From NCBI GenBank assembly GCA_963702895.1, contig OY969767.1:1696001-1760000 (forward strand): DNA of 64,000 nt. The letters are read 5' to 3'. Origin of the DNA: an uncultured Elusimicrobia bacterium (GTDB lineage: Bacteria; Elusimicrobiota; Elusimicrobia; 2-01-FULL-59-12). A program made the translations under genes and the position numbers. Position 1 is the first letter of the stretch. Each line of letters opens with the position of its first letter. The notes beneath the pieces are model-generated. The model was not told the DNA's origin. It ran no database searches and saw only the letters and a program-made list of their open reading frames with translations. Below are positions 1 through 64,000 of the stretch, one piece after another.

Positions 1-633
1 CTTCTCGGGAGACTGCGTCAGGATAAACATGTCCTCCCGCGGGGGCGTGTCCGGGTTTTCCAAAATCCCCCCTTCAAAGCTGATGTGCCAGAGGTTCCGG
101 TCAGATGAATAGGGCTTTGATTTTGTGACGGGAACAGGGATCCCGTAGCGTTTGGCGTAGTCAATCTCATCTTCGCGTGACTTCATTTCCCACTCCCGCC
201 AGGGCGCGATGACTTTGACGTGCGGCATGAGCGCTTTAAACGCCAGCTCAAATCGGACCTGATCATTGCCTTTGCCGGTGGCGCCATGGCAAACCGCATC
301 CGCCCCCTCCTTCTTAGCGACCGCTATCACCTTCTCGGCGATGAGGGGCCTGGCGATCGAGGTCCCCAACAGGTATTTGCTCTCATAGACAGCCTGTGAT
401 TGGAGCGTCGGCCAGAGGTAATCCGTCACGAATTCGCGCCGGGCGTCAATCAAATAGAACTTGGAGGCACCTGTTTTGAGCGCCCGTTCCCTGAGACCGC
501 GTGTTTCCGAAGCCTGGCCAACATCCACGGCGCAGGCGATGACTTCGCTCTGGTAATGCTCCTTCACCCAGCGGAGGATCACAGACGTATCCAGGCCGCC
601 CGAATAGGCCACAACGACTTTCTTAAAACTCAT
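1..633 (-). CDS. argG: Argininosuccinate synthase, N-terminal part (runs off window start)
   Basis: Manual translation from ATG at 633: [20 protein letters not shown]..., later [10 protein letters not shown] and [14 protein letters not shown] motifs; follows argD. Confidence 0.96.
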
Positions 634-684
634 AAATTAACCCTTTATAAGTAATTGGAAGTAACGCCCTGGGACCGCACTTGC

Positions 685-758
685 CGTCATCCCTGCGAAA
701 GCAGGGATCCATCATGACCTGAATTTCATGGATTCCCGCTTACGACCGCGGGAATGAC
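685..758. repeat. CGTC/GTCAT-type REP-like palindromic element (paired hairpins)
   Basis: cgtcatccctgcgaaagcagggatcca ... tggattcccgc..gcgggaatgac. Related copies at ~19032-19230, 23753-23824, 24835-24871, 26806-26959, 29482-29600 and 49208-49284. Confidence 0.8.
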
Positions 759-906
759 AATGGGGTAAGTGTTTGAACGACGGTTTTAGGGTCGAAACTG
801 ATTATAATTTATATGGATTTATCGAGTCAAAACGAACTTATGACAGGTTGGATCGCATCAAGGGTCGCCCCGGCCCGCCTTTGCTTGAGTCAGAGCCTGT
901 ACCTGT

Positions 907-2115
907 CTACCCTTCGGTCTGTGTTTCTTGTGACGCGTGGGAGGATTTGCTCTGGTGATCAAACACTTTGGAAAGGATGCCGATCGCGAAGCGCCGCTCC
1001 GAGTCCGATAAGGCAAGCGGCGGAAGAAAGCGTAAGACATTCTCCTGGGTGCAATTGATGAGGAGACCTTTTGAACGACAGGCCTCCACCAATGGCGATC
1101 CGGGGATGGTGAGCTCCATGCCAAGCATGAGGCCCACGCCACGCAATTCTCGAACAAAAGAAAACCGGGTCAGAGGGTCGAGGTCCTTCCAGAGAGCTTG
1201 CCCTTGTTTCTTCACATTCTTCAGAAGGGTGGGCCCCAGCAGCTTGAGAACGGCAAGCGCCGCGCTCGCGCAGATCGGATTACCGCCAAAAGTGGTCCCA
1301 TGATCTCCCGGTTCCAGCGTTCTCGCCACTTTCTCGCTGCCGAGCATCGCCGCGATGGGCATCCCACCTCCTAGTCCCTTGGCCAGCGTCATCACATCCG
1401 GCGTCACGCCATAGGTTTCGTAACTGAAGAGATCGCCTGTCCTTCCCAAACTGCACTGCACACTGTCAAACATCAACAGCAGGCCATGCCGGTCGGCAAG
1501 CCTTCGCAAGTCCGCAAGGAAAGACAGTTGGCTCGGGCGTATGCCTCCCTCGCCCTGGATCGGCTCAATGAGGATGGCTGTCGTGCGCGGGCTGATGAGA
1601 CGCTCAACGGAATCGATCTGGTTGAATTTCGCAACAGGAAATCCCGGCGGGAGCGGTCCAAACCCCTCCTGAAACCTGGGCTGGGCCGTTGCCGCCAGTG
1701 CCCCAAGTGTCCGGCCATGGAAGGAATTCTGGAAGACGATGATTTCGTAACGTCCACCTGTCGAACCGAACTTCCGGGCAAGCTTGATGGCAGCTTCATT
1801 GGCTTCCGCTCCGGAATTACAAAGAAATACTTTTTTGGCAAAGGACCTCTTGCAGAGGGTCTCGGCCAGCCGCGCCGCGGGCTCCGTATAAAAGAGGTTG
1901 GACGCGTGCAGCAGCTTTTTCGATTGCGCCTTGATCGCGGAAACGACAGGCGGCAGGGCGTGCCCGATTCCGGAAACGGCCAGGCCGGAAAAGAAATCGA
2001 GGTACTTCTTCCCCTTTTCATCCCACACCCAGCTGCCTTGGGCGCGCTGGATCACAATCGGATTACGCCGGTAGGTGTTAAACTGGTAGAGATCGCTGAG
2101 TTTTTTTATGTCCAT
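907..2115 (-). CDS. argD: Acetylornithine aminotransferase (class III PLP enzyme)
   Basis: YLDFFSG, NSGAEANE, SFHGRT, EPIQGEGG, TLAKGLGGG, HGTTFGGNP; arg operon context. Confidence 0.93.
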   Translation of the reverse strand: MDIKKLSDLYQFNTYRRNPIVIQRAQGSWVWDEKGKKYLDFFSGLAVSGIGHALPPVVSAIKAQSKKLLHASNLFYTEPAARLAETLCKRSFAKKVFLCNSGAEANEAAIKLARKFGSTGGRYEIIVFQNSFHGRTLGALAATAQPRFQEGFGPLPPGFPVAKFNQIDSVERLISPRTTAILIEPIQGEGGIRPSQLSFLADLRRLADRHGLLLMFDSVQCSLGRTGDLFSYETYGVTPDVMTLAKGLGGGMPIAAMLGSEKVARTLEPGDHGTTFGGNPICASAALAVLKLLGPTLLKNVKKQGQALWKDLDPLTRFSFVRELRGVGLMLGMELTIPGSPLVEACRSKGLLINCTQENVLRFLPPLALSDSERRFAIGILSKVFDHQSKSSHASQETQTEG

Positions 2116-2558
2116 TAAAATCCGTCCGAGGTCCGACGTTCGACGCCAGAGACAGCTCCGGGAGCCACTTGCGCCACAGGTTCTTTCTTCAAGTATCGAA
2201 TAAACGGAATGACCATCGATTTAACCCTGTCTGCCATTTGATAAAGATCTTTGAAAATGAACTCGCTTATTAATTGCCGGTCTCTGGCTGCAAACAAGTG
2301 TGATTGTAACTCAGAAGCCGACTGCCTTGAGTAGACCAAATATCGGGCAAAGTCAGAATCCGATGCGGAATCAAAGCCCTCCGCAATATTGGCCATGATT
2401 GATACCGCCGACCGATCCATTTGATCAGCCAAGCTCCGGTGTGAGTAGGGCCATAATCTCGTCGCGTCAGAAACACTCTTTGCGAGCTGACGCGCCACCT
2501 GCCAAGCTTCGATGTCTCTGAACGATCGCAGTCCCATACTCCTTAGATGCGTTGTCAT
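2115..2558 (-). CDS. Four-helix-bundle protein (23S rRNA IVP / Avd-like family)
   Basis: SFRDIEAWQ..., LADQMDRSAVSIMANIAEGF, S(A)SELQSHL family signature. Confidence 0.9.
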   Translation of the reverse strand: MTTHLRSMGLRSFRDIEAWQVARQLAKSVSDATRLWPYSHRSLADQMDRSAVSIMANIAEGFDSASDSDFARYLVYSRQSASELQSHLFAARDRQLISEFIFKDLYQMADRVKSMVIPFIRYLKKEPVAQVAPGAVSGVERRTSDGF

Positions 2559-2567
2559 CGTATTGAT

Positions 2568-3377
2568 TCATTTTTCCGTCTTAGGACGGGTCGGAACAAA
2601 ACTGGTTCCTATCGCGTGCGGAGGTAATGTCGTGGCGAGGTTCACTTGATGAGCGATCGTGACTTTGGAAACACCCCGACGGAGAGCTTCAAGACAAGCG
2701 CGAGCTTTAACAGCCATGCCCCCTGTGATCGTCCCAGCAGCGATATATGTCTCAACCTGTGGGGCGCTGATTAGTTCGATCAAGCGACCCGAATGATCTC
2801 GGACGCCCCCCGTGTCTGTCATGAAGATGAGCTGGCTGGCCTGGCACGCGATCGCAAGCTCCTGCGCGAAATCGTCTGCGTTGACATTGAGAGATTCTCC
2901 ATGTTGTCCCATCGCAACGGAATAAAAGACCGGCAATCCAGGCTCTTGAAGAAGACGCGCGAAAACCCCCTGATCCACTTGGCTGGGCATACCGACAAGT
3001 CCAAGACCAGGGATTGGCCTGGCTCTCATAAGTTGGCTTGTCTTCCCACTGACAGAGTAAGCCTCCGCTCCTTCCCTCTTCAGTTGTGAAATGATCTGCT
3101 GATTGATTCGCGATAAGACTTCTTCGACAACAGCGATCGTCGCTTCATCCGTATAGCGCCTACCCTCCTCAAAACGGGCGGGAATTCTTCGGCGCTCCAA
3201 TTCCTTCGTAATTTCCTTGCCCCCGCCGTGTACAAGGATTACTTTCCCTCGATTCTCTTGACATGCGGGGTCCTGTTGTATCTTCCATTCACTGGCGAGC
3301 CGTTGAAGAAATCCTTCCCGAGTCGACGCATCCTCCAGAAGACTTCCTCCAAACTTGATGATAATAGGCCTCGTCAT
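2568..3377 (-). CDS. argB: Acetylglutamate kinase
   Basis: IIKFGGS, VHGGG, GRRYTD, NVNAD, TDTGGV, GGMAVK. Confidence 0.93.
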   Translation of the reverse strand: MTRPIIIKFGGSLLEDASTREGFLQRLASEWKIQQDPACQENRGKVILVHGGGKEITKELERRRIPARFEEGRRYTDEATIAVVEEVLSRINQQIISQLKREGAEAYSVSGKTSQLMRARPIPGLGLVGMPSQVDQGVFARLLQEPGLPVFYSVAMGQHGESLNVNADDFAQELAIACQASQLIFMTDTGGVRDHSGRLIELISAPQVETYIAAGTITGGMAVKARACLEALRRGVSKVTIAHQVNLATTLPPHAIGTSFVPTRPKTEK

Positions 3378-3419
3378 TGTGCTCCCGTTTTAGACGTCGG
3401 ACGTCGGACGTCGGACGAA

Positions 3420-3986
3420 TCAATCTTTCGCACGTCTAAGGAACGACAAAAAGGTGTCACCATACAACTCCTGTCGATACCGATCCCAGCCTGCCGAGGG
3501 CGCCACCGGCTCTTTGGCATGATGCTGGCCCACCACGAGGCCGCCGGACTTCAGCAGCCCGAGCCGACCAATCTCTTTGAGCGTCGGGACCGTCAGCGCG
3601 AAAGCGTTCCATTTCTGGTCATGGTAGGGCGGCCCCATAAAGATGATGTCAAAGGGGCCGCCGACGGCACCCAGACCCTTGGTGATGTCGGCCCGGACGA
3701 GGCGCGCGCGATCAAAGAGCCGGAGCATGGATAAATTCTGCCGGATGATACTTAAACAATTGGGGTTCATGTCGACAAAGGTCACGAAGCGCGCGCCTCG
3801 GGAAAGCGCCTCCAGGCCCACGGCACCGGAGCCCGCGTAGAGGTCGAGAAACTCAGCCCCTTCGATGCGTGGACGCAGAATGTCAAAGAGGGATTTCTTG
3901 ATCCGGGCCAGGATGGGCCTTACACCCTGCGCATGGGAAGGGCTTTTGAGGGCCCTGCGTTTTTCAGAACCTCCAATAATTCGCAT
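3420..3986 (-). CDS. rsmD: 16S rRNA m2G966 methyltransferase RsmD family
   Basis: MRIIGG start, LDLYAGSGAVGLEALSRGA, GPPY (DPPY variant), YGDT. Confidence 0.88.
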   Translation of the reverse strand: MRIIGGSEKRRALKSPSHAQGVRPILARIKKSLFDILRPRIEGAEFLDLYAGSGAVGLEALSRGARFVTFVDMNPNCLSIIRQNLSMLRLFDRARLVRADITKGLGAVGGPFDIIFMGPPYHDQKWNAFALTVPTLKEIGRLGLLKSGGLVVGQHHAKEPVAPSAGWDRYRQELYGDTFLSFLRRAKD

Positions 3987-3995
3987 AATGGTGAA

Positions 3996-4691
3996 GTGAT
4001 TATACTCAGAACGAAGGTGGCCCTCTTATGTTGCGCGCTGCTCCCCTTGAGTGCCACGCTCGTGCAGGCAAGACCTCTTGTGACCGGGAAGAAAACCCTT
4101 CTTATTGCCATCGGCGATTCCCTCACAGCGGGAGCGCCCTTTTTTGAGTCCCCCATCGAATATCCCCCGGATGGAAAAGGAGATCCTCAGGGCCAGTATG
4201 TCTATTGGATGGCGAGCAGGATGCCCCAATGGAAGGTTCTCAATTGGGGTGTCTCAGGTGAAACGTCGGCGCAAATTCGGGCGCGCTTTGAGGAAGCTTT
4301 GAAACAGGGGCCGCGCTATATCATCATTCTGGCGGGGACGAACGATATCACACAGGGCCTACCGCCAGAAAAAGTCGCGGATAACCTTTTATGGATGTAT
4401 GAGACCGCAAAAGCCCAAACCGTCATGCCGGTGGCGGTCACTCTCCCGCCGTTTGACGTGTCGACCACGCTCGAGGCCGCAAAAATCGACGTTCTCAACC
4501 GCTGGATCCGCAAGCAAGCCGATCTGATGCGCATCCCGATCGCGGATGCCGATAAGGCGCTTCGAAGCGCGGAGAATCCCCATAAGCTCAGCGGCACACT
4601 GGATGGCCGCCATCCCGACGTGGGGGGCTACCGAACCCTGGGCCTGAAGCTCATCGAGGCCATTGAACCCATCGAGAAAGCCTGGCGGTAG
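3996..4691 (+). CDS. Exported SGNH/GDSL hydrolase
   Basis: Signal peptide, GDSLT, NWGVSG, GTND, DGRHP. Start uncertain (GTG 3996). Confidence 0.85.
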   Translation: MIILRTKVALLCCALLPLSATLVQARPLVTGKKTLLIAIGDSLTAGAPFFESPIEYPPDGKGDPQGQYVYWMASRMPQWKVLNWGVSGETSAQIRARFEEALKQGPRYIIILAGTNDITQGLPPEKVADNLLWMYETAKAQTVMPVAVTLPPFDVSTTLEAAKIDVLNRWIRKQADLMRIPIADADKALRSAENPHKLSGTLDGRHPDVGGYRTLGLKLIEAIEPIEKAWR

Positions 4692-4706
4692 TCGCAAATC
4701 ATTAAG

Positions 4707-4829
<123 letters not shown>

Positions 4830-4841
4830 TTCCCAGGAACT

Positions 4842-4917
4842 TGGTGGACCGGATGGGACTTGAACCCACAGCCTCCTCCATGCCATGGAGGCGATCTCCC
4901 AATTGATCTACCGGCCC
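4842..4917 (-). tRNA. tRNA-Ala(GGC)
   Basis: GGGCCGG...CCGGTCCACCA with G3:U70; anticodon arm CCTCC-ATGGCAT-GGAGG; T-loop GTTCAAG; encoded CCA. Confidence 0.96.
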
Positions 4918-4930
4918 ACCCAGTTCCCGA

Positions 4931-5170
4931 TCACGCGAACTTACGGTGAAGCTCCTGTCTCCCCAATCCTGTCTTCAAATACTGCTCGCGCTGAACAGCT
5001 TGCTTACGCGTCTCAAATGCCTCTACCAGCAGTAAATCGAACGGCCTTGTGTTTCGTGTTGCAGCTGATCTCCCCTCGTTGTGTTCAGCCAGTCGCCTGT
5101 TAACATGGTCGGTAGAACCTGTATAAAACCGCCCATTTTTTCGGCTGATAAGAACATAGACATAATACAT
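4931..5170 (-). CDS. Small stand-alone GIY-YIG nuclease (UPF0213-like)
   Basis: MYYVYVL...FYTGST..RRLAEHN.G...T....PF......F.....A..RE..LK. Confidence 0.9.
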   Translation of the reverse strand: MYYVYVLISRKNGRFYTGSTDHVNRRLAEHNEGRSAATRNTRPFDLLLVEAFETRKQAVQREQYLKTGLGRQELHRKFA

Positions 5171-5225
5171 ACTTCGAACTCATCAAAGTCCTGGTTGGCC
5201 TCAGACAGCCACGAACTCACCAAAA

Positions 5226-5310
5226 TGGTGGGCGAATCGCCAGAAGCTTGGCGACCCACAGCCTGTCGCCAGACGTCTGGCGACCGATCTCCCAATTGAT
5301 CTACCGGCCC
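5226..5310 (-). pseudogene. tRNA-Ala-derived copy with anticodon and T arms replaced by palindromes
   Basis: 29-nt identity with the tRNA 5' region (5285-5313 = 4892-4920); retains AGGCTGTGGGT and terminal CCACCA. Confidence 0.75.
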
Positions 5311-5377
5311 ACCAATGTCCCAGGAAGCGGCTAAAATAGCAAATTACGGATTCTTCCTGCCAGATGTACGAAAGAAA

Positions 5378-6079
5378 TCAGATTCCGAATAACTGAATGG
5401 CTAAACCAGACGCAGCGACCGCAAGGCCCGCAAGCGTGTTGGCATGGACCTGGAGTCGTTGAAGAGGGAGCAAGCTCACCCCGTAGTAGCCAACCGAGAC
5501 CAGAGCCACCATCGTCCCGATCGTGGTGAAGCTGAACACTCCCGCCACCTGCATCGCGGTTCCCATCCCAACCTTGAGAGCAGGTACCATGATGAGCGGA
5601 ATCAGTGGCTCACAAGGGCCTAGGGCGAAAATGATGAACAGGCTCCAGGTTGTAATCAACCGCTGCGGACCGCTGGATTTAAACGCGCCATGGGTCGTCT
5701 CTGGCTCATGGACATGCAAATGGCCATCCCCGTGATCGTGCAGGTGTCTTTGTCTGCGCCTGCTCTTGGCGAAGGACCACCCGGCATAAGTCAGCCCAAA
5801 GAGAATCAGCGACCAGGCGGCTAAATGGCCTTGAATTTCTTGAAACACTCCGTATCGCTGCGCGCTGATCCCCAAGCCGACCCCGAGGAGCCCCAGCACC
5901 AGGGAAGAAACCACATGGGCGAGGCCGCATAAGAGGGTGAGCCTCAAGACCTTCCACAAGGACCAGCCTTGTGCCCGGCCAAGCACGATAAATGGCAAAG
6001 TGTGATCAAAACCCATCGCCGTGTGCACAAAGCCAACAGCAATGGCACTGGTCGCAAAGATAGGGAGGCTTGGATCCAT
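5378..6079 (-). CDS. His-rich membrane protein, putative Ni/Co permease (UreH/NicO/DsbD-like)
   Basis: HTAMGFDH, HV..S, HLHDHGDGHLHVH loop, PCEP motif, several TM helices. Confidence 0.75.
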   Translation of the reverse strand: MDPSLPIFATSAIAVGFVHTAMGFDHTLPFIVLGRAQGWSLWKVLRLTLLCGLAHVVSSLVLGLLGVGLGISAQRYGVFQEIQGHLAAWSLILFGLTYAGWSFAKSRRRQRHLHDHGDGHLHVHEPETTHGAFKSSGPQRLITTWSLFIIFALGPCEPLIPLIMVPALKVGMGTAMQVAGVFSFTTIGTMVALVSVGYYGVSLLPLQRLQVHANTLAGLAVAASGLAIQLFGI

Positions 6080-6087
6080 CGGTGAGA

Positions 6088-6591
6088 TTATTTCCCGGCT
6101 TTGGGTGCGAGCGCTTCCACCACAATCGAACTCACGGTGGTGCGGCCAATGACCTTCGTTCGCTTGTTGGCGGGGTCATTGATGATTCTTTCACCCACCG
6201 TAAAGCAATAGGCATACTCGCCAGGCGTCAGGGACGCGACATACGTCCAAGTTCCCCCGGCTTCCTTCTGCATAGGCTCTGCCTTCCACCCCGTGAAATC
6301 GGCTCGGATCGATACCTGTTTGGCGTTCGAGTTCCGGTAGGCAAACTTGATCTTTCTGAGGCCTGATTCCGTCGGCGCCGTGGGTGGAGCGGAGAGAAGC
6401 CCGCTGCCAGCGGCCCGAACAGGCGCTGTGGAGGGGCTCACGGAGCCCGGCGCAGGGGTGACGACCGTGCGCTTCACCATCGTCTTCAAAAGGGGCAGAC
6501 GACCTTTCACATGTCGAAACAGTACATACGTGCCCCCTGCGATCAAGAGGAGGTCGAAGAGGATAAACAAAACAAGGAAGAATTTTTTCAT
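6088..6591 (-). CDS. Membrane-anchored glycogen-binding (CBM48/AMPK-beta-like) domain protein
   Basis: N-terminal TM, Pro/Ala linker, AKQVSIRADFTGW...M....GTW....LTPGEYAY.F.V......DPAN. Confidence 0.8.
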   Translation of the reverse strand: MKKFFLVLFILFDLLLIAGGTYVLFRHVKGRLPLLKTMVKRTVVTPAPGSVSPSTAPVRAAGSGLLSAPPTAPTESGLRKIKFAYRNSNAKQVSIRADFTGWKAEPMQKEAGGTWTYVASLTPGEYAYCFTVGERIINDPANKRTKVIGRTTVSSIVVEALAPKAGK

Positions 6592-7040
6592 TTCGGAATA
6601 TTGAGACTCTTTTGCAGGATATCGACCTGCTGGATCACATTGCCAACAATTTTGAGCAGCTTATCGATGGTCTCCGGAGAAAAACCCTGCCCTACTCCCC
6701 CGGCTGGGGCAGCGCCCGGAGCGCCTGCGCCCACGGCTTGTTTTGTGAGGACCGATTGCATCTCCGCAAGACGCTGCGTCATGCTTTCCAGTCGCTCCGC
6801 CACGTCACGTGACACTCCAGCCAGAGGTGGGGAGGCGGAGGGCGTCACCGCAAGAGGTGGACGAAAGACAGGGCCGCCCAGATCGGGAGCGGTGCCGGAG
6901 AGACTATCCAAGAGAGGGTCCTCGACCGCACCGGAGGACAGCTTTCGAAGTCTGGAGACACCCCAGAAAAAGCCAATAATGCCGAAAAGAACAACACCCG
7001 CCGAAATCCATACGACGGGGTCAAAGAGAAGTGAATTCAT
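6588..7040 (-). CDS. Hypothetical single-TM protein with coiled coil
   Basis: N-terminal hydrophobic helix; overlaps the start of the downstream gene (operon-like). Confidence 0.65.
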   Translation of the reverse strand: MNSLLFDPVVWISAGVVLFGIIGFFWGVSRLRKLSSGAVEDPLLDSLSGTAPDLGGPVFRPPLAVTPSASPPLAGVSRDVAERLESMTQRLAEMQSVLTKQAVGAGAPGAAPAGGVGQGFSPETIDKLLKIVGNVIQQVDILQKSLNIPK

Positions 7041-7071
7041 ATCGGGTTTTTACCATATTCCAAGGTCCGGT

Positions 7072-7899
7072 TCAACGCAGGGGCACGTCATTCAGAAGAA
7101 CGCCTAATAAAATGTCTTGGCGCTCGCCTAATTTTTGAATCGATTTTCGGACCCGTTCCGGAGGCGTGCGACCGTATTGATTGATGATAATAATGCCGTC
7201 CACCTTGTCCGCCAGGGTCGTCACATCAGGATAGAGGAGGATCGGCGGACCTTCGACGAAAACCACATCATAAAGGGACCGCATCTCGGCAAGGAGTCGG
7301 TGAAAGGCGGGCGTTCCCCATTGCATTTCGGGATAGGCCACGACGGGACCCGCCGGCAAGACTCGAACACCTGTCGTTTCGGAGGCCCGGACCGCGATGG
7401 AAAGATTGATCGATCGCTGCAGGCAGCCGGACAAGCCGGGCTGTAGTTCGAGCGACAGGGCGCGACTGATGCGTGGTGAACGCGTGTGCGCCTCCACAAC
7501 CAGGGTCTTGACGTTTCGACGCTGCGCGGCGATGGCCAGGTTGACGCAAGAAAGGGATGCCCCCTCGCCGGAGACAGTCCCCGCGAGCAACCACACTTTT
7601 TGTCGGCGTGTTCGCGATCGCTCCAGAATTTCCTTGACGAGCGACTCATAGGCGAGCGCGGCGGGCGAATGTTCAGGGAAGTGAATCAGAAGCCGGGAGG
7701 ACCATCGCCCCTCGAGATCGATACGGCGTGTGCGGGGCCCCTGTTGGGGTTCAGTGCTTTTGCGTCGTTCCAGGTGCGGGATAATCGCGACCACGGGAAG
7801 GTGAAGCGCCGCTTCAATCTCCTCTGGAGAAACCACGCTCGGCCCGGACCATCGCCGCCAGAGCGCTCCAAGCCACGACAGGAAGTCCGTCACAAACAA
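7072..7899 (-). CDS. CpsD/CapB (Wzc cytoplasmic domain)-like protein with degenerate Walker motifs
   Basis: EIEAALHLPVVAIIP linker, GEGASLS, NLAIA, YDVVFVEGPP, VDG, LGVLLN. No Tyr-rich tail. Confidence 0.75.
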   Translation of the reverse strand: MFVTDFLSWLGALWRRWSGPSVVSPEEIEAALHLPVVAIIPHLERRKSTEPQQGPRTRRIDLEGRWSSRLLIHFPEHSPAALAYESLVKEILERSRTRRQKVWLLAGTVSGEGASLSCVNLAIAAQRRNVKTLVVEAHTRSPRISRALSLELQPGLSGCLQRSINLSIAVRASETTGVRVLPAGPVVAYPEMQWGTPAFHRLLAEMRSLYDVVFVEGPPILLYPDVTTLADKVDGIIIINQYGRTPPERVRKSIQKLGERQDILLGVLLNDVPLR

Positions 7900-7980
7900 T
7901 GGCCCAGATAGGACTTCCCGCCACTCCGGCTTAGGCGGGCCCGCCTAGGACTTAGTGGCGGGGAACCTACACGCATACCA

Positions 7981-8068
7981 TGGTGGCCAGAGCGGGAATC
8001 GAACCCGCATGCCCGCGAAGGGCACAGGTTTTTGAGACCTGCGCGTCTACCAGTTCCGCCATCTGGCC
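7981..8068 (-). tRNA. tRNA-Leu(CAA)
   Basis: GGCCAGA/TCTGGCC acceptor, CAGGT-CTCAAAA-ACCTG anticodon arm, long variable arm, GGTTCGATTCC, CCA. Confidence 0.96.
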
Positions 8069-8174
8069 AAAATCTCGCCACTGGGCCATGCTGCGGATTT
8101 TACTATACCGGCCACCCGTTATTCGATTTAATAGCCGGATGGCGAAGCAGGAAATCTTCATAGGTACGTTTTCT

Positions 8175-8406
8175 CCTCTTTCCCTGGAGAAGGGACCTGC
8201 TCGCTCCAGCGAAATTTCCCCCTCCATGGCCCAAGCCCTGCAGGGCCACGGAGGGTCAGCGTTTTGGCTTCGGGCAGCCTGCGGAACTCGGATCCTTTCC
8301 CAAAAGGGCAGCGGTCGGTCCTCACACAGTCCTCGGCTGGGCACGCCCTCGCCAAAACGCTTGAAATTTCGAGTCGCTCGCCAGGCCCCTTCTCCAAAGA
8401 AAGAGG
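8175..8406 (-). ncRNA. Putative rod-folding structured non-coding element, copy 1
   Basis: Nested stems 8175-8199/8382-8406, GAAATTTC pair, AGCGTTTTGGC/GCCAAAACGCT; G-U wobbles favour the minus strand; core shared with copy 2. Confidence 0.6.
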
Positions 8407-8430
8407 TTCCACCCCTTGAAAGCGTGAATC

Positions 8431-8623
8431 TCCTTGTTGTGGGGGAGGGAGGCAGCGAACGACTCGCGGACGGCGGCTGGGTGGTGAGCGCGTCCAGCCG
8501 AGGATGTGTGAGCCTCGACCTATGTTGTACAGGAAAGAGGCGAGTTCCGCAGGCTGCGCGAACCACCCAGCCGGGGTGTCCGGGAGCGCCGGAGTGAGAC
8601 GCCTCCCTCCCCCACGGCAAGGA
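8431..8623 (+). ncRNA. Putative rod-folding structured non-coding element, copy 2
   Basis: Stems TCCTTGTTGTGGGGGAGGGAGGC/GCCTCCCTCCCCCACGGCAAGGA and CGGCTGGGTGGT/ACCACCCAGCCG; G-U wobbles favour the plus strand. Confidence 0.6.
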
Positions 8624-8650
8624 ACTCCAAAGATTCCTTGCTCTTGCCGA

Positions 8651-9739
8651 ATGGTGAAATGGCAAAGCGCGCTCCTGGGTTGGTACGCCAAGAACAAGCG
8701 AGATCTTCCCTGGCGAAAGAGTCAGGACCCCTATGCGATCCTCGTCTCAGAGATCATGCTGCAGCAGACCCAGGTCAAGACCGTCATTCCTTATTACCAA
8801 CGCTGGATGAGCCGTTTTCCCACCTGGCGCGCGCTCGCCAGAGCCAATACGAACCACGTCTTAAAAGCGTGGGAAGGCCTGGGCTATTACGCGCGAGCGC
8901 GACGGCTGCACGCCTTGGCAAAGCATCTCATCAAGAAGTGCGGCGGAAAGCTGCCTTCCACCTATGACGCATTGATCCGCCTGCCTGGCATCGGCCGATA
9001 CACCGCAGGAGCTGTTCTCAGCATCGCGTTCCATAAGGATTTCCCAGTCCTGGATGGCAACGTCATGCGCGTGCTCGCGCGGCTCTACGCCATCCGCAAA
9101 GACATCTCACTGCCTGCGGTCCAAAAAGAGTTGTGGCGGCTTTGTGAATCCCTTCTCCCTAAAGGCCGTGCAGGCGATTTCAACCAGGCGCTTATGGAAC
9201 TGGGCGCGACGGTGTGCCTGCCCAAGGGGCCTGCCTGCGGGCGTTGTCCCCTGCGGTGGTCCTGCGCTGCCTTCCATGATCAGACCCAGGAACAACTGCC
9301 TCTCAAAAGGAAATCAGCGCGCGTGCCTCATCACGATATTGGAGCGGGTGTCATCTGGCGTCATGGAAAGATCTTGATCAGTCAGAGGCCGCTCCGGGGA
9401 CTCTTGGGCGGCTTATGGGAATTCCCGGGAGGCAAGCGGGAATCCGGCGAAGCCTTGCCGGCGACCGTGGCCCGGGAGATCAAGGAAGAGTTGGGGATTA
9501 ACGTAGCGGTGGGCCAAAAACTCGCCACCGTGCGTCACGCCTACAGCCACCTTCGAATCACGCTCCACGCGCACGAGTGTCAGTACCGCTCCGGGAAAGT
9601 GCGGGCGCTGGGCGTGCACGCCTGGCGATGGGTGCGCCCGGCCGAGCTGAAGCAATTCGCCTTTCCGGCGGCCAATCAGCCTGTTATTGCGCTCTTGCTT
9701 CAGCACCGTCCGGCGGATCTCGTTAAATGGAGACCGTGA
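8651..9739 (+). CDS. mutY: A/G-specific adenine glycosylase with C-terminal Nudix (MutT-like) domain
   Basis: RDLPWR, VSEIMLQQT, WEGLGYY, HhH LPGIGRYTAGA, DGNV.RV, CLPKGPACGRCPLRWSC Fe-S motif, Nudix box. Start at ATG 8651. Confidence 0.95.
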   Translation: MVKWQSALLGWYAKNKRDLPWRKSQDPYAILVSEIMLQQTQVKTVIPYYQRWMSRFPTWRALARANTNHVLKAWEGLGYYARARRLHALAKHLIKKCGGKLPSTYDALIRLPGIGRYTAGAVLSIAFHKDFPVLDGNVMRVLARLYAIRKDISLPAVQKELWRLCESLLPKGRAGDFNQALMELGATVCLPKGPACGRCPLRWSCAAFHDQTQEQLPLKRKSARVPHHDIGAGVIWRHGKILISQRPLRGLLGGLWEFPGGKRESGEALPATVAREIKEELGINVAVGQKLATVRHAYSHLRITLHAHECQYRSGKVRALGVHAWRWVRPAELKQFAFPAANQPVIALLLQHRPADLVKWRP

Positions 9740-9959
9740 TGCCTGATGCAAGTTGGTCGTGATCGATCCTGCATCTTGCATCACTGACACCATTCGGTGG
9801 ACGGCACCATTCGGTGGCAAAGACCAAAGCAGACCGATGAAAGCAAAAGAGCAGAGCAGAAATCTCAGCGTTCTGCTTTCCCTGTTTTGCTTTCGTTTCT
9901 CTGCTCTGAGAGTTTTGCGTTGATGCTTTCTCTTGTCCAAGCATCATGCGCGGGGGTGG

Positions 9960-11690
9960 TTATTGCGTTGTGGCTTGGTAGAGCTCGTAACGTTCGAGGG
10001 GATGGGTCGTAATCACCCAGGGAAGAGCCCCCCAGCAAGAAGCGTAAAAGCCCGCAGACGCCGGCACGTCCATCGTGCGGATAGGATTGCGGCTTTTCAT
10101 CTCGACATAAGAGATCCGTTGGAACGATTTTAAAGCTTCTCGAATATCCCACCAGGAAGACTTCCGGTAGTACGCCCGCATCAAGAGATCCCCACGTTTG
10201 TATTTCTGATCCGGCAGCGCGTTCTCCCAACCCAGAGGAGCGAGGTAGTGATGTGAGCCGTCAAAGGTATCGGCCAGGTAATACCAATGGTGCTGTGGCT
10301 TTGGCGAGAGGGCCTGGAGTCCCTCCGTTTTGAGCCTCATCTGATCAGCCAGTTTGACAATGGTATTGGCTTGGAGATAATCGCCATGGGCCACGAGGAG
10401 TGCCGTGATCGCCGTCGCGACAAAGGACGCCCGCCAAAGGATCCGAGCGCCATCATGTGCAACCAATCGAGCAAAGATCCAACATAAGACGGGGACCACG
10501 CACAAAAGATAACGCCCGGCTGTCCAAGGCATCATAATAACGAGAAGAAAGATTCCAGAAACCATCCAGAAAAACAGGAAGGCCTCTGAGGGATGCGCAC
10601 CGTTTGAGAGCCTCCTCGCAGCGACCACCACAAACGAAAGGCTACCCATGATAAAAACGACGAGGAGCAAGGCTTGAGCCGCTGAAAACCCTCCCTGAGG
10701 AGAGGCCAAAGCGGCCAAGAGAGCTAGGCCGATCCCTCCAAGTCCCACCAACCAGCCTTTGGAGATATTCCAGAGCAACGCATAGGCCCCAAGGACAAAG
10801 ACAGTCGCTCCTCCGAGAAAGCTCCCCACCACGACCGCTTTCTGGGACCACAGGAGTGGAGAAAATGACGTCATGCCCCTGGCGAGTGACGCCAAAAAGT
10901 GCGATTGGCCGTATGTCGCGATGTTCCATTGGGCCCAGAGGAGCTGAACCAGGAGAAAAAGAGCGAAAGCGAGGTACCCCGCTTTCCAGCGCCGGCGTTG
11001 GGGATCCATGAGCTGCCAACCCAGGGCGAGCCACACCACCAAGACCCCTGGGTATTTGACGAGCATCGTCAACCCCATCAGGAAGCCGCTGAGCAGAACG
11101 AGTGGCACGCTCCGTTGTTCATGGCCCTTGATCCAGGCGAGCAGCGAAACCAGCATGAACGCCACCAGAGCGCCATCGATCAGGAGCGAATAGGAGGTCA
11201 ACCAGAAAGCCGGCGTGACGGCCATCAGAGCCGCGGCGGCCAAGGGTTTGAGCGTGAATCGCTTTCCCAGAAAATACATCGCGAATAGACTCATCAGGGA
11301 AAACACGAGGTAGGACGTTCGGAGCTTCCAGGTCTCTTGTCCAAAGAGCGTGATCACACCGGCCAGGTAATAATGCAGGAGCGGCGGATTGACCATGCGC
11401 GGCAGCTGCCCGCGCTCCCAGGCCACGTTCCCAAGACCGGCGTCATCCGACGTAAAGTCGTAGGGGCGCCACGGGTGCTCCACAATCCCCTGGGCCATCT
11501 TGACGAAATAGTAATCGTCCACGAAATAGGCGCGGTGAAGAAAGGGCACAGAGGTGATCAAGGCTAATAAAGTCAACAGGACAAGGGCATGGCTGTCCCT
11601 GAATACTCCCGACAACAGCGCCTTGGCCCTCACCCTCGCCGTCCATCCTGTCCGGCTCTCCCTCTCCCGCGTGCACGCGGGAGAGGGCAA
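9960..11690 (-). CDS. GT-C membrane glycosyltransferase (ArnT/PMT-2, GT39/83-like)
   Basis: VDD.YF, NPPL, LVKYPG, RYLL motifs; many TM helices. The N-terminus overlaps a repeat, so the start is uncertain. Confidence 0.8.
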   Translation of the reverse strand: MPSPACTRERESRTGWTARVRAKALLSGVFRDSHALVLLTLLALITSVPFLHRAYFVDDYYFVKMAQGIVEHPWRPYDFTSDDAGLGNVAWERGQLPRMVNPPLLHYYLAGVITLFGQETWKLRTSYLVFSLMSLFAMYFLGKRFTLKPLAAAALMAVTPAFWLTSYSLLIDGALVAFMLVSLLAWIKGHEQRSVPLVLLSGFLMGLTMLVKYPGVLVVWLALGWQLMDPQRRRWKAGYLAFALFLLVQLLWAQWNIATYGQSHFLASLARGMTSFSPLLWSQKAVVVGSFLGGATVFVLGAYALLWNISKGWLVGLGGIGLALLAALASPQGGFSAAQALLLVVFIMGSLSFVVVAARRLSNGAHPSEAFLFFWMVSGIFLLVIMMPWTAGRYLLCVVPVLCWIFARLVAHDGARILWRASFVATAITALLVAHGDYLQANTIVKLADQMRLKTEGLQALSPKPQHHWYYLADTFDGSHHYLAPLGWENALPDQKYKRGDLLMRAYYRKSSWWDIREALKSFQRISYVEMKSRNPIRTMDVPASAGFYASCWGALPWVITTHPLERYELYQATTQ

Positions 11691-11724
11691 GGCCGAGCCA
11701 TAGCGAGAGCCGAGGGTGAGGGCA
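11627..11724. repeat. CCCTCACCC/CCCTCTCCC...GGGAGAGGG palindromic repeat
   Basis: ccctcaccctcg...ccctctcccgcgtgcacgcgggagaggg...cgagggtgaggg. Related copies in lpdA/lipA at ~39400-39525 and 40122-40222. Confidence 0.75.
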
Positions 11725-11734
11725 CGATGAACAT

Positions 11735-12448
11735 TTATTTTTCTTCCTTGAACATATCTTCGGCGGGAATGAAACGGTAGCCGTTTTTCTCGAGCGTGTC
11801 GATGACGACGATGAGGGCCTCGAGAGTTTTTTCACGGCGGCGGCCGCCATCGTGAAACAGAAACACGGCGCCGGGCTTGGCGGCCGCCACGTATTCTTGC
11901 GCCATTTGCGCGGCGCTTTTCTTCAGGAGCCAGTCCGTGCCAAAGGTCCAATGAACCAGCGCGTACCCATGTTCTTCTAACGTGGGCAAGAGCCAATGGC
12001 GATTGTTTTTGTTGAGGGCGCCGTGCGGCATGCGCACCACTTTGGTTTGGACGCCGGCCGCCCTTTGGAGCGCCGCTTCCGTTTGCTGGAGCTCATGAAC
12101 AAAGCGATCGGGATAAGCGTTCTTGGCGAGGCCATAATTGAAGTGCTTGTAGGTATGGTTTCCGATTTCATGCCCGGCATCGGCCACTTGTTTGGCAATC
12201 TTCGGAAAGGCTTCAATTTGGGTACCTTCCATAAAGAATGTCGCTCGGATATTGTGCGCTTTAAGGATTTCTAAAATCTTCGGCGTGAAAGGCCCCGGGC
12301 CATCGTCAAAAGTGAGAGCGATGACTTTATCTTTCGTTTGGCCTGTGTGATAGAAACGGCCGGCCTTATACGCCCACGCCAGGCGCGGAGAGATGGCCAG
12401 CCCCAAAGAGAGAAGCCCCAGAAGGATGACGTTCATTGTTTGCATCAT
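11735..12448 (-). CDS. Exported polysaccharide deacetylase (NodB/CE4)
   Basis: TFDDGP, GHEIGNHTYKH, RMPHG, FLFHDG. Confidence 0.92.
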   Translation of the reverse strand: MMQTMNVILLGLLSLGLAISPRLAWAYKAGRFYHTGQTKDKVIALTFDDGPGPFTPKILEILKAHNIRATFFMEGTQIEAFPKIAKQVADAGHEIGNHTYKHFNYGLAKNAYPDRFVHELQQTEAALQRAAGVQTKVVRMPHGALNKNNRHWLLPTLEEHGYALVHWTFGTDWLLKKSAAQMAQEYVAAAKPGAVFLFHDGGRRREKTLEALIVVIDTLEKNGYRFIPAEDMFKEEK

Positions 12449-13032
12449 CGTCCCAAAACCAGATTGAACGCGCTCAGGGCTGTGGCGCTTAAAAGGGGCA
12501 GCCAGAAATTGTCATGAAACGGAAGCTTTCGTGACTCGATCCAGGCCCCGGAAAGGGCCCCTGCGATCGCGACCGGCCACCGGAGAAAGAGGCTGGCCCA
12601 GAGGGCCGACACCACCACAAAGCCGGCGCTCCCCTCGAGAGTCTTGGGAGGGTTCTGGGGCCAGACCCGCTTGCCCCATTTCTTTCCACAAAGAGCCGCC
12701 GCCGCGTCGCCAAAGACGAGAAACCCCAGGGCCGGCAACACAATTCGGAAATTCGTGAAGATGAGCATCGTGCCCCAACAACCCAGCAAGGTCCAGAAGA
12801 TTGATGAAGGATGCAGCACTTCGCTTTCTCGATGAAGGCCGCGGAATTTGGCGAGACACCAGGCGTTGAGCTCGGGTCTCCGGAGACGCAGGAACTCCAT
12901 CACCGACAGGGCCGCCAAGAACAGTCCCAGAATCAAAAGGCCCAGCGGTCTGGGCAAGAACCAGTAGACGAGCAAGTACACGACGGCCAAATGATGGAAG
13001 GCCTTGCGCCGGAGCTCATTTCGAAGTGACAT
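12445..13032 (-). CDS. Phytol/dolichol/diacylglycerol kinase family (CTP-dependent, SEC59/VTE5)
   Basis: ELRRKAFH, GDAAAALCG, KTLEGS, DNF. Confidence 0.85.
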   Translation of the reverse strand: MSLRNELRRKAFHHLAVVYLLVYWFLPRPLGLLILGLFLAALSVMEFLRLRRPELNAWCLAKFRGLHRESEVLHPSSIFWTLLGCWGTMLIFTNFRIVLPALGFLVFGDAAAALCGKKWGKRVWPQNPPKTLEGSAGFVVVSALWASLFLRWPVAIAGALSGAWIESRKLPFHDNFWLPLLSATALSAFNLVLGR

Positions 13033-13723
13033 GCAGTGCTCCTCCCACGACCACCTGGGTACCTTTGGTCAGCTGTTTAACGGCCTCCAAAGTCTCCTCG
13101 CCACTGACTTTCGCAAAGCGTTTCCAAGACACCGTTCTCGGGAACAACAGTCCAAGAACGAGGATCACCGACAAAGCGTTCCCCAAATAGATCAGAACGG
13201 CTGAAAGAAATTTTCCCGCAGACTTAAGATCAGGCTGATCGATCATGAGCGCGTAAGCCGTCAGGGCCATGTGGAACCCAATCGATAAGCCTAGAACCCA
13301 TAAGAAGGCATGCCCATAACGCCGCCACTCCGGCAGGAAATAACAAGCTGTGTAAAACAGAATCATCACCAGCACCGCGTAGACCGGGAGCACGTAAGGA
13401 GCCAGGGCGATAAAGGTGTTGCTTTTATCGACCGTGACCGATCCCCCCTTTTTGCTCACATGAAATCGGCGGACTTTGGCGCCGCTCACCCAGGCGGCGA
13501 TCGCGTGGCTGAGTTCATGGCCAAAAACGTAGGTTCGAATCGGGCGAAAGAACACCCATTGCAAGGCAAAGTAACTCACGACGCCGGCAAAGAAATAAAA
13601 GGAGCCTTCGGGAACATCCTTGAAGGGGCGCAACACCGACCAAAGCCCCAACGTGACGCCATAACAGGCAGGAAGGAGCGCGACCGCTATGAAAAATCGC
13701 ATCAATTTCTTCATAAAAGACAA
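13016..13723 (-). CDS. M50-like membrane metallopeptidase
   Basis: YVFGHELSHA, IALAPY, several TM helices. Confidence 0.7.
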   Translation of the reverse strand: MSFMKKLMRFFIAVALLPACYGVTLGLWSVLRPFKDVPEGSFYFFAGVVSYFALQWVFFRPIRTYVFGHELSHAIAAWVSGAKVRRFHVSKKGGSVTVDKSNTFIALAPYVLPVYAVLVMILFYTACYFLPEWRRYGHAFLWVLGLSIGFHMALTAYALMIDQPDLKSAGKFLSAVLIYLGNALSVILVLGLLFPRTVSWKRFAKVSGEETLEAVKQLTKGTQVVVGGALHVTSK

Positions 13724-13746
13724 CGTATGATATCATGGTTGCCGCG

Positions 13747-15138
13747 ATGAAGACCCGCACAGAAAAAGACAGCATGGGTGAATTGGAGATCCCCGAGCAC
13801 GCCTATTATGGCGTTCAGACGCAACGCGCCGTCGTCAATTTTCCGATCAGCGGCTGGAAAGCTTTTCCGGAGTTGATTCTGGCCACCGCCCAACTGAAGA
13901 AGGCAGCGGCGCTGGCCAATCAAACACTCTCCCTCATAGACGCCTCAAAAGCGGACGCCATCGTAAAAGCCTGTGATGAGATGATCGCGGGCAAATTTCA
14001 TGAGCATGTCGTGGTTGACGTCTTCCAGGCTGGCGCCGGGACGTCTTACCACATGAACATCAATGAGATCTTGGCCAACCGCGGCATCGAGATCCTGGGC
14101 GGAAAGCGCGGCGACCATAAACTCCTGAGCCCCAACGATCACGTCAACTACGGCCAGTCGACCAATGACGTGATCCCCACGAGCATCCGGGTCATGATCG
14201 TGATCAACAGCACCCAGTTCCTGAAGGTCCTGCGGGACCTACGTGATGCCTTCCTGAAAAAAGGCAAGGAGTTTGACGGCCTCATCAAGTCCGGGCGCAC
14301 CCATCTGCAGGACGCCGTCCCCGTGCGGCTCGGGCAAGAGTTTCACGCCTGGGCCAGCATCCTCGAGACCCATATCGTGGCTTATCAGAGGGCCCTGGAG
14401 GACGTGAAAGTGCTGGGCATCGGCGGCAGCGCCGTCGGCAGCGGCTTGAACGCCCATCCTGAATATAGGTTTTTACTGGCCAAGGAGCTTTCCCAAGCGC
14501 TGCACACCGAGTTCCGCATCACGGACGACTTATTTGCCGCCATGCAGAGCATGTCCCCCTTTGTCGCCATGTCCGGGGTCTTGAGGAACTTGGCGCTGGA
14601 CGTCGTGAAGATCTGCAATGACATTCGCCTGCTCAGTTCAGGCCCTAAAACGGGGCTGGCCGAGATTGAGCTTCCCGCCTGTCAGCCGGGCTCTTCCATC
14701 ATGCCGGCCAAAGTGAATCCTGTGATGCCTGAGATGCTGACGATGGTCTGTTTCCAGGTGATCGGCAATGACCAGGCCATCGCCTACGCGTCCCAAGCGG
14801 GTCAGTTGGAACTCAATGTCATGATGCCGCTCATCGCCTTTGACCTCATGATGTCCCTGAAGATTCTGGAGAACGGCCTGCGGGTCTTCACCCAGAGGTG
14901 TGTGGAAGGCATCACGGCCAACGCGGAGCGCTGCCGCCATTTCGCCGAAAGAAGCGCGGCGCTCGTGACGGCCTTGAACACGCATATCGGCTATTTGAAG
15001 GCGGCAGCGGTCGCCAAGGAGGCGCTCTCCTCTCATAAAAGCATTCGCGAAATCGTTTTAGAGCAGAAGTTGATGACCCCAGAAGCTCTAGAGAAAGCCC
15101 TCGATCTGGACGCCATGACACGAGCGGCCGAAAAATAA
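13747..15138 (+). CDS. aspA: Aspartate ammonia-lyase / class II fumarase family
   Basis: YYGVQTQRA, GAGTSYHMN.NE, QSTND, GRTHLQDA, GSSIMPAKVNP. Could be FumC given TCA neighbours. Confidence 0.8.
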   Translation: MKTRTEKDSMGELEIPEHAYYGVQTQRAVVNFPISGWKAFPELILATAQLKKAAALANQTLSLIDASKADAIVKACDEMIAGKFHEHVVVDVFQAGAGTSYHMNINEILANRGIEILGGKRGDHKLLSPNDHVNYGQSTNDVIPTSIRVMIVINSTQFLKVLRDLRDAFLKKGKEFDGLIKSGRTHLQDAVPVRLGQEFHAWASILETHIVAYQRALEDVKVLGIGGSAVGSGLNAHPEYRFLLAKELSQALHTEFRITDDLFAAMQSMSPFVAMSGVLRNLALDVVKICNDIRLLSSGPKTGLAEIELPACQPGSSIMPAKVNPVMPEMLTMVCFQVIGNDQAIAYASQAGQLELNVMMPLIAFDLMMSLKILENGLRVFTQRCVEGITANAERCRHFAERSAALVTALNTHIGYLKAAAVAKEALSSHKSIREIVLEQKLMTPEALEKALDLDAMTRAAEK

Positions 15139-15157
15139 AAACCCAGGAGGAAGTCCC

Positions 15158-15724
15158 ATGAAACGACCTATGTTTTTCATCGCCAGCTTACTCCTCATAG
15201 GAGGAACCATGAGTCTTGAAGCGAAAACTGCTGTCCTTGAGACCACCCAAGGCACGATTGTTTGCAAACTCTTTGATAAAGAGACGCCGGTCACGGTAGC
15301 CAATTTTACCGGACTTGCTTCGGGCACGAAGGAATACACCGACGCCAAAACAGGGCAAAAGAAGAAGTCCCGTTTCTATGATGGCATCATTTTCCATCGC
15401 GTCATTCCCAGCTTCATGATCCAGGGTGGTGATCCCCTCGGCACGGGAACGGGCGGTCCGGGGTATCAGTTTCAGGATGAGATTGTATCGTCTTTGGTTT
15501 TTGACAAGGCAGGAAAATTGGCCATGGCCAACGCCGGTCCCGGGACCAATGGCAGTCAGTTTTTCATCACGGTCGCCCCCACGCCCTGGCTCAATGGCCG
15601 CCATACCATCTTCGGTGAAGTGACCCAGGGGCAGGACGTCGTCGAGGCTATCAGCAAAGTCGATCGCGACGCCAGCGACAGACCCAAAACGCCCGTCGTC
15701 ATTAAGAAAATTACAATTAAGTAA
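15158..15724 (+). CDS. Cyclophilin-type peptidyl-prolyl isomerase
   Basis: FHRVIPSFMIQGGDPLGTGTGGPGY, AMANAGPGTNGSQFFIT, WLNGRHTIFG. Confidence 0.95.
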   Translation: MKRPMFFIASLLLIGGTMSLEAKTAVLETTQGTIVCKLFDKETPVTVANFTGLASGTKEYTDAKTGQKKKSRFYDGIIFHRVIPSFMIQGGDPLGTGTGGPGYQFQDEIVSSLVFDKAGKLAMANAGPGTNGSQFFITVAPTPWLNGRHTIFGEVTQGQDVVEAISKVDRDASDRPKTPVVIKKITIK

Positions 15725-16213
15725 TCAGGTAAACTTCAGCCGGCTTAGGATACCGGAGAACATGGGCGAGAAGGTCGACCAGCTCTCGGCGGTCGCCAGG
15801 CACTGGACGATGTAAACGCCCTTCGGGGCGGCGATGTAGTAGTGAACGAACCTCTTACTCGAATCCTTGGCGTCTGTCCCGATGATCTTGATGGCTCGGT
15901 GACCATCGACCGTGGCATTGGAGCGGGCCCAATCCTCTGGGTGGCCTTCGGTCTCAAGTTCCTTGGCAGCTGCCCATTCAATATCCGTGATCTGATCGCT
16001 CTTTAAGACCCCGATCGCCGCTGTTCCCCCCGCCAAATCTTCATAATGGAAGGCGAGGGCCTTGGGAATCTTGCTCGGAGTCCAGTCCGCCGGCACCGTG
16101 ATGACGAGATCGAGCAGGTTGCTCTTATAAGGAACCCATCGCACTTTATCAGCCGCAAGACAAACGCTGGACAGACCCAAGAGCATCAAGAACGCATAAG
16201 GTTTGAGATTCAT
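15725..16213 (-). CDS. Hypothetical exported protein (possibly PsbP/DcrB-like fold)
   Basis: Signal peptide, VP.DW motif, VDG..A, C-terminal 'F..ILS.LKF'. Confidence 0.55.
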   Translation of the reverse strand: MNLKPYAFLMLLGLSSVCLAADKVRWVPYKSNLLDLVITVPADWTPSKIPKALAFHYEDLAGGTAAIGVLKSDQITDIEWAAAKELETEGHPEDWARSNATVDGHRAIKIIGTDAKDSSKRFVHYYIAAPKGVYIVQCLATAESWSTFSPMFSGILSRLKFT

Positions 16214-16330
16214 GCCTATTTTCTATCTTGTATCATCGAATTTGTCCAGTCCTATTCTGATTCATCAACGAGAAATGTCCCCGACCTTGCAGGGAACCGC
16301 CTTCGGAGGCGGCTTTGATATAATCCGCGC

Positions 16331-19027
16331 ATGATCTGCCTGGATACTTTCAAATGCCGCCAGACACTCCCGATCGACGGTAAACCCTTTGAAATCTTCA
16401 GCTTGGCGGCCTTCTCCAAAACGACGGGGATGGATCTTCACCGGCTGCCCTATTCGCTCCGGATCCTCCTCGAAAATCTCATCCGCCATGAAGACGGCCG
16501 CTTTGTCAAAGCGGACGACATCAAGGCGCTCGCGATGCGGGACAAAGATCACGAAATCGCCTTCTCTCCGGCACGCGTGCTGATGCAGGACTTTACGGGG
16601 GTTCCGGCCATCGTGGACCTGGCCGCCATGCGCGATGCCATGAAAGCGCTGGGCGGCAATCCTGAAAGAATTAATCCGCTTGTTCCGGTGGACCTGGTGA
16701 TTGATCACTCGGTGCAGGTCGATCAATTCGGCGACGGAGGGTCCTTCGCCCATAACACAAGCCTGGACTATGAGCGCAACCGCGAGCGCTACGCGTTCCT
16801 GCGCTGGGGGCAGAAAGCCTTTCACGATTTCCGTGTGGTTCCTCCTGGGGCCGGCATCTGCCACCAAGTCAATTTGGAATACCTTGCCGGCGTTGTGATC
16901 GCCCGAAAAATCAACGGAGCGCTTTGGGCTTTCCCGGACACGCTCGTGGGCACAGATTCGCATACCGTCATGATCAACGGGCTGGGCGTGCTCGGCTGGG
17001 GCGTGGGCGGCATTGAAGCCGAAGCCGCCATGCTGGGCCAGCCTAGCTCGATGCTTATTCCGGAAGTGCTTGGCGTTAAGCTAAGCGGCCGTATGAGGGA
17101 GGGCACAACGGCCACCGATGCGGTCCTCACCATCACGGAGAGGCTGCGGAAAAAAGGTGTCGTAGGAAAGTTTGTCGAGTTTTTCGGGCCCGGCATGGCG
17201 GGCCTTCCTGTGGCCGACCGCGCGACCATCGGCAATATGGCGCCCGAATATGGTGCCACCATGGGATTTTTCCCGGTGGATGCTCAGACCTTGCGGTACC
17301 TGGAACTGACCCATCGGTCGGCTGAACAAATCAAGCTGATCGAGACCTATCTCAAAGCCCAAGGTCTCTTCCGGACAGACGAGTCTTTCGAGCCACAGTT
17401 CTCCGACACTCTCGAGCTTGATCTTTCCACGGTGGAACCTTCCGTGGCCGGTCCCAAGCGCCCTCAAGACCGGGTCGCTTTGAAGAACGTGAAAACCTCC
17501 TGGGCCTCTTCTCTTCCCCCACTCCTTGAGAAGAAGGCGAAGAATGACGGCACTCCCACACGGATACCCGCCGACGCCAAAGCCCATGTCTCGCATCAAG
17601 GGTTCAGCTACGACCTCACGCATGGCTCTGTCGTCATCGCGGCGATCACCAGCTGTACGAACACCTCCAATCCTTCGGTCATGATCGGAGCGGGCCTCGT
17701 CGCCAAACATGCTGTGGAAAAGGGTCTCCAGCGTAAACCTTGGGTCAAAACGAGCCTGGCGCCGGGCTCCAAAGTGGTGACGAACTACCTGGAGGCCACG
17801 GGACTCCAGAAATACTTGGACCAGCTTGGCTTTAACCTGGTGGGCTATGGATGCACCACCTGTATTGGCAACTCCGGGCCACTGCCAGAACCGGTCAGCA
17901 AAGCCGTGAAAGAAAAAGATCTTGTCGTTTCAGCCGTTCTTTCCGGAAACCGGAATTTTGAAGGGCGCGTGAATTCCCAGGTCAGAGCGAATTATTTGGC
18001 CTCCCCCCCGCTGGTGGTCGCTTATGCGCTGGCGGGTCATATGGACTTCGATCCCTACACCGATCCTCTTGGAACTGGAAAGGACGGAAAACAGCTGTAT
18101 TTAAAAGATATTTGGCCTACCTCGAAAGAAGTGCAAGAAGCTGTCGGCCAGGTCAACCGGGGTATGTACGCAAAAGAATACCGTGTGATCTTTGATGGGG
18201 ATGATCGGTGGAAAGCCCTCCCTTCACCTACCGGGCAGCTCTTTCACTGGGATTCCACTTCCACGTATGTCAAAAATCCCCCCTATTTTGAAAACATTCA
18301 GAAGAAACCAGCCGCTCTGCTCGACATCCAGAACGCCCGGGTGCTCGCGGTGCTGGGGGATTCGGTCACAACCGACCATATCTCGCCAGCGGGTTCGATC
18401 CCCCAAGACAGCCCAGCCGGACAATATCTCTTGGGGCGCGGCGTTGTCCCGAAGGATTTCAATTCCTACGGCGCGCGCCGCGGCAACGATGAGGTCATGG
18501 TCCGTGGGACTTTCGGCAATATCCGTTTGAAAAACCTTCTCGCTCCCGGCACCGAGGGCGGCTACACCGTCCATCTGCCAGAGAAGTCCCCCACCACGAT
18601 CTTTGAGGCTTCCAGGACGTATAAGAAGGACAACGTTCCGCTTCTGGTCATCGCCGGCAAGGAATACGGTTCAGGCTCGAGCCGTGATTGGGCCGCCAAA
18701 GGTCCCGCCCTCTTGGGGGTCAAGGCCGTCATCGCAGAAAGCTACGAGAGAATTCACCGCTCGAACCTGGTGGGGATGGGCATTTTGCCTCTGCAGTTTA
18801 AGACGGGAGAGTCTCGAGAGTCGCTGGGATTAACCGGCGAAGAACTCTACGCGATCGACGGCATCGCTCGGGATCTGAAGCCGAAAAAAGAGGTCCAGGT
18901 CAAAGTGGTGGATGCGTCAGGCAAGGCCCGCACCTTCCACGCCGTCGTTCGCATTGACACCCCTGAAGAAGTGGAATATTACCGCCATGGCGGAATCTTA
19001 CCCTACGTTTTACGGCAGCTGGTTTAA
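16331..19027 (+). CDS. acnA: Aconitate hydratase A
   Basis: [57 protein letters not shown]. Confidence 0.97.
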
Positions 19028-19238
19028 GGCTCGTCACCCCGGCGCGTCGTTAGCCGGGGTCCATCATGATAGATTCCGGCCCGCCACACTGCCAGGCGGG
19101 CCGTCCTCCAAAGCTACAGTGGCGGACGGAATACTTCCTTAGGTCCTAAGACAACTTCTCCCAGAATGGTCATCCCGGCATGCCGTAAGCCGGGATCCAT
19201 AAATACCAACGATAGACCCCGGCTTTCGCCTATTAGAC

Positions 19239-19415
19239 TTTTCTCGAGTCTTTGTAGACTCTAGAAGAAGACACCGACAAGAATGGAATAAGTCTAACTT
19301 TCGCCAAGGTGAAAACCATACCCCGGTAAAGACCCCATTCTTTCGTGATCCAAAGCTAGATAGAAGTGATGTCATAAAAACCCTTAATAGGCAAAGCTCG
19401 CATCACGAATGTCGG
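19239..19415 (+). ncRNA. IS110 bridge RNA (target-binding and donor-binding loops)
   Basis: 5' hairpin 19239-19269; guides CTTTCGCC (19298), ACCCCGG (19320), ATAGAAGT (19360) and TAATAGG (19385) match the target and donor junctions. Confidence 0.8.
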
Positions 19416-19435
19416 CACTTACAAAAAGGAGCCTT

Positions 19436-20461
19436 ATGAACCCACCTCTCCATTACATAGGCGTTGATATCGCCGATCAAACCTTCAGCGCAACACATTA
19501 CAGCTCAGCCGAACAAAAGTATTCCAAACATCAGACGCTCGCCAATACACCCGCCGGCTTTGAGGAATTCGAAGCCTGGTTTAAGAAACGCGGAGTCGAT
19601 TCCACCAATACCGTGGTCTGCATGGAAGCCACCGGTGTTTATGCGGAGCAGCTCTGCTACTGGCTCTGTGCCAAAGGCTATCCGGTGTCGGTGGAGGCGC
19701 CGCATAAAACCAAACGCGCCTTTCACCCCCTGGGAGCCAAAAGCGACCCCATCGATAGCCGCCAGCTCGCCGAATATGCCTGGCGCTTTTTCGATCAACT
19801 CGCGTTCTGGAAACCCTCGGAAGCCTTGATCGAACAAGTCCGTGTTCTTCTGACGACGCGCGAGCAGCTGACCGGCCAGATGACCGCCAATCAAAATGCC
19901 TTGTCGGCCATCAGCCGGAAAGTCGTTCGCACGATCCTCGCCGAACAAAGCTTCCTGGACACCATCCGCCATCTCAAAGAACAGATCAAAAAAATCGATC
20001 AGGCCTTGGATCAACTGATCTCAAACCACCCCACCATTGGCCCCATGGTGAGCTTGCTGCTCACCATCCCTGGGGTGGGCCGACTCTTGACGGCCCATTT
20101 GATGGTCATCAGCCAAGGCTTTACGCGATCCCTGGAACCCCGCCGCATCGCCTCGTATTTGGGCATGTGCCCACTCGAACACTCCAGCGGAACTTCCGTG
20201 CGCAAGAATGCAAGCTCTCGCGGGATCGGTCCGGACATCATCCGCAAGCTATTGCACCTGGCAGCCCGATCCCTTCGCACACATCATCAGCAGTTCAGGC
20301 ACTACTTTGAAAGAAAAGTACAAGCCGGAAAAGCCAAACGCTTGGCGCTCAACAACATTGCCAACAAACTCTTGCGCATTATCTGTGCCGTACTGCGCAC
20401 AAAGTCACCGTATCTTGCTGACTATAGGTCAGTCAATCCTCGGATCCTAAAAAATGCTTGA
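19436..20461 (+). CDS. IS110 DEDD recombinase/transposase
   Basis: YIGVDIA, CMEATG, KSDPIDS (DEDD), IPGVG, HSSG (catalytic Ser region); RBS AAGGAG. Confidence 0.95.
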   Translation: MNPPLHYIGVDIADQTFSATHYSSAEQKYSKHQTLANTPAGFEEFEAWFKKRGVDSTNTVVCMEATGVYAEQLCYWLCAKGYPVSVEAPHKTKRAFHPLGAKSDPIDSRQLAEYAWRFFDQLAFWKPSEALIEQVRVLLTTREQLTGQMTANQNALSAISRKVVRTILAEQSFLDTIRHLKEQIKKIDQALDQLISNHPTIGPMVSLLLTIPGVGRLLTAHLMVISQGFTRSLEPRRIASYLGMCPLEHSSGTSVRKNASSRGIGPDIIRKLLHLAARSLRTHHQQFRHYFERKVQAGKAKRLALNNIANKLLRIICAVLRTKSPYLADYRSVNPRILKNA

Positions 20462-20504
20462 CCGAGGTCATAGAAATCGGGGTGACGGCCTAAATACTTC
20501 TCGG

Positions 20505-21689
20505 CTAATTCAAGTCGTTGCTGGAAGGGGCGGTTTTGGACGGGATCTGATCGAGCGCCTCGGCGTAGCGAATGTTCTTCACGGAGTAGCTGGTTGAATT
20601 GAGCATCCCACCGGAAGGCGTGTCAAACCATACGCGCTCCTCCAAGCCATCGTAATGGTTGAATTTGCCGACGAAGACTTTCCCTTTGCGTAAGGTGAGG
20701 CGAAGGGGTGCGCCTTTTTTTTGGGCCTCAAAAAACTGGACGAGCTCGGAGTGCTTGCTTTCCTTTTGCGACGCCTGCGCCTGGCCCAATTTCGCAAAAA
20801 GCGAATTCCCCTGGACAGCGGCTTTGAGCGTGATGGGGAGGTTGGGTGTTTCCTTGAGATAGATCAAGCCATCCGCCACGGTCCCCATTTGGTAGGTCGA
20901 GGGCCACAGGGACTCGGTGGCCAGGTATTGGGCGTTGGCTTCGGCATACTGAGGATCGGACGTCGCCAGCTTCCCGGTGACGCCTCGGTCGCACTGTTCC
21001 TCTGGCACCGTGATCACATTGGGGAGAAGCTCATAAGCGTCCATCGTGTCCTTGCGCTTCTTCTTCAGAGATAAAAGATGCGCCCCCTTGTCCCCGTAAA
21101 GAAAGCACATCACATCCTTCGGCGAGAGAAGGGGAAGGGCTTTGCCGGTATTTTCAAACGCGGAAAAGATCTGGGGTCCGATCTGGAGGCCCTGGTCCGT
21201 ATTATTGGACAGCCGCACGCGGAGGAAAACAATCCCTTTATCGATGATGCCGGAGGCCGTCATCGCGTACGGACCTTGGAAAACAGTCACCGATTCATTG
21301 CCGGCAGCCGTCACGCCGGGCTTTTCCCATCCCGTGAGATCACAGACCGTCCCGAGGCGTGGCCTGCCTTTGTTGAGCTGCACTTTGACGTGACGGCTTT
21401 GACCGTCTTGTTGAACGATTTCAATGTCGGAGTCTTCCGGCGCTGCCGTGATGATGTCCGGCAGCAAAGAAGCGTTCTCAGGAACCTGACCGTTGACAGA
21501 GCGGAGCACTTCCCCGACCATGATTCCCGCTTTGGAGGCAGGCGAATCTTTGATGACACTGATGATCTGGCAGGTCTCGGGGGCCTTGGTGGGTTTGGAG
21601 ATCGGGCTCAGGCGCCTGATTTCCGGCGCGCTCGAAGCGCAACCGGTCAGCGCTGCCAAAAAGATGAACCCTGCGAGTAAGCGAAGCAC
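20505..21689 (-). CDS. PDZ-domain lipoprotein
   Basis: Lipobox LTGC; 'VIKDSPASKAGIMVGEVLRSVNGQ' PDZ signature. Confidence 0.75.
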   Translation of the reverse strand: MLRLLAGFIFLAALTGCASSAPEIRRLSPISKPTKAPETCQIISVIKDSPASKAGIMVGEVLRSVNGQVPENASLLPDIITAAPEDSDIEIVQQDGQSRHVKVQLNKGRPRLGTVCDLTGWEKPGVTAAGNESVTVFQGPYAMTASGIIDKGIVFLRVRLSNNTDQGLQIGPQIFSAFENTGKALPLLSPKDVMCFLYGDKGAHLLSLKKKRKDTMDAYELLPNVITVPEEQCDRGVTGKLATSDPQYAEANAQYLATESLWPSTYQMGTVADGLIYLKETPNLPITLKAAVQGNSLFAKLGQAQASQKESKHSELVQFFEAQKKGAPLRLTLRKGKVFVGKFNHYDGLEERVWFDTPSGGMLNSTSYSVKNIRYAEALDQIPSKTAPSSNDLN

Positions 21690-21721
21690 AGCGCTATTTT
21701 AGATTACTTTTGATCAGCGGT

Positions 21722-22012
21722 CTATTCGAGCGTGGACGTGTCCATCGGAACGCCCTTGGCTTTCAGTTCAGCGCGCCAGCGCTCTTTGGCGAGGGGCAAC
21801 TTTTCCCTCGCGAGTCGACTCCATTTGGATTCTGGCGGCACGAACAAAGTCGCCGCGCTTTCGTACCACGCGTACGCGAGCTGCGCGGAAGGCGCTTTTT
21901 CCCCCTCAAGATAAGCGTGCCGGGCGCGCAGCACCACGTCCGCACAGACGATCCCGTAAACAGCCGCCGCTCCGAGAACGGCGAGGAGGATCCTTCGGCC
22001 AAGGGGGTTCAC
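21722..22012 (-). CDS. Small hypothetical membrane-anchored protein
   Basis: N-terminal TM; overlaps the panD stop. Confidence 0.6.
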
Positions 22013-22365
22013 TTCTGAGGAACGCGCTTGTTTTTGTCGTTGACGAAGACGACTTTGGGCGAGAAGGCGGGAACATCCGCTTCGTCGACCATGGACGAAG
22101 AGATGATAATGAGTTTATCGCCAATGACACCCAGGCGGGCCGCGGCGCCGTTCAAACAAATCACGCCCGAGCCCTTGGGCGCCGGGATCGCATAGGTCTC
22201 GAAGCGCTGGCCGTTATGGATATTAAAGACTTGCACCATCTCATAGGGGACAATATCGGCTGCCTCGAGAAGCGCTTGGTCCACTGCAATGCTCCCCTCA
22301 TAAGTGAGGTTCGCCTCGGTCACGGTGGCCCGGTGGATCTTCGATTTGCACATCCAACGCATCAT
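22009..22365 (-). CDS. panD: Aspartate 1-decarboxylase
   Basis: [14 protein letters not shown] cleavage site, [18 protein letters not shown]. Confidence 0.96.
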
Positions 22366-22442
22366 GGTTGAATTATACCCTTAAAAAGGCCATCCCTCGT
22401 CCGTCTCCAGGCGAGGGATGTGTTGACGTTAGGTTCTGGCGC

Positions 22443-22784
<342 letters not shown>

Positions 22785-23027
22785 TTAGGTTGGGAAGTTA
22801 CGCCGAATAACCCCGCCAAAATACTACAAATCGACCAGATGTGTCAAAGCGCGAGCATTTCAATCGATATCGATCTTAGACTGCGAAGTAGTGCGCTCGG
22901 TGTGCTTCAGCCACATTGCTGTGGCACTACAGTCCCATTTCCGTCTATGAAATATACCGATTGACTTGGTGATGTACCCATAGCGCGCGTTGCGAGGAAT
23001 GATAACAAGTGATACGCTTAGACTACG

Positions 23028-23624
23028 ATGCTGAAAGGATTGATGACTCTATCATTGTGTCTGGGTCTAGCATTGGACACTTGCCATGCGGAAGGGCAAT
23101 CAAAAAACAAAAACGACTACTCGTTTGAAGGTATGGCCACGCAGGACCATGCTTTTTCCTATGAGTTTGCTGGAGGCTTAGTTTTCAATCTGATTCCCCA
23201 AGATGGAGGTTTCATAATCTCGGTTTTTCCAAAAGATCATCCGGAGCATGATTATTCTCGAGTCATAACACCACGTTCGCAACTAAACATATCAGCCAGC
23301 ACGAGACTTCCCCCGCCACCCTCATTGGATCTTAATCCGCAAGTGATGCCCCGATTGTCCACCACCGTTGATAGTCAGTCTATATCTTTTCTCTTCGTCC
23401 GGGATGAAGCCGAATATGCTGATTATCTTGAGGCTGGTCGCGCACGCAAGATGAAATATGAAAAGCCATGGATGCGTCGCATGGCGTCTGCAGCGCATGG
23501 ATGGCTACGGTTCGACGAACTTGATCGTGACGATCAGAGTATGCCATTGATTATCCGCCGGTTGAAATTTCACGGTGTCCTCTCGATGAACAAAAGACAG
23601 GCAATTGAGTCTTCGCCAAAATGA
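23028..23624 (+). CDS. Hypothetical exported protein (lower GC than neighbours)
   Basis: 198-aa ORF with signal-peptide-like N-terminus; no recognised motif. Confidence 0.55.
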   Translation: MLKGLMTLSLCLGLALDTCHAEGQSKNKNDYSFEGMATQDHAFSYEFAGGLVFNLIPQDGGFIISVFPKDHPEHDYSRVITPRSQLNISASTRLPPPPSLDLNPQVMPRLSTTVDSQSISFLFVRDEAEYADYLEAGRARKMKYEKPWMRRMASAAHGWLRFDELDRDDQSMPLIIRRLKFHGVLSMNKRQAIESSPK

Positions 23625-23716
23625 GCCACTGATTCTAGCCCCTAAGAAGACAATCCACTCATTTGCACCTATCTGTTATTGTCATCAACCCTCGTATTCA
23701 CGCAACAAGCAACTAA

Positions 23717-23859
23717 CAGGCTGCCGAAAAAGGGTATCAATGCTTCTATTGACGTCACCCCGGCGGAAGCCGGGGTCCAGTACACCGACAATATTCTGGA
23801 TTCCGGCTTTCGCCGGAATGACGGCTTTAAGCCCTCCGGAAGGGTTTTTCGGCAGCCTG
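23717..23859. mobile_element. Probable MITE with 15-bp terminal inverted repeats enclosing a REP-like palindrome
   Basis: CAGGCTGCCGAAAAA ... TTTTTCGGCAGCCTG flanked by CTAA/CTAG. Confidence 0.65.
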
Positions 23860-23863
23860 CTAG

Positions 23864-24066
23864 GTTTCTTGGCGAGTGGGGGCGGGTGAACTCTGAAGCG
23901 ACTGGTGGATTGAGTGAGCAAAGCCCGGCTTATGGGAGCTCGTATTCCGAATCCCGTGTGTGGGTTCGGAGACGAGCGGCCGGGCTGGCGGAACGACACG
24001 CCAGAAGTCTGGCGGGGCAATCCACCCCGGAGCGGAAGAGTTCACATGCCACCGCTCGACAGAAGC
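23864..24066 (+). ncRNA. Putative rod-folding structured non-coding element, copy 3 (6S-like dimensions)
   Basis: Nested stems GTGAACTCT/AGAGTTCAC, GGTGGATTG/CAATCCACC, AGCCCGGC/GCCGGGCT, GCTCGT/ACGAGC, TCCGAATCC/GGGTTCGGA; G-U wobbles favour the plus strand. Confidence 0.6.
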
Positions 24067-24074
24067 AAAGAGGT

Positions 24075-24815
24075 CTAAAGGCTTTTGAGGTATTCGCGGT
24101 TGAGTTTCGCGATGAAGTCCACCTTGATCTCTTTCGGGCAGACCGCTTGGCATTCGGATTGGTTGGAACAGTTGCCAAAGCCCTCGTGGTCCATTTGTGC
24201 CACCATGCGACGGACGCGGTCTTGGGCCTCCATCTTCCCCTGTGGCAGGCTGGCCAGATGCGTCACCTTGGCAGCGACAAAAAGCATCGCCGAAGCGTTT
24301 TTACAGGCCGCTACACAAGCGCCGCAACCAATACACTGGGCGGCATCCATCGCCCGGTCCGCGCTCGTTTTGGCGATGGGTGTGGCGTTGGCGTCTGGCG
24401 CGCCACCCGTATTGACGGAAATAAATCCCCCCGCCTGAATGACCCGGTCGAGCGCACTGCGCTCACAAACGAGGTCTTTGATCATGGGAAAGGCTTTGGC
24501 GCGCCAGGGTTCTATCGTAATCGTGTCGCCATCCTTAAACTTGCGCATATGGAGTTGGCAGGCTGCCGTTCCCGACTGATACTGAGCGCCATGCGGCACA
24601 CCATTAATAACCAGCGCGCACGTCCCGCAAATCCCCTCGCGACAATCCGAATCAAAGCTGATCGGCTCCTGGCCCGTGGAGGTGAGCTCTTCATTGACCA
24701 CATCGAGCATTTCCAGGAACGACATATCCGGCGAGATGTTCTTGGCGGAATATTCCACGAGGGAACCCGATGCCTGGCCCTGCTTTTGACGCCACACCTT
24801 TAGAGTTAAATTCAT
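24075..24815 (-). CDS. sdhB: Succinate dehydrogenase/fumarate reductase Fe-S subunit
   Basis: [22 protein letters not shown]....EC..VCP. Confidence 0.95.
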
Positions 24816-24874
24816 CGCGAGCTTCTCTCTTTGCCGTCATCCCCCCCGGCTAACAATCCGCCGGGGTGACATCC

Positions 24875-26785
24875 TTATTTATAGCTCCTCGTTGCCAAAT
24901 GGACCTCTTCGAACTGCAGCGGCTCTTTATGCAGGACCGCGGGCTTTCCGAGACCGGCGTACTGCCAGGCACCGACGTAGCAGTAATTCGCATCATCACG
25001 CTTGGCCTCGCCGTCCTCGGTCTGATGCTCTTCGCGAAAATGGCCGCCGCAGGATTCATTCCGGTGAAGCGCGTCCTGAACGAGGAGTTCCGCAAACTCG
25101 AGGAAATCCGCGACCCGCCCGGCGCGATCGAGCGTCCGGTTGAATTCTTTGTCCTCCCCCGGCACATGGACATTCTTCCAAAACTCTTCACGGATCTCGG
25201 GGATCCTGGCGAGGGCTTTTTCCAGGCCACTTTTGTTCCGTGCCATGCCACAGTATTCCCAAAGCAAGTGCCCGAGCTCCCGGTGGAACGAGGTCACGGT
25301 GCGCTTGCCCTTGATGGAAAGAAGCCTGCGAATACGGTCCTGGACCTCGTGTTCCGCTTTTTTGAACTCCGGATGATCGGTCGTGATCGAGGACCTCTTG
25401 AGCGTGGCTAAATAATTCCCGATCGTATTCGGGAGCACGAAATAACCATCCGCAAGGCCCTGCATCATGGCGCTGGCACCCAGGCGATTGGCTCCGTGGT
25501 CGGAGAAGTTGGCTTCGCCAATCACGTGGAGCCCTGGGAGGCTGCTCATCAGGTTGTAATCCACCCAGAGGCCGCCCATCGTGTAGTGCACGGCGGGATA
25601 GATCCGCATGGGGTTCTGATAGGGGCTCTCGCCCGTGATGCGCTCATACATGTCAAAGAGATTGCCGTAGCGGGCTTGGACCGCGGGCACCCCCAGGCGC
25701 TTGATGGCGTCGGACAAATCCAGATAGACGCCGCGCCCGCCGGGTCCCACCCCCAAGCCTTCATCGCAAACAAGCTTCGCCGCCCGTGAAGACACGTCGC
25801 GCGGCGCGAGGTTCCCATAGGTGGGATATTTTCTCTCCAGATAATAATCGCGCTCACTTTCCGGGATATCCTTCGGCAAACGCGTGTCCCCCTTTTTCTT
25901 CGGCACCCAGACGCGCCCGTCATTGCGAAGCGATTCCGACATGAGCGTGAGCTTGGACTGGTGATCGCCTGAGACTGGAATGCAGGTGGGGTGGATCTGG
26001 GTGTAACAGGGATTGGCAAAGCACGCGCCTCTCTTATAGGCCTTAAACGTCGCCGACACATTACAACCGAGAGCGTTGGTCGAAAGATAATAGGCGGCGC
26101 TGTAACCTCCCGTGGCGAGCACCACGGCGCTTGCCACATGGGATTCGATTTTCCCCGTCACCAGATTTCGTGTGACGATGCCCCGCGCCTGGCCGTCGAT
26201 CACCACCAAATCCTGCATTTCCGTTTGCGGATGCATCTGGACACGGCCCAGAGAGATTTGACGCGAGAGCGCCTGATAGGCTCCCAGGAGCAACTGCTGG
26301 CCCGTTTGCCCGCGCGCGTAAAAGGTCCGGGAGACGAGCGCCCCCCCAAAGGAGCGGTTCCCCAGAAACCCGCCATACTCGCGGGCAAACGGCACCCCCT
26401 GCGCGACGCATTGGTCAATGATGTGATTGGAAACCTGGGCCAGACGATAGACGTTGGCTTCGCGCGACCGGAAGTCCCCCCCTTTGATGGTGTCAGAGAA
26501 GAGCCGGAAGACACTGTCCCCGTCATTGGGATAGTTTTTGGCAGCGTTGATGCCGCCTTGGGCTGCGATCGAGTGTGCGCGGCGCGGACTGTCCTGGAAA
26601 CAGAAACAAGACACCCGGTAGCCAAGCTCAGCAAGCGACGCCGCGGCGGAGGCGCCGGCAAGGCCCGACCCCACGACAATCACACTGTAACGTCGTTTGT
26701 TGGCAGGGCTCACCAGCTTCATCTCAAATTTGTGCTTGTCCCATTTCTGGGCGATGGGACCGGAGGGAATTTTTGATTCAAGCAT
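24875..26785 (-). CDS. sdhA: Succinate dehydrogenase/fumarate reductase flavoprotein
   Basis: [43 protein letters not shown]. Confidence 0.96.
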
Positions 26786-26966
26786 TAACTTGTCTCACTC
26801 TTGATGTCATCCCGGCGGATTGTAAGCCGGGATCCATCATGATAGACCCCGGGTCTCCACAAGCCCGGCGACCCTCCGCCACACGACAGGCGGAGAGCGC
26901 CGGGTGTGTGGCGCTCGGCCCGCCGGACGTCTGGAGGGCCGGCTTTCGCCGGGGTGACGCCTTTAT

Positions 26967-27635
26967 TCACTTCACTATCCCCAGCCAGACGCTCAGTGGG
27001 ATGGAAGCATAGCCAAGAAAAATGCTGTAGCCGATCGCTTGAGCCACCATTCGCCACTTGGACCGAACGCTCTCGTGAAGGATGCCGAGAGACTGCAACA
27101 TGCTATAGAGACCATGCGACATATGAGCGCCCAGGAGTAGATTCGCCACGATGTAGAGCAGCGTAATGAGCGGTTGCTGGAAGCTCAACACGACCATTCG
27201 GTAGACATCGGGGCGCCCTTGGGCGTCCAGGGCATGGCTCAATTGAGGGTGAACGATGTGAAGCGTGAAGTGGGCAATATGGTAGAGCAAAAAAGCCAGG
27301 ACGATGAACCCCGAAAGATACATGGTCCGTGATGCATAAGAAGCCTTGATATAAGTCCTGTTCGCGTACGCCTGTGGCCGGGCCGCGCGGTTCTCAAGGG
27401 TGAGGCTGACCGCCGTCAAGATGTGGACCCCGGTGAGCGCGATGAGCCCCAGACGGGCCGCCCAAAAGAATTCCCCAAAGGTCCGAAGAAGAGCGGCGTA
27501 TCGGTTCAGCGACTCCGGACCAAAGAAAATCCGAAGATTCCCCACCAGATGCATCACGATAAAGCCGAAGAGGGCCAGGCCAGAGATGGCCATCAGGTAC
27601 TTCTTACCGGTGGAAGTGAAGAAATAACGGATCAC
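26967..27635 (-). CDS. sdhC: Succinate dehydrogenase cytochrome b558 subunit
   Basis: KKYLMA.SG, heme His residues in five TM helices, QSLG; upstream of sdhA. Confidence 0.92.
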   Translation of the reverse strand: MIRYFFTSTGKKYLMAISGLALFGFIVMHLVGNLRIFFGPESLNRYAALLRTFGEFFWAARLGLIALTGVHILTAVSLTLENRAARPQAYANRTYIKASYASRTMYLSGFIVLAFLLYHIAHFTLHIVHPQLSHALDAQGRPDVYRMVVLSFQQPLITLLYIVANLLLGAHMSHGLYSMLQSLGILHESVRSKWRMVAQAIGYSIFLGYASIPLSVWLGIVK

Positions 27636-27682
27636 AATCGGGGCTCATTTTAAACATTTTTCCAAGCACAAGCTACTCGAGG

Positions 27683-27857
27683 GGTTCGATGAGCCGTGGG
27701 TCATCAATCTTGCCGGAGTTAACCTGCGGCGACACTTCATAGGCCCTCATCGGAGGGGAGGGGTAGGGAGCGAGCAGCCTGTTGTAGTCGGACGGCTTGG
27801 AAGCGGGATCCAGCCACGCCCCTTCCCGTTCCCTGGGAATGATAATCGGCATCCGGT
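27683..27857 (-). pseudogene. Duplicated 3' fragment of the SRAP gene (175-bp direct repeat of 28809-28983)
   Basis: Near-identical DNA encoding RMP..IPRERE.AWLDP...VNSGKIDDPRL.EP. Confidence 0.85.
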
Positions 27858-28065
27858 TAAGGGAGGATTTCCTGCGTTCTCGCCTTAGCTCTCTCGCAAT
27901 CTTCGCCACTTGTGCCGGACACGATGACAGCCAAGGTCGACGTGGGACTTAAGTCCCTTATTCACACCATTATGAGCCTCTAGACCCTTCCCAATTAACC
28001 TGTTCTTAACAGTGGACTGATATTTTTTATATATATTGCTCTATCAGTAGACTCGAGAGGAGACT

Positions 28066-28734
28066 GTGATGACGAGATATCAATGGACAGGGCTGGCCAC
28101 CTTCATATGGACCTTGGTTCTCGCCGGACCGGTGCAGGCGGCGAAGACCTATGGCAGTGTGATGACCGGATACTATGGAGGGCTGGGTTTTCTGGGCACG
28201 GTGGGGATCCGGGACTTTTTGCAAGATTCCACCCTGCGAGCCGAGTTTGGGATTGGATACTCGTTCGTGGATGCTGGCGAGCCCATGGCGGCACGCCGCG
28301 TATTCATCAATAATGCGACGAACGGCACCCCGCAAGAGTCGGGATCGGTCTGGAGTTTCAATCTGGATGTGGCGTATCCTCTGAAGCTCCGTAAAGGCCC
28401 CAAAGAGTTATTGGTTTTTGGCGGTATCCGCCACGCGCGATTCAAGGGCCATTTCGATTATGTGGGTGGCAATGAAGAATTTGATGTCACCAGTAACCCC
28501 TGGGGCTTGGGGGCTGGTGTGAAGGCCCTTTTTCCTCTCAACAAAAGCGTGCAAGTCGTTGTCTCAGGCGGGCTCGACTTTTTCTTTCGAGCGGCCATCT
28601 CGGGGCACGATACCACCTACAGTCCGGATAACAATAATATCAATCCGAAGGAGAACTACACCTATTCGGATGCGACCGATGCCGTCAATGTCCCGCGTTT
28701 CCGGCCCAGCATCATGATCGGACTTCAGTTCTAG
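28066..28734 (+). CDS. Outer-membrane beta-barrel protein (8-strand OmpA/porin-like)
   Basis: Signal peptide, amphipathic beta strands, C-terminal 'IGLQF'; RBS GAGGAG. Confidence 0.75.
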   Translation: MMTRYQWTGLATFIWTLVLAGPVQAAKTYGSVMTGYYGGLGFLGTVGIRDFLQDSTLRAEFGIGYSFVDAGEPMAARRVFINNATNGTPQESGSVWSFNLDVAYPLKLRKGPKELLVFGGIRHARFKGHFDYVGGNEEFDVTSNPWGLGAGVKALFPLNKSVQVVVSGGLDFFFRAAISGHDTTYSPDNNNINPKENYTYSDATDAVNVPRFRPSIMIGLQF

Positions 28735-28789
28735 AGGGATAAGGACCCGGCACAAGGTTGCGATAGACTCGCCCGTTCGACCAGGGACT

Positions 28790-29434
28790 TCACGGCTCTT
28801 TCTTCACTGGTTCAAGGAGCCTTGGGTCATCGATCTTGCCGGAGTTAACCTGCGGCGACACTTCATAGGCCCTCATCGGAGGGGAGGGGTAGGGAGCGAG
28901 CAGCCTGTTGTAGTCGGACGGCTTGGAGGTGGGATCCAGCCACGCCCCTTCCCGTTCCCTGGGAATGATAACCGGCATCCGGTCGTGGACTTGGGCGACA
29001 AGCTCATTCGCCTGGGTCGTGATGAGGCAAAAGGTCCCCTCCCCGTAGACGCCGGCGATGCCGAAGAGCTCATCCTGGACCAGGAACCTGTAGGGCACTT
29101 TCCTTCCGGCGGCGCCTTTCCACTCATAGAAGCCATCCGCCGGGACAAGACACCGGGCGCCTTGCAGATATTTTTTAAAGCTCGCCCGGTTTTGAAGGGT
29201 TTCCGCTCGAAGGTTCACGAGCGTCATCTTCTTATCTTCCGTTGACCAGGGCGGGACAAAGCCCCACCTCATCCATTCCATCTGGGCCTGGGCAGGGCCC
29301 CTCCGAACGATCACGGGCACCTCTTGAGATGGCGCAATGTTGTAGCGCGGCGGAGTAATTTTCGTGGTGGGGGCTACGGCAAAGCGCTGGGCCACCTGCA
29401 GGAGATCGCGTGCCATGGTGAAGCGACCGCACAT
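28790..29434 (-). CDS. SOS response-associated peptidase (SRAP/YedK/HMCES) abasic-site protein
   Basis: True start MCGRF (ATG 29434); YNIAPSQ, WG, NLRAET, GFYEW, HDRMP. Confidence 0.93.
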   Translation of the reverse strand: MCGRFTMARDLLQVAQRFAVAPTTKITPPRYNIAPSQEVPVIVRRGPAQAQMEWMRWGFVPPWSTEDKKMTLVNLRAETLQNRASFKKYLQGARCLVPADGFYEWKGAAGRKVPYRFLVQDELFGIAGVYGEGTFCLITTQANELVAQVHDRMPVIIPREREGAWLDPTSKPSDYNRLLAPYPSPPMRAYEVSPQVNSGKIDDPRLLEPVKKEP

Positions 29435-29680
29435 GCCTTTATTATAGGGGATAAGGGGACAAACCGGGAATCTGCAGTTGTCGTCATCCCGGTGAAAACC
29501 GGGATCCAGTCCATCGTCGATGTACTGGATACCGGGTCTCCACAAGTCCGGCGACCCGGCCCGCCGGGCGTCTGGAGGGCCGGCTTCCGCCTGTATGACG
29601 GCACTAAAAAGACCAGACATGTCAGTCGATTAACCACGGTCAACCGAACTTTTCGGGCTAACGGCAGAGGGGATAAGCAG

Positions 29681-29837
29681 GTGTAACGGAGTGTCGGGGT
29701 ACCGGAGTATCGAGGTACCGGAGTGTCGGGGTATCGAGGTATCGGAGTAATGGCAAGAGATCGGTTGTTATGATTTCGAACAGTTTCCTTGGTGTTACAC
29801 CGATACTCCGGTACTCCGTTACTCCGATACTCCGATA
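29681..29837. repeat. Inverted pair of 8-mer tandem repeats (CGGAGTAT)n ... (ATACTCCG)n
   Basis: Direct reading; the same unit occurs in frame at 34456-34538, 35428-35510 and 56359-56429. Confidence 0.85.
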
Positions 29838-29843
29838 GAGGGC

Positions 29844-32800
29844 TTATGCCGCCGCGTTGAACAAGTCACGCGTCTTCGCGCGGAAAGCGCCTCCCGCAGG
29901 CTCGCGCCTATTCGTCGGGATGAGTTTCGCAAACAATGTCAAAAACTTGCTTGACGGCGGAGTGGGGACCGCTGCCGGCGTCACTTGATCCATTTTCGGG
30001 GCATCAATCTTTTCCACAGCAGGCGCCATCAGGCGCGCCGCCGCGGCTTCGGCTTGTCGGGCCGCCCGCCGTTTGATGAGTGCCCTCACGCCCAGGACCG
30101 CAGCGGTCAACAGGAGAGCCCCTGCGGCAAGCGCCAAGGCCATCGGTGCCATGCTGGAGAGGGAAAGAGCCACCGACGGCGTCTGGTCGAGCAGCGGGTT
30201 CCCATGGCTGATCATCTTCGGCACAAGGGTGGTGGCCTCCGCGCCTCGAACAAGCTGCGCGCTTGGAACAAGCTGGCTGATAAACGTCGGCAATCCCACG
30301 ACAGCGAAGAAGGCGCCGACCAGTTTCCCGGCTGCAGATTTGATTGAGGGAGACCCAGTTTCCGCGTCGCGATTTTCCTGGGCGGCATCGGAGGGTGTAG
30401 CGGCCGCTTCCAGGGAGAGCGGGGATTCTGTAAGCTGGATCGGACCTGCGGATGGCTCAAAACCAACTTCTTGCAAACCTTCCAGCTTCGCAGGCTCCAT
30501 ACCCACTTCATAGGGCACATACCCCTTGAGTTCGTGCCATCCAGACGCCGTCATCGCTTGAACGGCGGCCTCCCGACTCATTTCAGGGTAAGCGCTGAGT
30601 TCCAGAAAGGCCTCTCGCATATGCGGCATCCCTTGAGGATCGAACAAGATCGATAGTGTTGTCGGCCCGCCAGCACCGAGAGGAAATAAGGCAATCCCCG
30701 CGTTCCTGGCTTCGGCAATCTCTGCCCCCAATGGATCGAGGGTATACAAACTCATCTCTCGCAACTTAGCTCCATGTTGAAAATAAAGGTCTCTTACCAC
30801 CCTGAACTGCGCATAGAAGGGGTTATCTTCGGACTTAAAAATGCGATTAGCCCATTTTTTGGCATAAGAAGGACCTCGTCTTTTCTCATGCCAATCCAGA
30901 GCGATGTTGATCCAGTGCAAGGTATTCTCATCGCGATTTCGCACATAGTGATCCAGTGCCCGGGCTACGCCATGCCAGTCTCCCTTTCGAAAAGCTTCCA
31001 CATACTCAAAGGTGAGGCGCACGTTGTCCAGATGTCTCGCTACGATGTAGGGATCGCCATCTTCAATGCCATCTGTCCACCCAATATTGGTCAGTGTCGC
31101 GAACCGGTTTTGTTCCGCTTTACCGTCCACATAGGTCTTTCCCGCCTGCAGCAGGACGGCATGCTTCGAAAACTCGGCGAGTCGGTCGGCAGGGAGCGGA
31201 ATTGAGACAAACCCGTTAGGGAACTGACCCTGTTCATCGCGGAATCCCCTGAGCCAGATGTGAAGATAGCCACCTCCGAGCAGCGTCGAGATCGCTTCTT
31301 GACCGCCGGTGAGTCCCATAAAAACACTGTTCTCCAGGTAAATTCCCAGATTGACCATATCGGCTTCGGAGAGTCCGGCACCGCTTAAAGCATTGGCGGC
31401 TTCGATCAAAGCCAGGTTAAAGGCGCCAGAGGTCCCCATCCCCCCAGCCAGGGCACGTTCATCAACATCGTCCAACGTAATCCGAATTCCTCGCAGGCCA
31501 AACAAGCGGAAAATATAGTTTGCCGCATCCTTTTGAGCAATACTGCCGTCTCTATTCGGCCGCGTCGCTTCTGTATAGACCGAATGAACGTTATACTGCG
31601 ATGCATCGTATTCGATAGCCTCCGGGTTATCGGATTTCTCAAAACTGACCTGAACCTTAAACGTACTGGCAAAGGTAGGCGTTGAAGAGAAACGTCCCAG
31701 GCCCTTTGCCGTCGGATTTCGCTGCTCGCGAAATTTACCTGGGAGATCATTGGAAGAACCTGCTCCATCAACACCACGCAGATAGCCGTTAAATGTAATT
31801 TTGGAATTGCCGATCATTCGAAGAGCTTCTTTCGCGCTCCGTGTAGGCTGGATTGAGCTTAAGGGCTCGCCAGCCATAAAGTCCTTTTCAGGCCAGAAAA
31901 GCTTAGTCCCCGCGGGAAGATTATCCTTATCAACACCTAAAGCTCGGAGCGTACGCTGTGCATAGGACTCTGCCCGAAGCTGATTTGTACCCCCCGCCGG
32001 GCCGGCGGTGGAGGCGTCGGAGGCGGGATTTGCTTCACCTTCCGACCCGGCCCCGCGCACGGGGCTCCGTAATTGATCGCCGCGGGGAGCTTCCAGCGTT
32101 TTTCCCCCGCCGATAAGAATCGCCAGAGCAAAGCGCAGCGGGGAAAAGACTCGTGCCAACGCCAGGCGCATGTCGCTCAGGCCGCTCAGCGAAGGAATCA
32201 TTCCGACTTCAATCTTCGCGGGATCCGACTTTTTCAAGATCCGGACAAAACCGATGGCGGACCCGCGAATTTCATTCGCCTTCCAATTGGCGCCAAAGAA
32301 AGGTCGACGCCCGTTCTTTGCGCCGGCTCCCGCAACGCCTTCCATAATCTTCTGAAAATCGCCCAGATTCTGGCTGGCCCCGCCGACCAGCACGCCATCA
32401 ACGTCCTGCTGGCGCATGATTCCTTCGATGTTCTCCGGCTTGACGCTCCCGCCATACAGGATGCGAATCGTGCCTGCGACCTGAGCACCGTACAGCGATT
32501 CAATTGTTCCTCTAATAAAGTTCGCCATGTCTTGAATGTCGTCTTCGCTCGCGATTCGCCCTGTGCCGATGGCCCAAATCGGCTCATAGGCAATGATGAG
32601 TTCAGCCGCATCCTCGGGAGAAATCTCGGCGAGGCCCTCTTGGAGCTGTTGACGGATCCACTCTTTTGTCTTCCCTTTGTCTCGTTTATCCAGATCCTCA
32701 CCGACGGCGAGTATCTTCGTTGGGAAACCTTTCTTGCTCGCCGCGCGAAGCTGAGCGTTGACTCTCTCATCATTGTCGCTCAGATCCATCCGGGTTTCGG

Positions 32801-35687
32801 AATGGCCGACCAGGACACCTGTGGCCCCCCTTGCCAGGACATCGTCCGCTGATACCTGACCCGTTTTCGCGCCCGGCTTCGGCGTTATCCGTTGAGCGAT
32901 GAGACCGACATGTCCAGGCCAGCTCAGCAGGCGGCTTTGCAGGGCGTAGCGCACGCGGTAGAGGTCGTTAGCCTCTTCCAAGCGATTGGGCGTCCGCGCA
33001 CCTCCGAGATGCGCTGTGGCCATGATGAAGCTTTCAACAAAAACAGCCGCAAAAACAGCCACCGCCGCGTAATCGAAAGCGCCCATCCTCGCCCAATCCA
33101 TGTGTCCCAAATGAATCCCTGTCGCGACGGCCAGAACCAGCCAAAAAACAGGGAATATTCCGGCCAGCACAACCGTACGCCAGGCGGTTGGCTCTTGTCG
33201 AAGCCCGGGCACTTCAACGAAGGATTCATTCGGGGAAACCACGCGTTTGGTTGGGCTGTATCCCGCGAGTTTCGCAAAGAATTCTGTGCCGATCTCTTCC
33301 AGCCAGGACGCCGGCAATGCGACGGCGCCCCAAAACCCGCGCACCGGGCTGCGAAGTCTGTCGCCAAACCCTGTGCTCGCCGCCGGGCGGGCGGCGGTGT
33401 CGCCGGTCGCGGGGGCCATGGTGCGGACGCCGGTACCGCCACGGGTCGCGACGATAAGATCAGCGAGGCGTGAAATATCGTCGCTCCTGTCTCGTTTCTT
33501 GATAATCACTCCTAATGCTTCGAGGTAGAAGGAAAGGTGTTCCAATCCCACCCGCTGGATGAAGGCCTTTCCTTCCTCGGTGAGCAAATCTTTTCCCGCT
33601 GGGGATTCCAACCTTGCCAAGTCCCGCCAAATAGCGTTTTCTTCATCACGAACTTCCGATTCACGATCGCGCATCGCGTCACGGCGGTGGCCCAGCTCAT
33701 GTCCGAGAATAAGCAACAGTAATGATTCGGCAATGGCTTTGGCGCTTTCTGAAGCCGTCGGTGCGAACGCGGCTTTCAACGCCTCCAAGACCACCTCGTT
33801 GATCACCAGCTTGGTCGGTATTCCTTCCTTGCCAGGCTCAATATAGGCCGCGCTGACGCTGTAGCGCGGGGCCACGTGAAGCTCCACTGCGCGCACTCCC
33901 ATCGAGATCACTTCTAGCGCTTTCGTGCCGAACGGTAACGCGTCCCAATATTCTTTCAGCGCTTGATTAAGCGCCTTCCGGAAATCTTCGTGTAGATTCC
34001 AGCGCTGTACTCCTTCAGGCCGCGGTCCTTTACGCCGTGCCAATTTAAGACCGCCTGTATAAGAAGGAGGGTTGATGTTTAATCCGGTGTCCACCGACTT
34101 AGCTTTTTGCCCGCCTCCGAACGTCCGCACGCTGCCGGCGGCAACCGTCCTTCCACCCCGGCGGAACAGTGGCCGGAACCAATTGTTTAGCCACGGTAGA
34201 TTCGCCTTGACTGCCACGGATTCTTCACTAAAGTCCGGGCCGGGACCGCTCGCCAGGGCCTGCGGAGGGAGCTGGAGGTCCCGCGCGAGGTCTTCTATGT
34301 TCGCATGCTCCCCCTTCATGCGGGCTTCGTAGAGCTGGTGATAGTCCTCCGAGATCTCGTCCACGTAGGGGGTGATGACGACGTATCCCACGCCCGCCTT
34401 CTTGAACTCGCGGATCATGCCGGCGGTGTGGAAACCTCCGGCCACCAACACAACAGTATCGGTGTAACGGGGTAACGGGGTAACGGGGTAACGGCTTTGT
34501 CGTGACTCCGACACGCCGGCACTCCGATACTCCGACACGGGGCTGCGAAGCAGCGCAAGCGTGTTCTTCGCCAGCGGCTCGTCCCGCATCAGGGCGACGG
34601 CGTAAAAGTCGATGGCGGACTTCAGAACCTCTTCTATTTCAGCAAGGCGTCCCGCGTCCTGCGTTTCGCGTCCTGCGTCCTGCGTCCCGCGTCCCGCGTC
34701 CTGCTTCTTGTCGTTCAGATTCTGCACCGGATCCTTGACGCGGGACTCGGGACTCGGGACACGGGACTCAAGTCGCAACAACTGTTGCGTGATCTCCACA
34801 AAGGCCGGAAGGCGCTGCGCCACGTAGCGGACTTCTTCCAGCGTGGTCTCCTGCCGGAGAAGCTTACTCAGGAAGCTCAGGGAATGGTCGATCTCCGCGA
34901 GGTTCTGTACGAGCGCAACTTCCTTCTCGTCCTGGACGGAGGTCTTGGCGATCTCCAGCTTTCGCTTGAGAAGTTCCTCGGCAGAACGGACATCATAGGC
35001 TTCCTGCCGGTCCAGACGCTTCAAGCCGTAGGGGTAATGTTCTTTCTTCAGGATGGCAAGCTTCCTGCCGATCCCGTCGAGACTGTTTTTGAGCTGATGC
35101 CGGCTCTGGAGCGTCCCTTTATAGAGCTCCCGGTTAAGCTTGTAATAGTCGGGTTCATCCACGCCGAAAAGCCTGTGCCCCTCGCCGCGCAGGATGGAGA
35201 ACGCCTCGTCGCCGGACATTTCGCCTTTGCTCAGGAAGTAGTCCACGAGCCTGGTTTTGAGCTTGCCGGACGGGTAGTTGGCGAGGATGCTCGTGTCATA
35301 GTCTCCGCTTAGGCCTTCCACGGCCACCCGGCCGGAGACGATGTTTTTGTCATAGAGATAATCCAGAATTTTGACGATGCGCTTTTGGGTGGGGTAATGG
35401 AGGTGGAGATCCTGAATTAAGATGACTGTATCGGCGTATCGGCGTGTCGGCGTGCCGGCGTCACGGCTTGGGTGTGACTCCGTTACTCCGATACTCCGAT
35501 ACTCCGATACTGGAGCTGGCAGCCAGTAGTCCGTAACAGAGGCGATCTTCGGCGAAAGCGAAATCTGGCTGACGATTGAGGGAACGGCGGCGGCGTGGGA
35601 AGGACTGGGGAGCGGAATCGACGTGAGGACCAGCGCCGCCGATATCAAAGTGGATAAAACTTTTCGGGTCTGTTTAATCGGTTCCAT
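29844..35687 (-). CDS. Giant exported multidomain protein: N-terminal IQDLH...VEG...GGFH domain, HExxH, TM segments, circularly permuted TPI, GHMP kinase, C-terminal TM
   Basis: ATG 35687 with GGAGG; signal peptide; GHELGH; GHSE/AYEPIWAIGTG/YGGSV/VGGAS followed by GANWK; GGMGTSG/GGQE/GAGG; ends LFNAAA. Confidence 0.85.
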   Translation of the reverse strand: MEPIKQTRKVLSTLISAALVLTSIPLPSPSHAAAVPSIVSQISLSPKIASVTDYWLPAPVSEYRSIGVTESHPSRDAGTPTRRYADTVILIQDLHLHYPTQKRIVKILDYLYDKNIVSGRVAVEGLSGDYDTSILANYPSGKLKTRLVDYFLSKGEMSGDEAFSILRGEGHRLFGVDEPDYYKLNRELYKGTLQSRHQLKNSLDGIGRKLAILKKEHYPYGLKRLDRQEAYDVRSAEELLKRKLEIAKTSVQDEKEVALVQNLAEIDHSLSFLSKLLRQETTLEEVRYVAQRLPAFVEITQQLLRLESRVPSPESRVKDPVQNLNDKKQDAGRGTQDAGRETQDAGRLAEIEEVLKSAIDFYAVALMRDEPLAKNTLALLRSPVSEYRSAGVSESRQSRYPVTPLPRYTDTVVLVAGGFHTAGMIREFKKAGVGYVVITPYVDEISEDYHQLYEARMKGEHANIEDLARDLQLPPQALASGPGPDFSEESVAVKANLPWLNNWFRPLFRRGGRTVAAGSVRTFGGGQKAKSVDTGLNINPPSYTGGLKLARRKGPRPEGVQRWNLHEDFRKALNQALKEYWDALPFGTKALEVISMGVRAVELHVAPRYSVSAAYIEPGKEGIPTKLVINEVVLEALKAAFAPTASESAKAIAESLLLLILGHELGHRRDAMRDRESEVRDEENAIWRDLARLESPAGKDLLTEEGKAFIQRVGLEHLSFYLEALGVIIKKRDRSDDISRLADLIVATRGGTGVRTMAPATGDTAARPAASTGFGDRLRSPVRGFWGAVALPASWLEEIGTEFFAKLAGYSPTKRVVSPNESFVEVPGLRQEPTAWRTVVLAGIFPVFWLVLAVATGIHLGHMDWARMGAFDYAAVAVFAAVFVESFIMATAHLGGARTPNRLEEANDLYRVRYALQSRLLSWPGHVGLIAQRITPKPGAKTGQVSADDVLARGATGVLVGHSETRMDLSDNDERVNAQLRAASKKGFPTKILAVGEDLDKRDKGKTKEWIRQQLQEGLAEISPEDAAELIIAYEPIWAIGTGRIASEDDIQDMANFIRGTIESLYGAQVAGTIRILYGGSVKPENIEGIMRQQDVDGVLVGGASQNLGDFQKIMEGVAGAGAKNGRRPFFGANWKANEIRGSAIGFVRILKKSDPAKIEVGMIPSLSGLSDMRLALARVFSPLRFALAILIGGGKTLEAPRGDQLRSPVRGAGSEGEANPASDASTAGPAGGTNQLRAESYAQRTLRALGVDKDNLPAGTKLFWPEKDFMAGEPLSSIQPTRSAKEALRMIGNSKITFNGYLRGVDGAGSSNDLPGKFREQRNPTAKGLGRFSSTPTFASTFKVQVSFEKSDNPEAIEYDASQYNVHSVYTEATRPNRDGSIAQKDAANYIFRLFGLRGIRITLDDVDERALAGGMGTSGAFNLALIEAANALSGAGLSEADMVNLGIYLENSVFMGLTGGQEAISTLLGGGYLHIWLRGFRDEQGQFPNGFVSIPLPADRLAEFSKHAVLLQAGKTYVDGKAEQNRFATLTNIGWTDGIEDGDPYIVARHLDNVRLTFEYVEAFRKGDWHGVARALDHYVRNRDENTLHWINIALDWHEKRRGPSYAKKWANRIFKSEDNPFYAQFRVVRDLYFQHGAKLREMSLYTLDPLGAEIAEARNAGIALFPLGAGGPTTLSILFDPQGMPHMREAFLELSAYPEMSREAAVQAMTASGWHELKGYVPYEVGMEPAKLEGLQEVGFEPSAGPIQLTESPLSLEAAATPSDAAQENRDAETGSPSIKSAAGKLVGAFFAVVGLPTFISQLVPSAQLVRGAEATTLVPKMISHGNPLLDQTPSVALSLSSMAPMALALAAGALLLTAAVLGVRALIKRRAARQAEAAAARLMAPAVEKIDAPKMDQVTPAAVPTPPSSKFLTLFAKLIPTNRREPAGGAFRAKTRDLFNAAA

Positions 35688-35820
35688 TACCAGCCTCCAG
35701 GAAGAATGTATTAGCCCCACTAGATTAGCGGAATCCACGCGAATTTTGAATAGAACGAAGGGCTAAATAATACTCGCCAATAGTCCCAGACGACCATTGG
35801 GCCCAGTATTCCCCTTGATT

Positions 35821-37208
35821 GAGTTACCATCAAAAGTGCTGGAAATAGGTTTTAAGGCAAGGAAGGATTTGCCTTAGGAAATAGAAACGGCGTACCCTTT
35901 CGTTGAAACACACAAACCTGTCCGTTCGAGCGGACAATAAACGAAAAGGAGACGCCGTTATGGAAACCATTGTAAACGAGAAAGGGACTCAGCACAAAGG
36001 CGAGAGCATGGTGGATTATCTGGCCCGTGAAGGAGCGCGCAAGATGCTGGTGGAGGCCCTGGAAGAAGAAGTGACGATGTATTTAGAGCGTCGGCGCTAT
36101 GAACGGGCGAAGAATCTGGAGAAAGGCTATCGCAACGGAACCCGGGAGCGGAAGGTGACAGTTTTGGGAGCAGGTTTAAAGCTCTCGGTGCCGCAAGTCG
36201 ACGGGGGCGAGTTTGAGTCGAGCATCTTGCGTCCGTACCAGCGGCGAACCGAGGGTGTCGAGGAGTTATTCCGGCGGCTGTACCTGGAGGGGCTCTCGAG
36301 CCGGGACTTTGAGCCGGCGATGCGAGCACTGATCGGGGATGGAGCCACCTTATCAGCCAGCACGATCCTGCGTTTATCGGCGAAGTTTCAATCGGACCTG
36401 GCCACCTTCAGCCGCCGGGACTTATCCGAAACGCGTTACGCCTATGTCTGGGCGGACGGCGTGTACTTGAAGGCCGGGCTGGAGAAAGAGAATACGGCGC
36501 TTTTAGTGTTGGTTGGCGTGAATGCCGATGGGAAGAAAGAGCTGATGGCTCTGATGGAAGGCTACCGGGAGAGCCGGGATTCCTGGAAGGAAATCTGGCG
36601 AGGGGTGGCGGAGCGTGGAATGCCCGCTCCGCTCTTGGTTATCGGCGATGGGATGGGTGGGCTCTGGGAGGCGGTGGCGGAGGTCTATCCGACCGCCAAA
36701 GATCAACGGTGCTGGAAGCACAAGATGCGCAACGTCGTGGATAAAGTGCCGAAGGCCAAGCAAGAGGAGGTGCTCAACCGTCTGCGCGTGGCGTATCAGG
36801 CGGAGCGTCGAGAAGACGCGGAGAATCACCTGGCCTTGTTAGCCGAGGACCTGGAGATTCGCTACCCGAAGGCGGCGGCTTGTATCCGGAAGGACCATGA
36901 CGCCTTGCTGCGCTACTTCGACTTTCCGAAGGAGCACTGGGTGCATTTAAAGACGAGCAATCCGATCGAGTCGGTCTTCGCGGGGGTCCGATTGCGAACT
37001 CGCGTTGTGCGGCGGTTTCAGAAATCTCGCACGGGAGTAGCGTTCGTCTACAAAATCATTGAACGCCTGGCGCAATTCTGGAAGCCGATTGAGAAGCCGG
37101 AATTGGTGATGGGATTATTCGTCGAACGAGAGAAGCTGGAGGTAGCGGCCTAAGAGACTTTCGACCAAAGGGGCGCCGATCGATTTCCATCACATTTGAC
37201 TAAAGCTC
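35821..37208 (+). mobile_element. IS256-family element
   Basis: Imperfect 26-bp TIRs (GAGTTACCATCAAAAGTGCTGGAAAT / ATTTCCATCACATTTGACTAAAGCTC) and CTTGATT direct repeat (35814-35820, 37209-37215). Confidence 0.9.
35960..37153 (+). CDS. IS256 (Mutator-type) DDE transposase
   Basis: GYRNG, LYLEGLSSRD, WADGVY, IGDG, QRCWKH, TSNPIES. Confidence 0.95.
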   Translation: METIVNEKGTQHKGESMVDYLAREGARKMLVEALEEEVTMYLERRRYERAKNLEKGYRNGTRERKVTVLGAGLKLSVPQVDGGEFESSILRPYQRRTEGVEELFRRLYLEGLSSRDFEPAMRALIGDGATLSASTILRLSAKFQSDLATFSRRDLSETRYAYVWADGVYLKAGLEKENTALLVLVGVNADGKKELMALMEGYRESRDSWKEIWRGVAERGMPAPLLVIGDGMGGLWEAVAEVYPTAKDQRCWKHKMRNVVDKVPKAKQEEVLNRLRVAYQAERREDAENHLALLAEDLEIRYPKAAACIRKDHDALLRYFDFPKEHWVHLKTSNPIESVFAGVRLRTRVVRRFQKSRTGVAFVYKIIERLAQFWKPIEKPELVMGLFVEREKLEVAA

Positions 37209-37538
37209 CTTGATTCCAGGATGGGACTGGGCTTTCCCCTCCCTTCTGGTTGAAAGCATCACCAAATCACGTCTTTCGTAGCGTTGGCGCAAAATCGGTT
37301 TCCCATGCTGGGAGCTCTCGCTCGCAACTTTATCGCTTATTTTGGCTTTGACAAAAATAATCTGTTATTTCAATCAGTTTTTGAGCAACTCCACAATGTC
37401 TTGGACCGAACTCGTATTGGGAGGAAGGGCCCATTTCGGCCAATGTTACAGGATTGTTACAGGTTCGCTATACCAGCTTTACAGCTCCAGCGCATCCTTA
37501 AAGTGGAAGCCAACGGGGGGGGGAGAAATGGGGTCCTT

Positions 37539-37982
37539 ATGTTCTCTCCAATGCTCTCTATTAAAGCCCTCTTCCTCGTTTCTCTTATCTTCCTTTCCCC
37601 CACCTTCGCCTTCTGTGATCCCCAAGGTATCGTCGATTACTCGATTGAATGGGGTCCGGTGGTTCGATCGGACTATACGTTTGTCTTTTCTGGAATCGTT
37701 TCCCGGGAGGGCCATCCCTGCCCCAACGCGAGGGTCGAGCTTGATCTCGAGACAGCGACCGAGGGCATTGTCACCGAAAGCGCCCTGGCGGGAGATGATG
37801 GCCGCTATCAAATCGCCATCACCATTACGGCTTCACCCGAGCAGTCTTCCAATTGGAAGCTGCAGGCCCGTAGCGGCGGTATCGAACGCGCTCAAACCGG
37901 CGAAGCGGAAGGACGCGTCATTTTACTGGAAGGGCAAACCAGCATCATCGTAGACAGGCCTCTCAACCTCGTTCAGGCTTAA
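37539..37982 (+). CDS. Hypothetical exported Ig/carboxypeptidase-regulatory-like protein
   Basis: Signal peptide; 'SG.V...G.P.PNARV.L......DDGRY.I' pattern. Confidence 0.55.
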   Translation: MFSPMLSIKALFLVSLIFLSPTFAFCDPQGIVDYSIEWGPVVRSDYTFVFSGIVSREGHPCPNARVELDLETATEGIVTESALAGDDGRYQIAITITASPEQSSNWKLQARSGGIERAQTGEAEGRVILLEGQTSIIVDRPLNLVQA

Positions 37983-38025
37983 AGGAGCTGATTATGGAAA
38001 TTTCCTATAATTCGTTCACCTTCCG

Positions 38026-39438
38026 ATGGATGCTAAATCAATTCTTGTCCTGGGTGGCGGTCCCGGTGGCTATGCCGCGGCGCTGGAAGCAGCGCAAAAG
38101 GGTCTTTCCGTCACTCTTGTGGATCCCGGTCCCTTGGGAGGCACCTGTCTGCATCGAGGCTGTGTCCCCTCGAAGTTTTTCCTTTCCCAGGCCAGGCATG
38201 CCGCGGAGCCGGTAACTCAGCTCGAGAAACTCCTCCAGCAAAAAGACGCTATCCTCACCACCCTGCGCCAGCGCATGGAGCAGGCGGCCAAATCCGCCAA
38301 CATTAAGCTCGTGAGCGGCACGGCGAGGTTTGTCTCGCCAAATACAGTTGAAATAACGTCTCCTGGATCGTCCGACGTTCGACGTCTGACGCCCATCCAG
38401 ACGTCGGACCTCGGACGTCGGACGGCCGATGCCTTTATTCTGGCGACGGGTTCTTCCCCCATTTTCCCAGACGTATTCCCGAAACATCCAGCCCTCTTCA
38501 CCAGCGATACTATTTTCTCGATTGATTATCTCCCAGCTCATCTCGTCGTCGTAGGCGGTGGCTACATCGGCACGGAGCTTGCCTGTGCGTTTCAGGGACT
38601 TGGCTCCAAAGTGACGCTGATCGAAAAAGAGCCGGCGCTTCTCGCCACGCAGCCGGAATTTGCGGCCGCAGCCCCTGTGCTGCAAAGATCGCTCGCCAAG
38701 CGCGGCATGAGCGTCTGGACCGGGACGGAAGTCCGATCGGTGGCCTCCGCTGGCGAGCGAAAGCTTTTGGTCACCTGCTCCAATGGCGAGGTTCTCGAGG
38801 CCAACGCCTTGCTCCTCGCGCTCGGCCGCCGCCCCAATCACGACGCCTTGAATCTGGCGGCGGCCGGCATCACGCTCACCGGTCCTCGCCTTGGGGTGAA
38901 CGCCAATTTTCAGACTTCCGTCCCCACGATTTACGCGATTGGAGACCTGGTAAGCCCCTTGCCTCTGGCCCACACCGCCACGAAGGAAGCCGAGATGGCG
39001 ATCGCTCACCTGACCGGTGAAAAGAAAACGCCCCTTTATTACTCTCTCATTCCGCGCGTGATCTTCACGTGGCCGGAGGTCGCCGCGGTCGGACTGACCG
39101 AGGACCAAGCCCTGGCGGCAGGCCACAAGACCCGGATCGATCGCTACCACTTTGCCGCCAATTCCAAGGCCCTTGTGGAAAGCGATTCCGAAGGTTTTTG
39201 GACGGTTCTTTCGGACGCGGATTCAAAAAAGATTTTAGGCTCGATGATCATCGGCCCGCAGGCGACCGAACTCATTCATCTGGTCGCCCTTGCCCTTCGG
39301 GCCGGTTTTACGACCGCGGATGTCGCCGATACGGTCTTTGCTCACCCCACGCTCTCCGAAGGCTTCCAAGAGGTGATGAAACGCTCTGTTTCAAAAGCCC
39401 CCTTCTCCCGTCCGCAGGATGGGAGAAGGACGGGATGA
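38026..39438 (+). CDS. lpdA: Dihydrolipoamide dehydrogenase
   Basis: GGGPGGY, GGTCLHRGCVPSK, GGGYIG.E, AIGD, HPTLSE. Confidence 0.93.
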   Translation: MDAKSILVLGGGPGGYAAALEAAQKGLSVTLVDPGPLGGTCLHRGCVPSKFFLSQARHAAEPVTQLEKLLQQKDAILTTLRQRMEQAAKSANIKLVSGTARFVSPNTVEITSPGSSDVRRLTPIQTSDLGRRTADAFILATGSSPIFPDVFPKHPALFTSDTIFSIDYLPAHLVVVGGGYIGTELACAFQGLGSKVTLIEKEPALLATQPEFAAAAPVLQRSLAKRGMSVWTGTEVRSVASAGERKLLVTCSNGEVLEANALLLALGRRPNHDALNLAAAGITLTGPRLGVNANFQTSVPTIYAIGDLVSPLPLAHTATKEAEMAIAHLTGEKKTPLYYSLIPRVIFTWPEVAAVGLTEDQALAAGHKTRIDRYHFAANSKALVESDSEGFWTVLSDADSKKILGSMIIGPQATELIHLVALALRAGFTTADVADTVFAHPTLSEGFQEVMKRSVSKAPFSRPQDGRRTG

Positions 39439-40529
39439 GGGCCCAGCGCATGGATGTTTTATCTCCGGTGCCCTCACCCGTTGCCCATTGGGCAACGCCC
39501 TCTCCCACCTTCGGCGGGAGAGGGAGTCCTCGTCGCTCCCTGCCGCCCGAGTATCAGCGCGAGATTCCTGTGGGCCCCCTCTTTCATCACGTGAATCAGG
39601 TGGTCGACGCCGGAAAGCTCAACACCATTTGCGTCAGCGGCAAATGCCCGAATCGCGGAGAATGTTTCTCCAGAGGAAGCCTCGCCTTTATGATCCTGGG
39701 CGACACCTGCACCCGGCATTGCAGCTTCTGTGCCGTCAAAGCCGGCAATCCGCAAGGTGTCGTGGACTGGGATGAGCCCCGGCGTGTTGCGCATGCGGTC
39801 CAGGCGCTTCACTTGAAACATGTTGTGATCACGGCGGTGGCGCGTGATGATCTGGAAGACGGCGGGGCTTGCGTCTTTGCGGCCTGCATCCGTGAAGTGC
39901 GCCAAGCGTCTCCCAAGACGATCGTTGAAGTGCTGACTTCCGATTTTGAAGGAAACACCGCCGCCATCGATACGGTCCTTGCGGCCAGGCCGGATATTTT
40001 TAATCACAACCTCGAAACCGTTGAGCGGCTCACCCCGAAAATCCGGTCGAAAGCCACCTATCAGAGATCCTTAGAGGTGCTGAGCTATATCAACAGCCAA
40101 ACGATGAAATTCGCTCATTCCCGCCTCTCCCGGCGGAAGACGGGAGAGGCTATCGGTGAGGGCAAAAACTATGTGCCCTCATCCCAGCCTTCTCCCAACC
40201 TTTGGTTTGGGAGAAGGGGTCTCATAACGAAATCCGGACTGATGCTGGGTCTTGGCGAAACGCGTGAAGAAGTCCTGCAAGCGCTTATGGACCTTCGTTC
40301 GGTAGGCTGTGACTACCTGACCCTCGGCCAGTATCTGCAGCCTTCCACGAAGCACCTCACGATTCAAAACTTTGTGCCGCTCGAGCACTTCCGGTATTGG
40401 AAGGACAAAGCGCTTGAGCTGGGATTCCGCAGCGTCGCCTCAGGACCTCTCGTGCGCAGCTCCTATTTCGCGGATCGACTTTACGAAGCGTCCGACGTCC
40501 AACGTCCGACGCCGGAGGCCGTGGCATGA
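39435..40529 (+). CDS. lipA: Lipoyl synthase (contains repeat-derived insertions)
   Basis: CX4CX5C (CVSGKCPNRGEC), CX3CX2C (CTRHCSFC), HNLETV, KSGLMLGLGE, VRSSY. Confidence 0.93.
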   Translation: MRAQRMDVLSPVPSPVAHWATPSPTFGGRGSPRRSLPPEYQREIPVGPLFHHVNQVVDAGKLNTICVSGKCPNRGECFSRGSLAFMILGDTCTRHCSFCAVKAGNPQGVVDWDEPRRVAHAVQALHLKHVVITAVARDDLEDGGACVFAACIREVRQASPKTIVEVLTSDFEGNTAAIDTVLAARPDIFNHNLETVERLTPKIRSKATYQRSLEVLSYINSQTMKFAHSRLSRRKTGEAIGEGKNYVPSSQPSPNLWFGRRGLITKSGLMLGLGETREEVLQALMDLRSVGCDYLTLGQYLQPSTKHLTIQNFVPLEHFRYWKDKALELGFRSVASGPLVRSSYFADRLYEASDVQRPTPEAVA

Positions 40530-41707
40530 CCCTCTCCTCACAGGACGTCGCACCTCGGACGTCGGACGGCCTTCGCAGAAGTCCTCTTCACGAATGGCAT
40601 GCGCGCTCGGGTGCCAAGCTGATTGACTTCTACGGTTGGGAGCTGCCGGTCCAGTATTCCAGCATCATGGATGAGCACACCAGCGTCCGCCATGCCGCTG
40701 GACTCTTTGACATCTCCCATATGGGCCAAATCATGATCGAGGGAAACGGCGCTTTCGAGTTCATTCAGAAACTGATCACCGGTGACCTGACCCGCACCAC
40801 GGAAAGGAACTTGGGAACCTATGGCCACATGTGCCTGCCCACAGGCGGCATCATCGATGACGTCCTGGTATACGGTCTGAAAGATGCCCGGCGTTATCTC
40901 ATGGTGGTCAACGGCGCTACTCACGCGAAAGATCTCGTGTGGCTGATGAAACATGCCACGCGTGATGTGGTGGTCACGGATCTGGCGGGCCGCGCCGGCT
41001 TCGCGGTCCAGGGCCCAAGGGCGCTCGCGATCACGAAGGACACGATTGCCGGTATCGCCGAGCTGCCGCGCTTTGCCTTTCAACAGATTCAAGGCGGAAT
41101 CCCTGATGAAACCTTCTGGGGATGCCGGACAGGTTATACGGGCGAAGACGGCGCGGAATTCTTCGGGCCGGCCAGGACCATTGTCGCACTCTGGAAACAG
41201 ATGCTGGAAATTGGCGCTCCGCAGGGGCTTAAGCCGTGCGGCCTTGGCGCTCGCGACACCCTGCGCCTTGAGGCCGGCTATCCTCTCTATGGCCACGAAC
41301 TCACCGAAGACCGGACGTCCCTTGAAGCGAACATGGAATGGGCCGTGAAATGGAACAAAGGAGACTTCATCGGGCGGCAGGCCCTCGAGAAACAGAAGCA
41401 AGAAGGCGTCAAAGATCAGCTCCTGGCCTACGAGCTGCTAGAGCGAGGCGTCCCCCGACAGGGAGCCAAGGTCATTCGAAATGGGGAGCCCTGGGGCCTC
41501 ACCACGAGCGGCACCTTTTCCCCCACTCTGCAAAAGGGCATCGGTTTGGCCTATGCCCCCGTTTCATGGAATAATGTCGGCGCTGTGCTGGAGGTAGAGC
41601 TTCACAACAAGCGTGTTCCAGCCCGTGTCGTTGCGCTGCCCTTTTACAAAGTCCGTCCTACGTCCGACGTTCGACGTCGGACGCCGGACCTCGGACGGGA
41701 GTCCTAA
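40526..41707 (+). CDS. gcvT: Glycine cleavage system T protein
   Basis: FYGWELPVQY, GLFDISHMG, RTGYTGEDG.E, GLGARDTLRLEAG. Confidence 0.96.
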   Translation: MTLSSQDVAPRTSDGLRRSPLHEWHARSGAKLIDFYGWELPVQYSSIMDEHTSVRHAAGLFDISHMGQIMIEGNGAFEFIQKLITGDLTRTTERNLGTYGHMCLPTGGIIDDVLVYGLKDARRYLMVVNGATHAKDLVWLMKHATRDVVVTDLAGRAGFAVQGPRALAITKDTIAGIAELPRFAFQQIQGGIPDETFWGCRTGYTGEDGAEFFGPARTIVALWKQMLEIGAPQGLKPCGLGARDTLRLEAGYPLYGHELTEDRTSLEANMEWAVKWNKGDFIGRQALEKQKQEGVKDQLLAYELLERGVPRQGAKVIRNGEPWGLTTSGTFSPTLQKGIGLAYAPVSWNNVGAVLEVELHNKRVPARVVALPFYKVRPTSDVRRRTPDLGRES

Positions 41708-41717
41708 GGAGATTAAT

Positions 41718-42107
41718 GTGAGCAACCGTCGCTATACCAAAAGTCATGAATGGATTCGCCTGGAAGGCAGCACCGCTTATGTTGGAATTTCAGACCACGC
41801 CCAAAAGGAAGTGACGGACGTCGTCTATGTCGAAATGCCCCCCCTCGGCAAATCTTTAAACGCGGGGGACGAGGTCACGACTTTGGAATCGGTCAAGGCC
41901 GCCTTCAGCATTTACGCGCCCGTCGCCGGCAAGATCTCCAAGGTCAACACGGCCCTCGAAGCCGATCCCGGCCTGATCAACAAATCTCCCTATGAGAACG
42001 GCTGGATTTACGCTCTTGAAGCGCCAAATCCCGCCCCGCTCAATAGCCTGATGAGCGAAGAACAATATCAGGATTTCCTCAAAAGCGGTGCGGTCGCCCC
42101 TTCATGA
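41718..42107 (+). CDS. gcvH: Glycine cleavage system H protein
   Basis: YTKSHEW, GISDHAQ, ESVKA (lipoyl-Lys), SPYENGW; RBS AAGGAG with GTG start. Confidence 0.95.
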   Translation: MSNRRYTKSHEWIRLEGSTAYVGISDHAQKEVTDVVYVEMPPLGKSLNAGDEVTTLESVKAAFSIYAPVAGKISKVNTALEADPGLINKSPYENGWIYALEAPNPAPLNSLMSEEQYQDFLKSGAVAPS

Positions 42108-42127
42108 GCTCGGCATGGCAAGACGCA

Positions 42128-42156
42128 TTGACAACTTTGGGACAGGGGTCTAAAAT
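42128..42156 (+). promoter_or_regulatory. sigma70-type promoter
   Basis: TTGACA-N17-TAAAAT. Confidence 0.65.
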
Positions 42157-42226
42157 GGGGTTGAAGGAAGAAACACCCCCAAGGAGGTCATCCATGCGAA
42201 ACGACAGTTAGCCGCCACCGGAATAA

Positions 42227-42682
42227 ATGACCGATGGCGCTCAAGCTCGAATGCAGAGGAGAGTCGCCATGAATACCGCAGCCGTTTCATACGCCGCACC
42301 ATCCAACCGCCGGATCCAAAGTCGCCGTATCACCGCAGAACCCTACGCGCCTTACCATGCCATGGAAGAGGGGGTGCCCCGCTTCAAGGACCTCCGTTCC
42401 TTCGATCTGATGCCTGGCCCCATCATTGCGCTCAGAGCTCCAGGAATAGAGCGCCGGCAGCGTTTCGACAGGCGTCACAGGGTCGAAATCACCGCAAGAA
42501 GAGAGCTTGCGACAGGGTTTCATCCAACCCTTGTTGCGGCGATGGCCTTCTTGCTTGTGATGAGCTTCGCCACAACACTCTCGCGAACCCGCCGCAGCGA
42601 GATTCGGGCTCATGCTTATATTGACTTGGTTGTGCCCGTGTACGAGTGGCGAGGATTCCACCGAGTCCCGCGCACGCCGTAG
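42227..42682 (+). CDS. Hypothetical protein with C-terminal TM helix
   Basis: ORF downstream of a consensus promoter; no recognised motif. Confidence 0.45.
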   Translation: MTDGAQARMQRRVAMNTAAVSYAAPSNRRIQSRRITAEPYAPYHAMEEGVPRFKDLRSFDLMPGPIIALRAPGIERRQRFDRRHRVEITARRELATGFHPTLVAAMAFLLVMSFATTLSRTRRSEIRAHAYIDLVVPVYEWRGFHRVPRTP

Positions 42683-42734
42683 CGTGAGCCAAAGACCGCT
42701 GGTTTTGGCGTCTTGAGAATCCCGACTGCCTTGT

Positions 42735-43283
42735 CTAGGAGAGGAAGCGATCAGCGTTGTGTCGTAGGGCCTGGCGCCCGTTACTCGGTCTCCCTCCCGC
42801 GTTCACATAGTCGCGTGACAAGAGAGCAATACCCAACGCGATAAGGACACCGAAGAAGTACCCTCCGATCACATCCGTCAGGTAGTGCACCCCAAGAGAC
42901 ACCCGGCTGTACCCCACCACCCCAACCCAGAGCATGGCGCCCAGGATACAGACGGGGCGCCACCCGCGGTGGCGCCGGGTGAGCAGCCAAACGAGAAGGA
43001 TGCTGAAGAGGGTCACCGACAACGCATGGCCGGATGGAAAGCCGAAGGAGTCGACCAGGAAACTTCCCGGCGGACGCGGCCTGGCAAAGAGCTCTTTGAG
43101 CCACGGCGTGAGGGCCGACCCGCAGACCGTCCCGACCACGAGAACCAGGGCTTGCCTTGCTTTGCCGGAGAACATCCAGAAGAGGCCGACCAGAGCCGCC
43201 CAGAAGGTGTTGGCCCGGCCGCTGGACAAAAGCGACACAAGCTCAAGCCATCGCTGAAAATCACCCACCGCCGGATTCGACAA
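42735..43283 (-). CDS. PAP2-family membrane phosphatase
   Basis: K.LFARPRP, FPSGH, SRVSLGVHYLTDV. Confidence 0.9.
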   Translation of the reverse strand: MSNPAVGDFQRWLELVSLLSSGRANTFWAALVGLFWMFSGKARQALVLVVGTVCGSALTPWLKELFARPRPPGSFLVDSFGFPSGHALSVTLFSILLVWLLTRRHRGWRPVCILGAMLWVGVVGYSRVSLGVHYLTDVIGGYFFGVLIALGIALLSRDYVNAGGRPSNGRQALRHNADRFLS

Positions 43284-43312
43284 GCCTTAAACGATCGGAG
43301 CAGAGCAACGGT

Positions 43313-43819
43313 TCATCGGGCCGCCTTCCAAATGCGCTCGAACTCACCTTTCAGGTGCTTGATAATGCGCTTGTCTGAGGTGAACCCTCCGACATCTTCC
43401 CCTTCGCTGCGGAGGTCGGTGCGGTTGTAGCTGGGAGTCGCCGCTTCGATACCATCGATGATAATGCACTTTTCATGGAGCACATCGAACTGCGCAAGCG
43501 AGAGGTTGCGGAGCGCGATTTTATTTTCGCTGAGGATCTTCTCGGCGGACGATGCTTCTGAAGACCGCTGCTTGTCCAGGATGACCCGGACCCGGACTCC
43601 GCGCTGACGGGCCTCAACGAGCGCGCTGGCGATCACCTCTGAACCCACCCCATAGACCAGCACATCGATGCTCTGACGCGCGCCCTCGATATGACGGATG
43701 ATCTCATCATGCAGGTCGCCTGTGGCGACGGCAGAAATCCACAAGCAACACGCCAGCACGAGGGCCCGGTAACGACTCTTCAAGATCCGAAGTGCCAAGC
43801 TCGACCCTTTCTCACGCAC
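43313..43819 (-). CDS. Single-HKD phospholipase D/nuclease-like protein
   Basis: SIDV.VY, RGVRVRVILD, LHEKCIIIDG...SYN. Confidence 0.8.
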   Translation of the reverse strand: MREKGSSLALRILKSRYRALVLACCLWISAVATGDLHDEIIRHIEGARQSIDVLVYGVGSEVIASALVEARQRGVRVRVILDKQRSSEASSAEKILSENKIALRNLSLAQFDVLHEKCIIIDGIEAATPSYNRTDLRSEGEDVGGFTSDKRIIKHLKGEFERIWKAAR

Positions 43820-43892
43820 CGAAAGGATACCGCTTTAGAGAACGCTTGGCCAGTGTGGTGATTCCAACGTAGCTTTATTTATGCGGGAGCGC

Positions 43893-44372
43893 TTAAGCGC
43901 CTTCGGAGGCCAAAAAAGAGCCGAGGTGCTGAATCCATTTCGCAGGAAGACGATGCGCTTTCGCGGCGTTCATGACGGCCTGAAGGTAGGAAGACGAGAG
44001 CTGAAGCGTTTTCAAATCGGCTTTGGCGTAGAGCAGAAGTGCGGGCGTCTCTTCCCCTTGTAAAGTCTGTACGGGCGCCAGGGAGAGGCTGTACTGTGCC
44101 GCATGGCCTTCTTTGAGCGCACCAACCGAAATTGTGTCCCCGGGATGCAGTTCATACCGGACGCCGTAGACGGAACTTCCCACGTCCGGCACCACGTTGA
44201 AAATGCCGCCGCGCCAATTCTTCGAATCGATATCACAAACCAAACGGTACCCTTTTAAGACCGCGGGCTGACTCTTGGCAAAACGCATCCGCTGACGGCG
44301 CCGGCGATCCTGCTGCAGGTTCAGCTCATTCAGATCCATATCCACGCCATACGCAAAGTAATAGACTTTCAT
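43893..44372 (-). CDS. Gamma-glutamylcyclotransferase-like (GGCT/AIG2) protein
   Basis: YYFAYG..M, GYRL, VYGV.Y, EG, SYL......H.LP..W. Confidence 0.75.
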   Translation of the reverse strand: MKVYYFAYGVDMDLNELNLQQDRRRRQRMRFAKSQPAVLKGYRLVCDIDSKNWRGGIFNVVPDVGSSVYGVRYELHPGDTISVGALKEGHAAQYSLSLAPVQTLQGEETPALLLYAKADLKTLQLSSSYLQAVMNAAKAHRLPAKWIQHLGSFLASEGA

Positions 44373-44599
44373 AAGGGAAACATTATACTCCGCCGCTGAC
44401 ACCCGCGGGGGATGACATCGCAGGAACATAGGACACCGTGTCCAGGCAAGTGTTCATTCTTGAGTCTATGCTCCGTCGGCCGTGGTCAGTGGTATGTGAA
44501 CGGCGGGGCAAGAAATGGGGCCATCAGGTGCGGACCTAGGCGGCATTCCATGGCCCATGAGGAGTAGGCCCTCAACGCTTCGCTCTTCCCCCATCCAAG

Positions 44600-44638
44600 A
44601 GAAGGCCTTCCTCAGAATTTGAGGAAGGCCTTTCTTTT
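44600..44638. terminator. Hairpin terminator downstream of type III GS
   Basis: aaggccttcctca-gaatt-tgaggaaggcctt. Confidence 0.65.
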
Positions 44639-44657
44639 GAGGATGGGTTATGGGTTC

Positions 44658-46814
44658 TTAGAACCCAAAGAGCATGTCCGCGTAGGACGGCACCGGCCAG
44701 AGGTCCTTTGGCAGGAGCTGCTCCAGCGCGTCGATATCCTCGCGCAGCGCCGCTTGGGCCGTGAACACCTTGTCGCGGAAGGCGTGGGCCTTCTTCTCGG
44801 TGTTCGAGGCCGCGTCGGCGACATCGCGCGCCGCTTCCAGGGCGGCGGTTTTCTTGATCGCCGAACCCAGCAGCTCGTTCACGCGGCCGAGCAGGGCGGC
44901 CTGAGCTGAAGCATCGGCGCCCGCGCTCTTGAGCGCGTTCACGGTATCCGCCAGCTCGCCGGTATAGGCGACCACGGCCGGGATGTACTGCGTCCTGGCC
45001 ATGCGGATGGCGGTCTTGGCCTCAATGTTGATGTGCTTGGCGTACATCTCCAAGTAAACCTCGAAACGGCTCTGCAACTCCCGCTTCGAAAACACCTTGT
45101 ACTTGCCGAAGAGTTGGTAGGCTTCCTTCGTGTTCAGTGATTCCAGGGACTCCACCCAGGACGGGACGTTGGCCAACCCACGTTTCTTCGCTTCGTCGAT
45201 CCACTCCGGGGTATAGTTGTTCCCGTTGAAAACCACGCGGCTGTGTTTCTTATAGATTTCTTTGACGATCCGCTGGGCTTCCTTGTTGACATCCTTTGCC
45301 GTCTCCAGGCGCGTCGCGATCTCGTCGAGCGCCTCGGCGGCGATGGTGTTCAGGACGACGTTCGGCCCGGAGATGGAGTTGGAGGACGCCACCGTGCGGA
45401 ACTCGAACTTGTTGCCGGTAAAGGCGAACGGAGAGCTGCGGTTCCGGTCGGTGTTGTCCTTGGGCAGGGCCGGCAGGTGGTCGACTCCGATATTGAGAAA
45501 GGTCTGGCCGCGGCCTTTGTATTCCTGCCCGGCCGCGATCGATTCCATGATCTCGGTGAGCTCGGCGCCCAGGAAGATCGAGATGATCGCCGGCGGAGCC
45601 TCATTGGCCCCGAGGCGCAGATCATTGCCGGGGTTCGACGCCGCGGCGCGCAGCATGGTGGGATGCTTGTCCACCGCCATGATCAGCGCGGAGAGGAACA
45701 ACAAGAACTGCTCGTTCTGGTGGGGGGTCTTGCCGGGATTGAGCAGGTTGTCCCCGTCGTCTGTCGCGAGCGACCAGTTGTTGTGCTTGCCGGAGCCGTT
45801 CACGCCGGCAAATGGCTTTTCGTAGAGCAGGCAGACCAGGCCGTGCCGGAGGGCGACCTTTTGCAGGGTCTCCATCACCAGCTGGTTGTGGTCCGCGGCG
45901 ACGTTGATGGTCTCAAACATCGGGGCCATCTCGTACTGCGCCGGAGCCACTTCGTTGTGCTTGGTCTTGGACGGGATGCCCATTTTCCAGAGCTCGATGT
46001 CCAGGTCATGCATGAACCGGGAGATCCGGTCCTTGATGGCGCCGAAATACTGGTCTTCCAGTTCCTGCCCCTTGGGCGGCGGCGCCCCGAAGAGCGTGCG
46101 GCCCGTGGAAATCAGGTCCAGGCGCTGTTCAAACCACTCTTTATCGATCAGGAAGTACTCCTGTTCGGGTCCCATCGTCGCCATGACCCGTTTGGACGTC
46201 TTGTTGCCCAGGGCGCGCAGAACGCGCAACGCCTGCCTGGAAACCGCGTCCATCGAGCGCAGGAGCGGACTCTTCTTGTCCAGCGCTTCTCCGGTATAGG
46301 AAACAAAGGCGGTGGGAATGGTCAAGGTGACGTTTCCGGCATCGTCCGTTTTCAGGAACGCTGGCGAGCTGCAGTCCCAGGCGGTATAGCCACGGGCTTC
46401 AAACGTCGCGCGGATGCCGCCGGAAGGAAACGACGAGGCGTCCGGCTCACCCTTGATGAGCTGGCTGCCGGAGAATTCGGCGATGGCGGTGCCGTCCTTT
46501 TGCGGCGTCAGGAAGGAGTCATGCTTTTCGGCGGTGATCCCCGTGAGCGGCTGGAACCAGTGCGTGTAGTGCGTCGCGCCGCGCTCCATGGCCCATTTCT
46601 TCATGTCGGCGGCGACGGCGTTGGCTGTGGCGACGTCGAGGGCAAACCCCTCGTCCATCGTCTTCTTGAGGGAGGCGAAGACGGTCTTGGAGAGGCGCTT
46701 GCGCATGAGCGCCTCGTTGTAGACATTGGCGCCAAAGGTGTTCCTCAAATCATGCGTGTGATCGACACCGTTGGTATGAATTTTTGTGGAGCGGCTCAGT
46801 GTGAGTTCGGTCAT
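44658..46814 (-). CDS. Glutamine synthetase type III (GlnN-like)
   Basis: [87 protein letters not shown]. Confidence 0.96.
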
Positions 46815-46996
46815 TGGATGTCCCTTTCGTTTTTTCATAAAACTCAATCACAGATTCGTTGGTCCCCGACATAACACCGTTGGCGGGCCCACCCCAAAGT
46901 CTGCGGCGGGGAATCTGTGAACGCCCTTGTTCAAAGATTGGTTTAGGATTGGTGCTGCGTGAAGCAAAGAGAGTCTACCAAACCCCCAGCCGAGGG

Positions 46997-47788
46997 TCAA
47001 GACGACCTGGGGAGGCCCCCATCCTCTCCGGCGCGCCAGAGAAGGACGGTCACGTTGTCGCCGGTGATGCGGCGAACGGCGTCCTGGATCAGATCCTGAG
47101 CGTCTTGGCCGTTCTGGATAGCCTGCGCGATGTGCTTGAGTTGACCTTCAAAATCAAGGTCGTCCCCATCCAGAACGCCATCCGTCGCGAGAAACACCCA
47201 ACTTCCCCTCCCCAGCGGCACCTTGAAGAGATCGGGTTGGCGATCCAGGATCCGTGAGAGTGTCCTATCCCCAAACGATCGGGACATCTGTAAGCCCGCG
47301 CCAGGGTCACGGGGATCCTCCAGATAGCCTCCCATGTAGCGCGCGCCGCGCTCAAGCGCCCGCGCGCGCTCTTTGAGATTACTGCGGGCGTTGTGGAGCG
47401 GCCCGATCCATAAGGGACGACCCGGCGCATGGACCACCACGGGAGAATCGCCCAGGATGGCCACATAACAAAACTCGGGATTTTCGGGGATGAAAACCGC
47501 CGACAAGGTTGAGCCGGATTCCTCGCTTTGCGTCTGGCGCTCCAGTTCCCTGAAGGTATCTTCCAGCGCGGCCAAGGGTTCCGAAGGATGAGCCAGACGT
47601 GCTCTTTCAAACAGGGGGACGATCTGTCCGGCAAGAACATCGGCGGCTTCAGGCCCGCCGTGCCCGTCCATCACGGCGCGCAGCGTTCCTGCGGGCGGCC
47701 CTGAGACCTTCGCGACAACATAACGATCCTGCTGCTCGGCCCGCATGCCTTGTGCCGTCGCTTGTGTCATACGGGGCGTGGAAGGCAT
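46997..47788 (-). CDS. PP2C-family Ser/Thr phosphatase
   Basis: QQD, DGHGG, GSTL, GDS, SRSFGD, ATDGV.D, GDNVTV. Confidence 0.9.
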   Translation of the reverse strand: MPSTPRMTQATAQGMRAEQQDRYVVAKVSGPPAGTLRAVMDGHGGPEAADVLAGQIVPLFERARLAHPSEPLAALEDTFRELERQTQSEESGSTLSAVFIPENPEFCYVAILGDSPVVVHAPGRPLWIGPLHNARSNLKERARALERGARYMGGYLEDPRDPGAGLQMSRSFGDRTLSRILDRQPDLFKVPLGRGSWVFLATDGVLDGDDLDFEGQLKHIAQAIQNGQDAQDLIQDAVRRITGDNVTVLLWRAGEDGGLPRSS

Positions 47789-47871
47789 GGGAGAATCCTA
47801 GCATAGAGCGAGAGAGGGACAGTCCCTCGGGCTGTCCCTGGGATGTACGCTCTTGTATAATCCCGGACGTT

Positions 47872-49206
47872 ATGGATTTCACGCCGCACACCGACGCCGA
47901 ACGAAAAGAGATGCTGGCCGCCATCGGCGTCAAGCGCTTTCAGGACCTCGTTCGGGATCTTCCTCTGTCATCCAAGGAATGCGACATTCCCAGCGGCCTC
48001 TCAGAAGGGGAAGTGGTGCGGCTCGCCCTGGAGCTGGGCTCCAGGAACCAGGCGGCGCCCCGGCTGACGTCCTATCTCGGAGCGGGAGCCTACGATCATT
48101 TCTCCCCCGCCGCGATCTCCGCGCTCATGAGCCGCGGGGAATTCCTGACGTCTTACACGCCTTATCAACCGGAAGTCAGCCAGGGAACTCTGCAGACCCT
48201 CTACGAATTTCAAAGCATGATCTGCGAGCTCATGGCGATGGACGTGACCAACGCCGGCATGTACGAAGGCGCGAGCGCCCTGGCGGAAGCCGTGCTTCTC
48301 GCGCTTCGTGAAACCGGCCGCAAGAAGGTCCTGATCCCCCAGAGCCTGCATCCGGATTACCGCGCCGTGCTTTCGACTTATACGCTTGAGTCCGGCACGG
48401 AACTCATCGATATTCCCCATCAAAATGGGCAGCTGGACATGGCGTTTGTGGCCCAAAACCTGAACGCCGAAGTGGCCGCGGTCGTCGTGCAGAATCCAAA
48501 TTTCTTTGGCCTTGTTGAGAAAGCTGAACTCGTCGCGCCGCTTGCCCAGGCCGCGGGCGCGCTCTTGATCGCGAGCGTCAATCCCATCTCGCTGGGACTT
48601 CTCGCGCCGCCCGGCGACTATGGAGCCGACATCGCGGTCGCGGAAGGCCAGTCCCTGGGCATCCCTCCCGGTTTCGGAGGGCCGCTGTTAGGGCTTCTGG
48701 CCTGCAAAACCAAGTGGCTGCGCAAGATGCCGGGGCGGCTCGTCGGGCAGACGGTCGACGTGGACGGCAAGCGGGCCTTCGTGCTGACCCTTCAGGCGCG
48801 CGAGCAGCATATCCGCCGCGAAAAAGCGACCTCAAACGTCTGCACCACGACGGCCCTCATCGGCTCCTGCGCCACATTCTATTTGTCGCTCGTTGGCAAA
48901 CAGGGCCTGCGCGAGGTGGCCTACCAGAATCTGGCGAAAGCCAGGTATGCTTTTGATCAGCTAACCCATGTCCCGGGCGTACGCGCACCCTTCAACGCCC
49001 CCTTCTTCAATGAATTTGTTCTCCAGACCAAAGTCCCATCCGAGGTCCTGCAGCAGCGGCTGCTTGAGCGGAACGTGATTTCGGGCCTGCCGATCAAGAA
49101 ATGGTACCCGGACCTGGAAAACGCATCGCTGTGGTGTTTCACGGAGACGAAGACAAAAGCCGATATCGATTCTTTGGTGAAAGCGATGAAGGAGGTTGTC
49201 GCTTAG
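47872..49206 (+). CDS. gcvPA: Glycine dehydrogenase subunit A
   Basis: MDFTPHT, YLGAGAYDH, TSYTPYQPEVSQG, REQHIRREKATSN. Confidence 0.96.
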   Translation: MDFTPHTDAERKEMLAAIGVKRFQDLVRDLPLSSKECDIPSGLSEGEVVRLALELGSRNQAAPRLTSYLGAGAYDHFSPAAISALMSRGEFLTSYTPYQPEVSQGTLQTLYEFQSMICELMAMDVTNAGMYEGASALAEAVLLALRETGRKKVLIPQSLHPDYRAVLSTYTLESGTELIDIPHQNGQLDMAFVAQNLNAEVAAVVVQNPNFFGLVEKAELVAPLAQAAGALLIASVNPISLGLLAPPGDYGADIAVAEGQSLGIPPGFGGPLLGLLACKTKWLRKMPGRLVGQTVDVDGKRAFVLTLQAREQHIRREKATSNVCTTTALIGSCATFYLSLVGKQGLREVAYQNLAKARYAFDQLTHVPGVRAPFNAPFFNEFVLQTKVPSEVLQQRLLERNVISGLPIKKWYPDLENASLWCFTETKTKADIDSLVKAMKEVVA

Positions 49207-49296
49207 CCGTCACCCCGGCGAAAGCCGGGGTCTATCAAATTTTCAAATGATGGATCCCCCACTTACAGCCGTGGGGGATGACGGTTGGACAACAAT

Positions 49297-50781
49297 ATGG
49301 AAAAACTGATCTTCGAAAAATCGCAGCCCGGGCGCAAAGGCTATCAGCTGCCGGCCTTGGACGTTCCCTCCATTGATCCGGCGACGGTTCTGCCCAAGGC
49401 GTCCCTGCGCCAGCATCTGGCGGAACTGCCGGAGGTGAGCGAGCTGGACGTCGTGCGCCACTACACGCGCCTTTCGCAGCTCAACTTCAGCATCGACACG
49501 AATTTCTACCCCCTCGGCTCCTGCACCATGAAGTACAACCCCAAAGTGAACGAGCAGGTGGCGAACCTCACCGGTTTTAAAGCCCTGCATCCCCTTCAGC
49601 CGGCCTCCACCGCGCAGGGGTTCCTGCAGGTGTATTACGAGCTCGAGCGCATGCTCGCAGAGATCTGCGGCATGGCGGAATTCACGCTTCAGCCTTCGGC
49701 GGGGGCCCATGGAGAGCTCGCCGGGCTCCTGATCGCGCGCGCCTATCACAAATACAAAGGGAACCCGCGCAAGACCGTGATCGTGCCCGACTCCGCGCAC
49801 GGAACAAACCCGGCTTCCGCCATGATCGCCGGCTACAACGTGGTCACCGTCAAGTCTGACGCCAAAGGCGCCGTGGACCTGGCCGCGCTCAAAGCCGCTT
49901 TAAACAGCGATACCGCCGTTTTCATGCTGACCAACCCCAGCACGCTGGGCCTTTTTGAGAAAAACGTGAAGGAAATCGCCAAAATGGTTCACGACGTGGG
50001 AGCGCTCCTCTATTTGGACGGCGCGAACATGAACGCCCTCGTCGGCCTCGTGCGACCGGGTGACCTGGGCTTTGACATCATGCACTTAAATCTCCACAAG
50101 ACCTTCTCCACACCGCACGGAGGCGGCGGACCGGCGGCGGGTCCCGTGGGGGTGAGCCAGGCGCTCACGCCCTTCCTGCCGGTACCGCGCGTTCGAAAGA
50201 GCGAGCAGGGCTATTCGCTGGAAGAGGCTTCCCCCCTCTCGATCGGCAAGATGCGCGCGTTTAACGGCAACTCGCTCATCCTGTTGCGCGCCTACACCTA
50301 TATCCGCTGCCTCGGCCGCGAGGGCATCCGCCGCAACACCGAAACCGCGATCTTGAACGCCAACTACCTGCGCGTGAAGCTTCGCGATGCCTATCACGTC
50401 GCGATCGACGAGCCCTGCATGCATGAATGCATTTTCACGGCGGCCAAACAGAAGCCGAAGGGTGTGCGAACGCTCGATATCGCCAAACGGATGCTCGACT
50501 ACGGCTATCATCCCCCCACCATTTACTTTCCGCTCATCGTCGACGAAGCGATGATGATTGAGCCTACGGAAACAGAGTCGAAGCAAACGCTCGATCAGTT
50601 CATCGAGACCATGCGCCTCATCGCCAAAGAAGCGGAGGAGACCCCTGACAAACTCAAGCACGCTCCTTACACGACCCCCGTCCGCCGGCTCGATGAGGTC
50701 AAAGCCGCCCGTGAACCGAACTTAAGGTGGAAACCGGCTCCAGCGCACGTCCGAAGTCCGACGTCCGAGGTCCGGGGTTGA
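49297..50781 (+). CDS. gcvPB: Glycine dehydrogenase subunit B
   Basis: YPLGSCTMKYNP, SAHGTNPASA, NLHKTFSTPHGGGGP, IEPTETES. Confidence 0.96.
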   Translation: MEKLIFEKSQPGRKGYQLPALDVPSIDPATVLPKASLRQHLAELPEVSELDVVRHYTRLSQLNFSIDTNFYPLGSCTMKYNPKVNEQVANLTGFKALHPLQPASTAQGFLQVYYELERMLAEICGMAEFTLQPSAGAHGELAGLLIARAYHKYKGNPRKTVIVPDSAHGTNPASAMIAGYNVVTVKSDAKGAVDLAALKAALNSDTAVFMLTNPSTLGLFEKNVKEIAKMVHDVGALLYLDGANMNALVGLVRPGDLGFDIMHLNLHKTFSTPHGGGGPAAGPVGVSQALTPFLPVPRVRKSEQGYSLEEASPLSIGKMRAFNGNSLILLRAYTYIRCLGREGIRRNTETAILNANYLRVKLRDAYHVAIDEPCMHECIFTAAKQKPKGVRTLDIAKRMLDYGYHPPTIYFPLIVDEAMMIEPTETESKQTLDQFIETMRLIAKEAEETPDKLKHAPYTTPVRRLDEVKAAREPNLRWKPAPAHVRSPTSEVRG

Positions 50782-51416
50782 TCCTTGACGTCGCGCGTCG
50801 GACGTCGGACGTCCTTCTTCGCGACTGGCGTTTCGTAACGACACCCCCACTCACGGGCCAGGACAATATGCGCTATGACGCGCAAACGCTTGAGCGCGTC
50901 GGACTTGGAGAGCTTCCTCCCACCGTCCGCTTTTTCAGATTTCGCGAACCCACCGTCACATACGGTCACCTGCAAAAGATCGGGTCCATCCGCCCGCTTG
51001 TTCCTCAAGGCTGGGACACGGCTCAGCGCCCCACGGGCGGCGGCCTCGTTTTTCACGAGCATGACCTTTGCCTTTCCTTGTGCTGGCGAAAAGGCCAATC
51101 GCCCATCCCTCCCCGTCCCCGGGAGATGTACCGCTGGATCCACGCCGTGATCCGCAAAGGGCTGGGCGGCCATTTACAAACCGCCTCCTGCGCGGATGCC
51201 TGCGCGGAAAAGAAACCTTTCGCGCTCCGGGACTGTTTCAAGGAGCCTGTGGGCTACGATCTGCTCTCCGGTTCAGAGAAAGTGGTGGGAGGAGCCCTTC
51301 GCAGCACGCGCGAAGCCGTTCTCTATCAGGGTTCGATCCAAATCCCGATGGCCGAGCCCGCCGCCGAAGCCCTCCGGCGCGCCCTGGACGAGGCGCTGAC
51401 GGATCCCCATGTATAG
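50778..51416 (+). CDS. Lipoate-protein ligase / octanoyltransferase (LplA/LipM family)
   Basis: NMRYD, RPTGGGLVFH, CF...YDL....KVVGGA, QGSI. Start uncertain. Confidence 0.85.
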   Translation: MILDVARRTSDVLLRDWRFVTTPPLTGQDNMRYDAQTLERVGLGELPPTVRFFRFREPTVTYGHLQKIGSIRPLVPQGWDTAQRPTGGGLVFHEHDLCLSLCWRKGQSPIPPRPREMYRWIHAVIRKGLGGHLQTASCADACAEKKPFALRDCFKEPVGYDLLSGSEKVVGGALRSTREAVLYQGSIQIPMAEPAAEALRRALDEALTDPHV

Positions 51417-52854
51417 CCTGCCGCGCCCGAAAGCCTGGTTCATGATCATGGTTCTGGGCATCACCGCTTATGTGCCGACGCTTCGCATGGGCTTTCTCTG
51501 GGACGACCACGTCGTGATTGAATCCAATCCGAGAATTCGCGAGTGGTCGCTTCAAAACCTCAAAAAAGACTTTACGAGCGATATCTTCGACCATCAGGGC
51601 GATCCCTATTTCCGACCGATGACGAGCGTCATCAACCGGATCGATTATTCCCTCTGGGGAATGCGGGCCATGGGATACCACCTGACCAACCTCTTCTTCC
51701 ACCTCGGCAATGCCGTGCTCAGTTCCGAGCTTGCTCTGGTCCTTGGCATGTCCCCTTTAGCCGCTTTCATCGTTGGCAGCCTCTTCGCGGTCCATCCGAT
51801 CGCGGTGGAGCAGTTGATGATCGTGGCCGGCCGCGCGGAGTTGATGGTCTTCTTTTTTTCCATGGCCGCCATACTCCTGCTCGTGCGCCCCGGGCGCCAC
51901 TCGTTGGTATGGGGGTGGCTGGCTTATCTCCTGGCGCTTCTCTCAAAGGAAAACGCGGTCATGGTCCCCTTTTTACTGAGTCTCGTTCTCTACGCTCGCC
52001 AGGAGCCCCGAAAAACGTACACCCGCGGTGCGGCTCTGTGCTTGGCCTGGATACCCTATTTGTGGCTGCGCCACCGTGCCGTCGGACCGATGCTCCCGCA
52101 AACCGATCTTTGGCTCACCATCCGGTTTTTCACTCAGGAGTTTCCCCATGTCGTTTTTCGATATCTGGCCATCCTGATGATACCCTGGAATCTTCATTCA
52201 CACCGCCTTCTCCCACACTTGAATCATTTCTGGCCGGCAACCCTGGCATTGCTTCTTTCCGGGTGCGTCTTTCTCATCAGGCGGTACAAACGACTGGCCG
52301 CCTTCTGTGTCCTCTGGTTCGTGTTGACGCTGCTCCCGCGAACGCCCGTCATGATCTTCGGGAATTTCATGCTCGATCACTGGGTCTATCCCGCGACGCT
52401 CAGCGTGATCATCCCTTTTGCATGGCTTGTCTCACATGTCTGGGAGAGCCAACAGAAACATCGCCTGGCGCTCGTTGGCGCTCTTTACTTTGTGGTTCTG
52501 ATCGTGTGGGCCCTGTTCGTCCATCTCAACGTCGCTCTTCGAGGAACTGACGAAAAGATGTATCGCTGGGCCCTTCACTTCACCACGTCCAATCCGATTC
52601 ACTACAACCTCGGCATTCTTCTGCTTCAGTCGGGGCGCGCGCAGGAAGCCATTCCCCACCTGGCGATCGTCTGTGGCTATTATCCTGAGAACCCCGATAA
52701 CGCTCATGCGTTGGCGCTGGCCTATGCTCAGGCTGGACATGTGGGTGCCGCCTGTCAGATCCTGGAAGGATTACGCGAAGCTCATCCCTCGTATCAGCCG
52801 GCCGTTCAAAGCCTGCGCGCCGCCAAGGCACTTCTCCAAAGTAAGAAGAAATAA
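51409..52854 (+). CDS. TMTC-like GT-C membrane protein with C-terminal TPR
   Basis: FLWDD, YFRP, YHLTNL.FH, FAVHP..VE, SKENA; TPR-like tail. Confidence 0.82.
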   Translation: MYSLPRPKAWFMIMVLGITAYVPTLRMGFLWDDHVVIESNPRIREWSLQNLKKDFTSDIFDHQGDPYFRPMTSVINRIDYSLWGMRAMGYHLTNLFFHLGNAVLSSELALVLGMSPLAAFIVGSLFAVHPIAVEQLMIVAGRAELMVFFFSMAAILLLVRPGRHSLVWGWLAYLLALLSKENAVMVPFLLSLVLYARQEPRKTYTRGAALCLAWIPYLWLRHRAVGPMLPQTDLWLTIRFFTQEFPHVVFRYLAILMIPWNLHSHRLLPHLNHFWPATLALLLSGCVFLIRRYKRLAAFCVLWFVLTLLPRTPVMIFGNFMLDHWVYPATLSVIIPFAWLVSHVWESQQKHRLALVGALYFVVLIVWALFVHLNVALRGTDEKMYRWALHFTTSNPIHYNLGILLLQSGRAQEAIPHLAIVCGYYPENPDNAHALALAYAQAGHVGAACQILEGLREAHPSYQPAVQSLRAAKALLQSKKK

Positions 52855-52880
52855 GACACTCCCCAGCCAGAACATTTTTC

Positions 52881-52936
52881 TTGACAGTCCTTTTATATTC
52901 TATTAGGATCTCACACGTTATCACCGATTAGGTGAT
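52881..52936 (+). promoter_or_regulatory. sigma70 promoter with downstream palindromic operator
   Basis: TTGACA-N17-TAGGAT; ATCACC-N5-GGTGAT at 52920-52936. Confidence 0.6.
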
Positions 52937-52944
52937 TTCCTAAT

Positions 52945-53136
52945 ATGCCACATCTCAACGTGTATTTGTCAAAAGAACGGGAGAAATGGCTCCGCGAGAA
53001 CCTCCAGGACCTCGCCAACCAGGACAACCGCTCACTTTCGTACATCGTGGAGGAAGCCCTTGTCCAATTCATCAAAAGCCAAGGTAAACATGTTCCACAA
53101 GATCGAAGAAAGGACCATCGCCACCGTGCATCCTAA
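52945..53136 (+). CDS. Ribbon-helix-helix (CopG/Arc-like) DNA-binding protein
   Basis: HLNVYL beta ribbon; L..LA....RSLSYIVEEAL..F. Confidence 0.75.
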   Translation: MPHLNVYLSKEREKWLRENLQDLANQDNRSLSYIVEEALVQFIKSQGKHVPQDRRKDHRHRAS

Positions 53137-55624
53137 ACCAAGATTCCCCCAACATTCCTACGTGTTGATCTGCGCCACCCTGGTGGCGACCCCCCTTTTC
53201 GTCCAGGGAGCGCTGCTTCCCCTGATCAAAGACCAAGACATTAAGCGCATCACTTTTGTTGGACGGTGTGAGCAAAACCAATGGTCGACCAATAAGCATG
53301 ACGTGGTCGAGATCACCATGAGCGCCGAACCCGGGGAGTCCTGCGAAGCGCGGCTTCATTTTCGCGAAAAGTACGAGCTCAAGGATCTTGGCGGGTTCCA
53401 GTTCTACGCGAAAAGCTCACGTCCTCACCAGCGCATGGCCGTCGAAATCGTAGGCACAACAGAAGGCGACCCCGAGGATAGCCTTGCACGCACGCGCCCC
53501 TTCAGCGTGACGGATGAATGGACCCCCGACGCCCTACGCTTTCAACACATGAAGCGCGGTTGGCAGCCGAAGACGATTTCAGAAATTCGATTCATCGCCA
53601 TGTCCGAAACAGGCCGTTCTGCCCCCTCTCTTTCTCTTAAAGCGATCCGCTTCTTTGGCGTGACCATCGCACGCGCGGGCCAGACCGTCGATGAAATTGC
53701 CACGCCTGCCGCCGCGGATATCCCGGTCGACCGACAGCTCGTTTGTGTCGCCGCGAGCGACTTGCCAGCCTTGCAGTCGCCCATCAAACCATCCGGTGAA
53801 AGCACCATTACCTCTGAGGCAAAGCATTTGTTCAAGCTTCTCTTGGCCAAGGTCCTCTCCATCACACAAAGGCAGTACGCGACCACCTCTGTTGTTATTC
53901 TCTGGGTGGCAGGCGCCTTCTGGCTGTTACGCCGGCGAAAACCCTCCTTGGTCAGCATCGTCGCACCGCTCTATGAGATCAATGTTCGCACTTGGAAAAG
54001 TTTCCGGGACGCCGATGGCGTGCATCATCTGGGCGGCTTGAACGCATTAACACTGAGCGATCTCAAGTCGATGAAAGCCTCCGGCTTTAACAGCATTTGG
54101 CTCATGGGGCTCTGGGACATCGGCGGCAAGGTCCGCGCCATCTCCCGGCGTTATGGCCAAGATTTCATGGGCTCACCCTTTGCCATTCGGGACTACCGTG
54201 TGTCCGACGAGCTTGGAACGGACAAGGATTTTGATGCCCTTGTGGAACGCGCGCACTTGGTGGGCCTGAAAGTGATCGTGGATTTTGTTCCCAATCACAT
54301 GGGCATGGACAGCGACTGGCTCAACGATCATCCGGAGTACTTTATCCACAAACTCCCCGCTCCCAGCGAGATCGGGCTGTCCGACTCGGAGCTGGAAAAA
54401 CGTCATCCAGGTTATTTTGTGCACCGCACCCCCTCCTATCCTGAGGGACGTCGCCGCGTACCACGAACGATTCTGGTCGCCTATGGCAAAGACCCCTATT
54501 TCTACCCTTGGATCGATACCGCCCAACTGGACTATGCGGAACCAGCCTTGCGGCGCAAAATGACCGAGACCCTTTGCGATTTGGCCAGAAAAGTCGATGG
54601 TGTGCGCTGTGACATGGCCATGCTCGTACTCCGTGAACAAGTGAAGATCCATCGGCACCCCGAGATGTCCTGGGACAACTTTAACCGCCTCATGCCGGAA
54701 GAGTTCTGGCCGGAAGCGATCCACGCGGCCAAGCGTGTGAAACCAACCTTCACCTTCATGGCAGAAACCTACTGGGCGATGGAAGGCTACCTGCAGCAGC
54801 TCGGTTTTGACTACACCTACAACAAGCCGCTTTATGAAGCGATCTGCAGCACGCTTCAGAATGGAAATGCTGAAGGGCTCTTGAATTTCATTCGCATGTT
54901 GGGCGATGACTTCCTCAATCGAGGTGTCCATTTTATTGAAAACCACGACGAGGAGCGCGCCATGAACACCCTCGGGGATGAACGCCAGCGAGCGGCGGCT
55001 GCGGTCATCGCGACGCTGCCCGGCGTAGCTTTGATCCATCAGGGGCAAATGGAAGGAAGGCGCGAGAGGCTTCCTGTGCAACGCGTGGTCCCCATCCACC
55101 ATGAACCGATTCATACGAAGCTTAGAAGTTTTTATGAGGGCCTTTTGCGGAAGACTTCCGGCAGGCTTTTCCGTGAGGGAAGGCTCAGCGTCCTTTACAG
55201 CAACAACTCCTCTTTCATTACTTTTGCCAGGACGATCGATAACCAGAAAGCGGTTATCATCATCAACACGACCGGTCATTTCCAGAAAGGAAGCGTCAGC
55301 CTCATGCCCAGTCTCCATTTAAAGTCGGATGTGGGGTATGAACTGAGCGACCTCTATTATGAGCTCAAGCCCGCGGACACGCGCCATAAGAGCACCGTCA
55401 TGCCCACCTATCATTACACTGCTTCCCATCTGATCACCCAGGGGCTCTATGTGGAATTGGGGCCGTACGATGCTCATATCTTCCTGATTGAGCCGGAGAC
55501 AGGATCCAAGGCGCTCGAGCGCATCAAGCACGGCCTAAGGGTCCTTCAGGACGCTCTTCCCCTTCCTCGCGCCATGCGACGTCTCGTGGGACCTACGATG
55601 ATGAGGTCGGGGGATACGAAGTAG
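53090..55624 (+). CDS. GH13 alpha-amylase-family protein with N-terminal beta-sandwich domain and TM helix
   Basis: YEINVR, DFVPNH, W.DTAQLDY, DGVRCDMA (Asp), AETYW (Glu), ENHDE (Asp); TM VVILWVAGAFWLL-RRRK. Confidence 0.88.
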   Translation: MFHKIEERTIATVHPKPRFPQHSYVLICATLVATPLFVQGALLPLIKDQDIKRITFVGRCEQNQWSTNKHDVVEITMSAEPGESCEARLHFREKYELKDLGGFQFYAKSSRPHQRMAVEIVGTTEGDPEDSLARTRPFSVTDEWTPDALRFQHMKRGWQPKTISEIRFIAMSETGRSAPSLSLKAIRFFGVTIARAGQTVDEIATPAAADIPVDRQLVCVAASDLPALQSPIKPSGESTITSEAKHLFKLLLAKVLSITQRQYATTSVVILWVAGAFWLLRRRKPSLVSIVAPLYEINVRTWKSFRDADGVHHLGGLNALTLSDLKSMKASGFNSIWLMGLWDIGGKVRAISRRYGQDFMGSPFAIRDYRVSDELGTDKDFDALVERAHLVGLKVIVDFVPNHMGMDSDWLNDHPEYFIHKLPAPSEIGLSDSELEKRHPGYFVHRTPSYPEGRRRVPRTILVAYGKDPYFYPWIDTAQLDYAEPALRRKMTETLCDLARKVDGVRCDMAMLVLREQVKIHRHPEMSWDNFNRLMPEEFWPEAIHAAKRVKPTFTFMAETYWAMEGYLQQLGFDYTYNKPLYEAICSTLQNGNAEGLLNFIRMLGDDFLNRGVHFIENHDEERAMNTLGDERQRAAAAVIATLPGVALIHQGQMEGRRERLPVQRVVPIHHEPIHTKLRSFYEGLLRKTSGRLFREGRLSVLYSNNSSFITFARTIDNQKAVIIINTTGHFQKGSVSLMPSLHLKSDVGYELSDLYYELKPADTRHKSTVMPTYHYTASHLITQGLYVELGPYDAHIFLIEPETGSKALERIKHGLRVLQDALPLPRAMRRLVGPTMMRSGDTK

Positions 55625-56690
55625 TCGAAAGCTTCTCCACAGCCCAGGCGGCATGTTCACGCACAACCAATTCCCGATCATCGCATAAAGCTTGGAGTTG
55701 AGGGAGGAGGTCTTTCCTTTGCAGATTGGCGGCCGCAACGCAGGCATTTCGGATCATCCCTGAGCGCCCCGCGCGCATGAACGCCGTGCCCGAAAAGGCT
55801 TGCGCAAAGGCATCCTCCGTCGGGATCGACAAGAGTTCGCGCAAGCCCATCTCGAAAGCCCCTGCCAGATCCAGCGCGTTGTGCGGACAGACCTCCTGAC
55901 AAACATCACACCCGAACACCCAGGGCCCCATCTTCTTGCGCAGGTCTTGCGGAAGACTCCCTCCGTGTTCGATCGTCCAATAGGCAATGCAGAGCCTGGC
56001 ATCCAAATGATAAGGCTCCGTGATGGCTTGCGTGGGACAGGCTGCAAGGCATAGCCGGCATTCCCCGCAAGAACGTTCATCCGACCGATCCGGAGGAAGG
56101 TCTAAAGTGGTGATCACACTGGCCAGAAAGACCCAAGAGCCAAGGCCTCGCGTGATGAGCATCGTGTTCTTTCCGATAAAGCCCAGGCCAGCCTTCTGCG
56201 CAAAAGCACGTTCGAGGAGCGGCCCTGTATCCACCAAACCTTTATAGCGCGCTTCCGGGGCAAGCGCTTCGAGGTAGCGCACAAGTGCGTCCAGCCGCTT
56301 TCGGATCACCCGGTGATAATCCTTCCCCCGTGCGTAGCGAGCCGCACGCCCTTCCTTCGTATGGGGGTATCGGGGTAACGGGGTGTCGGGGTAACGGCTG
56401 TTACTCCGATACTCCGATACTCCGTCACCAACCCTCGGATTGTCATATCTCATGGCCAGGGCGATGACGCTTTTGGCGCCTGGGAGAAGCTGGTCGGGAC
56501 GCGCACGACGCGCGGGGTTCTGCTCCATGTAGTGCATCGACCCCGCGCACCCTTGGGCAAGCCACTCTTGGAGGTGATGCTCCTGCGCAGGCAGGGACAC
56601 GGCGCGGGCGATGCCGACGCGCTCAAAACCGAGCGAACGAGCGTAACGCACAAGACTCGATTTAATGTCGGACGAGTTGCAGGAAGTCAT
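55593..56690 (-). CDS. queG: Epoxyqueuosine reductase
   Basis: YARGKDYH, VDTGPLLER, GLGFIGKN, CGECRLCLAACPT, FGCDVCQEVCPHN, RNA. Confidence 0.95.
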   Translation of the reverse strand: MTSCNSSDIKSSLVRYARSLGFERVGIARAVSLPAQEHHLQEWLAQGCAGSMHYMEQNPARRARPDQLLPGAKSVIALAMRYDNPRVGDGVSEYRSNSRYPDTPLPRYPHTKEGRAARYARGKDYHRVIRKRLDALVRYLEALAPEARYKGLVDTGPLLERAFAQKAGLGFIGKNTMLITRGLGSWVFLASVITTLDLPPDRSDERSCGECRLCLAACPTQAITEPYHLDARLCIAYWTIEHGGSLPQDLRKKMGPWVFGCDVCQEVCPHNALDLAGAFEMGLRELLSIPTEDAFAQAFSGTAFMRAGRSGMIRNACVAAANLQRKDLLPQLQALCDDRELVVREHAAWAVEKLSTTSYPPTSSS

Positions 56691-57339
56691 CGCGGCTTTG
56701 GGCCATAAGAAAAGGGTTCGTTTTCTTTTCCTGCCCCAGCTTGTTGTGGCTTGATGCCCCATAATCATGACCGGGGTAGAAGACTGTTTCGTCATCGAGT
56801 TTCTTGATCTTTTGAAGACTATGAAAGAACCCTTGAGGATCGGAGTAGGGAAAATCACAGCGGCCGATGGTCCCGACAAAAAGCGTGTCCCCCGTCAGGA
56901 GCGCATGCGCCGCTCCGCCAGAGTTGTGACGGACCAGCATGCATCGCGACCCGGGAGTGTGTCCGGGGGTATGAATCATCTGCACATCCAGAGCGCCCAC
57001 GCGTACCGCTTCGGCCGTTGACGTCTTTTTTAGGCTTGAGCGCGGGATGACCATGCCCCCCATACCTTCAAAAATGAACTCTTCGAGCTCGCCTCTTTCA
57101 GCGCAGACCGTGGCGTCCGTTTGTTCGACCAACGCCTCGACGCCGTTGATGTGGTCGTAATGCCCATGGGAGAGCAGAATATGGGTAATGCGAAAACCCT
57201 GCAGGTGGGCCTCTTTGACGATCGCCGGCACATTCCAAGCCGGATCGACGACCGCGGCTTCCTTCGTTTGTGGATCGCCCACCAGGTAGACGTAGTTTTG
57301 CATCGGCCCCAGTGCCATTTGTTTGAGAAAGATGGACAT
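56662..57339 (-). CDS. Metallo-beta-lactamase fold hydrolase (glyoxalase II-like)
   Basis: SHGHYDH, TPGHTPG, TGDTLF, YPGHDY. Confidence 0.92.
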   Translation of the reverse strand: MSIFLKQMALGPMQNYVYLVGDPQTKEAAVVDPAWNVPAIVKEAHLQGFRITHILLSHGHYDHINGVEALVEQTDATVCAERGELEEFIFEGMGGMVIPRSSLKKTSTAEAVRVGALDVQMIHTPGHTPGSRCMLVRHNSGGAAHALLTGDTLFVGTIGRCDFPYSDPQGFFHSLQKIKKLDDETVFYPGHDYGASSHNKLGQEKKTNPFLMAQSRDDFLQLVRH

Positions 57340-57340
57340 A

Positions 57341-58540
57341 TCAGTAAAGAAGGTAGGATTGCCGGGTTTTCGCGAATCTCTCGGCACTCCGGTGGAAGAC
57401 CTCCAGGATCTCCGCCGCGGGTTTGTCTTGAAGAAAGAGATGTTGAAAGTCTTGAGAACCTGTCATGCGAGCCACTTCATCCCAGCGCGGTTGGAAATCT
57501 TTCTTCCATAGCTCCCGGATCCAGCAACTCGCTTGGACAAACAGATCGATGGGACGGGCGAGTTTGGCGTCCAGAACCTGGATTCGAACACCCGAACAGA
57601 GCTGTCCTTGATAGAGATCCGCTTGAGGGGTGAACGTAACCGCCTGGAATCGAAACCCCGGCAGGCTGAGATCATTTAATTTCTGGGCCAGCTTCTCACC
57701 GTCGATCCAAGGGGCTCCGAAATACTCAAAGGGCGAGTCCGTGCCGCGTCCGACTGAAACATTGGTCGCTTCAAAAAGGCCGACCCCCGGATAGAGGAGG
57801 GCCGAGGTCACGCTCTGAATATTCGGCGATGGCGGGATAAAGTCCCTGCCCGTCTCCTGCCAGAGCATGGAACGCGACCAATTCTTGAGCGGAATCACGC
57901 TTAAGGCGACATCGAGCCGCTTGTGCTCTTTGTACCACATGGCCAGTTCCCCTGGTGTAAACCCATGCCGGACAGGTATTTCGTAATACGCGGTGAAATG
58001 GCGAAGTCGAGGATCCAAGACCTGGCCTTCCAGAATATCCCCCCCCACCGGGTTTGGACGATCCAGAACAACAAAACCAATACCCCGTTCCGAGGCCGCC
58101 TCCATCGCCATCCCCATGGTCGTAAGATAGGTGTAAAAGCGCGTGCCGACGTCTTGCATATCAAAGACGAGCACATCGATGGAGTTGAGCATATCCGGCG
58201 AAGGTTTGCGCACAGACCCGTAAAGGCTGTAGACCGGTAAGCGCAGCCTGGGATCCAGCGTATCACCGACCCATTCGCCATGGCTTTCCTTACCCCGAAT
58301 GCCATGCTCGGGCGAAAATAACGCGACCAGCTTGACCCCGGGCGCTTGAGCGAGGAGATCAGCCGTACTTCTTCCCTCGCTATCGACTCCCGTATGATTG
58401 GTGATGAGGCCCACCTGTTTGCCTTGGAGCATCGCGTAACCCTGTGAAACAAGAACCTCCACCCCCACCACGACGGCGGGGGCCTTGGCCTGGGCGACGC
58501 TCAGAAGCGTGCATAAGAAGAAGACAATCGCTTGTTTCAT
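57341..58540 (-). CDS. namZ: Exo-beta-N-acetylmuramidase NamZ (DUF1343), exported
   Basis: GLITNHTG, FSPEHG, SLYG, DMQDVGTRFYTY, DRPNP, PSPN, GRGT..PF. Confidence 0.9.
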   Translation of the reverse strand: MKQAIVFFLCTLLSVAQAKAPAVVVGVEVLVSQGYAMLQGKQVGLITNHTGVDSEGRSTADLLAQAPGVKLVALFSPEHGIRGKESHGEWVGDTLDPRLRLPVYSLYGSVRKPSPDMLNSIDVLVFDMQDVGTRFYTYLTTMGMAMEAASERGIGFVVLDRPNPVGGDILEGQVLDPRLRHFTAYYEIPVRHGFTPGELAMWYKEHKRLDVALSVIPLKNWSRSMLWQETGRDFIPPSPNIQSVTSALLYPGVGLFEATNVSVGRGTDSPFEYFGAPWIDGEKLAQKLNDLSLPGFRFQAVTFTPQADLYQGQLCSGVRIQVLDAKLARPIDLFVQASCWIRELWKKDFQPRWDEVARMTGSQDFQHLFLQDKPAAEILEVFHRSAERFAKTRQSYLLY

Positions 58541-58591
58541 CGTCGAGCATGATCATATAACCGAACAACGAAAAATGCTACTGTAGCGCCG

Positions 58592-60103
58592 ATGGATGCT
58601 TCCATAAACACTTTTTTGTCGGGATCTCAACTGAGCTGGCCTGACTGGCTTGTGCTCTTGGGGCTGCTCGCCTTCATGATCGGACTGGGCTACAGGATGG
58701 GAGGCGGCCAGGCCACCACGATGGATTTTTTCCTCGCGCGGAGACAAATCCCCTGGTGGGCGGCTTGTCTTTCCTTTGTCGCCACCGAAGTGAGCGCGGT
58801 CACCATCATTTCGGTACCCGCCACCGCTTATATGGAAAACTGGGAGTACGCCCAGTTTTTTATCGGTTCGTTTGCCGCTCGGATCGCGATCGCCTATTAC
58901 TTCATCCCCGCGTTTTATCAATACAACTGCACCACCATCTATGAGTTTCTACGGCACCGCTTTGGCGCGGCGACACAATACATGGCAACCATCTTCTTTT
59001 TCATTACTCGTCTGTTGGGCTCTGGCGTACGTCTCATGGCCGCCTGCCTTGCGGTGAGCGTCCTCTTCGGATGGAACATCGTCCCCACGATCCTCCTCTT
59101 TAGTTTGATCAGCGTGGCTTACATCGCCTACGGTGGAATGCGTTCGGTGGTATGGACGGGGGTGTTGCAGGCGGTCGTCTTCATCGTGGGCGGGATCGCC
59201 AGCATCCTCTTTCTTCTGACACAGATCCCCGGCGGATGGCAGGGGATGCTGGAAACGGCGGGAGCGGCCGGGCGTCTGCATGTCTTCAACTGGGGCCCCG
59301 CTCTCGACACGCCGAATTATATCCGTCAGTTTCTGAAAGATCCCAATATCCTTTGGATCGCGATTTTAAATGGGTTTTTCGGGTCGCTGGCCGCTTTTGG
59401 CACGGACCAGGAGCTCATGCAGCGCTTGCTGACCCTGGAAACCCGCGAAAAAAGCCAACGCACGATGGTGCTGACGCCTTTTGCGTCCTTTTTTGTTCTT
59501 TCGATTTACCTGGCGATCGGGGCCTGTCTTTACGCTTTCTACGCGACGCATCCGCAGCTGCCTCTTCCAGAAAAACTGGACGCCATCTTTCCCCACTTTA
59601 TCGGAGGAGTCATGCCCGCGGTTTTACGCGGCCTGCTCTTGTCGGCCATCGTCATGGCGAGCATTGACTCGCCCCTGGCGTCCCTGGCGACCTCCTTTGT
59701 GACGGACATCTACAAACCACTCATCCGTTCAGGGAGGAGTGAGATGTTTTACTTAAGCCTCTCTCGCTGGTGCATCGGTGGGTTTGCCGTGCTTCTCGCC
59801 GTGATCGCCTATGCTTTTAGTTTTTTCCAGAACATCCTCTGGCTGGCCTTTAAAATCGGGGGCGTGACCTTTGGGTCCTTGCTGGGAGTGTTTCTCCTGG
59901 GGCTCCTCACTCAAAGGAAAGGAAATCGAGGCAATGTCGTGGCGATGATTGTGATGGCCGCCATCAACGCGACACTCCTGATTCTTTCCGAAACACATGT
60001 TTTAGCCATCGGTTGGACGTGGCTGGTCTTGATCGGGACGGCGGGGACGTTTATTCTGGGTTTTCTTTGGGGGCCGCGCTGGGAGTCACGCGTCTCTGCC
60101 TGA
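58592..60103 (+). CDS. Sodium:solute symporter family transporter
   Basis: DFFLA.R.IPWWA, GGMRSVVWT, DQ..MQR, MASIDS; ~13 TM helices. Confidence 0.9.
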   Translation: MDASINTFLSGSQLSWPDWLVLLGLLAFMIGLGYRMGGGQATTMDFFLARRQIPWWAACLSFVATEVSAVTIISVPATAYMENWEYAQFFIGSFAARIAIAYYFIPAFYQYNCTTIYEFLRHRFGAATQYMATIFFFITRLLGSGVRLMAACLAVSVLFGWNIVPTILLFSLISVAYIAYGGMRSVVWTGVLQAVVFIVGGIASILFLLTQIPGGWQGMLETAGAAGRLHVFNWGPALDTPNYIRQFLKDPNILWIAILNGFFGSLAAFGTDQELMQRLLTLETREKSQRTMVLTPFASFFVLSIYLAIGACLYAFYATHPQLPLPEKLDAIFPHFIGGVMPAVLRGLLLSAIVMASIDSPLASLATSFVTDIYKPLIRSGRSEMFYLSLSRWCIGGFAVLLAVIAYAFSFFQNILWLAFKIGGVTFGSLLGVFLLGLLTQRKGNRGNVVAMIVMAAINATLLILSETHVLAIGWTWLVLIGTAGTFILGFLWGPRWESRVSA

Positions 60104-60518
60104 GTTCATCCATATTCTTCTTGATCAGATCCAAAATCATCGGGAATTGAGCGGCCACGGCGTCAAAGCTCGCCTTTTCAAGGGCGTAGACCAGGCAGCG
60201 TTCATTCGACTTCACGAGCGCCGAAGCGGGTGACTCTTCAAACATGGATCGCTCCCCAAAAACATCCGGGCCTTTCAGGACGGCAAGCTGTTTTTTCTCG
60301 CCTCCAAGTCGCTTCCACACGCTCACCGACCCCGAGGAGAGAATAAAGAGCGTTTTGCCAAGCTCCTGATCCATCAAAATCACTTTCCCGACAGCGACAT
60401 CGCGCGCATCAAACTTGACCACCATCGCTTTGAGGGCTTCGTCGGGACAGGCCGCAAAGAGTGAAAGCCCTTTCAATATCGTGAACGCGTTTTGTTCCTG
60501 GTCGGGTTTGAGTTTCAT
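60051..60518 (-). CDS. Stand-alone cyclic-nucleotide-binding domain protein
   Basis: LF, LFILSSGSVSV, FGERS, ASA.V. Confidence 0.82.
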   Translation of the reverse strand: MKLKPDQEQNAFTILKGLSLFAACPDEALKAMVVKFDARDVAVGKVILMDQELGKTLFILSSGSVSVWKRLGGEKKQLAVLKGPDVFGERSMFEESPASALVKSNERCLVYALEKASFDAVAAQFPMILDLIKKNMDELRQRRVTPSAAPKENPE

Positions 60519-61399
60519 AGGATCTTCCTCAAAAAGCCTTTCGATTGATCGAGCAACCGCCTGGCCTCAGTGTACGAAATATTCTTTCGGGCCATCACAA
60601 TCGCCGTTTTGACCTGGCCCCTGGCCTGGTGGAAGAGACGACGGGCGTCGTTCCGGCTTGCCGGGCCCAATTCCTCGATCATGGCCAAGGCCCGCTCATA
60701 GAGCTTATGCGACTTGGGCTGCAAGTCCACCATACGGTTCCCATAGACTCTCCCCAATTGCACCATGCTGGCCGTGGTGATGATATTGAGTGCCATTTTA
60801 CAGGCGCTCCCCGCCTTGAGACGCGTTGAGCCCTTCAGAACCTCTGGCCCCGTAGGGAAGGCGATCCTCAAGTGGGCCAGGCCCTGCGCTGTTTTGGGAT
60901 TGCAAGTCAAGAGAATGGTTTTCGCCTTGCGTGACTTGGCGGCCTTTAACGCCGCATGGACATAGGGTGTCACCCCACTGGCGGCAATCCCGAGCACAAC
61001 ATCCTTTTTCCCAACACGGTGCTTGCGGAGAGCCGAGGTCCCGGCAGGCATGGAGTCTTCCGCCCCTTCCTGGGACCGAAATACAGCAGCGGCCCCGCCT
61101 GCCATCACCGCCTGAACCATCGAGGGAGGTGTTCCAAAGGTTGGAGGACATTCAGCGGCTTCCATGACACCGAGTCGTCCACTCGTTCCCGCACCAACCA
61201 GGATCAGACGCCCGCCAGTTCCGAGAGACGCCGATATGAGTCGAACGGCCCTGGCCATTTGGGGGGCCGCGCTGGAGATGGCCTTCAGGACATGACGGTC
61301 TTCTCTGTTCATGAGCCGAACGATCTCAAGAGGGGACAGCCGGTCCAGGTCCCGTGACCTGGGGTTCACTTTTTCCGTCGAGAGTGATGCGAAGTTCAT
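60515..61399 (-). CDS. murQ: N-acetylmuramic acid 6-phosphate etherase
   Basis: TE..NP, GAGTSGRLG, ECPPTF, EGAED, AASG.TPY, GPEV..GSTRLKAG, NRMVD. Confidence 0.95.
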   Translation of the reverse strand: MNFASLSTEKVNPRSRDLDRLSPLEIVRLMNREDRHVLKAISSAAPQMARAVRLISASLGTGGRLILVGAGTSGRLGVMEAAECPPTFGTPPSMVQAVMAGGAAAVFRSQEGAEDSMPAGTSALRKHRVGKKDVVLGIAASGVTPYVHAALKAAKSRKAKTILLTCNPKTAQGLAHLRIAFPTGPEVLKGSTRLKAGSACKMALNIITTASMVQLGRVYGNRMVDLQPKSHKLYERALAMIEELGPASRNDARRLFHQARGQVKTAIVMARKNISYTEARRLLDQSKGFLRKIL

Positions 61400-61550
61400 A
61401 AACCTGTTCCCTTCAGGATATCACTTTCCTCAAATATTTCTCAAAAAAGGCCCAATTATTTTTAGACCTTTCAGGATGGGTCATTTTGCTGACATATATA
61501 GCACAAGGAGTTGGTGTGGGGTCAAACCTAGCGGAGAAGGGGAGGAAGCC

Positions 61551-61949
61551 ATGCGAAGACCCACATCCATCATGATCGTCGAGAACAACACGGATTTACG
61601 GAATACCCTGCGGCATGTCTTTGAGGACCGTGGCTATCTGACTTGGACCTGCCCGCTGCCGGAAATCGCGATCTCCATCTTCCGAGCCATTCAGCCCAGC
61701 ATGATCATCCTAGACCTCGATTATGAGGATTGTAGCGCGATCCAGTTGCTGGACGATTGGCTCACCCAAGCACCCAGCACCCGTATTATTGTTGAAAGTG
61801 TTCGTGAAGACCGGATTCAAGAAGCCAAGGACCACGGCGCTCGCGAATATCTCACCAAACCCTATACCCTTGAGCCACTCTACGAGCTGATCGATCATGA
61901 TGAGGCGCCGGATCCGATAAGCCTGGGTCATGTCAACCACGCTGCTTAG
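61551..61949 (+). CDS. Single-domain response regulator receiver
   Basis: IMIVENN, IILDL, GA.EYLTKPY; RBS GGAGG. Confidence 0.82.
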   Translation: MRRPTSIMIVENNTDLRNTLRHVFEDRGYLTWTCPLPEIAISIFRAIQPSMIILDLDYEDCSAIQLLDDWLTQAPSTRIIVESVREDRIQEAKDHGAREYLTKPYTLEPLYELIDHDEAPDPISLGHVNHAA

Positions 61950-61997
61950 CCGACGGCTTGGCTCAAGGAGGCAGAAGTCACACGCTCTCTTATTTTC

Positions 61998-63035
61998 GGT
62001 GAATTCCACCATTAAGTGCAACACGCGGCATTGAAGGCCTCCCGTGAGGTTTGGAATTTAAGGCATTTCCGAGGACGATCGTTGAGCCAATCTTCGATCT
62101 GTTGAAAGCGTTCCGGTCCCATGGAATCGAGTCTGGTACGCTTTGGAACAAAACGACGAATTAAGCCATTGGTGTTCTCTACGGTTCCCTTTTCCCAGCT
62201 GTGGTAAGGCTGACAAAAGTATGAGGTCATGGCGAAGTCGTCATTGAGCACCGCGTGTTCAAAGTTCTCTGAACCATTGTCATAGGTGATGCTACGCCGA
62301 AGATGATCGGGGACATTCGTCAAAAGGCCTGTCAGGGCCGCGCGGGAGACCGGGGCGGTTTTATTCGGGATACCGCGCAGCTTACTGTAGCGGCTTTGTC
62401 GTTCGACCAGGACTTGCAGGGCAGGTAAGCCCGGGCCCACGATCAGATCGGTTTCCCAATGGCCTGCTTCGGAGCGCGTATTGGCCGCTTCCGGACGTTC
62501 CAAGATCGACACGCGTCCAGGAATGCCCACATGGCGTCGATAAGGGCGATACCGTCGAGACCAGCGTTTGGGATGGGAACGGACCAAGCATCCGATCAAG
62601 TCTGGGCGTTCGCTGTAGATCCATTGATAGATCGCTTCGTACCCGATGGAACCGAGATCCTTACGGTGTTTGCTGATGCGCCCGGCAATGAGTTCGGGGG
62701 ACCAGCCTTTGACCAGCATCTGTTCGACCTCGTGGCGTAAGACGTGGCTTTTGAGGCGCATCCGTTTGTGCCCGGTGCGCAAGCGAGTCTGGGATTGTTC
62801 TTGAGCATGCCGGGCGAAGTAACCGCCCTTTCCTCGGTTTCGATGGAGTTCTCGGGAGAGAGTTCCGATAGACCGGTTTAGGCGATTGCCGATGTCTCGC
62901 AAGGAGAGCCCGCGACTTCGATAAACAGCAAGCGTGTCTCGTTCTTTTTCAGTCATCTGTGTGTAGGTCATACCTGCCTATTGTAGGCCAGGCCTTCATG
63001 ACATCAGAGTGTTGCACTAGCATATGGAACTTCGG
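61998..63035 (-). mobile_element. IS30-family element (ends approximate)
   Basis: Imperfect TIRs around TTCCA....AGTGCAACAC (62004-62024) and GTGTTGCACT....TGGAA (63009-63029). Confidence 0.8.
62012..62971 (-). CDS. IS30 DDE transposase
   Basis: N-terminal HTH, WSPELI, GHWETD, SITYDNGSE, YFC.PY.SWEKGTVENTNGLIR, LNDRPRK. Confidence 0.95.
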   Translation of the reverse strand: MTYTQMTEKERDTLAVYRSRGLSLRDIGNRLNRSIGTLSRELHRNRGKGGYFARHAQEQSQTRLRTGHKRMRLKSHVLRHEVEQMLVKGWSPELIAGRISKHRKDLGSIGYEAIYQWIYSERPDLIGCLVRSHPKRWSRRYRPYRRHVGIPGRVSILERPEAANTRSEAGHWETDLIVGPGLPALQVLVERQSRYSKLRGIPNKTAPVSRAALTGLLTNVPDHLRRSITYDNGSENFEHAVLNDDFAMTSYFCQPYHSWEKGTVENTNGLIRRFVPKRTRLDSMGPERFQQIEDWLNDRPRKCLKFQTSREAFNAACCT

Positions 63036-63050
63036 GTCTTAATAAATATC

Positions 63051-63350
63051 TTGATTCTCAGACGGAAATCAGCTATAGTGTGATCGTTATGAACGGCAAA
63101 TTCTCCATTCCGCCCGCCACTACACCGTTGGCGGGCGCCCGCCAGCGAATTAGTGGCGGGGCGATGCACCTTGGCACGTGGGTAGCGCGTCCGCCACTGA
63201 GTGTTCGGCGGACGCCCGCCAGCGCTGTAGTGGCTGGGCGTAAGTGCTACCCCCGTTGGGTGCTTTCGGATTTGGAGAGATAAGCCGGCTCGAGCAAGCA
63301 ACATCCCAAACCCAAGGCACCCATCCTCCTGAGGATGGGTTTTTTGTTTT
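63051..63350 (+). promoter_or_regulatory. Promoter plus structured leader with alternative terminator/antiterminator
   Basis: TTGATT-N17-TATAGT; terminator ACCCATCCT/AGGATGGGT plus T-tract at 63319-63350; competing TGGGTGCTTT (63258-63267) pairing with AAGGCACCCA. Confidence 0.55.
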
Positions 63351-63393
63351 AAGCCTGCCGAGGGACGATCGGGAGCCAGAAAGTAGAGAAGAC

Positions 63394-63612
63394 ATGAACA
63401 TCGAAGACGCAGCAGAAGAAGTGCTGGTGAACCAACTGGCCATCGCCAGACAGAGCATCGAAGACCGGGACGCACGCATCCTGGACTTGCAAAGAAAAGT
63501 GGAATTGCTGGAAACCATGCTGAACAGGCTGGCTTCGCAGCGCTATGGTGTGCCTTCGCCGCAGCCGCAACCTTCGCTCAGACCGGCCCCAAAAAGATGG
63601 TCGGTCCGGTGA
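63394..63612 (+). CDS. Small coiled-coil hypothetical protein
   Basis: MNIEDAAEEVLVNQL...ILDLQRKVELLE heptad pattern, downstream of the leader. Confidence 0.5.
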   Translation: MNIEDAAEEVLVNQLAIARQSIEDRDARILDLQRKVELLETMLNRLASQRYGVPSPQPQPSLRPAPKRWSVR

Positions 63613-63664
63613 TGGACGGTTGCTTCAGAGGGGGGTGTTTCCTGAATTGGTATCATTAGCCGCT

Positions 63665-64000
63665 ATGCCAAAAGTGCTTACGGGACTCGAGGTCTTATGC
63701 GACCGTCACCTCGGAGATCTCCGAACAGCACGTGTGGGCGTTTTGTGCCATCAAGCTTCGGTGGACACGAAGCTGCGGCACATCGTCCCCCTTCTGCAGC
63801 ATCACGGGGTCAAGCTCGCGGCGCTCTTTGCGCCGGAACATGGCCTTTGGGGTGCAGCGCAGGATCAGGTGGCCATCAGCCCTCTCGAGGAAAAGCAGCT
63901 GCCCATCTACAGCCTCTATGGTGAGCGTAGGGCGCCCAACGCGGAGATGCTCAGAAACATCGACCTGCTCCTCTGTGACGTGCAGGATGTCGGCAGCCGA
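63665..64000 (+). CDS. Second NamZ/DUF1343 paralog, N-terminal part (runs off window end), no signal peptide
   Basis: Manual translation: MPKVLTGLEVL...RVGVLCHQASVD...LFAPEHGLWG...IYSLYG...DLLLCDVQDVGSR. Confidence 0.88.
   Translation, partial: MPKVLTGLEVLCDRHLGDLRTARVGVLCHQASVDTKLRHIVPLLQHHGVKLAALFAPEHGLWGAAQDQVAISPLEEKQLPIYSLYGERRAPNAEMLRNIDLLLCDVQDVGSR

Follow-up and report, generated by a model that had tools for sequence, protein, structure and literature searches.

The closest described system to the element reported here is IS621 (PMC11208160; PMC11208158; PMC13626964). As presented in the parts of these papers that we draw on, it combines a recombinase carrying a DEDD motif and a catalytic serine with an RNA in which a target loop is followed by a donor loop, a left target guide (LTG) of 9 nt, a left donor guide (LDG) of 8 nt, right guides for target and donor (RTG and RDG), handshake pairs at position 7, a promoter formed at the circle junction and a REP palindrome as target. 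Cleavage falls after position 9 in its top strands and between 9* and 10* in its bottom strands (PMC11208158); we read the latter site as lying between top-strand positions 6 and 5. In the product, the bottom strand is described as unligated and mismatched beside the core (PMC13626964). Durrant et al. (PMC11208160) called cores as repeats present at both ends and, in the available part of their paper, altered them in both partners together only. In the corresponding part of their report, Siddiquee et al. see no true duplication, one copy of the repeat belonging to the element.

Two other described systems resemble the present element. ISCro4/IS622 has, like it, 14-nt donor and target sequences and handshake guides; unlike it, the cores covered in the available part of the report are CT or GT, and site pairs were filtered for identical cores (Perry et al., 10.1101/2025.05.14.653916). 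ISPpu10 and ISPpu9 of Pseudomonas putida are also IS110 elements that occupy one position in REP palindromes and show natural wobbles between guide and DNA, the core of ISPpu10 being CT, unlike that of our element (10.64898/2026.03.19.712850, in the part used here). Targeting of REPs by IS110 elements has long been known from IS621 (PMC11208160) and ISPpu10 (10.64898/2026.03.19.712850), precedents for which we dropped REP targeting as a new trait.

The window analysed here, a stretch of 64,000 nucleotides from an uncultured Elusimicrobia bacterium, contains an IS110 element that shares with IS621 the type of recombinase, the REP target and, as predicted from its sequence, the RNA layout with its guide lengths and a putative junction promoter, including position-7 handshakes in the same register. 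It differs from IS621 at the core: position 9 is C in the clade of the element and T almost invariantly in the described IS621 orthologues, and the CC and TC found here contrast with a core that is described for IS621 as invariant and always paired (PMC13626964). A basal stem enclosing both RNA loops and a CGTC-tagged REP also set the element against IS621. To our knowledge, the IS621 RNA has no basal stem around both loops. On account of its unequal core, we file the element as a variant that works like IS621 and not as an IS621 orthologue.

An IS110 element in CGTC-tagged REP palindromes

The element is 1,248 bp long (Table 1) and encodes a recombinase of 341 aa in which the DEDD motif and the catalytic serine are intact. 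Its non-coding left end covers 205 nt before the start codon and its right end 17 nt after the stop codon, the layout of the IS110 group. The recombinase matches the Pfam families PF01548 (78.7 bits, cut-off 29) and PF02371 (62 bits, cut-off 21.3) and the NCBIfam family NF033542 (193.5, cut-off 140). Both the N-terminal DEDD domain and the C-terminal domain with the catalytic serine are present, and the five residues given in Table 1 are invariant in 50/50 aligned proteins. The best PDB match is 8wt6 (IS621, E 3.5e-28), followed by 9t56 (ISCro4, E 1.7e-26), and IS621 and ISCro4 were the only solved relatives recovered at E up to 0.001. A first-pass annotation of this DNA had called the recombinase compact; its size is in fact ordinary, the IS621 chain in the PDB having 328 aa, and an unusually small protein was dropped as a feature. 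Residues H274 and R278 (window 20255-20269) align with the positions of the IS621 hydrophobic wedge, at which Y is found in 38/50 and M in 29/50 of the relatives, the two closest relatives keeping H and R.

The genome carries five copies of the element with 100% identity across 1,250 bp, a sign of recent movement. From its sequence, the element is very probably an intact, autonomous and recently active IS110 member of the IS621 type, and its REP targeting, junction promoter and size are ordinary for IS621-like elements. In the window, it sits between convergent genes, an aconitase-like ORF ending at 19027 and a minus-strand ORF ending at 20505, and a cluster of REP-like palindromes surrounds the insertion (window 19027-19230). 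The same genome also contains three copies of a second, IS621-like IS110 type (G000:C1 near 130612, 1125879 and 180035, the last in reverse), with a CT core matched at both ends and a different palindromic repeat, which provide an in-genome example of a standard core. Five IS1111-like elements (G000:C1 near 417210, 646154, 672048, 2232383 and 2428033) have a short left end, a long right end and sub-terminal inverted repeats, and at least three of them adjoin the same CGTC REPs.

All five copies lie at the same bond of the CGTC-tagged REP palindrome, as expected from the first-pass annotation. Their left flanks share 12 bases ending in CC (5/5), their right flank reads GGGGTGACG, and the last two bases of the element are TC. 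The palindrome that serves as target is dispersed, has a CGTC tag, an 8-bp stem, a 4-nt loop and a CCA-like tail, and is present in many copies and in close inverted pairs. This fits the description of the CGTC-1 REP, which combines a CGTC tag, an 8-bp stem, a 4-nt loop and a short CCA-type tail and often occurs in inverted pairs (Di Nocera et al. 2013, PMC3733652, in the part used here). The CGTC-1 REP corresponds to the host target and is separate from the element; the available part of that paper reports no dedicated transposase and does not mention IS110. A search for a REP-associated Y1 transposase gave one marginal partial match.

Of the 161 empty perfect-stem REPs of the genome, the left guide matches 69 and the right guide 79; in 36, both guides match. 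The location of 5/5 insertions in the class matching both guides has P = 0.0008 (left alone 0.016, right alone 0.031), a value that depends on how the REP family is drawn (0.0006 with 171 looser sites). The core reads CC in 149/161 and TC in 2/161 of these empty REPs, and all five occupied sites keep G1, the hairpin partner of C8. The proposal that the REP may serve as a safe harbour agrees, as regards location, with the placement of all five copies between long flanking ORFs; 69/171 REPs fall inside six-frame ORFs against a background of 87%, a test too noisy to carry weight. Two further genomes of the class are rich in this REP core (50 copies in G096 and 13 in G353), of which the remaining 18 relatives searched have 0-4 copies.

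Table 1. Positions of the element, its target and its predicted RNA parts in the window
Feature	Position	Strand	Remark
Left REP hairpin part; 19222-19230 are target positions 1-9, with core CC at 19229-19230	19216..19230	+	12 flank bases the same in 5 copies
IS110 element, from right donor arm through donor core TC	19231..20478	+	5 identical genome copies
Right donor arm TATTA, donor positions 10-14	19231..19235	+	5/5 pairs with RDG 19385-19389
-10 half TAGACT of putative circle promoter	19234..19239	+	
Short 5' hairpin, transcribable part of a longer hairpin	19246..19261	+	Length of region not conserved
Predicted bridge RNA core, basal stem enclosing target- and donor-binding loops	19273..19415	+	Compensatory changes; expression predicted
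Left target guide (LTG); positions 2-9 match target, C19304 reads C8	19297..19305	+	
Right target guide (RTG) 19320-19326 and handshake bases 19327-19328	19320..19328	+	
Left donor guide (LDG), donor positions 1-8; G.T wobble at 7, U19367 reads T8	19360..19367	+	
Right donor guide (RDG) 19385-19391 and handshake bases 19392-19393	19385..19393	+	
IS110 recombinase gene, 341 aa	19436..20461	+	Invariant D11, E64, D104, D107, S251
-35 half TTGACC of putative junction promoter	20458..20463	+	Overlaps stop codon
Left donor arm (positions 1-7) and donor core TC (20477-20478)	20470..20478	+	Same in 5/5 copies
Right REP part: target positions 10-14 GGGGT and tag (CGTC on minus strand)	20479..20487	+	
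Empty REP, exact match to target guides, unused	26939..26958	+	Second at 49228, minus strand

Predicted bridge RNA, guides and putative junction promoter

A protein search recovered 1,157 relatives of the recombinase at E up to 1e-30, and 50 of the best were aligned for a metagenome scan that confirmed at least 503 stretches. The comparisons below concern 81 loci, i.e., the window and the best 80 of these at least 503 stretches (42-59% identity). Scaffold motifs allowed 72 loci to be parsed and left 9 unparsed; 62 of the parsed loci had both junctions and yielded 58 distinct guide sets. A stricter parser failed on 37/81 loci, and the guide results come from the looser scaffold-motif parser. 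Other collections gave little: a genome-collection scan with the single protein returned one weak unrelated match, 400 genomes of the phylum one match at 31%, and a plasmid search only matches of about 30%. Viral contigs gave two 28% matches and 121 chance motif matches, none of the latter with the protein or the full scaffold.

The left end of the element folds at -52.4 kcal/mol (z = -3.95), beating 200/200 shuffles. In a set of 46 RNAs, hand-chosen among the 72 parsed to thin near-copies, 17/23 consensus pairs show changes on both sides, and 95.5% of cells are paired, against 31-48% in slid controls. A basal stem pairing 19273-19278 with 19410-19415, overlooked in the first reading, encloses both loops and has at least 6 pairs in 65/68 cases among the matches listed (0/2000 permutations). 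An Rfam search found no match at E up to 5. The 5' hairpin had been placed at 19239-19269; it starts on the last base of the -10 half, and only its inner part may be included in a transcript started there (Table 1). The distance from the -10 half to the first loop ranges from 27 to 134 nt across the relatives among the matches listed, and the hairpin was dropped as a conserved part, since the length of this region varies.

The junctions, four guides, closing stems and promoter halves quoted in the first-pass annotation are all found where it placed them, with a left junction CTTTCG-CC/TATTAG at 19223-19236 and a right junction ATAGAAA-TC/GGGGT at 20470-20483 (the slash marks the junction). The right guides had been called one base too short: they extend to handshake position 7, where U19327 faces donor A7 and C19392 faces target G7. 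Among 20,000 random genomic 14-mers, 66 had their positions 2-9 in the left end and 2 also the reverse complement of their positions 8-14; with position left free, only these two equal the match of the real target, which indicates that the guide matches are not due to chance.

The guides also covary with the junctions among homologues. In the 58 distinct guide sets from the matches listed, identity of cognate versus non-cognate pairs was 6.22 versus 4.30 of 9 for the LTG, 4.62 versus 3.26 of 5 for the RTG, 7.47 versus 5.91 of 8 for the LDG and 4.50 versus 4.16 of 5 for the RDG. Covariation of each guide with its own junction was reached in 0/2000 permutations, a figure that is not a true probability because the relatives are kin and not independent. 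Two loops with compensatory changes and four guides that each covary with their junctions bear out the IS621-type bridge layout that had been proposed. Across the clade, LTG positions 1-4 are weak (0.33-0.53) and positions 5-9 strong (0.83-0.97) among the matches listed. At handshake position 7, the RTG base pairs with the donor in 54/58 sets and with the target in 5, and the RDG base pairs with the target in 51/58 and with the donor in 0, the pattern described for IS621 (PMC11208158, in the part used here); position 6 is mostly unpaired (all among the matches listed).

A near-identical left end (run X2, record 6; one contig, depth 2.4) aligns with window 19219-19395 with 7 differences in 177, and has LTG positions 1-5 changed yet the same REP flank. 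The A at LTG position 1 of our element was considered as a relic of a TC target and dropped, this position being loose in the clade. TGAC occupies right-flank positions 14-17 in 44/58 distinct guide sets from the matches listed, which suggests that insertion in most of the clade takes place four bases away from the tag of CGTC/TGTC-type repeats. One relative (L011:520-1830) shares with our element both the insertion bond and the REP type but lies on the opposite strand; its target is CC too.

Circularisation would bring the two promoter halves together with a spacer of 18 nt. TAGACT or TAGATT lies 17-18 nt from TTGA[CT] across the circle junction in 62/62 two-ended elements among the matches listed; these motifs partly served to locate the ends, with the spacing left free. 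This conservation agrees with the junction promoter proposed at first, which may drive the RNA. On the plus strand, a scan for linear promoters was negative, as it should be if the promoter forms at the junction, and the circle-junction 15-mer is absent from the genome assembly.

Target and donor cores

In 5/5 copies the target core is CC and the donor core TC; the identical core dinucleotide of IS621-type systems is thus absent from all five, and position 9 is the only shared core base. The first-pass annotation had listed a CC/TC core as a non-CT variant: both dinucleotides are present, but as two different cores, one of the target and one of the donor. In the numbering of IS621, with positions 1-9 to the left and 10-14 to the right, the target and donor of the window have C9 in common but not the bases at positions 6, 7 and 8, and a one-base shift of the register in either direction leaves no shared dinucleotide. 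The guides follow this difference. At position 8, the LTG has C and the LDG has U, while both right guides have G, which makes a G-C pair opposite the target and a G.T wobble opposite the donor. Thus, G19326 of the RTG starts out paired with target C8 and ends in a wobble with donor T8 after exchange, and G19391 of the RDG goes the other way, from a wobble with donor T8 to a pair with target C8. Exchange in the window takes position 7 from no pair to two Watson-Crick pairs and is neutral at position 8.

The main junction parser forced a TC donor; a separate unforced search found donor TC in 60/62 relatives among the matches listed. The left junction reads TC in 61/68 elements and CC in 7/68 (the window, L008, L011, L012, L036, L050 and L081; matches listed), the CC cases being single short contigs except for the five copies of the window's element. 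For L008 and L050, intact 14-mer copies of the target support a native C8, and hairpin symmetry does so for the window, L011 and L012; in L036 and L081 a native C8 is putative. To place the CC label on a tree of 68 proteins without a fixed root, at least 5 changes are required, each forced by branches with good support; some of these changes may be losses, and L050 and L081 are on long branches. Six elements (L027, L031, L039, L040 and L071 among them) have a left donor plus core of 10 bases, one T longer.

The right guides change together with the target at position 8. With donor T8 in all sets, RDG8 is A in 50/51 T8-target sets and in 0/7 C8-target sets (matches listed); four of the seven C8 sets have G here and the other three (L008, L011 and L012) a non-pairing U, which also occurs with a TC target in L009. 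RTG8 in the C8 sets is A in 5/7, pairing with the donor only after exchange, and G in 2. Hence, 7/7 of these sets allow RTG8 to pair with donor T8 once exchange has taken place, whereas 2/7 allow it to pair with target C8 beforehand. RDG9 is G in 58/58 sets and position 9 is C throughout the clade, among the matches listed.

Position 8 may therefore behave partly like a handshake position. The real novelty of this element is that its cores are unequal and its guides changed to suit, a combination that recurs in the clade. In the literature covered, chiefly passages of main texts, no natural element was described whose target and donor cores are unequal, although an earlier report is possible. 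A donor that owns TC fits the view of Siddiquee et al. that one copy of the core belongs to the element.

A proposed scheme of strand exchange with unequal cores

The general scheme, an IS621-type element from a clade with C at core position 9 and mostly CGTC/TGTC-tagged REP targets, appears well founded. Within it, circularisation would join TTGACC to TAGACT and drive a bridge RNA, as the conservation of the promoter halves suggests. As covariation shows, the target loop reads the REP and the donor loop the circle junction. By analogy with the IS621 structures, and in a manner that fits all junctions, the top strands would be cut after position 9 and then exchanged. The left guides would read C8 and T8 separately, and the G of both right guides would pair with C8 and wobble with T8, such that position 8 would cost nothing on exchange while position 7 would gain two Watson-Crick handshake pairs. 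The mismatched bottom strands would probably be repaired from the top strand, giving every copy a left CC and a right TC. The unligated, mismatched bottom strand of the IS621 product makes such a repair route available, and a mismatch at position 8 would merely lengthen an existing mismatch from two bases to three. The effective core would then be one base pair. On the strength of sequence comparison, we give about even credence to the proposal that the clade (at least 503 metagenome stretches) recombines around the single shared C9, with position 8 as a third handshake retuned at each shift from a TC to a CC target.

An apparent mismatch could result from a misread register or from a change after insertion, the true core being shared through another crossover or through a rare TC REP later converted to CC. 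The shared C9 means that junctions alone cannot separate a cut between 8 and 9 from one between 9 and 10, and the two empty REPs that read TC offer a possible source for conversion. Against both stand the agreement of all five copies, each with G1 kept, the different bases of LTG and LDG at position 8, the position-7 handshakes in the IS621 register (54 and 51 of 58 sets, matches listed) and the lack of a shared dinucleotide after a one-base shift; this explanation is largely refuted and highly improbable. It is also conceivable, though rather unlikely, that only the top strand is inserted, a Holliday junction or single-strand product being finished by replication or repair, which would make core identity irrelevant. 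At positions 6-8, 10/10 junctions of the genome have the bases of the top strand, and the available part of one preprint reports single-stranded circles from IS621 excision, in agreement with such a route; yet the IS621 structures, as described in the part of PMC11208158 used here, include bottom-strand cleavage, and nick-directed repair would yield the same junctions.

A looser reading of an ordinary two-base core is possible but doubtful. Position 8 would be tolerated passively, as a C/T transition close to a G.T wobble, and would have no handshake role; the guide changes would represent drift or binding before exchange only, an account that we regard as having a minority chance and under which the element would still be a working bridge system. 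The neutral net pairing at position 8 in the window agrees with passive tolerance, as does the first core base of IS621, described as less conserved in the part of the literature used here. The non-pairing U at RDG8 in three of the seven CC sets and in one TC set (L009) favours it as well, and means for the handshake proposal that part of the pattern may be plain looseness. Passive tolerance accounts poorly, however, for the absence of A at RDG8 with a C8 target (0/7), where A could have paired with the T8 present in every donor, for the A kept at RTG8 in 5/7, which pairs only after exchange, and for the recurrence of the position-8 shift in separate branches. The general scheme has difficulties of its own: LTG positions 1-4 are weak, the run X2 left end lies in the same flank with LTG 1-5 changed, and H274 and R278 depart from the Y and M that prevail in the clade at the wedge positions. 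A change from a CT to a GT core is a transversion, and the guides in the IS621 case are not adapted to it. CT and GT cores block cross-reaction in IS621, a sign that a first-base mismatch is not freely tolerated there (10.64898/2026.04.29.721476, in the part used here).

These elements bear on the use of bridge systems for editing, as described in the available parts of the reports concerned: designs pair sites with identical cores (10.1101/2025.05.14.653916), the preference for CT counts among the stated constraints, and cross-reaction between guides is avoided by means of orthogonal cores (10.64898/2026.04.29.721476). A natural element with unequal cores that has moved repeatedly, with its guides adjusted, offers a test of whether a common core is needed for strand exchange or for guide pairing only, and its clade is a source of recombinases with C9 cores. 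Callers that define cores as end repeats may misplace such elements by one base. If the proposed scheme is true and transferable to engineered systems, target and donor would need no common core dinucleotide; a C9 core would then be available beside CT and GT, and position 8 would act as a dial between insertion and excision.
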